A stretch of DNA of 60,551 bases, filler included, from Basidioascus undulatus (taxonomy: Eukaryota): NCBI GenBank assembly GCA_000826855.1. It is 8 parts of 8 records of this genome, joined end to end, with 100 filler letters (N's around TTAATTAATTAA, not from the genome) between each part and the next. Parts side by side here need not be neighbours in the genome. Positions count along the whole stretch, not along the records: positions 7,599 to 15,085 come from JTLS01001542.1; 7 more parts are not named here. One strand, written 5' to 3'. A model generated the notes under the pieces. The model saw only the letters and a program-made list of their open reading frames with translations, had not been told where the DNA came from and searched no databases. How positions within the stretch are numbered: position 1 is the stretch's first letter; every line of letters starts with the position of its first letter. This document shows positions 1 to 60,551 of this stretch, piece by piece. The translations under genes and the position numbers were made by a program.

Positions 1-732
1 ATCGAGCGCCCCGACTCGCCCACCATCTCCGACGACCTGAGCGACATCTCCGACTCATCCCTCTTCACCGACATCCGCAGCATCTCCACCGCCCCGAGCT
101 CATCGTACCACGGCCCGGGCGCGGCGTTCAGCCCGTCCCGCAGGCGGTTCGAGGCGGTCGAGGAGGAGCAGGAGGTCGAGGAGGAGAAGCGGCAGCCTTC
201 CCCGCCCCCTGTTCCAAGGGCGACGCGACCGAGTCTGCTCGGCAGTCCATTTCAGCCCCAGCAGCACGACCCGGCGCCTTACCCAATCTGCGCGCCCTCG
301 CCCGCCTCCACCTCTCCGCCCTACCCTTCCGCGCCCCTCACTCCCTCTGACCCCTACGCCTACCCCTCGCCCCACCACCCGCACCCCACTGGGCGTCCGA
401 TGACCTTCTACGACCGCTACGGGAACGCCATCGATCCGTACGCCGCATATCTCTACGCGTACCCCCAGCCTCCGCCTCCACCTCCTCACAACCCCCAGCC
501 CTACCCATCTCCGACCCACCACCTCTACCCAGCGCCCCCGTCCTTGACCAAGACGCCTTCCCGCTCATCGGGGAAGAGCAAGACGTCAGGCGAGACGAGC
601 CGCGCGGTGGCCGTGCGCATCGAGGAGCCGCCCGAGATGGACGAGAAGGAGCGGAAGAAGCGGGCGAAGGAGAAGAAGAAGGAGAAGGTCAAGGTCTATG
701 GGCGCGGAGGGAGCGGGAGGGTGAAGGTCTGA
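1..732 (+). CDS. 3' portion of a Pro/Ser-rich low-complexity hypothetical protein (5'-truncated)
   Basis: Frame 1 is open from base 1 (IERPDSPTISDDLSDIS...) to TGA at 730-732 with strong GC3 bias. It ends in a basic tail (EKERKKRAKEKKKEK). Confidence 0.65.
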   Translation: MERPDSPTISDDLSDISDSSLFTDIRSISTAPSSSYHGPGAAFSPSRRRFEAVEEEQEVEEEKRQPSPPPVPRATRPSLLGSPFQPQQHDPAPYPICAPSPASTSPPYPSAPLTPSDPYAYPSPHHPHPTGRPMTFYDRYGNAIDPYAAYLYAYPQPPPPPPHNPQPYPSPTHHLYPAPPSLTKTPSRSSGKSKTSGETSRAVAVRIEEPPEMDEKERKKRAKEKKKEKVKVYGRGGSGRVKV

Positions 733-2365
733 TCTCCGTCTCTTTCTTTTCGCTCGTTGGTCTCGTAGGACTTCTTGGATATCGCTGCTATCCCGGCGTT
801 TGTACTTGGTTCCTTTCGCTGCTTGCTTGCTTGTTCGTTCGTCGCGCTTGTACTTTGGCCTATCACTGCACTATTCCAGTCTTCTCCATTCACACACTCC
901 TTCACAAATTCTGCTGTACACAAAGTGTATTAGTTTGCACGCAGTCGCTCGTTTCTTCGCACTCACATTCACCCATTGCCTGCTTTGCGCTCGAATTGTG
1001 CCCGGTGTGTCTGTATTCCCGAACAAGATTTGCTGCAATCGGATATTCGGGCATCGGTTAACATGTGCAATATCAACCGCGTTCATTGTGCTGCCCACGC
1101 GCATCAGCCGTCAGCTTGTTGCACAGTACTCTGAATCGTTACAGCACGCTTTCAGGGAAACTCAAGACATATTGACCTTCATTACTCTTTTTCCACTCAA
1201 ATATTAACAGTTCCATCACTGCCCACCCACTTGACATTACACAACCCTGCAAGTTTTCCTTCTGTCGGTGTCCATGGGCCACTGCTTCCGAGCCGCTTTG
1301 GTAGTCTGTAAGTGAATTACCTCCAGGGGTTTGTGGGACCCAATTTATAAAGACGATTTGAACGGGTTGTAATTTTGGGGCAGATAGAGCATGTACCGGA
1401 GTACGCGCTCATGGGAGCCGTCTCCCGTTCCCTTCATAGGGTGTTTCGATATGCTCTTGTCACACGTGGCGTAACAGTGCAAAAGGGTTCATTTCTGATA
1501 GGAAAGTTCGATATGGAGTCGCGTTTCAGGATCTAGATGAACACGCGAAGAAGTGAGCAAGCGAAAGCATCCCGTGCAGTCCCAGCGTCGAAAATCATTT
1601 GAGATCGATCGCCCAGTCTACCAACGATCCGGGATACTTCGCACGTTCCCTTTCGAGGTCAATGCCCTTATCAAGAGATCTAACCATGCATAACGGACAA
1701 GGCGACACGAGCCTTTCTTCGACCAAGTCGCTCCTCAACCATCTTGGCGCGGGCTTTCGAAGCTTGGATCTGTCGCAAGGTGACGCCGCGCCGACTTACT
1801 CATCGGACCTGTCGCGTCTATGCCGAAAGGTCCAGAAACCTTTCCTACCTGGTTCCTGGTTTGTATCTCGCAGCACGGCACCTCTCAGCCATCCTTCCCT
1901 CCGAGAAATCCAAATCCAACTCCTCGACAACGCTCTCCACCTCTGTGCTGTTCATTATCTAGCAGTTTGCATTGGTCGACTTGATCTTTGCTGCATTTTC
2001 GGCGATTCCTGAAGAACTGGCAAGCTGGATCACGGGTATTTATTGCAGACGCTTTGGCGGAAGGGGATCGTGCTGGGTGATGGGCAGGGGAGTTCTTTGA
2101 GGTTCGGATATGCTTGAACATTTAGTTACAGAGAGTCTTCTTTACCTTTCAATAGTTTCGTGATGCCAAGTTGGCACCCCATTGCTCTTCAATTAATGAG
2201 AGTTGTTTATTTGCGACCAAAAGGGCTGTTATCTATCTAATCTTGCTCGAGTGAGGTTTACATAAGCTGACGTCAGGCGCTCCCCTTCGCCAGCCCTTTC
2301 GCCAGCCCGTCTTCGCTGCTCTTTCGCCTTGACCATCAACCGCTACGCTTGCAACACCCAAAGCC

Positions 2366-2911
2366 ATGACAGACGCTGCAGCTCCCCCTGCATCCGCCCC
2401 ATCTGCACCGGCCGACCCGTCCTCGCTGCCTCCCGAGGCGATTGCCTTTGCGCAGCGCCTCTTTACCGCGGCTCGCACAGGCACCGACGACGAGACCCTC
2501 ACAGTCGCGCTCTCCGCAGGTGTGCCCCCCAACCTCCGCAACGAGGCGGGAGACACCATGACCATGCTGGCGGCGTACCACGGACATGTCCGTCTCGCCC
2601 TCATCGTCTCTCTGACCGTCTCGCTCGTGCTGACTCGCGGGAGCCAGGCCTCTACGGTCCGCATCCTCGTCTCCAAGGGGGGCGACCCAAACATCCTGAA
2701 TGACCGCGGGCAATCCCCGCTATCCGGAGCGGTGTACAAGAACGAGCGTGAGGTGGTCGAGGCGCTCCTGGACGGCGGGGCGGATCCCAACTTGGGTACG
2801 CCGACGGCGCTGGATGCTGCCAGGATGTTCGGCAATACGGAGCTGGGAGAACTGTTGGAGAGGAGGGCGATGCAGGGCGGGCCGGCTGGCCAGACGGAGA
2901 AGTCAGTTTGA
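2366..2911 (+). CDS. Small ankyrin-repeat protein; one in-frame 60-nt intron (2588-2647)
   Basis: Ankyrin motifs GDTMTMLAAYHGH|ASTVRILVSKGGDPN and GQSPLSGAVYKNEREVVEALLDGGADPN. The intron GTCCGT...GCTGAC...CAG is read through by the ORF track. Confidence 0.9.
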   Translation: MTDAAAPPASAPSAPADPSSLPPEAIAFAQRLFTAARTGTDDETLTVALSAGVPPNLRNEAGDTMTMLAAYHGHVRLALIVSLTVSLVLTRGSQASTVRILVSKGGDPNILNDRGQSPLSGAVYKNEREVVEALLDGGADPNLGTPTALDAARMFGNTELGELLERRAMQGGPAGQTEKSV

Positions 2912-3578
2912 TGTGAGGATCGAGATTGGTGCACTGTCAAACTGAATGGGCTGTGTGCGTGGATGGAGATGATGGCTCGCAGGTGTCGCTGATCGCATCT
3001 TGAAAGTCGGCAATCTCGGTCATTGTTATCCCTTGCTGTAGATTCATCTGGATCGACCGCTTTCCCTTGACCCACATTCACTTCTGGATGGGGCGCTCGC
3101 CAGTCTCACCGCACTGCTGGCTCCTGCGTTGAACCTACTCACTCCCCTTTTCAACAAGCGGACTGTATGTCTTTCTCTCTGGAAAGGCTGAGCCAGGTCT
3201 AATTCTGTCTCCATGACACTTACGCATGACCTGCGTTGTTGAAGTCGCGCATGCACGGTCACGTCTGAGGGACAGGCCAGGAACCTGCTGGGAGGCCGTT
3301 ACCGTTGTATAAACTGGTGTGGCCCTGTCATTATGGTCTCTACTTAAACCAAGATATCACCATATCTAGAGCATCAGTTGTGCGTAAAGCTGGCGTGGCC
3401 TCGCGTTCGAACTTCGAAGTCTGAAGGGTACGACGGAAGACGCTATCAGTGACATCATTTCGCGTCGAAGTCCCACTACTGTCCCTCTGCTTTCACTTCT
3501 CCGCATCCTCGTGCCTCCCATCACACACCTCTTCAAGTTACCGGTACCGCTGTTCCATCACCGACCGAGCCCGAGAGC

Positions 3579-5150
3579 ATGCCACCCCGTCGCTCGACCC
3601 GCACAGCGACCGCCCAAGCGACGGCGTCTTCCGAGGAGGCCGCCGCGCACGCAGGGGAAAAGCGCCGTGCGAGCCGCGCAAAGGGCGCGCCTGCTAAGAA
3701 GGCCAAGAAGGAGGAGGGGGAGGCCGAGAAGAAAGTCGAGGAAGGAAAAGGGAAGGCTGAGGATGCCAAGCAGGATGAGGTCCGCGCGGAAGAGAAGGAG
3801 GGGGAGGACGGGGGAAAGGCAGAAGCGAAGGTGAAGGAGAAGGACGCGGCGGGAGAGGAGGAGGAAAAGAAAGAGGGGGGGCCCAAGGGAGAGGAATTGG
3901 AAGAGGGGAAGGCTGAGGGTGCGGGCGAGCCGCAGGCGAAGGAGGAGGACGAGCAGACAGCCGAACCGAAGAACGGTGCGTCCATTGCATTTGATCTTCC
4001 ATCGAACAATTTGGACTTCCTCCTCACTCAAAACCAACAGGTACTCTCGAGCACGGACACATCTACTTCTTCTATCGCCCCAAAGTCGAGCATGACGAAG
4101 CGCACTCGCTCGATGATATCCAGCGGTTCGTCTTTCACCTTCTTCTCAGGAGCCCCTCGCCTTTTTCCTCTTTCATGCGTCTCACATCCTATCTTCAGGT
4201 TCCACATCCTTTTCATCCCCAACGCGCACGACTACACCGACCCCTCCACCCCCGAGAAGTTCCACCGCCTACTCGAAGTCGGGAAGAAGCGTCTGCCCGA
4301 GACGGACGGGCGGCACGAAGTGCTGTGGGGGTTGGTTGAGGCTGTTAAGCGTGATCTGAGGGAGTCGAAGGAGGGACTTGGAGAGAAGGAGTATGAGACG
4401 AAGACGCGAGGTACCTTCCGGTCGTTTCCTTTTCATCTCCCGAGAGGGAGTGACCATCTTGAGGGGAAAATAGGAAAACGCCACGTTCCCGCGGCTCGTC
4501 CCGCAGGCCGAGGGCACTACATCATCTACTCTCCGCCGCAGGACGAAAAGGCACAGCAGAGCGTGAACATGTCTGAGAAGTACAAGACGTACCTCGCGTA
4601 TGCACTCAGTATGCCGAAGGAGGTCGGCGAGGTGCAGGAGGAGCTCAACATTAAGGATGAAGGCGCGTTTATAATCCAGGTGCGCTGCGATTGCTTTGAG
4701 GTGCTCATAGGAAAGACGGGATGATTGAGACGGAATGCGATGGGACGAAGGTCAAGGATCCCGATCAGCCCCGCACGAACCCACGCGCTGCGTCGATTCC
4801 TCCCGAGAGGCAGGCGCATGTTTGTCTTCGACATCAACCCGTGCTGTTCTTTCTTCGGCTCTTGACACCATGATCCTCCCCCGCAGTATCCCCCCGGTCT
4901 CAAAAAACTCTTCCACACCAAATTCATTCCAGCCAATCCACCTGCGCTTCTCGACTACTCCGGCGCAGAGCTGCTCTTCATTTCAGCCAAGCACGACATC
5001 AAGCAGTCGCTCGGAGACGAGGAGGCGGAGCGGGAGGTCGAGCGCCCAGCAGAGCAGGAGCGTGACGAGGGGATGGATGAGGCGTTGAAGGAATTGGGGC
5101 TGAGTAAAGGAGAGGTTGAGGTTGGGGCACTGGAGGGACATTGGGCGTAA
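3579..5150 (+). CDS. Conserved fungal hypothetical protein, multi-exon, with acidic/charged N-terminus
   Basis: Spliced reading gives LEHGHIYFFYRPKVEHDEAHSLDDIQR|FHILFIP, ARPAGRGHYIIY, YLAYALSMPKEVGEVQEELNI and LDYSGAELLFI, ending LEGHWA* (TAA 5148-5150). Several GT-AG introns are present. Confidence 0.75.
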
Positions 5151-5392
5151 GGATAGGGAAAGAGCGGTTACTGCGTGAAAAGCAAATGTATGAAAGTTGT
5201 GAAGCTGAAGCTGGCGTGTTTGTTCTCAAAGGCAGCCCTAGAAACAGGGAACATCAACTTGAAGCCCACCTACCAGCTGCCGTTGAAAACGGAAGCACAA
5301 GCAGGAAGCAATGGCAGGAAGCTGGAGCGCGAGCAGACGGTCCTGTGTTCAACAACTGCGCTTGGTTACCACCGACCACCACCACCTGGATT

Positions 5393-5935
5393 ATGCCCAC
5401 TTATCGCGACAACATCGAGGAGCCCCTATGCGAAGTTAATCTCCTCCCACCGGAGGACCGCCCACCGCCCGAAGCGTCGTCTGCGCCGACCAAACCTGTT
5501 ATACTGACGCCCACGTCTCTTAACAGGGAGTTTCTTTGCGGCTTGCTTGCACGTCCTGCGCTGAAGCATCTCTTCACGCCGGTGCTCGGTGCAGTCGACC
5601 TCTGCGAGATTTGGGATGCAAACGGTTGCCTGACGGAGCCCTGGTGGTCGAAGCTGAAGAGTCTCACTATTAAGCTTGTTAAGACCGAGGTGCACTACCT
5701 GCCCATGGGTGGACTGAACGTAATGAATTGTAACTCCATACTTTCTGGTGGTAATCTGTGGACCAAATTATCTCTGATTGCGCTTGACCAGAACATCATT
5801 ACTCGCGACGAGGCAGACCTCCTGAGTTCGCCAGATGAGATCACGTACGAGAACAACGATGAAGGAGCGCCCTCTTTCCTTTCAGGATACGTACGTCTCA
5901 TGGAACATTTTCTCATATACGTCGGGCGCTGTTGA
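5393..5935 (+). CDS. Intronless ORF of unknown function (about 180 aa from ATG 5393)
   Basis: Long open frame with globular-looking composition and weaker GC3 bias than neighbouring genes. No motif recognised. Confidence 0.3.
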   Translation: MPTYRDNIEEPLCEVNLLPPEDRPPPEASSAPTKPVILTPTSLNREFLCGLLARPALKHLFTPVLGAVDLCEIWDANGCLTEPWWSKLKSLTIKLVKTEVHYLPMGGLNVMNCNSILSGGNLWTKLSLIALDQNIITRDEADLLSSPDEITYENNDEGAPSFLSGYVRLMEHFLIYVGRC

Positions 5936-7498
5936 GCCATTCCGCCGCAGAGTTGCGGAAGTGGTTGAGCATCTCAGAGACGCGCTGCTTTGACATAACC
6001 AACCGCAATGTTCTATAGTAGCACTGTGACAGTATTCAGAAGGTGAAACAAACGGTCTCATGACTTAACAACAACTCACAAAGTGGGGTGTTCCCTTCTG
6101 TAAGTCAGGCACGTGCGCAAAGCACAATGGATTCTGCGAACTCATCTGTCCACTTGTGGCCGCAAGTAAGCACCGCATTCTTGGCTAAAGGGTGCAGCAG
6201 CTCGTAGGGAAGCCAAAACCGAGACGGAAAACGTTTCAGACTTGAAAGCAAGGGGGGTCAAGAGGGTTGGGAGAGCATGAAATACGTCGTTGCCGGACTG
6301 CGCACCGTTCTCTGAACAAAACCTTCCGGGATACCCAGCAACAATGGTGTTTGTCTCAATTTCTGAAACCTACTGTTCCAAAAATTTCCCTCATGATCTT
6401 CGGAGTATTCAGCAAAGGAGGATGGGCGGAGTTCAACAGGAGCAGTGGCCAAGGTGAAGAAAGTTGGTCAGTGGAATTGTGCGAGCAACTCAATGCAGAC
6501 CGGAGCGCCTGACGTTAAAGGCGTCCGTGTTTGTCGGTGTTGATTTCGAGTGGGAATCCGTGACACTGGTGGAGGATCCAGCTATTCCATGACGATGCAC
6601 AGAACCATTTGCGGATTGTGAATTGATATCCAGCACCCTGCCCATCCTCTCTGAACAGCGTCCCAGTACGCCCATTCACCAGAGTGCCTGGAAACACCAT
6701 GTATTTTTGTATTCATCATGAATTCATAATGCTTTCTATGACAATGGTAGTTGAGTGCTTGGCGTTTTGGGGCGCTCCGCCAATGCTGCGGTGATAGTGT
6801 GGGAACTCACATCGTCCCTCCAAGCGTTCCACAAGGGCCTAGGCACAGTCATTTGACAGGACTTCTTCTGCAGGCGGTTTCGACATCCCGAGTCCATCTG
6901 GAAACAAAGCATCGATGATATGAGAGATGGTATGCTTCGTGACAGCCTCAACACAACCTGTGCCTGCCGTGTTGGGACAGTCCATAAATGTCGCCTGTCC
7001 AACAGACAGCCCTCAATAGTTGGCAGACACACGGTGTTTCGCGGTCATTTGCACCATCTTTATTGAAGAATAACGAAAACCTGCGGTTTTGGTCTATCGT
7101 CCCGCTATTCCAGTCCTTGTGCTTCAAAATGGCAGTTTTAGATGCCTGGGATCCCAAGAATACATCCTAGGCAGTGTTGAGAAGGCGCGAGACATGTGTG
7201 CTTGATCCAGCAGGCCAGGAGTCTTTCCACAAGCACTGAGACTAAGACACAGATCCCAGTACTCATGTTGAGAAACATCCATACGGCTCCTGGGATGCAC
7301 GCTAACGCAGCGCTACTAGTCAGATGTCTTGTGCGCTCGCTTGTAGCTGGTCTGGTGGGCCACTGTTGCCACGGCAGACAATGCAGATTGTGCTTCAATA
7401 TTCGGCCTACCGTATGCTAGAACATCAGAATTATTCTTGTTCAATACAGACACATGCAAAGTGTCTTGGTAAAACAGGTTTATGCACATAAACCGCCC

Positions 7499-7598
7499 NN
7501 NNNNNNNNNNNNNNNNNNNNNNNNNNNNNNNNNNNNNNNNNNTTAATTAATTAANNNNNNNNNNNNNNNNNNNNNNNNNNNNNNNNNNNNNNNNNNNN
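7499..7598. other. Artificial contig spacer (N44-TTAATTAATTAA-N44)
   Basis: 100-nt N-run with a central six-frame stop linker. The same spacer occurs seven times. Confidence 0.99.
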
Positions 7599-7659
7599 CT
7601 CCTCCTCCGCCTGCTTGCGCTCCTCCTCCTCCTCCGCCTGCTTGCGCTCCTCCTCCTCC
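7599..7659. repeat. Coding tandem repeat (EEEERKQA units, about 27 nt) at the contig break
   Basis: CTCCTCCTCCGCCTGCTTGCGCTC occurs twice next to the spacer. Confidence 0.8.
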
Positions 7660-8878
7660 CGCTTCCGGTTGCGAATCACGCCGTACGCGCGCCCCTGCTC
7701 CGTGTCCGGCTCGATCGCGACCTCGCTCTTCACCGTGCCCTGGTTCACGCCCTGCTTCTTCTCCGTGGCCGCGCGGCGCTCGGCGAGGCTGTGCGCCGGG
7801 CTGGGGGCCGCAAAGTAGTTTGCCCCGCCCAGGGTCACGAGGATCGACCCGCCCACGATCGTCGTCAGCCAGAAGCGGTAGGTCGACCACCACTTGGGCG
7901 CTATGGGAAGGAGGGGGATGTGAGTAACGTGAGCTCGGGGCAGGAGAATGCATCATGACAAAACGCACCCCAGCCCATTTGAGTGACCTGGAGAAAAGAA
8001 AGGAATCAGTAAACGCAGCTCACAAGATGGACAACGGAGGAAAACAACGAACCTTCAAGTCCGCGCCCCACTGCCCCGCATGCGCGAACCACTGGATGAC
8101 CATCGCGAGCTGCCATCCAGGCAGCGTGCTGGCGGCAGCAGCGATAACAGGCGCGACGCCGAGCGCGTACCGTGCGTTGCCCTTGCGCCCGCCGTACTCG
8201 GCGACCTCGAGCCCCCAGTGAATTGCGCCGAGGAAGGAGAGGATCGCTGCGCCGTAGCCGACCTGCAGGGACTCGACGTGCGCGAGCAGCTGCGCGGCCG
8301 ACTCGGGGTTCACGGACGAGGACGCCCCCGTTGCAGCAGCGGAGATTTGAGAGGAGAGGTAGATGTGCGCGAGGGAGCTCCCGAGGTAGGGAAGGGTGCC
8401 TGGTGCGCATGGGGATGGTCGAGAGGTGAAATTACCGTGCTTGAAGGTGGGAAGAAAGACGCGGAAGACGCACCGGCCAGACCCCAGGCGAGCGCGGGCT
8501 TGGGGACTTCAGCAGCGACTTCCTTGGTGATGGTTTTCTATTACCGATACGGAACCGCCATTAGCTTCATGAAACATTCACTGGTGATGAGAAAGATTAA
8601 CTCACAAAGTCGCCCGATGCCCCCCGCCGCGCGTGCGATTTCTCGCCTGCGAGCTGGTTACCCTTCCCGCCCGCGACCATGTCCGCGAGATCGCCGCCGA
8701 TGTTCTTTGCCTCCAGCTTGGCGTTATGTGCTGCATCAGGGAGGTCCTTAGAGGGCGGGTCGCGGGAGACGCTGGACGTGACGGAGCGGGAGAGGACGAT
8801 GGGGGAAGGGCGGACTGTCGCAGGCAGAGCGCGCGCGAGCGGACGGACGACGGGGGCGGCAAGAGCGCAGCGGAACAT
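7599..8878 (-). CDS. DUF3429-family membrane protein with probable mitochondrial presequence (3'-truncated)
   Basis: The N-terminus MFRCALAAPVVRPLARA is Arg-rich and lacks acidic residues. Motifs are WGLAGTLPY, YGAAILSFLGAIHWGLEVAEY and GWAPKWWSTYRFWLT. There is a 19-nt exon at 7969-7987. Confidence 0.85.
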
Positions 8879-9278
8879 GGCTTGGTCGATGGGTATAGAA
8901 TGTGTGAATCTGTGGGTGTGTTTTGATAGGGAAGTTGGTGATGAAGATGGAGAGAAGAGAAAGATGGCGAGCGAGGTTGAAGGGGAGCATCGCAGCTCCT
9001 AGATGACATCACGAAGGCCGCCCAGTCGATGATGTCCATACCGTCGATGGACCTACATTACAGTGCAAAGCTCCACAATTTCTGGCGTACTTGATCACGA
9101 TAGAAAAGGCAGAAAGCCCGCAGCACTAAGTGCACTGGAGCGACTGGACGGCCGAAGGCCGTGGGCATTGGACCTCCAACCACAATCCGCTCGTCCGAGC
9201 GCTGCATGATGATCCGCCCCTCTTGCACCCATGAAATTGAAGGCATAGGTATCATCGTGTAGACAGGACCGGTAGCAC

Positions 9279-9986
9279 CTAGTGCGGGCGCAACTGAGGA
9301 GCCACTCGTCCCAGCTCGCGCCGCAACCTGGCCCTCTGAAGTCCCATCACGTCCTCCTCTAGGCTCCCTCCTGCGTCTAGCCCCAGCAGCCTCACCAACT
9401 CCGCCCGCACCCATCTCAGCACCTCCAGCCCCGCCCCGCTTTCCTACCACCACAGTCATCTCCGTTCAGCAGCGCTCGCGTCCTGGTATGCGTAGGCTCA
9501 CCTGCATCGCCACAATCCGCCTGCCGTCCTCGCAAAGAATGATCAGGCGCGGACGGATCGTCCAACCCTCCAGCGATTCTGTGAGGTGGACAGAGTGGAT
9601 GCTCGAACGCGGAAGGAAGGTGCTTTCCGACGAGGGGTAGATGCCGAGGGTCGGGAAGACGGTCAGGGACAATGTCGGGTTTCGCGAGAGGGTGAAGACA
9701 AGCGAGAAGACGAGCATGATGAGTGGGAGGAGGGTGATCGGTCGGGCCTGTTTTGCTTGAATGAGAGCTCAGATCATTGATTTACGTGTGCGATGAGGGC
9801 GGAGCCACTGACAGAAAGACTCTTGGCTGCTCCGGCGCATATCAAGACCGCGATGAGCACGAGGACCACGCCGAGCCCCTTGCGCCGCTTAGAGGCGGGC
9901 GATGCCGAATGCGTGAACTCGACCACTCCGTTACCCATCTCGGTCACTTTAAGACCGAGAGGGGGCGGCGGACGAGTGGTGGACAT
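9279..9986 (-). CDS. GPI15: GPI-GlcNAc transferase complex subunit PIG-H/Gpi15-like
   Basis: Two N-terminal hydrophobic segments are followed by LSLTVFPTLGI...FLPRSSIHSVHLTESLEGWTIRPRLII. A spliced last exon reads ESGAGLEVLRWVRAELVRLL...PH* (TAG 9279-9281). This matches the PIG-H layout as I recall it. Confidence 0.7.
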
Positions 9987-10260
9987 GGTAACGAGAGGGG
10001 ATGATGGGCAGAGACAAGAGAGGAACGAAGACGCGACGAGGACGTGTAGGGATCCGTGCGTGGGAGTCCGGCCGAGATGGCCTTCGCTTCGCGTCTGGTC
10101 CGCGTTTGTCCCAGAAAAGACATCAGACGATATAATAGCAAGCTGGGAGCGAATCTGTAGGTGTCTACCAAAGACATGTTAAAGCAGGTTCGGCGTTGGG
10201 CTAGAACGTGCACGCCTCAACATCGACCGCCTCGGCCAGAGAAGACAGCATCTCTAGACA

Positions 10261-11959
10261 TCAAATGCCCTCCTCCAACATGTCCTCCAACCGCTGCCGG
10301 TCCTCCTCGTCCTTCAACTCGCGCGCAATGATCTCCAGCCCCTTCCCTCCCAAGAACGCCTGCAAGTCCGGCACAGGCCTGGCAAGACGATGGTCCATGA
10401 CGCGGTCCTGTGCCCACCAAACCACATCAACTTACTTATCCTACACAATACTCAACACGTAGAAGCGAAGGTATAGGGGGACGCACATGAGGATAGTCGT
10501 ACGACCGCACCTTCTCGTGCATGTCCAGCCTCGAGATCTGCTGTCGCCGCCCGCGCTGGCGCTCGGCGGCCTCCGCTTGCAGGCGGCGGTCGAGCAGGCG
10601 CGCGCGCAGGATTTGGAAAGCCTTGGTGCGGTTCTGGGAGGCGAGGAGAGAAATGATGTCAGAAAGCGGGAGGGGAGAGTGCGGTGAAGGGAGGAAGGGC
10701 TTGCTTGGTGTTGGGATCGCGTGTCTTGCATGGAGACGACGATGCCGGTCGGGAGATGGGTCAGGCGCACGGCACTTTCGGTTTTGTTGACATGCTGATG
10801 CGAAAGGAAGGTGACGGGTTATCAGCATCGAATGTGAATCGTGACGCGGAAGAAATTGAGTCCCACTTGACCGCCTGCGCCTCCTGAGCGCATGACGTCC
10901 ACCTTAACGTCCTTCTCGTCCAGGACATCGTCGGATGCCGAACCACCTTCCACAATCGGGAAGACCTGTAACAGAACCTACAGGCGATGAGAAACAGCCT
11001 AGCGAAATCCGCTGCATGGACGGAAAAGAACGTACCATAACGCCGACCGTGCTAGTCTGCATGGTGCTGTTCTTCTGTCTCAAGAACCGGTGGACGCCCC
11101 TCTCCCACCTGAACCCCTCCCACGCGCCCTCGCCCCGCACCTCGACCATCGCCTTCTTGAGCGCGCCGCCCGCGTCGCCGGCCACAAGGCCGAACTCGTC
11201 CGCGCGCCACTTCATCGCGCTCGCGTGCCGCGTGTACATCCGCAACATGTCCGTGAGCAGCATCGTGCTCTCCAGCCCGCCGACGCCAGCTTGCAGCTCG
11301 AGGAGCGCGCCTTGCGCGGGAAGCCCGGACGGGACGAGGGAGAGAACGAGGGAGGGGAGGGTGGAGAGCGTGGTGGAGAGGGAAGCGCGCAGGGAGGGGA
11401 GGTCTTCGGACGCGAGCGCGCGCAGGTCAGGGTCGGGGTCGGACTCGATCAGGGAGAGAGTTGAGCGCAGATCCTGCGGATGTCGATGAGTCGGCCTCAG
11501 CTGCGTGTCCAACGGCAGGACTGATTGTTTCCACCGTAGGGCCTTACCTCTTCTTGGGATCGGAGTTTATCCCAAATGTCAGAGAGATCTTCGAGGTCTT
11601 TCGCTCGTTTCGCCTTGGCGATCACTTCTGGCGAAGAGGCGTCGACAGCGTCTGCCTAGGTCAAATTGGTATCAGATAAACGTCAACTTAGGACTCAAGC
11701 TGCCGTGAACACGCACAGTCTCGGATAGCAGTCGTGTCCGCTCATCCGCCAACCGTTTTACGAGGTCCAGTAATCGCCCATCGACCCCTTCGCCGATCGA
11801 ACGCAGTATGCTAGCACTGGAGGGTTGCGAGCTCGACGACGCCTTGGCGAGCGAAAGAAGGGGACGAGAGACGGATACGATCGAAGCTCTCGAAAGCGGA
11901 ATATGAAGTGATGGCCGAAGCTTCGTTAGTCTACTGCAACATGATCGAAGCGAAAGCAT
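10261..11959 (-). CDS. Mitochondrial class-1 peptide chain release factor (RF1/Mrf1 family) with atypical stop-codon recognition loop
   Basis: Presequence [15 protein letters not shown], then [58 protein letters not shown] and DRVMDHRL. All exons splice in frame and the stop TGA is at 10261-10263. Confidence 0.92.
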
Positions 11960-12113
11960 GGCTGTGAAAAGAGAAGACAAGGGACAAACTCGCCAACCGA
12001 CCAAATCCTGGCTTTCGGCTGCTCGTGAATTTACAGGGCTGCCTTGCGGTCATGCCTCGCAGCTTCGGCCCGAACTCGAGAACCTCGCCAACCTCCTTCC
12101 CTCATCGCCCAAA
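11960..12113. promoter_or_regulatory. Compact divergent (bidirectional) promoter region between the release-factor gene and NAT3
   Basis: Head-to-head ATGs at 11959 (-) and 12114 (+) are separated by only 154 bp. Confidence 0.6.
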
Positions 12114-12907
12114 ATGTCCATCCTCCGGCCGTTTCGTGCAACGGACCTGTTTTCTTTCAACAACATGTGCGCATCTTCAAAGTGAAGTGCGGGAGCCGTT
12201 GAGACTAATCACTGGGTTACAGTAACCTCGATTACTGGACGGAGACTGTGCGCCGCATACTCAGCTTCCTGCACAACTCTCGAGCTAACGTCTTTAGCGC
12301 GAATGCAGTACAGTCTCTCCTTCTACCAAAGCTACCTAGCGACATGGCCTGAGCTCTGTGTCGTAGCGGAGCACCCCTCCTCGACGCTCATGGGCTACGG
12401 TGCGTCCACTCCCTCGCCAACCCCTGCGCGCTCTCTGAAGGCGCGCCCTCGACAGTGATCGGCAAGGTCGAAGGCCGCGGGACGGACTACCACGGGCACG
12501 TCACCGCGCTGTCCATATCGCCCTCGCACCGGCGCATCAACCTCGCGACGGTGCTCATGGACGTGCTCGAGCGTGTGTCGGACGAGATGCACAAGGGGTG
12601 GTTCGTCGACCTCTTCGTGCGCCTCAGCAACGCGACGGCGATCGGGATGTACAAGCGGCTCGGGTACTCCGTGTTCCGAAGAGTGGTGGGCTACTATGGG
12701 GATGATGAGGACGCGTATGGTGAGCATGCTCCTTTGATGGCTTGAGGATTGCCTGAGCGGGCGGCATGGGGTTCTTCGTTACTGATGCTGACGCTGATGC
12801 TGCACTCCGCAGATATGCGAAAACAGCTATCGCGGGATACGAAGAAGATCAGTATACGGGATAATGGCGAGGACGTTCGGGTGTCACCAGAAGAGGTGGT
12901 ATTCTGA
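12114..12907 (+). CDS. NAT3: N-terminal acetyltransferase B catalytic subunit (Nat3/Naa20)
   Basis: Spliced reading gives MSILRPFRATDLFSFNNINLDYWTETY, GKVEG...HGHVTALSI, FVDLFVRLSNATAIGMYKRLGYSVFRRV and EDAYDMRKQLSRD. Four GT-AG introns. Confidence 0.96.
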
Positions 12908-13351
12908 TGCATGCACATTTGCAAGGCTCGGCCACGGGAGTCCGTCGCTTTCAATCCGACCGCTCACTCACCCTGACTTACTCTCGCTTCGCTCGCTGCT
13001 CACTCGGCTCAACGCTTTGATACACCGTCAACCCAGGCCGCAGGCGCACAGCCGCTTTCCCTTCCTCCTTCACACTTCACTGGCAGCATGTCCCTCACCC
13101 GCCCACCATCACGCAGTCGCCCCTCCTCATCCTCCTCCCTGCAGCCCCTCCCCCACCGAAGCCTCCATCGCCCGACACCCTTCCACCCCGCACCGCCCGA
13201 TCCTTCTTCTGCTTCCCACCCAACTCAGCTAGACCCCTCCCTCCCGGTTGCGCTCTCTCAAAAAACCCGCACAACACCCCCATCCCCATCCCTCGCTACG
13301 CTGCTCTGCTCTGTGATGTGATGTAATGCGTTGCAATGCAAACAAATGCGA

Positions 13352-15085
13352 CTATGCTCCCCGGCTCTCCCCCTCCCTCCCCCCCTCCGCCTTCCAATCA
13401 CCATCCCCCATCCCCCCTCCATCCGCGTTCTCATCCACCCCCTTACTAACCACCGCCCCAAACTCATCCAGCTCCACCTCCACCACAACCCCAATCTTAG
13501 CCATCTCGTCCCGCACGCGCTCCGCCTCCTCGCGCTCCCGCGTGCGCGCTGCGACCTTCTCGCGCTCGCGCTCCGCCTCGCCGGCGCGCGGGGAGCCGAC
13601 GAAGGCGTAGGAGTCGGTGTAGGTTGGTCCGTCCAGGGATGGCGGGCGTGGAGGGGGGGAGGTGGAAGAGGTGCTGGGAGGAAGGCGCGTCCACCGGGAA
13701 AGTACGGCGGAGGACTCGGAGACCCACCATTGGTTGATTTTGAGCCAGTGCATTGCTAGGGTGGTGTTGTCTAGGGTCACTTGGTTCCAGTCCCTGTTCC
13801 ACCCGCGCATTCATCAGTCACCTTCCCATGAAGGAAGGAGGCAAGGAGGATGGAAGATGGAGAGGAAGAGAGGGTGGAAGGAAGGAGGACGCACCCCATC
13901 TTCCACCCGTTATCGACGCGCTCCACCAGCTCGGGCGGGTACAAGCCGCGCAAGTTCTGGAGCCACTGGCCCGTGCGCGCATCCTCGACGCCGCGCTCGT
14001 GGTACGGCTCCATGGGGGACGAGCCGAGCCAGGCGACCTGTGCCACCGCACCCACTAGCTCAGTATCCCGCCAGAGAGAGCGCGCGTCGGGAGAATCGAG
14101 AGAGATGGTGAGAATGGGGAGAGTGGGTAGGGAGTTGGCGTACAAGAGGCCAGCTCAGCCCGTACGAGAGCCCGCGGAAGTACTCGGGGAAGTGCTGTGA
14201 GCGCCCGGCGGAGGTACCCCAGTAGACGTTGGACTCGCAACGAAGCGAGCGGAGCGAGCGCAGGACGGCAGGGAGGATTAGGAGGGTCTGTGTGCGTGTT
14301 TGAATGGAAAAGAGAGGCGCGGGGGCCGGGGGAAGGTCAGCAGATGGAGGTTAGGGTAGAATGGAGGGTGGGAGAGGCGGACATCGTCGTCTGCTTTCCT
14401 GAGGTCGGGAAGGAGGAGAATGAGTGAGAGCAAGAGGTGATGGGGAGGGGGAAGAGGGGACGCACAAAACAAATTGGGGTGTCTTCGGGCGGTCCTTCCT
14501 CAGCCCGCGCCTCGCCAACCACCTCAACCACGCCGCCGTCTTCCCGTCGTCCATGTTTTCCTCCTCCTCAAGCACCACAAGATCCCCGTACCTCTCCCCC
14601 TCCCTCTTAGTCATCTCCTCCAGCTCCTCCCTGCTCATCCAGCTGCCATCCTCCGCCTTCTCCCCCTCCCTCTTCGGGGACCCGGCAACAAAGTTCCACT
14701 CCACGCTCCCATCGTCCGGCATGAGCGGCGACTGCCCCCAGAGGAGACGGATGAGCGCGCGCCGCTCGTGCTTCGCGGCGGTGGTGAAGATCCCGATTGA
14801 GACAAGGGGGGTGTCGGGGGTTGTGTGTCGCGGACACGGGTAGTGAGAGGGAGGGGGGGAGGCGAGCAGCCCGAAAGAGGGCTCTTCAAACGACCGCGGG
14901 GGGACGGAGGCGTTGGAGAGGCTGTAGGGCGGGAGGTAGGGATCTGGGTCTGGCGCGGGCGAGTGGGTGAGAGCGTGGTGAAAGAGGAAGAGGAAGAGTG
15001 CGGTGGGCAGGAGGAGGAGGGCGAGGATTGTGCGGGTGGATTTGACTTTGAGCTGGAGGACATCAACCTGAGTGAGTTTCCCCTT
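13352..15085 (-). CDS. Glycosyltransferase family 31 (galactosyltransferase-like), 5'-truncated
   Basis: IGIFTT...RRALIR, RYGDLVVL..ENMDDGKT, FVLKADDD (DxD), YFRGLSYGLSW, VEDARTGQWL and MHWLK appear in GT31 motif order. Confidence 0.85.
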
Positions 15086-15185
15086 NNNNNNNNNNNNNNN
15101 NNNNNNNNNNNNNNNNNNNNNNNNNNNNNTTAATTAATTAANNNNNNNNNNNNNNNNNNNNNNNNNNNNNNNNNNNNNNNNNNNN
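15086..15185. other. Artificial contig spacer
   Basis: N-run with TTAATTAATTAA. Confidence 0.99.
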
Positions 15186-18100
15186 CGCGGGGTCGGAGCC
15201 GCCGCCGCCGCTGCCGATGGAGAGGGAGGAGAAGATGTGGTGGCGCGGATGGAAGCGGCTGTGCGGCGCGTGCTCCGGGTGCGCGAGCGACGTGATGTCG
15301 TCGCTGCTGTGGACGCGGCGCTGGCCGCCGAATGCGGGCACGGGCAGCGACGAGGGCGTGACGTGCGAGGCGGAAGAACCGCCGAAGAAACACCACCTAC
15401 GAACGGGACAGCGCAAGTCAGCCCATGGTCATCGGGGGAAGGAGAAGCGAGATTGCGGGACGCACTGCTGAATCAGACTGTGGTACTCCGTCGAGCCAAT
15501 AGGGGGGCGCGACCCGTTCGGCGCGGTCGTCGCCGCGGGCGGCTTTGTCTCGATTGTCGCGCTGGACGCAGCGAGTGGACTCGCAGGCAGCGGATTGAGC
15601 ATGACGAGAGGCGACCCGGACGGCGTCGCGGTCGAAGAGGACGTCGCAGACGGCGGGGACTCGTCGCCGGGCGTCGGCGGGTTCGAGCGGTGGCGGGTCT
15701 GGTCAAAGTCGGCGTAGGGCGAGTGCGCCGAGCGGTTGAACGGGAACGAGTTGAACCGGTTCTGTCCACGCGAGTCCGCGAACGACGGGCTGTCGCGCGG
15801 CGAGCCGGACGGCCCGCTGTAAAACGACGGCGGGATGTGGCGGCGGGGCGTCTCGGCCGGGGCGGGCGCGGCGGCATCGAGAGGCTTGGGGAGTGAGCGG
15901 GGGGAGAGGAGGTCGGCGGAGCGCATGTCGGGGCTCGCAGTGCTGGGGAACGGCACGCCAGATGGAAGCGGGACGGGGCCCGGCGTCGGGCTGCTGCTCG
16001 CGCCCGCCTTGGCCTCCTTCAAGCTCGCGCCGAAGTCGTAGCGCGTCTTGAGGCGGCTGCTCGGGCTTCCAGGCACGTCGGTCGGCGCGGACTTGAACGT
16101 CGGCAGGCCGTGCGCGTCCTCCGACTGCGCGGCGCCGAGCCGGGCAAGCTCACGCTTAAGGTCCGCCATCCGGTCCTCCGCTTTCGCGCCCTTGACGCTC
16201 CAGGACGACCGCGCCGCGGGCGAGCTGGCGGCGGCAAGCTTGGAGGTCGTGGTCGCGGCGGGTGCGCCACGGCGCAGCTCGATCTGGTAGTTCGCGCCGC
16301 CATTGTTGTCCCAGATCTCCCGACCTTCCACGTTGTACCGGACCTACGTGAGGCAAACATGTCAGCAGCTGATGGGAAACGAAGGGCCTTAGGCGAAAGA
16401 CGTACAGCCAGATACATCGTCTTGTCCTCGATACGCACGAGCAAGTCTTGAAGCTTGATCGTGAACGCAAAGCGATCGTACAACCCCGACTTGACGCTTT
16501 CGCAGTACGTGCAGGAGACCTCAGAGACGGTCTGCCACCTGAGATTCGATAAAGCACACGGGAGTCAGCGGGAAACAGCATGAGGTTCAGCAAAGGGACG
16601 TACAGGTCAAGCGTAAAACGAGCCGCGACGTGCTTCGTGAACGCCTGGATAAATATCACAGTCAGCGTGTGTTCAGGCAGCGACGCATCGGACGGCAAAG
16701 CGTACCAAGTTCTTGACCTGCACGATCCCGCGTAGGCTCTTGCCATCGTCCGCCAAAACGACGCTTTCCAAAAAGACGTCGCGCTCGTTGCGCGGGTTGA
16801 GGGGCGCGGGCGGGAAGTTGGGCAGCTTGAGCTCGAGGCGTCCGAGCTCCTCGGGCTTGATGACGGGGAACGGGTACTCGGTCTCGGACTCGGACACGGT
16901 CTCGTACGTCGGGCTGCCGTCGCGGCTGACGGCGGCGGGCTTCTGCTCGCCGCGGAAGAGGCGGACGTGCTCGAGCTGGGTGTCGAAGTGCACGTACTTG
17001 GGGCACGTCGGCGTCGTCGGGCACGACTTGCTCCCGCGCACGTACGGCGACGTCGGCGACGGCAGCGAGTTGGGGCCGGCGCCGGGCGTGTACTGCTTCA
17101 GGCTCGACTTGACGAGCTCGCCGCTCTTCTTGCGTACCATCGGCGTCGGCCGCGCCGACGCCGGCGACGGCGTGCGGATGATGCCTTCGAGGTCGAGCCG
17201 GAGCCCGTTGGCGTCGGCACCGCCTGCGGACGCGCTAGCGCGCTGAATGCCGGGGCGCCGCCCGTTGACGGTCAGGCGGGAGGAGGACTGAGATGGGAAG
17301 GAGAGCGGCGCGTCGGGCGGGGGAGATCGCTCGGGCGCATTTTCGTCGGAGCGAGGTGGGGAGGTGGGCTTGGACGAGATTGAAGGCAGGGGTGGGGAGT
17401 GCGCGCCAGCTTTGCACCGGCGTTGAGCGATGGAGGGGGAGGCGAGAGGCGCGCCTTTGCGGCGTGGCGGGGAAATTGTGGAGGCGGTGGAGGAAGAGGG
17501 CGTGGAAGCGGGGCTTCGTGTGGAGGGCGGGCGGAGAGGCCCGCCGTTCGTCGTCCGCTGCGAGCCCGTCCATCCGTCCGAGGACGCCGATCGCTCAACC
17601 GCGCCTCCCTCGCGCTCCGGCGTGGGCGGCTGGATGAAGATCTCGCTCGATACCTGGCTCGAGGAGCGCCGATGCAGGCGCGCTCGCGGCTGCCCCGTGG
17701 AAGTGCGCGCAGTCGATGACGACATTGTTGGGCTGGACTCAGCGTTGGGGAGGGCGAGACGGAGAGCCGTGGAGGGTGGGGATGCGGGAGGAGTGAGGGG
17801 GTTGTAGTCGTGCTTCGGCGGGTGCACGGGCGGCGGGAGATCGGAGAGGGACGGAGCCGGCGAGGAGGGGAGGGTGTCTGCGGGGCGCAGCTTGGCCTTG
17901 TCGACGTCGTCGTCCGAGGCGGGCGGCGTGGAGGCGTCGATGCCGATGATGTCCTTCTCCTTCTGCTCCGTCTCGTCGTCGGACGAAAAAGATGCAGAGG
18001 TGGCGGCGAGTTCGGGGTCGCCGGCGGCGGGAGGCAGCGCGGGGGCTGGCGGTGGGGGAGGGGGGAGGCCGCGGTGATCGGCGCGGAGGTTGCGAGAGCT

Positions 18101-18223
18101 GCCGAGGACGAGTGCGATGGCCGCGAGGAGGACGCGAATGGGGAGAACACGCTCTGCGTACGCCGCGAGCTTGCTTAAGAGCGCGAGGAGAAGCGAAGTG
18201 ATGAAGGCAGAGACAGAAGGCAT
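15186..18223 (-). CDS. CBM21-domain protein phosphatase 1 glycogen-targeting subunit (Gac1/PPP1R3-like); start uncertain, 3'-truncated
   Basis: RKKSGELVKSSLK and the RVxF-type motif KYVHFDTQLEHVRLF. The CBM21 domain reads LRGIVQVKNL|AFTKHVAARFTLD|WQTVSEV...YDRFAFTI...|YNVEGREIWDNNGGANY. Confidence 0.9.
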
Positions 18224-21200
18224 GAGCGGCTTCGTGGCGTCGTCGCCGTCGTTGCTCTTTTTGACTGTAATCTGCGGGCAACGATCAAGCAGGACTGGTT
18301 GAGCGACCGGGATGATGAAAGGAGGACTGGGTGGAGCGTGGGCAGCGGCGGGGTGACCACATTCGCAGACTGCGAAGTCTGTTTCAAACTGGACCACGAT
18401 CCCGCCCGCTGGGAAGCCACGGACCTGAGTCCAAGACTCGGTTGTGCTTCTACTAGCGCCCTCAGCTTCTCCACAGCGCGTTGCGCAGCCCCAATCCCGC
18501 CGTACCCGTACGAGACGCCGGTCATGGCAGAGGCGAGGAAGGCAGAATAGAAGAATTGTGTGCTCACCAGCTAGTCGTGACGAATCTGCTGCGAATGCTT
18601 AAAACAGGCAGGCCTGCTGCGTCGTTGCTCGGGGATTTATCGAGGGAACTGAAAGGGAAAAAAAGATCGACGATGCGGATGTCGGTCAGCCTCGCTGGTG
18701 GAGAAGAGGCAAGAAGCAGCGGCTGCCTCAACGACATCCAAGACTGTGGGTGGAGCTAGACAGACATCGGCCGCCTGCCCAGCCCACCGCTCGCCTCGCG
18801 GACGCCGCCGCACAATATCCATGACGCTACTCCCAAATAGAGAGCGTACGCAGAACGAGGGGAGTGATACTCACGATCAGCTTGTAGCTGGCAGACGGCA
18901 AGATGCTCGAATCACGCGTCCAGCCAAGTCGAATGGGCCGTGCAATCGAGATAACGAGCGCCGCGCGCGGGTGCCGTTGGAGCCGCTGCGGACGGTTGGG
19001 TGGTAGACACCGGCGACGACGCGGATGGCGTGCGCGTGGGGAGGAGCGCGAAAAGAATAGACCTCACTGAGGAGGAGGAGGAGGGCGGCGGCGAAGGAGA
19101 AGAAAGAAGGTCGACGGGAGGAGCGAGCAGCTGGCTGGGGCCGGGGCGCGGTCGATGGCCTTCATTTGGCGCGTGGTTCATGATGAGCTCGACGTCACCA
19201 AGCAATCGCGCCCCCACGTCGCCCACAGGGAACCCCGGATTTTCAATTGACAGCGCCCACTCACCGATCTGTAAGCGGTCTGCGCAGCGGAACAGTGTAC
19301 AATTTGGTCGATAGCAACGGCGAGGGGAGGGCAAGAAGCGTCGAGGATGGTGGAAGACTTGAAAGAAAGAGAAAGGACAAGGCAACGCCAGTCCGTGCAT
19401 CAAAAGCAGGCGTGATCCCCACTCGTCCAAAGCACTCGCGCAACGCGGCCCCATCGGTGGGGGAGGGGGGAGCTCCTCGCCGCGGCCAGTGGGGCATGCG
19501 GGGGAAGATGCTCGCTGCACTTGCCGCTAACCAACAAACCCGTGTTGAACTCCAAGCAATCGATGATTGAAAGTCAATTGTGTGCAGCTTTTCTGTACAG
19601 GAAAGTTTGCTCTGAGCTCGCCAAATGCTCGCGGTCATTCAGCTCAGTCTGACTGGCAGTCTATCGCCCCCTCATCGTCCTCCTCTGACCGGTACAAACA
19701 GCGCCCCTCTCCCACTTAGCAGTCCAGTTTCCGTTCCCTCAACTCCAACGCCATGTCTTTCTTCGCCACCGCAGCTGATCTGATCTTGCCACTTCAGCAG
19801 CTTTGGGAGGATTTGAATTCGAATTTCACCAACGACGGCAGCCGAGCTGCCGTGCGCCACGCCTCCTGAATGCGCTTGGGTGCGCCACTTTCTGCTTCCC
19901 CGGCTTGTGCCTGCGAATGCTATACGTCTCCACACGCCCCGAAGATCCCCCACCTGATCCCGCATGTTCTGGAAGCTGGGAGCCGCGGGCCTCCAGCTCG
20001 GCCCCGCACCCCGCACTCCGCACCCCGCATTCCCTGCTCGCTCCCAATTGAATCGATGCGAGCGAGCGGGCAACTTGCGGACGACATTTTTCACAGGGCG
20101 GCACCGAGCGCATCAGCCCATTCCTGCGCTTTTCGCACATCAAAGTGGACAGTAAATTTACCTCTTCAGGAGCGTTGAGATGCGTTGAAGAACAAGTCGT
20201 CGCTGGCGTGCAAGTCTCGCAAGCCACAGCAGCACATATCCACCCTGTGAGCTCCCCGCTCCCTCTGCACCTTTTCACTTTCTCGTTCTTCTCCCGTTTC
20301 TGTGTCTGTGTGATCGAGGTACACACTGCTAGCGCCGGGTTTAACTCCCCCACCGGACAGGTTCCACAGCGCCAGATTCGAGATAGCGCTGCCATGAGGA
20401 GTGGCTGGCTGCTTGAAGAAGGTGGAAAGGATCGACACGCTCGCAGCTCGAGCGCTGGAGCGTCTGCATTTTCAGGTTAGGCGGGAGCATATTACCTTTT
20501 CATGTGATACAAAATGCTGGTTGAGAAACAAGGATAGCATGAGTTTCAGCAGCCTCGCACTGGTGTCGCTCTGAGCAGCGTTGAAATGCGCGCTGCAGAC
20601 ACCCAGCGCAGCGTCGCAAAACTGCACAGGCAACGTGAGAGACGCGCCAACTCTGCCCCGCATATTTCCCCACAGCGAATCCCCGCCGTTACGGGCTTTG
20701 GATGTGGGGTCCGGCTGGGCGTGTGGGATGTCTGCGGGGTCATTCACTGAGAGATGGGCAAGGGCCCAGAACGGTGGGCACAGAAGCTTGGCGGCTTGGG
20801 AACGGACGTTGCAAAAGGTTGGGCAGGCCAGGTAGGAGCGGTTGCAGACGGGGGAAGGTGGTGTCCAGTGATGGGTGTGCGGTGGGTTTCAGTGTGAGGT
20901 CGAGGTAAACCAGCTGCGACAGTTGAGCATCAACACTCCAAATCTGTGCTGCCTACAGACTGCAGCTCTGTTGGGTGCGTTTCTGATGCATGGAATGGAC
21001 ATTGGAACACGTCCTCCTCTGTGAGCATTGACACGCTATACGGAGCTCACCAACGCGCTTCCACCGGGCGCGGTGCAGCGGCAGATGAGAAGGGAAGGGA
21101 AGCAGGAATACAAACAAACAGCTAAGGGCTGAACAAGAGAAAAACCAAAGAAAGTATCCTTGAAAGTAAAGGACTTCTATTAATTGAGCTGGTTCGACGA

Positions 21201-22666
21201 CAACCTTGTCAGCGCCGTCGCCGAAAATACGCGCAACCCTGCCGCTGCGACGGACCTGTTTTGTGGACCGGCCTGAGTTGCGTGCATAGGCTTTGGGAGT
21301 GAATAATTCGGGGCATAAATAAATAAGTCTCTGATGGCACTGTTAGATATTCAGCCATATTGACTGCCCATTGCAAAGTATTTCTGACACCGGGTGGTGC
21401 CATGTTCACCCTTTTCTCGATGCATATGAGAAACGGGTTGAAGCCGGGTTGCAAGCGCGTGACCTGCGTGAGGTTCTGCAGATGGTCAGCCCGTCAGCTT
21501 CATTCATGAAGCACTGCATTACTCAAACGACTGGTGCCATGCACAACTGCAAAGGGGTGGCGGTCAAAGTGGGTGGCAGCATTGACCGGGAAGCCAAACA
21601 GCGCAGACTTACATTAGACCTCGACGGCGGTGTGCGTCGTGAGATAGAAGTACAGCTCATGCAACGTACGTCATCGTGAGGCTCTCGCCGAAACCGAGCG
21701 GCACTGATTATGCTGCATCTTGGCTTTCACACTAAAAATTGTCACTTTTCCATCAGGGCGTCCAACCTCCATCCTAGAGCAGACTCCACCGATAAAAAAT
21801 AGTAAGTTTCTGGATGGAGGGTCAGTGGCTCCAGTTGACCACGATGCTCTGCGATCTGAAGAGACTACTTTCAGATTCGGGTTCTACGCATTCCTGTCAA
21901 CAAGAAGGCACAACAACCCCGCCATTCAATTTTGGGAAGCTTCAGTTTGCGAAGAGGGCTTGTAGCTGTAACTGTTCCCAGTACCATCACAGATGCTGAT
22001 CTCCTCGGAGACCCAAGAAGCCTCCCACGTCTGGCCCGAGACCTTCCACGTCCACCACGCGACATCGTGCAAGTGGAAGTCTGGCGGGTGGCCTCCTTGT
22101 ACCGTGAGAGCCGCGCAACGAGCAGGAGCGCATAAACCAGATCCGGGTCGGCCGTGTCACCCTCTTGCGGTTCGCGCTCCGAGCCACCGCCTTCATCTCG
22201 TCCACCAGAGCGAGGGGGATTGGAAGCGGGACGAATTTGAGGTGAGATTGAGGGGCGCGAGGAGGGAAGTTCAGCGGTGCCCGTCGTCACGGAAGGCAGT
22301 TTGAGAGGGAAGAACGGAAGACGTGAGAGCGAAGTGCGGGCGGCAAGTAGTACTCACAAGCTTTTGGAGGAAGTCGAATGCAGTTACCTGAGTAAGTCTA
22401 GCTTGATTGGCCAACAAGTGCCGAGAGGAAAAAGTGAAAAGCCGTACAATCTGGTTGAGACACACGCCATCTGCGTCCCCATCTAGACTCGCCTTTGACG
22501 TGCAGGACCAGGATTTCCAGCTTCGGCGGAAGCAAGAGGAGCAGCTCCGCACACGACAACCTCAGCCGAACCAGCACAAATCCAAGCAAGAAAAACAACA
22601 ACAGAGCCAGCCCCTCCCTTGTCATCGGAATAATCGTCATAACCATCGTCATGATCAGCCAAGCCT

Positions 22667-22766
22667 NNNNNNNNNNNNNNNNNNNNNNNNNNNNNNNNNN
22701 NNNNNNNNNNTTAATTAATTAANNNNNNNNNNNNNNNNNNNNNNNNNNNNNNNNNNNNNNNNNNNN
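22667..22766. other. Artificial contig spacer
   Basis: N-run with TTAATTAATTAA. Confidence 0.99.
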
Positions 22767-23313
22767 CGGCTGGGACGAGGGGAACAAGATCGGCGGGGGA
22801 GGGAAGAACGGAGATGGACGCGGAGGGTGAAGAAGAGGGGGCGGTGGCGAGTGTCGTAATTGCAGGCTTACTTTAAGGAAGTCCTTGAGTCCGTAGCGGC
22901 GACCTGGAACAGACCCGAGTGTGAGCCCTACGGCGAGTCCGTGGGCACAGCGGCGAAGGCGAGCCTGTTCCACGCACTCGATCCACACCCGCGCCCAAGG
23001 CAGGTCGTTGGGGTAATGCAGTCTTGCCCGCCGCTCACCTCCGAGATAGCCCACCGCAGCAACGTTTTCCCCCCCGCTTTCGCGAATCTGATAACAATAT
23101 TTTATTCATGATCATCAGAGCTTCAGGGCCATATACACACCTCTCAAGTGAGAACGAATATCATCCCTGAGCTGCGTTCCATGAAATTTATCTGAAAGTG
23201 ACTGCGAGCGCTGAAATGGCTGGGGCAAGGCTGGGGCGTCCGGCCCGGTCCCTGGCCGTCACGGGCTCACCCGCGGCGCCTCCTTCCCACGTGGAGCAAA
23301 GGTTCCGCTTCGA

Positions 23314-25149
23314 TCACCACACAATTCCAGCGATTTCAAACCTTTTTTGCATCTCTTCGCACGTCATTCCAATGAAATGCTCTGTCTTCTCTCTCGCCCA
23401 CATCCCAGAGCAACGTGAGAGGACGATCAGGTTGGACGACCTGCCGAGATACTTCCATGCGTGCGGGATGGTCGGGTCGGGAGAGAAGAGGTCGCCAGTC
23501 GCGTATGAGCTGTCGGGCTGGTTCTCGAAGACCTGCGTGAGCAGAGCGAGCGACGTTAAGTATTTGATGAAAAAGAAGTAAAGAAAAAGCAAGAGCAAAA
23601 GGGGGGAGGGAGGCCGAGCGAAGACGAACCTTGTGCGGCCACTCGGGCTTGACGATGAGCTCGTATGCGTCTCCGCCTGCGTGAGCGGACGATGGGCAGA
23701 ACTCGAGCGCGTCGTCGATGGGCGTGTGCGTCGGCGGTCGGCGGAGGTACCACCATGCGCGGTCGGACTCGCAGTCGCGGTGGGCAGTGAGGAGTACTAC
23801 GGTTCCCGACCCATTCCGCATCAGCATTGGTTGCTGAGAGCTGTCCTGGAGAGGGATACGGCACAGCCGCACTGGCTCGACCCCATCCGGCTCACCAACT
23901 TCCATCCTTTGCTGACCATCTCGTCGCCCACCTCCTCGGGCAGCGGCGCGCCCCCGGCGCCAACCATCTCGATCGCCCGCATGCACTTCTCCGCCTCCTC
24001 GTCCCGCAGCCGTGCTTCCAGCACGACCGGAACGCTGAAGAACCAGTGCGGCTCCGCGTCGGCGCAAGCGGCGGCGCGCAGTGCGCGCACGACGTTGCGC
24101 GGCGTGACGGGCGCGGCGTAGAGCGGGAAGAAGACGATGGGCGCGCAGGCGGCGAGGGCGCGGGGAAGATCTGAGAAACCCCCCTGGTAGAGCGGCGCTG
24201 TGGAGAATGCAGGAGGGGAACGATGGCGTGGGAAAGGGAGGAGGGACGTCAGGAGCTTGTGCGAGGTCGGGATGGGCTTCGGAAGGGAGGTGCTGCCTGG
24301 CAAGTCATGCGGTGTCGTCAGGAAAAACAGGACAATGAAGAAAGGAGTAGTGAGGAAAAGGCGCGAGCGGATGGACGCACCAGAGGAATGGAGGATGACC
24401 GCTGTGGTATGTGCCTCTACGGAGGGGGAGAGGGGCGTGGGGAGGAGCGTAGACGAGGGCGTATGCAGGAGTGGGAGGAGTTGGACAGACTCGGCATGGG
24501 GCTCGACGGCGGCGCGGAGGCGCGGGAGGAAGCACGTGTGGCTGACGATGTGCATGCACGCCGTCGCCTGCACGAGGTGAACGATCGCTTCGTCCTGGAG
24601 TTTCGGACTGGGGATATCGCATAAGCATGCAAAGCGATTGAGTTAGTCCAAAGTCGCCGGGGGACGGGAGGAGGTGGCGGACGCACTCCAGCAAGAGCAC
24701 CGCCAGTCCAAGCCGGATGCATGCGAAGAGCGTTTCGAGCAACTCGGGCCCGCTGGACAGACGAGCGCGACGTAATCGGGCGCACGCCGTCCTCGTGCTC
24801 GCGAGACGGCAGCACGTCCACACAGCAGCTCGCGACCTCCTCGACCCCTTCCTTCAGTTCTCGAAAAGCTGAAGAAGCAAAACTATGAGTATCACTCGGA
24901 GAGACGAAGGAGGTCGATGGGGAATTGGGAAGGTATGAGGAAGGAGGAAGACGCACTGATCTTCAAGCACGACCCGCCCACCCCAGGACACGCCACGGCC
25001 AGTTGATCCGGGTGCGTACGCGCGCGGGGGTCAACGAGATGGTTCAGGCTCCGGAAGGGGTTGGGCCATATCGCGTTGTGCAGGGACGCAAGCGTGAGGT
25101 CTTGCACCGCGTACGGCGGGAAGTTCGGCAGCGAGAAGAGCGAAGACAT
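23314..25149 (-). pseudogene. ANL-superfamily adenylation enzyme (NRPS-like A domain / acyl-CoA synthetase), frameshifted and apparently 3'-truncated
   Basis: Motifs ILHSSG|STSLPKPI, GAGGAPLP, RMGSSQCG, YATGDLF and YLGR. The frame changes near 24750-24790 between FRELKEGV...VRP and SSGPELLETLFACIRLG with no intron available. Similarity stops after GRSSNLIVLS. Confidence 0.75.
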
Positions 25150-25752
25150 CTAATCGATCGATACGCTTCGAAGCGCTTTGATTATTGCAGACTGAGAGGC
25201 GTGAGTACCGCAGGATTGAATGTGAGGAGGACATGTAATTAGAAAGGAAAGACATGATCCTCAACGCGCGAGACAGCAACTTCGATGCGCAGGGAGGAAG
25301 ACCAGTTCGATTGTCGGGGATGAGTGGGGACGACAGCTAAGTCTGACGCAAACCGTATGCTTTCGTCCGGATCGACGACAGTTGACCCTCATCGCTGCCT
25401 CCCAGCTCGCAAAGCTTTTACATGCAACAGCTTTTTCGTGCGCGCTTCGATTTCTTCGTGCGAGAGCTCGCCCGACACGTTGACAGCTCCAGCATTCATA
25501 CATAAGTAGTAGATCGCCGCCCAACCGACCTTACAATCGGCTGAAGTCAGTTTCAAATTGTTTACGGTGTGCACCCATCGTGACACGCGTACCCATTTTG
25601 CGGAGAACATGCACCAAGAAGCGCGGGTATTCCGCGGGACGTTCACGGTTGTGGCGCGGGCTTGGAAGAAATGAACAAATTATCGCACGCGCTCGCTTTC
25701 CCTTCTGTCCTCAGAAACACTTCAGAACATCACCACCCCAAGCGCACTGACC

Positions 25753-26778
25753 ATGCCTCGAACACGCACCGTGGGCTCTTTTCTCATGGGCTGGCCTCCA
25801 ACTAGCGCACTCCACGGCGCGGCGGTCTTCCGTCCCTCAGCGACGATCCTGCCCCCGGCCATACGCGTCCAGATTCTAGGCTGGACGCAACTCAAGTGGC
25901 AGACGATATGGAACCGGCTCACGACGCTGCGCGGGGAGTGGGGCGCAACGCCCGCTGACCAGGCTTACCAGCCAGGCATGCAGCCTGGCCCACCTAGGGA
26001 GGAGCAGGTTGCGGAGCTTCAGAGGCTCAGCGAGGTCGCGCTAGGTTTTTGGAGTCGGAGGAGAAAAGAGGTAAGCTTATGTTCCTTTTGATTTAAAAGT
26101 TCTTTCTAAAAAGAGTGAGCTGAAGATGCCAGGAATGCAGCTCGACGAGCTGCTAAGAAGGCAGAAGCGCACCTTCGAAATGCGGCTACTCCTCCACGGT
26201 CAGTATTCCTTCACAGCGCTGATAAATTCGGAAAGTTGTAACGCTGATATTTGCTCATCTTTGCTTCAAGATCTGAAACCCATCCCACGCCCCCCTCCGT
26301 CGCAATGACTGCCCTGGGCACGCTCGCCACCGACCTTCTCCCAGCCTCGTTCCAACCCCCCGCAACCTCTCCCTCTTCCCCCTCACCCGCACCCGCACCC
26401 GCGCCGTCCCCAACCGCCGCGGCCCTCTACCAGCTCACGGTCCGATACCCGGGCCTTGCAACGTTCATCGTCCACACCGAGTCGCAGATGAACGCACTCG
26501 AGCAACGCCTGGCGAACGACCAACTACCTGTGCGCCACACGGACGCAACTGGAGGAGCGCAGATGCGGATAAGGGAGCTTGAGGTACAGACGAGGGAGCT
26601 GAGGGAGGCGGGGGTGCGGGAGCGCATTGCGCAGCGAGCAGCGGACCGTGCGCGCGCTGATGGGAGAGGGGGCGGAGGGCCACGGCCAGAGTGGGAGGCG
26701 GTCGTGGCTGGGGTTGAAGAGCTTGCGGCTGCTTGGATAGGAGGTGATTTCGGCGTGGTGTCGAGGTCAGATACATGA
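25753..26778 (+). CDS. Hypothetical multi-exon gene; splicing could not be fully reconciled
   Basis: Consecutive ORFs with GTAAGC and GTCAGT donors and a coiled-coil-like end (IRELEVQTRELRE). Confidence 0.3.
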
Positions 26779-27719
26779 TATGCCTTCGAGATGTTTAGTG
26801 CCAGGTGGATGGTATGTCTGCTTGTCACTTGCTGATCTCCACAGACCTGCTTGCTAGTACCCGTATTGGTAGTGTGAACAAAGGACTCAGACCCACTTTT
26901 CCAAATCTTAACAGGGTCATCCTTGCTACGGAAGCTATAGTGGCGGCACTCCATGCATTGTTGCAGGAAGACGATAGCGGTGGGTGTCACGCCCTGTCCA
27001 AGCCAGATATCAGCCAAGGCGGAGTTTCACGAGTGTATAATATAAACAAATCACGTCGCTGCTCTATATTTCCCCTCTGAATCGCAGCACAGTTGTATCG
27101 TGGTTGCATGTGGGAACGCGGAGCGCGTGCAGCCAAAAGCCGTTGATGCAGTGATCCGGATCACTGGCTACTATGCTCTCTGGAATACGTGAAATTTTAT
27201 CCCTGATCATCATTTCCCGTGTGGCAACTTAAGGAGTTATTGGAGGAGCGGGTTTTGTCAAGCTCGCGACTGAGAGGGGCCGACTCTGTCTTAAGTCTCT
27301 TCGCGAAACAGCTTTGGCTGCAGGATGAGTGGCTAAGTTGCAATTGATACAATTCGTCTGAGCACAGGTCAAATTGGCAAAAATTCAATGTTAACAACCT
27401 GCTACTCATCACCTGCTGATCGAAATGCACAGTCCCATAGAATCTCGCAACGGTAATTCATAGTCACGGGGCGATGGTACAACCGGTCTTACAGCCGGCC
27501 CCCGAATTACTTGTACGACTGTAGGCGATGTGCAGGAATGTTCAATAATTACGCGGTGATGCTGCGGTGACGGACCATCCAAGCCAGATCAATGCTGCAT
27601 GGGAGATGCTTGGAGTTGCGGTTGCCGTCCGCACTGCGAGAACCGCACGCTGCGCTGGTACAGGACTTAAGCCTGCGCTGTTGTTCTGGCATTTTCCCCC
27701 CAGGTGGAATCCCCGTTTT

Positions 27720-28860
27720 TCGCTAACAGCAGCTATCGACACCACCGCTTTCCTGATCCTGCTCACTTACCTCCTCCTCGTCCGTCTTCTCCGCTGTACT
27801 CGTTACAACACCCTCCACCGCCAGTACTTCAAGGCACTTCCCGCAAGACTTGCCGGAGATGGCCGCACAGCCGAAATGAGAGGAAACAAAGTATGTCTGT
27901 AGCTTCTCATCCCTCCAAAGCTTAGGGTCAAGCTTGCTCAACTTATGGTCATCCGGCAGTTTCCGCTGACGTCTGCAGAGGCGCAGCGCATCTTCACCTT
28001 GCGTTTTGGTGGGATATGCCGTAACGTGATGATTCATAACATTGACTTTTTTGGGGGTCCTTCGCAAATGGGTCTCGATGATCTTCCTTGAATTTGCACT
28101 CCACCGCACATATGGCATCCCTACCATCTCCAAGCTTCTGCTCGCGACTCGTCAACTCAGCGCTTCCGAGTTTGCTCCGCGGCGCTTCGCCGACACATCT
28201 GTCCGGAAGTGCTTCCTTTGGATCTTTGACGGACGGACGGGCACTGCCGATGTGCTCGTTGGAGGTCAGGAGACCCCGACAGACGACCCTCGTGACGCTA
28301 TCGCTCTGGCTCCCATTAACTTCCTTCACTGTAACTACCCATCCATCGTAACTTTTTCACTTGAACGCTTGATGAGTCTAGCCAAGGCTGATGACTTCAT
28401 GTGCCGCAGAGCAACAACAATTTTCTATCACGCTCTCGACTTTCGCTCGAACCAATTGCTAGTATTTCCCCCTTGCGCTTATTGGTTGGACGGCTGTCGC
28501 GTCCCTCTCTGACAGTCGTCAATATGGATGGCGCTCGCTGTCTGGGCTCGAGTGCGAGGCGCAGTTCGTCTTCTGGATAGAAGTGGGCAGTCGCATGGGA
28601 ATCAAGGAGCTCCCTGGAGCACTCGAAGATTTGGTCGCCTGGAACGAGGCACGTCCCCTTGCTAGGCATGATGAACGCTGATAGGGAACTTGGAGCAGAG
28701 ATACGAGCAGGTCTACATGGTGCCCACCAAGTCCAACCGCGAGCTGTCCACGGTGACCACCGATATCCTGCTCTCAGACGAACCGAGCTTCGTGAAGCCT
28801 TTCGGGCTGCATGTGGTCTCGGCACTCATGACCCCCAGATTGCGCAATGATATGATCTGC
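27720..28860 (+). pseudogene. MpaB/rubber-oxygenase-like (ER-bound oxygenase) pseudogene
   Basis: Motifs YLLLVRLLR (membrane anchor), LEFALHRTYGIPTISKLLLATRQL...RRFADT, IALAPINFLH, QYGWRSLS...FWIEVGSRMGI and YEQVYMVP..SNR. The NDDMLYTLSLFALEP-like segment at about 28410-28460 is split across frames. Confidence 0.8.
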
Positions 28861-30246
28861 TTTTCGACTTCTATGCGCTACAACTTGTGCTTATCCTGGC
28901 ATATTCTCCAATGGATCAGGGTGCTAGCTCCTCCCGCCTTCGTCTCTTTGGGTGTCAACGCTCTGCTGCAAATCTCAGCCTTTCTCGTCGAGCACGCATT
29001 CCTCCTGCGACTTCATCTGACACGAGTGTACTTGTTGGCCGAAGCGAGGTCTCCCAGCGTAGGAGACTCACCATTGGCGCAGATGGACAGTGACGTCTTG
29101 CTGTTCTGAATTACAGAAGCGAGTGTGTCCACAGTCATGTTATGGACCTTCCCTGCCAGCATATTGAAGCATCTGCAGGCCGTGGTACTATCCAGAGCTT
29201 TCTGGTTTCTCTTCGATCCTCTATTCCTTGAAAATCATGCTTGGGCTGGCCGATCCAGAGCTATGGCCAGGACGTACTCCTGCGGCAGGCGGAGCAGCTT
29301 CACAGTGCCTTGATTGATGGCGAATGGGCTTGAACACCTTCTCACTCTTCCTCTTCAGCACATTCATCAGACCAACAGCTATGATGTTGTGCTTGTGGAA
29401 GAGGCCAAGTCACAGTGACCATCAAACTGGTTCAGCTGCAACCCACCTTTTGGGTGCTTCAAGTGTGATATTCTCATGTGGGGGCATGATAGCGCAGAAG
29501 GGAATGCAAATGGTACAGCCTGTAGCAAGGAAAGGGGGATGAGTGCGATGAAGTGGTAGAGGAGGGGTGGGGTGCAGGTGGGAGTGTGAAGGGTAGGGTG
29601 GGCTGCCAATGAGTCATTGTTCAGTATAATCCATAACCCCATGCACAAAGTTTGAATAATCATGACCAATTAAACTCACAGGATTGGTGTTCCAAACTAA
29701 CAGGAAGAGGTGAAGCATGCACCTCTCACGGTAAGCACCGTTGTTCCAGACATTGATCACGAGAATCTGCAAGATCATTCAGATAAGTGCTAAACTGGAA
29801 AGAGAAGCTCATATTCACTGCCATGTTGGGTAGCACTCATTGTGGATGATGAGGTTAAGAAAAAGGAGAAGTGAGGAGGAGAACCAGGCATAGGCTGTGT
29901 GCAGAATTTAGCCGCAGCTCAGCTCAGTTCATTGATATTTCAGGTTCAGGTTCAGCTTTGGCCTGTTTAACTTCTGTGGTCATGCCCCAACATTGAGTCA
30001 AGCTAGTTTAGATGAAATATGTTTATTTATTGTCAACAACAGGCACTCTTGGACACCTGCACCAACAGGGTGGCCATTGGAAGACTGGGTGCCAACCCAT
30101 TTGCTGCATGCCAGGTCATGATTGCTCAACAATTGAGCCTGGACATATATTATTTCACCATAAACAATTCCATATATTTAATATTTGTAACCTTGTGGGT
30201 AAGTAATTCTCAAACAAGTGAGGAAATCAACAGTAAACCACCTTAA

Positions 30247-30346
30247 NNNNNNNNNNNNNNNNNNNNNNNNNNNNNNNNNNNNNNNNNNNNTTAATTAATT
30301 AANNNNNNNNNNNNNNNNNNNNNNNNNNNNNNNNNNNNNNNNNNNN
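30247..30346. other. Artificial contig spacer
   Basis: N-run with TTAATTAATTAA. Confidence 0.99.
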
Positions 30347-30663
30347 GCGCAGGGCGGCGAGGGGAGCGAGAGGAGAGGAGGCGATCGCGAGAAGGCAGGG
30401 GAAGCTGCGAAGGCTCAGGCTCAAGGCGCGTCGCGTGGCACGCTCCCTTGTGCCTCTGATCAGCGTGTCTCGTGGACATGATTTCCAGCAAATCATCAAA
30501 ACTCTCGGCAGCCTCTATTTTGGGCTTCACAAAAACACACGAAAGAACCCGGAAAGCGTGCGGCATCGAAATGTAGAGCGAAGCAAAGAACACAAAATAT
30601 AGAAAAACATGGTATCATTCCCATCGCCGACGATCACTCTCCTCCCGATCTCGCAACCACCCT

Positions 30664-32702
30664 CTACTCGACCCTGTACTCCTCCGTATCCACAACAGTG
30701 TCCACCGAGAATGGCACGGGCGTCTCGCCCTCGACCTCCTTGACGTCAACAACCTGTCCGCGCCCCCTCCTCTCATCAGCCACCGTCCCCGCCATTCCTC
30801 CTCCACAGCTATGCGAAGCACTTACCTGCACGCCGCACAGACTCTTCTCGCTTCGGAACGCCACCTCGACGGGAAAGAACTCGTCCGCGTCGTCCGCCTC
30901 CGCCTCGAACTCGATGCTCCCGCTGCTCTCTTCGTCGCCGCCGATGGCAGGGACGAGCCACTCGAGCGCGCCCGTCGCGGCGCTGACGCTCACGCCCGGG
31001 GGAGGCGCGCCGTCGGGGAACGACGGGTGCGCGCCCGAGGGAAGCGGGATCGAGATGATCACATCTTGCAGGATGTGCGAGGAGAACGCGGGGGAGAGCT
31101 CGTACTCGAGCGTGAGCGAGTAGGTCCCGTGCGGGGTGGGGGAGGGCCAACAGGTAACTGTTGCGCGGGGGCAGGAGGTCAGACGAGGTGGGTAGGAGAA
31201 GGTGGAAGAACTCGGGGAGGAGGAGTAGAGGGAAGGAAAGACGCACTAGACAGCGGCACAGCCGTCTCGTCCTTGCCGGCCCACCGCCACTTGAGGACGC
31301 CGAGGGCCTGGCCAACCGGGAACGCGCGGGTGCGGTCCTTAAGGCCGATGGTCTTGCCCGATGCCCACAGGGCCTTGTCCACGTTGGGGTGCGTCTTGAA
31401 CTGCACCTCAGCCTGCACGCTCGCCGGGTCGAGCGCGACGAGGAGGTGCTTGGCCGTCGCGGCCTGCGAGAGGCGCAGGTCGAGCGCGCCCGAGAGCGCG
31501 TGCGACACGAGGTCGCCGTCGCGCGAGAGCGTGAGTGAGAGGTGCTCGGAGAGGGAGAGGTGGGTGCTGCGTGGGCGGGGGAATCAGCATCAGCTCCAAG
31601 GTGGGGGAAAAGCATGGAGGAAAGAAGGGAGAGGAGACGCACGGTTCCCGGCCCTCAATCTCCTCCTCCGGGACGGGCGTCGCAGGCGCGCGACTCGGGG
31701 TAGACACCTGGCTGCCGGCCTGGGTGGGGTGCACAGGCAAAGGCGCAACGTCGGGGGCGATCTGGTCGAGCAGATCGTTGGCCTTTGCCTTCTTCGCGCC
31801 CAGCTTCATACCCGCGCCCTTGAATGCGGGCGCCTTGGGGGCGGGCTCGGGCGTGTCGTACCGCCGCGCGGACGGGAGTGTGGGCTCGTCGCGCGGGACG
31901 GGCGCGTACGTCTGGCCGAAGCCGCCCGAGGTCGGGGGCGCGTACCCCGGGTTCGCGCGCGCGTTGCGCTGCGCCTCGCGCCGCTGGAGCTCGAGCTGCT
32001 TTGCCCGCCGCTTGAGCTCCTCCTTCGCTTCTTGCTCTTTGTTCTGATTGCCGGTGCGAGGAGACACGTCAGCACGCCGAGCGACCCCACCCTACCCTAC
32101 CGCACCACAATCCGAGAGCGAGGACCCCAAGACGCACCCTAGCGATGATCTCCTGAATCTTCTCCTCGTGGCTCTCCATCTCAATGACGCTCCTGATTTG
32201 GAGCAAGTTGACGCTCTCGCGGTACCCCAGACTGACGATCTCGTCCCACGCGCCGAGGAGCTCGAACGCGTGGCGGACGACGGCGTCCTCGCTGACGGAG
32301 CGCAACACATCGCCGGTGACGCGGGAGAAGAGCTGGAGGGACTCGATGTCCTGCAGGATGTTGGACGCCTTGTTCGTCACGAGCAAAAGGTAGAGCTCGT
32401 CCAGCGGCTGGTACACGAACCGCACGCTCTCCGTCTCCACCGTCGTGTGCTGCGACCCGGCCGGGATCAGCTTCGGGAAGGACGTGAGCAGCGCCTCGAT
32501 TCGAGAGCGCGGCAGCTCCCGGAACTGGCGCGAGACGACCGCTGTGGACAAGGGAGAACGGGGTTCAGCTGCGGGAGGAGGGGGAAGGCAGCGGGAGCAA
32601 GCTACGTTTCCCGGATTTTGTGCAGATTGCGGCGGCGAGAACGACCTGCAGGACACATTTCAGCCTATGTAGAACTTGAGGACGTAGAATGGGACAGACC
32701 AT
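30664..32702 (-). CDS. RET2: Coatomer subunit delta (delta-COP)
   Basis: M|VVLAAAICTKSGKP|VVSRQFRELPRSRIEALL, VRFVYQPLDELY, NKASNILQDI, EMESHEEKIQEII|NKEQEAKEE and QFKTHPNVDK, plus a C-terminal mu-homology domain. Stop TAG at 30664-30666. Confidence 0.97.
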
Positions 32703-35700
32703 GGCGCGGGGAGTGAATGGGGAAAGGAGAAGGTCGACAGTCGCAGGTGAGCGCGACCGGGGTGTGGCCGGCGCAGCGCGTGGCATTAATCCGTGGAAGA
32801 CGATTCCGTCCGCGGACACTCCTGCTGGCACCCAGCGTTTGGTAGCGTTTGGCAGCGTTCGTATTTCAATTTCGCATCTACGATCCCTGTACTTTAAGAC
32901 AACGAAAAAATATCAGCAAAGTGCGATGTCCGGTCACTCCACAGCTCCGAATCCAGCCCCCGGATACGCCATATCGCCCGTGCCACGCACTGCGTTCAGT
33001 CCGGAGAAGCTTGATCACTCACTATGCGATGAAATTGGGTCATTATCCCAAAAAGTTAAATGATTTTCAGATACTTCGTCTGAAAGCCACAAGGAAGAGG
33101 TGTGATGAAGCTTCAACCGAACTCCGTCACGGGCTGGATTCGGTGACCCACATTCCTCTGAAACTTTTTTCTGCAAAAAGAAAAACCTCACACACATGAT
33201 CCTCAACAGATCTGCAAGCCCTCGCGGTCGATCCCTCGCAGCATGGCCTCGGCGCCGGTTCGGCGCTCCTGCGCTGGGGCTTAGAGCGCGGCGACACACA
33301 GGGCGTTCCAACATACCTCAAGGCGACCCCAATGGTGCTGCCTCTGTACAAGCGGTTCGGGTAGGTGGAGAGGTGGAACGTGCCGATCGGGAAGGGAGAG
33401 CGGTTCTGCACGGTCGCATGTGTACGAGAACCGCAGCGGAAGGCGGCGGTTTGTGCGTTTCATTGAGTTGTTCTCTGTTAGATGTCATGCAAACGGATAA
33501 GTTTCGGTCAGGGCACCCCTACGAGTGAAATAATCCGGCAAAGTCCGATATTGAAGTACTGCACGAAGATATGCGAAGACCGCAAAAATTCTTCGCAGAC
33601 ACTTGCATGCTGTTCGCGTGCGGTACCACAAACAACCTCGCTACAGCTCCCCATACACGAGCAACACATCTACGTGCCCCAGCTTCATGAGCCTTAGAAT
33701 CCTCTCACGGGAACAAACCCCACGTTTTCAGCAGTTCCTCAAGCAAGAGTTAGGCAGACTCAGCTGAATGGGCCACTGCAGACGAACGCTTCTGCAGGTT
33801 TGTGCTCATGCCACCTGAGTCAGCTTAATGACGGAAAACGCTCAAGTTGTATTCTTTTGGAATCAATGGGCACACCAGAGCTTTGAGGGAGAAGTCTGAA
33901 ACTGTTAATGAACCGGCCCTCCATTTCACTTAAGACCCATCACGTCGCTATACATAATGTTCATGAGCATCAGTGCAGCATAGCGATAAAAATACGACAT
34001 CAGGGCCAGCGCTTTCCCCTGAACCGGACATCTGTCCTCATATTGTACAGCTACCCCCCCAGAGAGTAAGTGGATGCCTGCACTTCGGACCCGCCAACGG
34101 GAAACGTACCTTCTTCGCAGCCTCCCACCTTCCTATGAAGCCGGCCCACTTCGTAAGATACTTTCGAGTCAAGGCTGGGCGAATGAACTGCTCTGGAGCC
34201 GGCTGCGAAGGGTGGCATGTACCGAGCTGTGGACGTCTTCGCGTCGATGCGCCACGCTGCGAAGCAGTCCTCGAGCCGCTCGATCGTGTACCGGCGGTGG
34301 TAGAGCCCTTCGTTCTGGCTCACCACCGGAGCGCCGTATCTCAATTAAGTCAGAAGTTTGGAAAGAACGACGAGCTTCTCGTCTGCTGAAGGAAACCCAC
34401 CTGCGGTAAATGACGCCCGCATCGCAAAACTGGACGTTGTCCCGGCGAAGACTGTAAATTAGGGCTTCAGACACCGCATCAGCCCAGCTTAAAATCGACG
34501 ATGTACTGTCCCCCAATGGACTGGAGCATTTCATGCACGTAGTCTTCCCCCTCTTCCCTGAGACTAGCCGCTCCGCTGAACGCGGTGCCGTCAAGCGGAA
34601 GCGGGCCCAAAGGTAGAGGACTGCGGGAAAGGTTAACCGTGAGGGCCAATTCGATTTGAAGTTCGAAACTCAAGAAATATGACTTACTAGTGGCACATAC
34701 GGTCGAGAGGGTTAGAGAAGAAGCCTTTGTCCAGCACGTGAAGCAGCCACATGAGATTGCCGACGACGAGCCCTTGCCGTTCCGCCTGTACGAATATCCC
34801 TTCCGCTAGCTCAGAATAACTAGCAGAGATGGCATACATCATCAGGTGCAAGCGTACCTCGAGGTAGATCTTGCCTTTGCGATGCGGCGTCACAACCACG
34901 TCCAACCCACACAGCTTGCCCTTCGCAGTCTTCTCCTTCGACAGACAAACGCTGCCGCCCGCCCGCTCGATAAGCCGCCAGCGCGAGAGGCCGAGAAGGG
35001 GAGCTAGGAATACGGTGTACCCTTCCAGCGGTCGGAGGCCGATTTGGCGGAAAGGTGGGCAGGTGACGCCGATGTAGTTGAAGAGGAAGTGCAGGCGTAG
35101 CTCGCCAGTGCCGAAGGACGGACAGTCCGCAAGAATTCCAGGAAGGTTGACGGCGGTGCTGCAAAGAACCGGATTGTGGGGACCGCCCGACAGAAGACAG
35201 GCGTCGATCCTGGAGTATTGGACCTTAGCTGCTGTGGACGACGGCTGCAGGCGACCATCACACCGCTCGTCTCTTGACGGCGACGAATTCCGAGGTGTAA
35301 AGATGGTAATTACGCCCACGCTGCCTATACACTACATTAGTACACACATCACTTGAATATCAATAATATGACGCACGAGAATCGGGACAGAGTGAGAACT
35401 GAAAGCGGAGGCGCGGTGCCAATCTGGTCGCCTAGCGCACGTATGAGAGCGAGGCCGGGCAGGGCCTCCTCTTTCAACTGAGAGGGCCATCCGATGTCGT
35501 AAATAAGTAACTGCTGCCATATACTTTCTCAAGGCCGCTTACCTCCAAGGCAGAGGGTTCCCATGACTTGGCGTCCGCTCCAGGCCACAGCTCGTGCGCG
35601 AGATCGAACGTCTTGCCCTCAAAGATGCGGTGAAGTTGGAGAAATTTGGTGCTCGGCAGTTGAATTAAATGTGTGGGTGGAATAAGTGCACGGTGAGCGC

Positions 35701-36602
35701 GGAAGACTACGTGGTTGTCTCCTTTCCTGTATGAGCAGGTCGAAGCGCGAAGCAAGCGAGACAGGGACGCACGACGACATTGAAAGCCGCAGGGCTGCGC
35801 CGCTCTTGCCTGAACTCATAGATATCTGTAGGAAAGAGGACCTTCATATGGCGAAAAGCACCGCAGAGCGCAGAGCGTACCTGTGACGGCTTGAAATCCG
35901 AGGTTTCCAACGCTGTCTCGCGGTGCAGCCTGTACGGGCCCTCCCGCAACTCGAGGAAGCGGTCGAGCTGCTCGCTCCTTAGGGTGTCAGCACCAAGCCG
36001 CCCGGCGGGCACGCCTGTCCGGTCGCAACGATGGAGACGCTTGCCATGAGAATTAGGTCATCTGGCAATTAAGGTTGATTTCCAGATCAGTCCATGAGCG
36101 TGGCTCATTGCGACACAGTGAAAGGGAGCGGTTTGAGCAGGGTGGGACGGGCGTGGCGAGAAGACAACCTGCGGCGGTCCGCGAACGACTCTGTTCAGCA
36201 GCGCCAAGCAGGCAATTCCCAGCGGAATTCATCCCTACCGAGGAGTGTTCCATGGTATACAATGAGCCGTTCAAGAAAGAAGACTTCAACATAGTTTCAG
36301 CACGTTCTCATACTAGAATGGCGGCCACGTTTTTAAGCCTCGCTAGTTATTGCCAACTCCGTTCCAGTTTCTGCATATGCGTGCTGTTAATAAGCAACGC
36401 AACGAATGTAAGTGATTCTCGACGCGAGCAACAAGAAATCCAGAAGAGAGCGCTTCCTCCTAATCTGGCGGCTGGCAAGTCTAGTCTGGCAGTCTGGCAG
36501 TCGAAGGGGTGGAGAGCCGAAGATAGCACATTCTCCCACACGCAATATGCGAGCGCTCATGCACCAAAACCCATGCATGTAAGCGCAGGACGATCAGAGC
36601 CC

Positions 36603-37824
36603 TCACTCCTCCTCGCTCTCCGACCACTCAGCCGGTACGTCGCTCGGCGGGTAGAAGTCATCGTCGCTAAGATCCCTTAAGCCAAACTCCTTGTTCGCCC
36701 CAGGCAAATTCTTGAGCGACGGATGGAGCTTCCTGCCCTCCTTCCTCGCCTTCTTGATGATGTTGCGTATGCGGTCCTTGACGTCCGCGCTGGGTCAAGA
36801 ACGTCTGATCAGCCCTGTCCTGTTTTGTACGAGCCGTCGGGGAGAAGAGGAGGGAGACACGCACTTGTTGCGGTACTTGAGGATCTCGCTCTTGGACCCC
36901 TTGAACCCGTGCTGCTTGAGCAAGCGAACGAAGGCGCCGTAGGGGATGTCCGGCAACTCTCTCTCCCGCGCGCGGCGGTACTCATTGCGGAGCCAGCCTG
37001 TGGGTAGTCGAAGCGCGCACCATCCCGTCAGCCATATTCCGCCCTTGAAGCTGTGCGGCGCCGCCCACTCACGGAGCATCACCTGGTCCTCCTTCCTGCT
37101 CCAAGGCATGCGCGCGGGGCGCCCGTTCGCATCGGCAGGGGGCGGCGCGGTCGGGTACCGCGGCGGGCCGGGGGGCGGGGACGTCCAGCCGCGCCGGCGG
37201 TTACTCCGTGCCGCGAGCACAGCGAACGCGTCGTTGTTCTCGCCATCGTCGACGCTGGACGGCTTTGCCCGAGCGGGACTGCACGCGGGCGAGGCTTCCG
37301 GTGAACGCGCACGAGGCCGCGCGCGGATGTGGCGCAGGCCGGCGTCTTGCGGCTTTTCGCGCGCCGACTCGCGCACGTCGCGCAATGTGCGAGGCCGCCG
37401 GCGGGGCGAACGCCGGGCGTCGTCCGTATCCTCGCTCGGACTCGGGCTCGAGGAAGACGGGTCGAACGGGTCGTCTTCGTCGCTCGATACCTTTCGCCGA
37501 CGTCCACGTGGTCTGGACGTGGCTGGGGGCGGAGAGCGTGAAGGGCGGCGCGGTGCATCGATAGATGCCGTTGGAGCTGGAGCTTGCGAGATGGGCAGGG
37601 CCGTAGGGGAGCGTGGTGCAGGCTGGTCTTCTTCATCGCTCCATCGGATATCGGTCAGGTCCCGCGAAGCCGGATCAATCGGGACCAGCTCCATATCGCC
37701 CCCGCCGCCATCGTCCTGCAGCCAGTCGTGGTCCGGCGGCGGGAGCTGGACATCCTCGGCCTCCTCGTCCTGCTCGAGAGTCCGCTCCAGCTCCTCCTCG
37801 AGGACCTCCATCTCCGCTTCCCGA
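36603..37824 (-). CDS. Myb/telobox-like (Tbf1/TRF-like) DNA-binding protein, 5'-truncated
   Basis: RMPWSRKEDQVML...LLKQHGFKGSKSEILKYRN|NADVKDRIRNII resembles the fungal Tbf1 Myb consensus (W..EE..L...G..G..S..LK.RNQVQLKDKARN). Stop TGA at 36603-36605. Confidence 0.65.
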
Positions 37825-37924
37825 NNNNNNNNNNNNNNNNNNNNNNNNNNNNNNNNNNNNNNNNNNNNTTAATTAATTAANNNNNNNNNNNNNNNNNNNN
37901 NNNNNNNNNNNNNNNNNNNNNNNN
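37825..37924. other. Artificial contig spacer
   Basis: N-run with TTAATTAATTAA. Confidence 0.99.
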
Positions 37925-39362
37925 AGCAGGAGGACGAGATGTTGCGTACGGCGGGCGGCGGGGAAAAGGGGGCCGGGAAGGGGGGCGGGGGAGGAGGCGC
38001 CGTTGGTGGTTACCGCAGCGAGGTGGTGTCGGTGGTGGGTGAAGATGGGCAGAAGGAAAGGGGCAACGGCGAGGGCGAGGGTCGGGACGGGGCGGTGGGT
38101 TGGGCGGAGGGCAAGGGCGACGACGGCTGAGGAGAGGGGGCGCCCGACAGCGCTGATTCGCGCGCCTCCAGCGAGCCGAGGCTTTGCTTCAAGTCCAATA
38201 CTGCGCAGACTACGAACACTCTTTCCTCCGATATCGATCTACCTGCTTTTTAGTTCTTATTTTCGACTACGTAGTCCACATTTACCTACGCTTTCCAAGG
38301 CCGCTATGTATGTTCGAGCAGTCTTCCTTGACATTCGCCGCCATGGGCGGAGCAGGAGCGGGTGCCTTCGGTCATGTGTCAACCTCAGCTCAGGGCGCCC
38401 GCGATCTCGGTTCAAATCCCAATGACGTTGTTTTCAGAGGCGTCGGCCTCACTGGACAACCATCGTAAAATGATATGTATCTGAAAGCTGTTTATTCCAC
38501 AAAAAAATACAGGAAAGCTTTCCAGAGATCGTTAGGGCAGCATCGTTAGGGCAGCACCTTGCAGCACCGCTTGGCAAGACGGCCACCTCAAGTCTCAGCG
38601 TTCCCTGCTGCTTTGCAGCCCGCCACCTACCTAGAACTGCTGAAAGGTGGCTGAAAAAATTCATTGATGTTCTTCAAAGTTCGTCATCTATCACTGCTGG
38701 ACGCCTCAGCGGGAGGGGGTACCCCAAGATGGGGCTGCTACCAGAGGTTTTTGTGTGTGCCTACAGACAGCCAGCTGTATTGTTTCTGAGGTTCGGCGAT
38801 GGAGACCTGCATATCGGGCCAAAACGTCCCATCTGTGGCATGTAAAACCTTTTTGACCTGACACGGTTGTGGCCTGAAGGTGAACGGTGTTCATGATGCA
38901 ACGTCCACAGTTGTTCACCTGTAAGATACCTACAGGGCAGCCGAATAATCAACGCTAGGAGCCACATATTCAATACATTTTTAGTATATAACATCCCGAA
39001 ACAATCTGAATGGCCAACCCCGACCCGGACAGTCTGACGACATCGGCCACGTCGCAGACTGCGTCTGGCGCTCCGACGCTGCGTGAGGTAGGCACTGATA
39101 GCAAGAATGCGTCCACAAACAGACAGTCCCTTGCGCACCTCGTTTCTTGTAAAACTTCGCGCGTTTTCAGACATCTCGCCACATCCCGCACTTCACAACG
39201 GCATGCAACACTTGCATTCATACAGGTGCAAATTAAAGCGATCAATCCTGACAGTCCGCGTGAAATTGCTTGTCCATTTCTCCTTCATCATCGCTAGTGA
39301 TGCATTACATATTTCCTTGCTTCAGTCATTCCGTGTATCAACCCAAAACTCCCCCTCCCCAC

Positions 39363-41498
39363 TCAGAGCGAGTCATACACGGCCTTCTCGAGCTCTGTCC
39401 AGAGGTTGAGGACGTTCTCGTCGAAGAAGGGGAAAATCTGATTTCCAGCTCACGTGAGTTTCAATCTCCACCCTGAAAAAGCTTGGGACTGACCTGGGTT
39501 CCGATGGCAGCCTATCAAATGCACAGGCTGGTGGTCAGAATTGCTTTGGGTCGGACTGGAAGGTTTGAGGGAGACATACGACGATGCCGCGCCCAAAGTC
39601 GACGTGGTAGAAGTTGTTCGAGAGGCTATTGCACCTTGTCAGTTTCGTAGTTTCGCATTCTGCTATCTCATGTAATAGAAATGCAGAAAGGACAGCGACG
39701 CACCCAGCCCACCAGAACGAGTCCCCAGACCGACCAGTGGGGAGGCCGTCAGGGGTCAAGCAGCCAGCTGTGAATGCGCGGTGAAAACAAAGTCAGCGGG
39801 GCTCCCGGCTACACGACCCCCTGAGCCACGGTCCACATACCGGCAGACCACTGTTTCTTCACCCCCGCGAGGTTCACGAACGTGTTGGTCAACTCCGGGA
39901 TAGGCTGTGTGCTCCTCCGCTCCAGTCAGTGCCACACGGAAAGTGAGAGGTCTAGGAGATGGGAGAAGGACGCACGTTCTCAAACGCGGTATCCAAGTCC
40001 TTCGCCACCTCCTCCGACAACTGGGGCTTCACGAGCTCCCTGACCGTCTGCGGCTGGAGGATGCACTTGCCCGTGTCGGGGTGAGTCCCCTCGTTCAGCA
40101 AGGCGCGGAGGACCTCGAGGTAGTCCGGGAGGGCCCTTCACCCACAAAAGCACCCGATCAACTTTGCCGCTCTCCCCTCTTAAGGAAGTCAAAAGCCACT
40201 CACCCGTGCAGACCCGCCCCACCAGCGCACGCCTCGACCCCCCCGCCAAGGGTGTACCACGGCGTCTTGTGGTCCATCACGCTGTACGCGCCGTCCTTCC
40301 GCGCGTGGATGGACGAGCGGACGCTGTTGAGGACAACGTGGAAAGTGGGCGTCTTGGCGTTGCAGGGTCCGAAGATGTGCTGCTTGAAGTAGTCGTCCAG
40401 CCTGCGGGGGCGAACGCACTGTGCAGTGTGAGTTTCAACAGTCGAGGGAACAGGAAGAGGGGAGACGCACGAGAGGCCAGTGAGGGACTCGACGGCGAGG
40501 CCGGCATCTTTATGGCCGTACCTCTTTGTGAGCCCTATAGAAAGACAGAGAACAAATCAAAGAATTGGCCATACAGTCCAGCCCGAGCCCGTACTGCCAG
40601 TGCGTGCCGGGCTCGAAGTTCAGCTTCGCCTTGACGTTGTCCTGTACCGCATTTCAAGTTAGCTCAGTTCACGCTCCTTTTTTCAATGGAAATTTATGAA
40701 GACCTACCGCCTTGCCGGACAAGTTCGCCGGCACGCGCCCAGCATCAAAGTCGTCCTTGCGCGCCTGGTCGAAAAAGTCGCTGCGGTGCCGCCACATCCT
40801 CCTTGTCAGCCTGGCCAGCATTAAATAAGCTATATTTTCAAAACTCAAACGTACTACGAAGTGCCGTTAGTGTGCAGCACCGCATGCCGGAGCGTCATCT
40901 TGTTCTTTGCCTTTCCGCCCGAGCGCCTGCCCCCTCCCCGTGCATTCAGCATACCACCAAGCAACGAAGAGAGAAGGAAGGAATCTCACAGCTCTTCCGG
41001 CACTGTCGTCCCCTTGATCAGCTCCTCAAGCGGCGTGTCGAGGTCGACCTTCCCCTGCTCCACAAGCTGGTAGACCGCGATGGCGGTGATGAGCTGCGGG
41101 ATGCAGGTGCAGTGTCAGCTCGCGCTGTGGACGAAGCTTGCAATCGCAGGAGAGAGGGACCTTGGTCAAGCTCAAGCTGTTGGGGGAAGACAGGGTTCAA
41201 TTGTGAGGTGATGTGGATGAGACGGAAGTGGGACGCACAACCAGATCTCCGTGTCCGGCTTCAGCGCCTCCCCGCTCCCCAGCGCGCGTTCGCCCGCCGC
41301 ATTACTGTAGATCACGCCGTTGCGGTCTGCGACGGTGTATATTGCTCTGAAATCCCAGCCTGTTGTGTCAGGAAGATACCTGGGGCGGGGACTGAATGCC
41401 AGGACGCGGACGCACCCGGGCACGCCATGCGCGCCACCCGGCGAGGTATACTTCTCCAGGATCGCGTCGAGCTTGGGCTTCAGGTCGGGTGAGGGCAT
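39363..41498 (-). CDS. Beta-lactamase/transpeptidase-like serine hydrolase (LovD/EstB-type), many introns
   Basis: IWF|LSLTK|LITAIAVYQLVEQGKVDLD (SxxK), MTLRHAVLHTNG, FEPGTHWQYGLGLDW, LDDYFKQHIFGP, GGAGL and GRSGDSFWWAG. The C-terminus reads QIFPFFDENVLNLWTELEKAVYDSL*. Confidence 0.88.
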
Positions 41499-41683
41499 GG
41501 TTGGTCTTGAGGGTGGGCTTTGTTCTTGATTGGATGACGGAGTTGATAGATTGACAGAGGTTGTTAGCAACGTGCAGTCTGGCTTTGCAGTCTGAGTGAG
41601 GACGGGAACGGACTGCGTCGTCCCCGCCGGAACCCACCACCTTTTCTACCTCCCCAGCATCCCAGCCGGTACATTGAAACACC

Positions 41684-41764
41684 CATCCGGCAGGGGAAAC
41701 AGCGCATCACAAGGCCCACAACGACATCCGCAGGGGAAACAGCGCATCACAAGGCCCACAACGA
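41684..41764. repeat. Two-copy tandem duplication (40-nt period)
   Basis: CAGGGGAAACAGCGCATCACAAGGCCCACAACGA is identical at 41691-41724 and 41731-41764, each copy preceded by CATCCG(G). Confidence 0.92.
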
Positions 41765-43034
41765 AGTGCGCGCATGCAGAAGTTGAAGCTTAGCCATTCA
41801 AAGACCAGACACTGCGCGACGACGCCGGTCACGGGCTCGTGTGCGCACACACAAGAGCCAGTTTCGCCTTGCAATTGGTTTCACTTTCGCTCGATTGTAA
41901 AACTGATCAAGCGGTTGAAGGAAATTGCAAGCTAATTGGGTACGGTACCGGCGGTCGTGGAGGCAGCGTGACGAAAGTGCTAGGCTGCGGTGGAGGGGGT
42001 GGATGGCGTCAATTGCTTGGAGGTGAGGATGGCACCGGTGGAGGTTGGTGATCGCGTTCGCACCGTTAAGTGCGATCTTGCGGCGCTTTAGCGTCGATGG
42101 ACAGCTTGCAACCGGGAGTGTCCGAGCGTCGAAGAGGACAGATGGCAGCGTGCAAGTCGCTGCGAGGACGAGAACAAGGAGTCAAGGACGGCGGGACCTG
42201 CTCAGTGAGTGCGGTGTATGTTCGAGTCAGCTCGTGGATCGTGGACGTGATTGGCGAGATGATGAGTGTTTGTAAGAGAAATACGTCCGCTTTTTCTTTT
42301 CCCCACAAGCATAGTGTAGAGCACGACGAAAAGATAGCGGGGCAATAGACTGCCGTTGGAGGATGAGATGGACGCGCCACAGGACCTAAAAACCTTCCGT
42401 CGACAATTTTCGAGGCCGTGTGTTCTCTGGACACATCGGAGGTGCTTGATGAGAAGCTGAGGCAACGGGGGTAATGTGCAAAAGAAAAGGAAAGGAGGAC
42501 GTTCCCGCGCAGTATTTCTGGCAGCGAAGGGATCAGACCGAGGGCTGTTTCAGCGGGAGCATGACGCATCGCAAGAGGCGCAGAGGACGGCCGAGGAGAT
42601 GCCGAGATGGACTGGCCTGGCTCTGGCTCTGCTGAGTGTCTCTCGCCTGCTGCCCCTCATCATCATCTTCTTGCTCGCCGCCATTCGCAGCGGCTTCCTC
42701 ACCGTTGACCACGCCCTCGACACCGCTTGCATCGGCGCTGACGACCCAGCAACGCTTCAGTCCCCGCCGTACACCACCCGAGGCGCTCGCCCGGTCCGCC
42801 AAGGGGCACGCACTCGTCTGCTATCTCATAAATTCATTCCATCCTCGCTCGCCCGGTTTCTTTGGTCCTCCTTGTCCCCCTTCCCTAAGAGACGACCAGC
42901 AGGATTCTCCAGCACCACGCCGTGCACTCGATTTTCGTTGATCTACTCGGATGCCTCTCATTTCCCTCCGCCGCCTGTCTCTCTCCGCCTCGCCCGACCC
43001 CGACAGAAGCCCGTCCCCGCCCTCGCCCTCAAAG

Positions 43035-45401
43035 ATGCCCCCCCACCACCACCGCACACCCTTCGACGAGCCGCCCCGACAGCAGCCTGAAAACACCAGC
43101 CCCGGCTCGCGCATCAGCCGCTTCCTCAAACGCAGGAGCAAGGACGCGACCGCCGATCTTGCTCCCGACCCGGGCCCCCGCCCCTCCGACGGCCTACCGT
43201 CTTCCACGGCCGACCGTCGTCGGTCGAGCAACCAGTCCTCCCACTCCCCGCTCGCCGCCGCCGCAGTGCGCTCGTCCACCGGCGTAGCGACCGCGCCGAC
43301 CACGGTACACGTGCCGCCGCGGAGGACATCCCTCGCTCTGGCGACGGAGGAGCCAAAGAAGCTCCGGCCGCCAAGCCTACCGAGTCCTCCCGAATCCCAA
43401 AGCCCGCCTTCTTCGGCCTCGCCCTCCGGTAGCAGCGAGTGGGTGTCGGTGCGGCGGGGGCCTGAGCTCGGGGGCGCGGACGCTGTGTGGGAGCATGATG
43501 CAGGTTCTACTGGTGAGTGCTTCTTGTTCGTGCTGAGTTGCCAGGATCGCTGATAGACATGCCTCATCAAGGCGTCTTGCCCGCTACTCGCCCTGCCTCT
43601 GTATCCCCTACCGCACCCTCATCTTCATCCCCGCGGCAAAGCGTACAGCCCTCCGGACCCGCCAGTCCCTCGTCCGGGTTCAGCAGTCCATCTCCCCTCG
43701 CGACCGTGCAGGAGGGCGCGAACCTCTCCCGCAAAGTCTCTTCCCCTCGTCCGACCCACATAGACCTCCCCCCGCCATCGTACCCGCAATCCTCCCTCTC
43801 TCAACAACAACCCACCCGCGTTTCGCCTCCCCAACTCCCGCCCATCCAAATACCCGTCTCCACCCCGCCTTCCACCCTCCCCTCCACCTCCGCCGTCTCC
43901 ACTTCTTCGGCCGTCGCGCAGGAGAATGTCAGCAGATCTCCAGTCGCGAGTTCGTCAGCCGGTAAGCCTCTATCTCCCGATTGTGTGTCTGGATTTAAAT
44001 CTGAAAACTGCATCTTTTCTTCATAGTTTCCCGTTCCTCGACCCTTCCCAACCTGTCCACGTCCAGCCTCGCCTCATTCGCACCCGTCACCTTTCCTCCC
44101 ATGCCGCCCTCCTCGCCCGCCGGACCTTCAGGGACGTCCTCCATGCCCGCCTCTCCGCGCGACCTGCGCCGTGCGACGCGGCGGCTCCCCACGCTCTCCC
44201 ACACGGGCAGCATGACCATCTTCCGCGAGCCGGAGCCGTCCGCGTCCGCGTCCGAAGAGCAAGAGGGATCCGATACCGACAGCAGCACGGACGAGGAGGA
44301 GGAGGCCGAGCGTCGTGCGATTGCCGAGGCGCGGGCAGCCGCCGAGGAGGCTGCAGACGCGTTGCAGACGCCTCGTGGCCCGCCAGACGAGGGCGTATGG
44401 AGTCCATTTGTGCCTCTCCCCAGCGCGACTGGTCAGCCCTCAACCTCCCATATCCCCGCTCGTTCGCCCATCGCGCGCACGCCGCTCGGCCGGTCCGCGA
44501 ACGACTACTTCGGGCTTCGCGTCGGCGGCGCGCCGAGCACGACGCCCAAGGCGCTCGCCGAGCTCGTCTCGCCCACCAACGCGCCGCGTCTCCCGCGAAC
44601 GTCGTCTTCGGCGACGGTTCGCGCGCTCGCAGACAACGCGCGCGCGGAAGCTGCGGATGAGGGCGATCGGGAGGACGATGGCGAGGCGGGTGCGGCAGAC
44701 GGTGTGCGAGGGCGCGTACGCACGCCGGGGACCTCGCGCAAGCGTCTCGCCTCGACATCGGCGAGCAACGGCGGCTCTCGCGCGCAGACGCCTACCGCGT
44801 CCACGTTCTCCCTCGAGCCGCTGTCCGTCCCCGAGCGGGAGGACGACGGGTCGAACGAAGCGTTCGACCAGGTCGGGCGAATGGACGCGCCGCGACCGGT
44901 GCTCACTCATCACGTCTCACGGTCGCTCATCAACCTCTCCGACGCCTCCACGCGGCGGATGGACCTGCCTTCCCCGTCCTTTGCGATCCCGACCTCGCCG
45001 CCCCCGCCGCTCACGCCGCTCCCGCTCTCCGAATCCCCCACCGCCTGGCGGCGCATGTCGCTGCCGAACCTCTCCGCCCCGCCGCCCAAGTACTTCCAGA
45101 CGTACGCGCGGCCGGAGGGCCCGCAGGCGGTCTACCCGCGCGAGGAGGAGGGGCGCGAGCCCCTGCCCGCGTACCACTGCTCCATCCACATCGAGGGGCT
45201 CATGCCCCGCAAGATGGAGTTCTCTGGCCCGGGCCTGCAGGCCCGCGACCGCTCGTGGCGCCGCGTGTATGCCATCTTGCACGGCACGGTCCTCCGCATC
45301 TACAAGGCCGACAGGTGGGACCCCGACTCGGGCGCGAGCGAGGTCTCGGACCTCAGCGATGCCGACCAGGATGCCGTGCACGTCCACCCCCCGCCCCCGC
45401 C
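43035..45401 (+). CDS. PH-domain protein with long Ser/Pro-rich N-terminus (3'-truncated)
   Basis: PREEEGREPLPAYHCSIHIEGLMPRKMEF...RSWRRVYAILHGTVLRIYK is the start of a fungal PH domain. A PPKY motif lies upstream. Three ORF blocks are separated by GT-AG introns. Confidence 0.8.
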
Positions 45402-45501
45402 NNNNNNNNNNNNNNNNNNNNNNNNNNNNNNNNNNNNNNNNNNNNTTAATTAATTAANNNNNNNNNNNNNNNNNNNNNNNNNNNNNNNNNNNNNNNNNNN
45501 N
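45402..45501. other. Artificial contig spacer
   Basis: N-run with TTAATTAATTAA. Confidence 0.99.
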
Positions 45502-48500
45502 GCTCCGTCTCGATCACTTTGCGGACCCCACCCACATTCCACTCATCAGCACAGCACTCTCTCCCCTTTTACATTCCTTTCCCCAGTTGCGCTTCTTTCA
45601 CGATCTCTGTCTCCCCGCCTTACGCCACACGCACCCCACCATCTCGATCCTCACTGTGATTGCCTCGATGCCCGGTCCTCGCATGCGCGTCCCTCCCCTC
45701 CTGGGGCGCTGCGCGGGGAGTGCAGCCGACTCGCGAGTGCGGGCGAAGGAGCCCATGGCGGAATTCTGAACTGCTTCGTATTCGCCTCTCGTCCGTCTGG
45801 GCGGCATCCTCAAGGATTTCGGTGATGCAACCCGCCTTATAGGCTCCCAACGGTCAGTCAATGCAAGTCCATAATAAGTTCGCGCAGCTCAGACGTGCAA
45901 GCAGGCTCGAGTGGCCGAGTCGAGCGTGTCTCCTGCTCCTGTCCGTTAGGTTGGACTGCACACCCACCCAGTGAGTCCAGCGCGAGTCTTACAGTGGAAA
46001 TGGTTACATGAGTACTGCACATAATCATGTTCGGGAATGATTCAGAGTGGCAGTTCTGGTAGACCACCTAGCTGAGCACATGGAGGAACTCGGGTGGGCA
46101 TGGCTGGGGGTGAGGAGGTCTGGAAAGAGAAACTTTAACTAGACTAGAAAGAGAAAAGATCAAGTTGAAGATGGGCAGTGTGCAGTTGCAATTGCAGTGG
46201 ATGCACTCGCTCCCTCTTCCCCCCCTCCCGCGGCAGTCGAACATCTCGCGTTTGGCCCCCAGTTTATTTGCCGAGGAGCGTTTCTTGGTCTTCCAGCATC
46301 AAGCGCAAACGATGGGGATTACAATTTGAATTGGAATGACAGGAAGAGAGGTGGTAGATGTAGCGCATGGGAGAGCGATCAATGGTTCTTTAGCTCATCT
46401 GGGAGAGCGTCAGATTGAAGTCCTGAAGGTACCGTGTTCAATCCACGGAAGAACCAGTTTTTGCCGCTCGATCGTAGTTTTCAACCTTCGTTTTGCAGAA
46501 ATAGCGCAGTTAGGTAGTGGGAAGCTGCTGGGGATCTGGGATCCGCCACCCTCCATGCGGCACACCCGCTCGTTGTTTCGCCCCTGTTTTCCCAGCTGGA
46601 GACCGTTTGTGTTGTGTTCATGGTAAGTTGACTTTTTTCTGAGGACCCGCGAAGCCTGTTCTAACCATCTACAGCGACAACGCACCCTGGACTCGTGTAC
46701 TAATCTGCATGTTCCAGTCTGATCAAAGCGCCTTCAATGGACTACAGCTGCAGAAATATCCTTGCATGGATCGAGGTTCTGCTCATATACCTACTCAGTG
46801 TGAAGAAAGACGACCAGACTCGCTGCCCGAAAGAAGTTCGACAGCTCCTGGCTCCGTGGAGCGGCGCAACAACGAGGAAACGCAGGAGAGACGGTGGGCT
46901 TTGACCCTTGAGTCTCCTCCCCCCTCCCTTTTTGTTTGTTTGGTTGCTGGGGGTTGGGGTGGAAGTCTAATAAGGCGAAGGAGAGACCTACCGAGAGCGC
47001 TCACGTTCGCTCGTCTGCCATGTTATTGTGGGGCCGGCCGCCGCATCACCGAGCGGGGGCGGTTTCTCGATGCAGCCGGACCGGAGCGCAGCGCGCAGTG
47101 CAACGTTGCGTCGTGTTGTGATGTGGGAGAGATAAGCACAGCTCCGTAAAGCTGCGAGACGAGGAGGGACAGGCAGGAGCTGGAGGGGTTGGACTTTGAC
47201 TCTTGATGTTTCTCATCTGGATGATCTTTGTGCCGTTGGAAAGAAAAACCTTAGTGGGTGCTTTATGACAGGAGGCAGTACGTCTCGTGAGTTGGACGGC
47301 TGCATTGGCCGACAGGTCGACCCGGGGGAAGCCTGGGAGGTGAAGAGAATCAGGGAGCTGAGTTCCTGTCCTTGAGCTTTCTAAGTTAGGGGATATCGAG
47401 GTGCATTCGCGGGATGTGGGTGCGTTCCGTGAGTAGCGAAGGGAGAGTCTGCAACACCGGAACGCTCAACCCTGAGGACGAGGAGAAGGAGGCGAACGGT
47501 GGTGGTGCGTCTTGGTTGGGGAGATATCATCGCGGTTCTGTGTCGGAGGGAGGACCTAGTTGGGTTTTGAGAGGTCTGCGGAAGGTGAATGAATACGTTG
47601 GCGAGTCGGACAGATGCGCTGTCAACACAGCTCCGTATAGCAGGGCAACCCTGAGGAAGCATGTATTGGGTCTTGCTCTTGATTTTTGTAGTAGGAGATC
47701 GAGGCCTTTGAGGTCGATGAGCGAGGATATCTGCGAGGACGGTGAGTTGGACAGCGGCTTTCGACAGCTCCGCGGAGCAGCGGCAACCCCGAGGAAGCGC
47801 GAGGGGGAGGTGCGGACGGTGGTATGCGATGGTTATGGGGGTATTCGCGTTGGGTGAGGGAAGAGAGAGTGCGCAAGGCAGGGGGCGGATTAGTCGAGCG
47901 CGGGACGGGAGGCGGCTAAGCAGGACTGGGAATATGCGCTGGCTTCGCACCCCCTCGTACGCACCACATAACTGTGCGGCAGACTATCATGTCTGCGAAA
48001 ATTATTGGGGGTCTGGAAGTCCAGTCTAAGAATTATCGGGGATCGATATAGAATTTCTCATTTGCGTGGAGAGCGTGGCCGAAACATCGTCCCCCTCGAC
48101 GAACGCAGTCTGCAGCGTCTGCCAGGTGAGCACTTTGGTGTGTTGCAAGCTGACGAGTACATACTGCCGGGCTTACTGTTTATTTGTGCCAGAAGCTCCT
48201 TGCTCGTGATTGTGCTATTAAACTCTGTCTGCGTTCGGCGATGTCAGTGCGCAGTGGTGTCGAGCATTGACGTCAAGGACCAACATGAAGACAATGAGCC
48301 TTTGACTGCCTGTTTGTCAAAGGTAGTGAAAGCTGCCTCAACAGTGTATCCACCCCCTAATAACAAAGAGCAACAACGACATGGTGCGCAATGCGCATCC
48401 TGCCGTTTGGGACCGCTATGCAGACTGCCAGCCTTGGTTTGTCTATCGGAATCGTCTCACAGGAGACGCTTTCCTGCTTCAAGGCGTATTAATTTTGTAA

Positions 48501-48699
48501 GGACGGTATAAGTACTCTGCCAGACATGGACGGCCACGAGCGGAACGCAGCATTGTGCGGCTGCGAGTGGGCGGTCATGTCTGTCGCCAACAGTCGGTGC
48601 GGCAACTGATTGAAGCACAGACGGCCAGGAGATTCAGTGCAGATTTCAAGGCATTTCCATGGCCCAAAGAAAATGGGGCACTCATGTCGACCCTCCACT

Positions 48700-50104
48700 T
48701 CACACCTTCGGCCTCATCGCCTCCACGATCTTCTCCATAGCCTCCATCTTCCCCTTCTCAAACTGCTCGAAGCGCTCGGCCGATCCGCCAATAAGGAGGT
48801 GGTCATCGTCCGTCTGCTCCACCCAGAAACACATCGTCATCAGCCACCCTTCCCAAGGTTCGAGCGGAAGCGGCGGAAACCCTCACCTCAAACAGCTGCC
48901 GCACGGTTTCGTCCGCGTACTTGTCCAGGGGAATCCAGATCTTCGAGAGGTGCGCGCGGCTATCGCCTTGGTGGTCGTGCAGCTCAGACTCCACGAGACT
49001 GTAGTGGCGAGGCCGTCCGGTGAATGGGGGGTGGCGTTGCGAGAGAAGAGGTGCGTACGGAGGCATGATTTCGCGGACGCGGATGCCAGTATCTTTCAGT
49101 TGCATCCGAAGAGTGAGAGAGAAAGAGTGAAGCGCCGCCTCTGGTGTCGAACAAAACGTGGTTAGTTTAAAGATGGGTGCATAGTCCAGGAGGGAGGCAA
49201 CAGACTCGTGGCGCAGTAGTGGGAGGTCCGCGGGATGGGTAAGATTGCGAGCCCAGAAGAAACGGGAAGCTGTGCATTGACAGAGCGGTTCAGTCCGGGT
49301 TTCATTTTTGGAGAACATAAAATTGGGCGCAGTGGGCACAAGAACGTACGAAGCAGCCCCTGCCCTGCTTAAGGAAGTGCGGCATGAAGAGCGTGCACAT
49401 TTGCACGATCGAGGTGAAGTTGAGGTCGAGCTCAGTCGCAAGCTCTGGGAAGCCGATGCAACGTCAGCGATGCTCCGCTGAAGAGGGAGGACCTGCGAGA
49501 GCGCTATACCGTCCACGTCGATCGACTCGGGCTTGGAGAAGTCCGTGAGGTACTGGACGCCGGCGTTGAAGATGACGGCGTCAAGCTGAAAACAGGTGTT
49601 GACTCAGCCTGAGAGGGGATCGTACACAGTAAGAACACATCGTACCTGCGGGTAGTCCTTCAAGACAGCTTCGACGAGAGCTTTAGCTTTGTCGCCCGAG
49701 CCGATATCGGCGCTGTTGGCGCGTCGCAACATGTCAACGAACCTTATCTGGTGTCTGGTTGGTGTGAGGGAACTTACCGGAGGCCCTTGATGCGGCCCCC
49801 GGAGCTCTTCTCGAGCTCATCCAGACGATCCTGCCTTCGCCCCACACCGATAACTTGCGGCTTTGAGGGCGCCGCGGCGAGACGCTCAGCGATTGCGCGA
49901 CCTGAGGCCAGGAACCCCATCAGGATAAGCGTATGAGCTCGGATATGGACAGCGCCTTTACGGACCGATGCCTGTTGACCGAAAAGCGGGGATCGAACGA
50001 CGGTGTGAAGTGAGTGAGCAGCCGAGTCAAACGTTCGAGAAGAGCGCGATCGAAGTACCGCTCGTGGCGCCGGTGACGAGGATGCACTTGTAGTCGAATA
50101 CCAT
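48700..50104 (-). CDS. Short-chain dehydrogenase/reductase (DltE-like)
   Basis: ILVTGATS|GI|GRAIAE, GRRQDRL, LDAVIFNAGVQ, YCAT|KAALHSF (YxxxK) and VREIMPP|LVESELHD. Stop TGA at 48700-48702. Confidence 0.9.
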
Positions 50105-51099
50105 TATGAGTGTGGGGTAAGTAAACGAGAAGATGAGGGTCAGAGGGTCAGTGGTTATGGTCGAAGGCGAAGAGGCAAGGGCGCCGGCTTCGAAAGAAAG
50201 CGGCGGCAGCTGCGGCAGCTACGGCAGCCGGCAGATGTTTTGACCGGCCTCCACCTCATCGATGCAACGACGTTGATACTGATGAGAGCGACGCCTGGCA
50301 TGACAATAAACAAGATTTCCTGAAAGGAGATGAGTGGGGGTGATGTACAGATGCTGAGTCTGTGAGACGCGGCCACAGGCGAGCGAACAAGTAAGTGGTC
50401 CTTCTCGGAGGGCCGGCTTGCGAGGCGGTTTTGTTAGTCTGCACCCTCAACAGCACAGTTCTCCTTCGCGAGTTGATCCCAAAATTTCGATACATGAAGT
50501 TTTATCCCGAGCATTGTGAAGATTGACCAGCTCTTCAAGAGTTCTTCGGCTGACAACACGCACGACCGGGAGTCCAAAGTAAGTGCAAAAATCTGCCCAA
50601 AAATTCTCAAGTGTATTGGACCACTGTGTACACGGCAATACGTCTGCGAAGGGTAAGTTTTCCAACGGCATATTTCGTTGCCGCGCGTTCCACAATAGCA
50701 AGTTGCTGAACATGCTCTGTACCATCAGTTCGCCCATAGGGGGGAATACTTTCAATTCCAAGGGCCTGTGTTCCCCTTCCCTTCGAAACAAGTATTCGTC
50801 GCGGCGTGTCCCTCCGACAGTCATAACTGATAACATTCCAAGCTTACAGGGTTGCCCACGAGCCTCGAGCTAGTTCAAGCAGGGGTTTGGTATTTCGTTA
50901 ACGTTGAAGTTGCAGGGGTTAGTCGACATTGCTTGGCCAGTGTACAAGCTTCCGATGTTGTGGTGCGCCGTTCCTCCTCTTAGACTATTGTCCCGCGTCT
51001 CCCCTGCCGTCGCAAGCGTACTCTTGCGCTCACTTAAGCACTATTCGCCACAAAGGATCTCCTCCCTCCCATTACCCACCAACACCAAGTCAACTTCCA

Positions 51100-51911
51100 A
51101 CCCTGTCCCACCCCTCGACCCTCATATTCTGCTACAACTGCACGAAGCACCAGCCGGCGGACGGTCCGAAACACCGGAAGTGCGGAAGGTGCAAGCTCGG
51201 TGAGTAGGGGCCTTCATGTGCTTCTCACTCTACATGTTTACTGAAGTCTTCCGTCGTCTCATCAGCGTGGTATTGCTCCAAGCAATGCCAAAGGGCGGAC
51301 TGGCCGTTGCACAAGGTCGGCTGTGCGCAGAATGCATCAGTCCGGGAGGCCAAGCCCTAGGTAGTTCTCCTCATAGACGTCAAGCCTGGGACTCTAGGCA
51401 GGATAGCCCTTTCGGTATAGCCCTCGGCGGCACCCTGTGGCTCGGCGAGGACCCCATCAACCGCCTGAGACATGTACTCTGCATCGAACTTCTCCCCACC
51501 TCCTTCAATCCGAGCTTCGACTCGAGCGGTACAACCCATACCTATGGAGGAGGCAGAGGCGATAATGCGGGCAGGGGGCGTGGAGAACTGGTCGAAAAGA
51601 AAGCATGCTGCAGTCCCGCTCGACTGACCTTGACAAATGCCGGCGCCAGGCTGACACTTGGGGAATCACGACAGAGGAGGCGCTGGAGGGCGATGGAGAA
51701 AATATTCTCATCCTTCCGTGACCTGCGGGGCCAGCCCGAGCAACAACAGTACGTGCAAGGACCGGAACAGTGGTCCGCATTCATGTGGGCAATAGTTTCT
51801 GCAAGCCTGTCTGAGCTTCTCAACAGTGCGCGAATGCCTGTCTACCAGATGAGCACCTGTTCGCGATCACACGTAGGTTTCTTCCAGTATGGAACGCCTC
51901 CTTGCCTGTAA
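51100..51911 (+). pseudogene. MYND-type zinc-finger gene, probably disrupted
   Basis: CYNC...KCGRCKL|AWYCSKQCQRADWPLHKVGC is followed by an in-frame TAG at 51358-51360. Protein-like sequence continues in another frame to 51911. Confidence 0.7.
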
Positions 51912-52977
51912 GGGGAACCTATTCCTCATTTATGCAAGCGAAGGTGCAGCGAGTTCTCTCGTTGTACTGGGCTGCGTGCATAGGAGAGACAACAACAGTA
52001 AATGCATAACCACTAGCATTCTTTCCTGTTTTCCACAGCACGAGAGCCTAATTAACGACTTCCCCACTCTGCCCTATCCTCGCTTCTTCGGTGCGTCCCC
52101 CTTACCTACGGTTAAGAAGGTTCGATAACTACAAACGACAATGCCGGTGACAAGTTTGATGTGCGGTTGAATTGGCCTGGTATGGTTCATCGCCATGTCT
52201 TTGTCTTTCTTTTCAAAGTTCTTCTTGGTGCAGGTGTGTCTGCCCTCAGAACGCAACAGCTGAAGGGTCTGTGCTCGACAAGGCGACCCCAATGATGGGA
52301 CAGAGTTCTACTGGGATCTAGTTCATATCGATTGAGACTTGTCCTGTGCCTGACCCGAGAATCCGCCTTTGGCGCTGTGTGCTCTGAAATGTGCAGTATC
52401 GAGACTGACAGTACCATCAACCTAGTGTTCCGAATGTCCCAGCGCGCCCAGCACTTCGCATGGCACAACAGTGCTGGAGCAGGTGACATTGCTTTGGAGA
52501 AACAGTGATGGGTTTTGCAGCGCTCATGGAGCAGATAGGCTCACATTGATATCAGGGCACATGACATACATGACTCCTCTCGATGGTAGTGCATTGAATG
52601 AAACGTGAAGCAAGCGCAAAACACTGCACAGGACTGCAAAGGCGCTGGCTGCCTGCTTGCCGCCCGGCTGCCGCATGTCCTATCTGCTGGCGGAGTCTCT
52701 CGGCCATGCGCACTTCCATTCTGCTTGAACTTATGTCGTCTTTGCTTACTTGCAGAACTCCTGCTCAAGAAGCATGCTCAGCATTCATGCGACTACTTGC
52801 GCTTCCTTCAGCTTCGGCCCAAGATTGTTCCCACACTGGGCGCGCGTCACCAGGTCGGTCATGCACTGTCAGGACTGGGCTGGGCACAGACCGCAGCGGG
52901 GACTACCAGCAGGGTTGGTGACAAGATGCAGGATGTATGGCGAGGAATAGATGACAAGGCTAAGAGGAGGGCAAGAG

Positions 52978-53077
52978 NNNNNNNNNNNNNNNNNNNNNNN
53001 NNNNNNNNNNNNNNNNNNNNNTTAATTAATTAANNNNNNNNNNNNNNNNNNNNNNNNNNNNNNNNNNNNNNNNNNNN
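52978..53077. other. Artificial contig spacer
   Basis: N-run with TTAATTAATTAA. Confidence 0.99.
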
Positions 53078-55257
53078 TTCCCATAAGCTCTTCCAAGTTG
53101 AACGACGAAGGCGATATCAGTTCCGGCCTCCTTGTGAGCGTCAATGTTGTACTTGCGCTCCTCCACGGCCCGCCTGCGGGGGTGCTGCCCGGAGTTCTGC
53201 AACCCGTGCGTCCACTACCCTCCATCCAAAAGCTCCTCCTTCGCCTCGCTTACACTCTTCCATCGCAGGTCCGCCACCCTTATCGACCTCACCGCGATCC
53301 TCGTTGTCCTGTAGCAGTCCGGAACGCCATGGGCGAGTGGTGCGACCGGATCTGAGTTCTCATCTGGGTTCTCTCCCCCTTCCCCATTCTTTTAGAACAA
53401 GGTTAATTTGGTGAACAATGGGGCAAACACAGCATCGGCATCCAGCTCGACGTCCGCGTCCTATCGAGATTCTCAACGCAATCTTCACTGAGGGGCCGGA
53501 CGGGGTGTGCCGCGACGCACGAGTCTCTCCATTCCCTCTCCTCTTCCCTCCGCCCCCAAGACATTTAATTTACCCACGACTCTTTGATTCAGGTCCGGAA
53601 ATGTCCCCGTCCTCACCGAGGCGGCGCTGGCGGTCCTCCTCGGCCCCACTACTTCCACCACCCCCGTCGAGACGGACTAGAGCGTCTTGTCGCACACTGT
53701 CCACGATTCTCTTAGATTTTCCATGATCACTTTCAGGATACACCAGGATTCAGTTTGTATCGATACCCCCTTACATACCGCTGTATTCTACAATCCACAC
53801 TGCCTCTCGGTGGGCAATGTACAGTGCATTCTCCTCTTCTCGTCTTGGTCTTTAATTTATCCTGGCAGCAAGATACCCATATACCCAATGGGTCCTGATT
53901 TTCATAAATCACGCGCTGCCCTGCCCTGCCATACTGCCCCGTCTGCGCTCGTCCGAGGTTTCCCTGCCCGTGGGCAGCGCGACCGCTTGCCATGTCCCTT
54001 CAGTCCTAACCAGCCAGCAGACTCGTATCAATCAGCTTTTCCGAACGTATCTGCCCACAATCCTCAGGTCCCAAGACGTCTGCCTTCTACCGTTGCGACT
54101 GCTGAGAGCGGCAGCACTGTATCCTCTTGCATCAAGCAATACGAAGCAATGCGGCTCTCAGGTCTAGCTTTCTGTTCGGTCGGCTTGAACAGATTGGCTC
54201 ACGTTGAGGGAATCCCAGAGATTTTTGATCGGACATGAACAAGAAAGCAGTGTCGACCAGGCGACTTGTGCGCGGCAGGCGAGTCGGAGTGGAAGCATGC
54301 ACCCCATCCCGGCGACGCCGCGACGTCCCACTCTTCAACTTGAAACCGCTGATACCTATCCCAGGACGAGCACAGCAAGATAGGACAAGGTGAAAGTGAG
54401 CAGAAACAATGAGCTGGGCAAGCGCTATTGGACAGCAGACCGAGCGCCGGCTCGACTCCCACCCTGCCGCATCCACCCAGCTGATAGTATATCGTGAATT
54501 GAAGATGCGATGCATCGAGCGCCTTGCAGATTGAAACAACATCGTCAGGGGTTCCTGGGCGCATTGTCATCGCGCTCCAAAACTCTCAAAGAACCTGCGA
54601 TATGCATTTGCATGACAACCACGCCATAACAGAACGAAAACAAAGCAAGACAAGACGACGCGAATCAGGGCGGGATAGCTACATGCGACATGCGACATGC
54701 GGAACGTGAAACAGGCGATAAGGGTATTAGGGTACGTTAGGGAGCAGGAGAAGTATCTGCTGTGCGATGGCGAGGGTGCTATCAGGCGATCGGGGGAAAA
54801 ACGAAGGGGAAGGGGGTATAGTTGCTGTGCGGGCACGAGACGCGGACGGGAGCGGCGGAGGAACACGAAGAAAGGGTAGAGCGCGCGAGAGAAAACGGGT
54901 GAGATGTGTATGGGCGATGTCTCTGGGGAATGAAACAGGGGAGGAGGTGGAAGAGACGCGAGAGAGAGCGAAAGAAGACAGAAGAGAAGAAGAATAGAAG
55001 GGTCTTGAAACGTCCAGCGTGTGCGTGTAAGGTGAAACTGGATGAAAAGGGAGGTCAGCGTCAAGCGCACGCGGCGAGGAAGACGTAATAGTAAAAGTCG
55101 AGCAACGCACCTTCGCATCCAAATCAAGTCCGCCCACCCCCATACCTCCCCCTCAGCTCCCCCACCAGTGCCCCCCAAGCCATCTCCATCGCCCTCCACA
55201 CGCCCTCATCCACGCATCCCATCGCAACGACATTCCCCCACAGCGCATGCACGCGCT

Positions 55258-56900
55258 TCAAGCGATCCACGATTTCCTGCGCCGCGAGTTCCCCGGGCGG
55301 GCGGGTGTCGGCGGCGGACGGGTGGAGGAGCGCCTTGAGGAGCGGGGCGGGCGAGGGCGCGTGGAGGGCCATGTGTGGAGGGTCGAGGCGGGCTGGAGGG
55401 TCGAGGAGATGATCTCGACTTCTTGGGTGAAGGAGAGCTGCGGGGAGAGGTGGCGTGAGTTCCTCGCGGTTTGAAGAAGGAAGGAAGAAGAGAGGAGGCG
55501 GGAACGCGGAAGGACGAAGACAGCTTCTCCCTCGTCGAGGATGGGACTCGGAACGAGAAGAGAACGTGGAATGGGGGAGAACGCACCTTCAGCGCCTTAG
55601 CCAACACCTTGCCCAGCTCACTCTTGGACATGCCCCCCTGGCGGGAGCGCTTGCTCTTCCCCCCCGCGCCCGGGTCGCCCCCCGGGATCGCGACGCCGGG
55701 CGAGACGGTCGTGCCGAGGACTTCGGCGCGCCACCACCTGCTCGGATCCCCATCTGGATCAGTATCTCCGCCTGGAAGAAGCAAGGCTGGCGGACGTGAG
55801 AGCGTGAGGAGCAACAACGCACCGACCGACGGCCCCCTCCGAGTGGTGCACCCCCGCCACCGCGTCCGGATCCGCAAACACCCAGCTCGCGGGGTCCTTC
55901 GGGAGCCCGGAGACGAGGTACAGACTCGCGAGCGGGCTGGGGGGCGTGCCGATGCTCGCGCTCGCGCTCACGCTCGCGGTCGGGGGCGGGGGCGGGCCGG
56001 TGATTGTGCCCGAGCGAGTGCGGCCCTCAGCCGCAGGTGCAACAGAGGCAGGCTTGTGGAACTTCGCGGAGGCGGAGGAGGTGGTTCGCGGGCGGGTGGT
56101 AGTTGAGGCAGGAGGGGAAGAGAAGGTGGGAGCGTCGGGGAGCCGAACCGTCGCTGGGGGAGTGGGGGGGAGTTCGGTAGCAGTCGTACGCTTTGTTTCG
56201 ATCTCGCCAGCAGCGATCGCGTCCCACTCGTCCTCGACCGTCTTCTCCTTCTCCCTCTTCCTGCCGGGGGCGCGCGCCGGTCTAGGCGGGGGGATAGAGG
56301 AGCTATCGCTCGCGTCCCCGGAGTGCTCGGAGGAGGCGGTGCGCGGGCGGTGGGTTGCGGGGGGAGAGAGGAGGTCGGATGAGGGGAGGATGCAGGGTGA
56401 GGGGGCGGAGATGCTCGCGGGGGTTATGGGCGCGCGGGAGGAGTGTGAGGAGTGGGAGGAGGGCGGACGGCGGCGGCCCCAGGTTCTGGGTGGGCGGAGC
56501 GGATGAGGGGATGGGGAGGGGAGTGAGTAGTTGTGCGCGCGGCGGTGGGTGGGACGTAGCCGTCTGGGGGAGGAGGGAGGATGGGCATCGCTCTACGCAG
56601 AGCAGAGGATGGTGGGGCGATGTCCAAGCCCCAACCAAGCCAGACCAACTTCCTTGCGCACGATCGGGTGCAGTCCGCCCATATTCCCATCCCTTCGCTC
56701 CTCCGCCCCTGCTCACAGCGTGCGACTCACCTCGGCCTCAACCACGCCTTATCATCCACGTCCTTCCGTCCTTTCGCGCGCTCATCGTCGCTCACGCTCC
56801 ACCGGCTCTCCTCGCCCTCAAGCGCTCGGTCCCTGTACGATACTGGCGCAGCGCCTCCCACACCTGCTGCCGAAGCGGAGGAGTTGTTGAAGAGGCCCAT
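55258..56900 (-). pseudogene. 5' part of a basidiomycete DENN-domain-type gene, abruptly truncated
   Basis: Clean spliced frame from ATG 56900: PLASLYLVSGLPK...AVGR|WWRAEVLGTTVSPG...GKVLAKALK|LSFTQEVEIISSTLQPASTLHT, then unrelated sequence and TGA at 55258-55260. The DENN assignment is from recall of similar fungal proteins. Confidence 0.55.
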
Positions 56901-57446
56901 TGCGCGGCCTCAGGGAGGATTGGGTTAGAGGATGGAGGAGGATGTGGATGCGGGAGATGAGGGGGGAGTCGGAGGTGAAGGACGGGAGGAATGAGGAGGG
57001 AGCCCTATTGGATTGGCATTTGGACCCATGCGCGGGAGGACGGGGCGACGAGGCCTGAGCGTTGCCGTCGCGCCGATGAGGAGGAGCGGGCGTAGAGCGC
57101 GGAGCGCGGGGGAGCGGAAAGGCAAACCAAGGCAAACGCGCCCGCGTTTTAACTGGCCAGGAACACACTCTCGTCGCATTCTATGAACTTTGAGCTTCAT
57201 CAAGTCCTCAAGAGAGCTGAAGGGAGGAAGGTAGGAGCAAGACCTGCAAAATGAAAGCAAAGGAACCGGGAACACGGGGGAAGTGTCGGGGGTCACAGAC
57301 ATGGTGCGACGCGTCCGCTGTCGTCCCACAGCCCGGTCGTTAGTGTGCAGTGCTGTGGTGAAGCACCAAAGACAGGCTTACTGTACCCTATGAACAATCG
57401 CAACGTCGCGGTCATACTCAACTTGCCGGACCCTGGTAAATTGCCA

Positions 57447-57507
57447 ATGTCACGTGACATAAACACAGTAATTTACTATCGTCACGTGATTTTTGTCTCA
57501 CGTGACG
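57447..57507. promoter_or_regulatory. Cluster of three TCACGTGA palindromic E-boxes
   Basis: ATGTCACGTGACAT at 57447-57460, GTCACGTGAT at 57481-57490 and TCACGTGAC at 57498-57506. Confidence 0.55.
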
Positions 57508-57631
57508 GTTGCCTTTCATCATGAGTTACAGCATGTAGACTTCATGTCCAGACTTCCCATGAGGTGGGAGCTCTCGCTTTTGTAGCGCTTGAGGGCGCAG
57601 AGAGTCGGAGAAGAAAGAAGCACTTGCAAAG

Positions 57632-57714
57632 GGTACGCCACAGGGTCGAACCTGCGACTTTGGAGTACCCCATGAATAGTAGTTCAACAATCTAACCAAC
57701 AGAGTTAAGTGGCC
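57632..57714 (-). pseudogene. Degenerate tRNA-like sequence (tRNA pseudogene or tRNA-derived SINE head)
   Basis: The minus strand reads GGCCACTTAACTCTGTTGGTTAGA...GTCGCAGGTTCGACCCTGT, with A-box and B-box/T-arm motifs. The T-loop is only 6 nt and the acceptor stem pairs poorly. Confidence 0.55.
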
Positions 57715-59244
57715 ATACTATTTTTGCAACTTATTTATCGCTAGACCCATTTCTGCAATCTCTCACCTCACCAATACATACCTTGATTTCCCATCTTCCC
57801 TCTCCCGCTGTGGAGGACCCAATCGATTTCCCAACTTTGTTTTTGAACGCACTGGATAAATCCCTGACATTAGCAGGAACATGCGGACAGTGAACGGAAC
57901 TGCCCACATAGGGGCGTTAGCCCTCCCTGCAGACAGAGCATGCTCATGCAGAATTACAGACCTAGCATGAGAACTTTCATGTCCCGTATTTTCCAGGGAA
58001 ATCTACTGATCCCCATCATGTGAGAGAAGGTGTGTTGGCTGGGGGAGGCCCCCCCTTCTTTTCAGCTTACTTCGAAGTCGGACAATGCATACCGAGAAGG
58101 GAGCAGACGAACGTCTTCCGCCACTCAATGCTGGGAACACGCCCGGTGGGCAGGGGCGAGGGCGGGCCAAAGGACCCGGCCAACGACCCGACTCTGGGCG
58201 CAAGAAGGGCGTTGCGAGAAAGGGGAGCGTGACCGGCGGCGGATGAAAGCGAGCCAGACCCAGTAGGAAAGACGCAGTCATTGGTGAGAGGACGCCGCTG
58301 GGAACGCGAACCGAACCCCTTGGGTGGGAGTGGAGGGTCAAGACTGCGTCAGGGCCGCCGCCCAACATTTCCGCGCGCTAATGCGCGCCAACGGTGCGCG
58401 TTGCGGGTTGATATACGGCGCGAGGATGAGCTCGTACGAGCTCACGGGTTTACAACTTCCACGCCAATGAGGTCCAGCTGCCGAGCAGCATGACCTTCTG
58501 CTCCGGCACGCCCTTGAGGAGGTGCTGGGTCGTGTCGCCAATCTGAAAGGAGTGGCCTGAGACGCGGGGAAGCCCGTCGCCGACCACACCGCCTCGCACC
58601 TCGCCATGAAGGTCAAGTGAGAGCTCTTTGAGGCGAGGTAAAGCAAGCTTGGTTCTTGCATCGCCCGCGTGCCGCAGGTTAGACATGAAGTTATCCGGCA
58701 TCTCATCAGCAACAAGCGTCGTCATGACACGTCCATTGTCGCGAACGCTAAGCATGCTCGACGTGTGCCTGTGAACTCTTTTCCCCCAGGGGAGGATTTT
58801 GGCCCCCTTGTCTCCTTGCATAGCAGCCTCGTTCCGCCGCCGCCGCGGAATCTCGCGAGCCTTGCGCGCCGACTCACTCGTCTCTCCTTCAAACTGCGTA
58901 GCGAACTTGTGTCAGAGCACTGCTGTTCCGGGCCTCCGAAAGAGAGGTCGTACAGTCTGGTCGATGTCTTCGAGCGTCTCGCCGGTAGTCTCCACGTCTT
59001 ATGTAGAAAGTCAGCACGTTCTCCCAAGAGAAACAAGAAGGCTCAGAGAAGAAATAGGTGATGGGGATGCAGGTGAAGTTGATGCAAGTCCATACCTGTC
59101 CGCACCGCCGTTCAGAGACTTCTCACAACGGCGGTCATAAGGTTGGACACATACGATGTAGGTCGGTGTCGGTCGCTACCGGTGTTACCATGACCTGTTG
59201 AGAAGTAGTCTCATGTAGTCGGTGTGCGGAAGGGGACACTCGTC

Positions 59245-59830
59245 GCGGACCACGAGGAACGTGAACAACCAATTTGTTGTCTGCCATGTACGTCAGGTCA
59301 TGTCAACACAGAGATAAAGGCAAAACCGCAGATCCTGAAGACGATGTAAAACGTTTATAAACCTACCGTTGCCAGTGCTGCGGCTTTTGTGCGTATTCGA
59401 AGAGGCGCAATCTCAGAGGGGTACAGCCATGATATGCCTAACCATCCCACACTAGCGAACCAGATGTCAGTCATTGCTGTTCTTTGAGAACCAGCACGAC
59501 TGACATAAAGAAGAAGTTGAAAGGCTGGTCTAACAAGGCTTGCGTGAGTGACATAGTCCGTCAACAAGATCAGGAGGCAAACACAGAAGACAGACTGCAG
59601 CGACAATGCCTCGGCCGTGTTCTCCTTGTCCTGCGTCATCGCAACGAGAATAGCCATGCCGACGCATTGCCCAACGGCTCCGAAGAGCATGAGCTTGCGA
59701 CGAGGAGTATCGGAACCAGACACGACAAGAAATATGCGACCCCGTTAAACCCGCTCCTGATAAAAGATAAGTCTGGACGTTCCGAAACTTTCCTGAAAGA
59801 TCACGGGATTGTAGTAGGTGATCTGAAAGA
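59245..59830 (-). pseudogene. MFS sugar-porter fragment (C-terminal half)
   Basis: ITYYNPVIFQES, RRKLMLFGAVGQ, VGWLGISWLYPSEIAPLRIRTKAAALAT|TTNWLFTFLVV. The N-terminal half was not found and the D-R-x-GRR loop is corrupted. Confidence 0.8.
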
Positions 59831-60551
59831 TGGAGAGGGAAACGGAAACGGATGGGTCAATTTGAACGTAACGGAAATGGGCGGCAGCGAAGCTTCTCTG
59901 AAAGAAAACTTGGGGTTGAAACCTTGAGGACACTTACCAGGTTAATCCCACTTGTTTGCTGCTTGAAATGTGTCCCGCACTGGGCAGGATGGATGCGCAC
60001 CTCAAGATGGACGGGCTCCTTCGCTTCTGCCGAACCAGAGGTCGGCGCTGGTCTCCCTGCACAAGGCTCACCATCTACAGGACATTCATCCGCCTCTCCT
60101 CGAGGCCCCATCGCACGGCTATGGGCAGGCAAGGTGCGAGAGCGCCAGCCCATGCTCTAGGACGCTCACAGGGTCTGGGTGGAAGCCGTGACATGGGTCA
60201 TTGCAGGCCGGCCACAGGAAGCCAAGATTGCAGCAGCAGTAACAGGGTGTCTTTCCCCCCGCCAGCGCCTGGAGCACTTTGCTCTGGGCATGTACGCGCA
60301 CTGTCTTGTACACGCTGCACCGGCTAACCCTATCCTTCGCTTGACGAGACACCAACCCCCCTTCCCAGACAAGCCAATCCGCCGACTCCTCGCACTGCCG
60401 CTTGCAAAAAAGGCACGCACGGCCCTCAGGCCCAAGGTCAGTGGTGACCCGCTTGCATTCAAGTCCCTTGTCCAGCTCTTCCTCTGTAGCCATCGCCGGC
60501 ACTGGCTCTCCACCGAGGCCAACATCGGCACACTCGGCTGCTACATTCGCC

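Follow-up and report, generated by a model that had tools for sequence, protein, structure and literature searches.

Bacterial PrfH is a release factor homologue with non-canonical recognition elements, a proposed rescue role, a different domain make-up and an operon partner. To our knowledge, the start of codon-motif loss in organellar release-factor paralogs has rarely been seen. Duplicates of organellar release factors commonly lose motifs (PMC3472500). Vertebrate mtRF1, for example, has a longer, conserved PExGxS loop and an insertion in helix alpha-5 (PMC3472500), and it terminates translation of COX1 (PMC9613700). The PxN loops of C. elegans and other mtRF1a proteins, which have originated repeatedly, retain the proline together with an N that can form a hydrogen bond, and activity has been reported for them (PMC3472500). 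ICT1/Pth4 and C12orf65/Pth3 are described as having no PCRF or codon-recognition domains at all (PMC3472500), and S. pombe tolerates the loss of Mrf1, for which Pth4 can compensate (PMC3919214). On the side of mutation, compensatory frameshift pairs, in which indels not divisible by 3 jointly restore the frame, have been described (Biba, Klink and Bazykin 2022, PMC8935012), and these pairs lie in less conserved regions and genes (PMC8935012).

Here we analyse an RF1-type gene in a window of 60,551 nt of Basidioascus undulatus DNA (the window being the whole stretch under study). The gene resembles fungal Mrf1/mtRF1a in its PCRF and RF-1 domains, its GGQ, its helix alpha-5 tip, its presequence-like N-terminus, its similar length and its place in the same clade. 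Unlike fungal Mrf1/mtRF1a, it has a recognition loop that is 4 residues shorter and lacks both P-x-T and the V-Q-R glutamine, an H to Q replacement, and 3 changes in the switch-loop region/domain 4. With vertebrate mtRF1 it appears to share its nature as a mitochondrial RF1 duplicate in which GGQ is kept and the loop is altered, alongside a coexisting canonical copy (PMC3472500, PMC9613700). In contrast to mtRF1, however, its loop is shorter, unconserved and apparently frameshift-born and its helix tip is canonical; the product has neither an extended PExGxS-type loop nor a helix alpha-5 insertion. The PxN loops of C. elegans and other mtRF1a proteins are likewise shortened recognition loops of natural RF1 factors, whereas the loop of this gene is without the entire tripeptide. 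If functional, the gene product would be, like ICT1/Pth4 and C12orf65/Pth3, a GGQ hydrolase that does not read stop codons, but it keeps domains 1, 2 and 4, with PCRF and domain 1 both present. It resembles PrfH as a release factor homologue with non-canonical recognition elements for which a rescue role may be proposed; PrfH is bacterial, with a different domain make-up and an operon partner.

Gene structure and family membership

The gene occupies positions 10261..11959 on the minus strand and, in the frame-keeping model, runs from ATG to stop in 7 exons and 423 codons. Exon 3 matches the Pfam PCRF family (PF03462) with 81.2 bits against a cut-off of 24 (E = 1.2e-22), and it matches solved RF1 chains at 9.1e-14. 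Exon 5 (10705..10794), the core of the RF-1 domain, matches Pfam RF-1 (PF00472) with 49.1 bits (cut-off 35, E = 6.4e-13); exons 4 and 6 match adjoining positions of the RF-1 profile below cut-off because each is a mere piece of the domain. In the tree, the gene product is nested next to P0020 (SH-aLRT 94) in a mitochondrial/fungal clade that has full support and 9 rows; its end branch, 0.82 where the median is 0.63, is unremarkable. The gene is a member of the RF1/Mrf1 family by descent, and by the P-x-T criterion it is not a canonical RF1. These data bear out the sequence-only reading (an earlier description of this DNA), which had placed the gene in the RF1/Mrf1 family with an intact GGQ and no PxT. 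A tblastn search of the window found no second or tandem RF1-type copy inside it.

Along the minus strand, exon 1 (11717..11959) encodes the N-terminus and, by motif match, the start of domain 1. By composition only, the N-terminus looks presequence-like, with no D/E before residue 57 and with 8 R/K and 18 S/T in the first 56 residues; further on, a K-R-x-x-E-R-x-x-L-L stretch resembles, by eye, the fungal matches P0011, P0013 and P0023. Domain 1 extends over exon 2 (11548..11655 in the gene model, starting at 11651 in the assembled transcript). Exon 3 (11036..11473; P0001) holds the PCRF domain, the helix alpha-5 tip and the recognition loop, as placed by Pfam and the solved RF1 chains. The tip, G-V-G-G-L-E at residues 180-185 (11270..11287), is retained by the evidence of the conserved columns, with G180, G182, G183 and E185 of G-x-G-G-x-E all present. 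Exon 4 (10867..10965), assigned from the gene model and Pfam, ends in G-G-Q at 10875-10867. The GGQ domain, like the helix tip, had been read as intact; both descriptions hold, and in domain 3 all 17 conserved columns are kept. Exon 6 (10487..10633) includes a stretch aligned to the RF1 switch-loop region, and exon 7 with the stop codon spans 10261..10407 in the gene model and in assembled transcripts. Five of the introns in the model are GT-AG and one is GC-AG, namely intron 5 (10634..10704), which has a GCAAGC donor.

The gene was also followed in contigs of three sequencing runs, X1 to X3, which represent two studies and perhaps all one strain. X1 and X2 are DNA runs and possibly the window's own source, hence no independent support. 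The label of X3 reads 'DNA?'; since all six introns are missing from its contigs, with GT/GC-AG borders, we treat these contigs as RNA-derived. They show transcription of the gene and removal of each of its six introns, which answers the question of expression that had been raised with the original description. Introns 2-6 are removed exactly as modelled, the GC-AG intron included (exon 3 to exon 4, joint from 10963 to 11034, cut +2; intron 5, joint from 10633 to 10705, ends CT..GC on the plus strand). Intron 3 has another possible acceptor, whose use would insert V-L-L-Q, but the X3 contig does not use it.

Intron 1 is the exception. In the X3 contig it is removed as 65 nt (11652..11716, joint from 11651 to 11717) with a CAG acceptor at 11654-11652, 4 nt beyond the TAG acceptor at 11658-11656 that would keep the frame by removing 61 nt (11656..11716 in the gene model). 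The 65-nt form meets a stop at codon 91, whereas the 61-nt form is open over 423 codons. The 61-nt form was not found among the X3 contigs, which keep the commoner path and drop minor variants. The view that all splice junctions are intact thus stands for five of the six introns, confirmed exactly, and fails for intron 1, whose removal as 65 nt breaks the frame. The related view that the gene does not look like a pseudogene keeps its genomic basis, as the coding sequence has no stops or uncompensated frameshifts and is open over 423 codons, but it is weakened by the fact that the sole assembled transcript form uses the frame-breaking intron 1 acceptor.

The recognition loop and its origin

The odd loop lies within 11036-11104 on the minus strand, within one uninterrupted exon (11473-11036). 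It has 12 residues from GxHR to the final S of (H/Q)TS, with no P-x-T and no S-P-F. For comparison, homologs were drawn from a library of 1.84 billion representatives, the set being the best 150 of 2494 matches. In 118 of these 150 the loop has 16 residues, with the consensus V-Q-R-V-P-A-T-E-S-S-G-R-I-H-T-S, in which P is invariant (118/118) and T is present in 114/118. Two further matches have 15 residues, and the 30 that the pattern does not match are fragments or G-T-H variants; no 12-residue loop occurs among the best 150 of the 2494 matches. A MAFFT alignment sets the 4-residue gap over V-P-x-T. Where the family has V-Q-R-V-P-x-T-E-x-x-G-R, the alignment, the three-frame translation and the loop profile all reveal a scrambled segment, F-L-R-Q-K-N-S-T (11063..11086, minus strand). 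The conserved Q of V-Q-R is missing and the conserved H of H-T-S has become Q, and the in-frame 7-mers of the loop score between -9 and -38 bits against a profile of the 118 homolog loops. The loop had been described as about 4 residues short and without PxT or SPF, a shortening for which a missed intron was held not to be the cause. Both statements are upheld, the first by 12 residues against 16 in 118 of the 150 homologs and the second by the single uninterrupted exon and the X3 contigs.

It is extremely improbable that this loop is an assembly or sequencing artefact. Although X1 and X2 may derive from the same source as the window, the contigs of all three runs, from two studies and one of them RNA-derived, carry the window's letters over the loop with 0 differing letters and 0 gaps, and hence reveal no consensus error whose correction would restore VQRVPxT. 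A chimera of two gene copies, moreover, would be unable to yield the new words across the deletion sites discussed below.

The DNA of the loop still spells a familiar peptide in another frame. Three-frame translation of the +2 frame gives V-L-E-T-E-E-Q (11067..11087, minus strand), an old-frame remnant that corresponds to canonical loop positions 4-10 and matches V-P-x-T-E-x-x with P to L as the sole change. Against the profile of 118 loops it scores +4.0 bits, and a score of at least +4.0 bits is reached by 8 of the 100,494 six-frame 7-mers of the window, V-L-E-T-E-E-Q among these 8. At the nucleotides that V, P, T and E fix in the old frame, 8/9 are kept, and the P to L change (CCT-to-CTT) is a synonymous Leu change in the present frame (CTG to TTG). 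The original frame is intact up to CAC CG (H-R) and again from ATG CAG ACT AGC (M-Q-T-S, 11051..11062, minus strand), where three-frame translation finds the canonical [I/V/M]-H-T-S resumed with H replaced by Q. Compared with the family consensus, 10 nt are absent at the first junction (V-Q-R and one base) and 2 nt at the second, values that come from codon counts against that consensus rather than from an ortholog or paralog DNA alignment.

The best explanation of the loop is that a canonical V-P-x-T-E sequence is now read in another frame, not that a new loop has evolved, and two frameshifting deletions of about -10 and -2 nt would be its simplest origin. The gene would be one of two MRF1 copies in a basidiomycete-like yeast and would have had a canonical V-P-x-T-E loop until fairly recently. 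The first deletion would have taken about 10 nt just after the H-R codons, removing V-Q-R and one base, and the second about 2 nt in the G-R codons. As the two sum to 12 nt, the frame would be restored, but the intervening stretch of roughly 25 nt would be translated in the wrong frame, as the eight residues F-L-R-Q-K-N-S-T. Since the old frame is still legible, the loop would have been canonical until recently and its new residues would be accidental; as a rough estimate, the frameshift event is not ancient. The case is alike to the described compensatory pairs in that the short stretch between the two inferred indels is read in a new frame, and indeed that stretch matches the ancestral protein in the +2 frame. 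What sets it apart is that the family's most conserved functional loop is affected, and that the pair is deduced from one genome, not from a DNA alignment of several species.

Alternatively, a single in-frame deletion of 12 nt could have removed V-P-x-T, followed by several substitutions, the +2-frame match then being a matter of chance. The MAFFT alignment places the gap in just this way, and the profile test, at about 1 in 10,000 per 7-mer, is strong but not overwhelming given that several registers and frames were open to it. Such a history, however, requires one deletion and at least 5 replacements at near-invariant sites within eight residues, whereas the two-deletion model costs just 2 indels and 1 substitution that is silent in the new frame. 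We consider the single deletion improbable.

A frameshift origin also bears on whether the loop could still read stop codons. A weakened but working reader would have its short loop, through Q-K-N or S-T, contact the first stop-codon base. In C. elegans, RF1 with a PxN loop shortened by 2 residues is reported to be functional (PMC3472500), and H to Q at H-T-S is tolerated in the fungal matches P0024 and P0039. The present loop, though, is 4 residues shorter, has no proline and has lost the invariant Q of V-Q-R, and its sequence appears to derive from a change of frame, not from selection, with in-frame peptides at -9 to -38 bits; retention of codon reading is in our view distinctly improbable.

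A second copy and the fate of the gene

Another contig, seen in X1 and X3, agrees with the stretch at 11094..11131 (minus strand) in 33/38 letters and from there runs on as a canonical loop. In X1 this second contig is 3355 nt long and has a depth of 18.4, against 16.7 for the window's own contig. The 30 loose nt past the shared stretch, translated from the reverse complement in the frame of the gene, give V-H-R-V-Q-R-V-P-A-T, then G-A, and the RNA-derived contigs of X3 have the same loose end with the same continuation. The second copy is known from these 68 nt (38 shared and 30 loose). Within the 30 nt, all 6 of the 6 comparable third codon positions differ between the copies; tiny as this sample is, the copies would therefore be neither recent duplicates nor ordinary alleles. 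In X2 the contig end of the second copy is not shown, and a 66-kb contig of that run has two matches of 18 nt each that look fortuitous.

The organism thus appears to possess a second, canonical PxT-bearing RF1-type gene. Of the proposal that the locus is a neofunctionalised paralog, the part concerning a paralog is sustained by the second V-H-R-V-Q-R-V-P-A-T sequence in X1 and X3, and the part concerning neofunctionalisation finds no direct support: as a canonical loop apparently read out of frame, the loop looks like a fairly recent lesion rather than an evolved alternative reader. The other proposal, that this is the main Mrf1 of the organism adapted to a changed mitochondrial stop-codon set, fits the general tendency of release factors and organellar stop-codon usage to co-evolve (PMC3472500). 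Because X1 and the RNA-derived contigs of X3 also contain a copy with the canonical PxT, an altered stop-codon set is unlikely to be the cause, and the loop itself looks like a frameshift product; this explanation is disfavoured and, in our judgement, highly improbable. Termination at UAA/UAG would instead be carried out by the canonical copy, and the scrambled copy would no longer read stop codons specifically.

How far the rest of the protein has departed from the family was assessed in an alignment of 25 full-length homologs, at its 56 columns with a conservation of 90% or more (P0030, a gene call that runs through an intron, was dropped, and P0002, a duplicated bacterial fragment, was left out). 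The gene product deviates at 13 of the 56, while the other fungal-clade rows have 0-6 deviations in about 57 columns. Eight of these 13 fall among the 14 loop columns, 2 among the 12 other columns of domain 2 and 3 among the 11 of the switch-loop region/domain 4, while the 17 columns of the GGQ domain and the 2 of domain 1 are all unchanged. The contrast between the loop and the rest of the protein is significant (p = 0.0015), whereas that between domain 3 and the other non-loop regions (0/17 vs 5/25, p = 0.07) is not. The two domain 2 deviations outside the loop directly follow the helix alpha-5 tip, and the three in exon 6 are R364M, T370S and N372D. The latter are tied to the switch-loop region only via alignment to Thermus RF1 residues 261-308, the switch loop itself being defined in E. 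coli numbering as aa 291-307 (10.1101/226837). Identity to the eight fungal-clade rows gives a similar profile: domain 3 reaches 72% against a mean of 67% among the rows, domain 2 37% against 41%, and domain 4 33% against a mean of 42% (41-45%), which is below every other row.

The reading of these data that we favour is that the gene is a recently disabled Mrf1 duplicate that has lost codon reading and is probably decaying. A complete product, were it made, would still carry a presequence, domain 1 and the helix alpha-5 tip together with a GGQ domain conserved throughout, and would have no codon-reading tripeptide. The scrambled copy, although transcribed, would be a relaxed duplicate heading towards a pseudogene, its transcript form being frame-broken at intron 1. 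We give most weight to such decay because the loop seems to have been canonical until recently, the new residues look accidental and the intron 1 acceptor is a second lesion-like feature. Signs of lost function are the 8 of 14 conserved loop columns that are changed or deleted and the stop at codon 91. On the other hand, the genomic reading frame is otherwise intact over its 423 codons, the GGQ domain keeps 17/17 conserved columns with a domain 3 identity above that among the fungal rows, the gene is transcribed and spliced at six introns with a productive 61-nt minor form that may exist, and restoration of the frame within about 25 nt could mean selection for a full-length protein. Taking both sides together, we judge decay about as probable as not, and more probable than any single alternative.

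The same observations feed a somewhat unlikely alternative, in which a minor or condition-dependent 61-nt form would be translated and imported into mitochondria as a neofunctionalised paralog, there to act as a stop-codon-independent peptidyl-tRNA hydrolase that rescues stalled or non-stop mitoribosomes. In favour of such a role, the GGQ domain with its 17/17 columns is slightly more conserved than in the other fungal rows, the decoding parts contain all 13 conserved-column changes (the loop 8, the residues after the tip 2, and the switch-loop region/domain 4 the other 3), domain 4 is the least conserved of the fungal rows (33% vs 41-45%), the frame was restored after the first deletion in a gene that is expressed, a canonical copy is present to cover normal termination, and motif-losing organellar release-factor paralogs are a known outcome of duplication (PMC3472500). 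Against it, the old frame is legible, so that the loop would have been canonical recently and its new residues accidental; the transcript as assembled has a broken frame; domain 3 does not differ significantly from the remaining non-loop regions (p = 0.07); and the new loop is conserved in no ortholog found by the word-index, representative and metagenome searches. That one of the organism's two mitochondrial RF1 genes lost its stop-codon reader through a compensated frameshift but has been retained as an expressed, full-length, codon-blind GGQ hydrolase that rescues stalled mitoribosomes is a tentative and rather unlikely proposition.

Were the neofunctionalised paralog real, it would parallel vertebrate mtRF1 independently or stand as the full-length equivalent of ICT1/Pth4, and codon-blind rescue would make it a newborn fungal example of the mtRF1 (vertebrate) or PrfH (bacterial) type of paralog, observed shortly after its change of role. 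A simply decaying duplicate would be an ordinary early pseudogene, and a warning for annotation, as its open reading frame looks intact. The old PxT loop, legible in the other frame, and the apparent canonical copy would form a natural 'before and after' pair, usable to ask what an RF1 body with an intact GGQ does without its codon reader. The locus also suggests that, under the cover of a duplicate, a factor of essential type can take a compensated frameshift in its most conserved loop.

Relatives and lineage

Close orthologs of exon 3 were sought in word-index searches, which gave 0 of 4254 candidates in the 'longer' and 0 of 180 in the 'near' search. The exhaustive representative search, with its 2494 matches, contained none above 49% identity, a metagenome scan gave 594 pattern matches and 0 relatives, and the ESM Atlas returned generic PCRF clusters only. 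The literature searched holds no description of a fungal Mrf1 paralog without PxT, and thus no sign that the gene belongs to an already characterised fungal subfamily, a possibility that the sequence-only reading had set against its own interpretation. In Cryptococcus, mtRF1a has a PAN motif (Duarte et al. 2012), and the sections of that paper covered here mention no fungal duplicate.

As a control, we took the neighbouring exon of the highly conserved Naa20, which has just 61-67% identity to its top database proteins. Since this identity is also low, the missing close orthologs would reflect an unsampled lineage, not a peculiarity of the release factor gene. The top-ranked named matches of Naa20 are mostly Sporobolomyces and Rhodosporidiobolus (Sporidiobolales yeasts), with a Microbotryomycetes sp. 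lower down, and these matches are compatible with the placement in Pucciniomycotina that had been assumed for this DNA.

Splicing of the release-factor gene

Intron 5 of the release-factor gene (10634-10704, minus strand) opens with a GC donor and reads GCAAGC...CAG. Since an intron-less contig from X3, the run that we treated as RNA-derived, has exactly these 71 nt spliced out, it is a genuine GC-AG intron. Intron 1 ends in tandem acceptors, TAG and CAG, lying 4 nt apart (11652-11658, minus strand), and the contigs show only the downstream CAG, which is the acceptor that breaks the reading frame; CAG is also the acceptor at all five of the gene's other introns. An upstream TAG acceptor of intron 3 (10966-10977, minus strand), whose use would add four in-frame residues (V-L-L-Q), was considered as well and is unused in the X3 contig.

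Contig ends between the two copies

In both the DNA run X1 and X3, the contig of the second copy, which carries the canonical loop, ends at 11131, and in X3 the contigs of the window gene itself are interrupted at 11150/11151. An assembly graph gives such ends when the sequence immediately upstream is identical in the two copies. This pattern hints that the copies are closely similar, or that gene conversion has acted on that stretch.

Other homologs and the surrounding sequence

Among the 150 best of 2494 exon 3 homolog matches, further eukaryote-like RF1 proteins (P0021, P0025, P0052, P0024, P0080 and P0150) also have non-canonical loops. P-V-M replaces P-x-T in three of these clusters, P0024 combines P-E-N with Q-S-S, P0080 has P-V-N in a 15-residue loop, and the loop of P0150, also of 15 residues, is odd.

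The gene for Naa20, the NatB catalytic subunit, begins at 12114 (plus strand), head-to-head with the release-factor gene, and the two start codons are separated by 154 nt. Its exon at 12458-12718 shares just 61-67% identity with the top database proteins, and the lineage of the source organism is thus poorly sampled. Ns total 616 in the window, spread over several short masked or gap runs (for example near 14351, 15138, 36795 and 45450).
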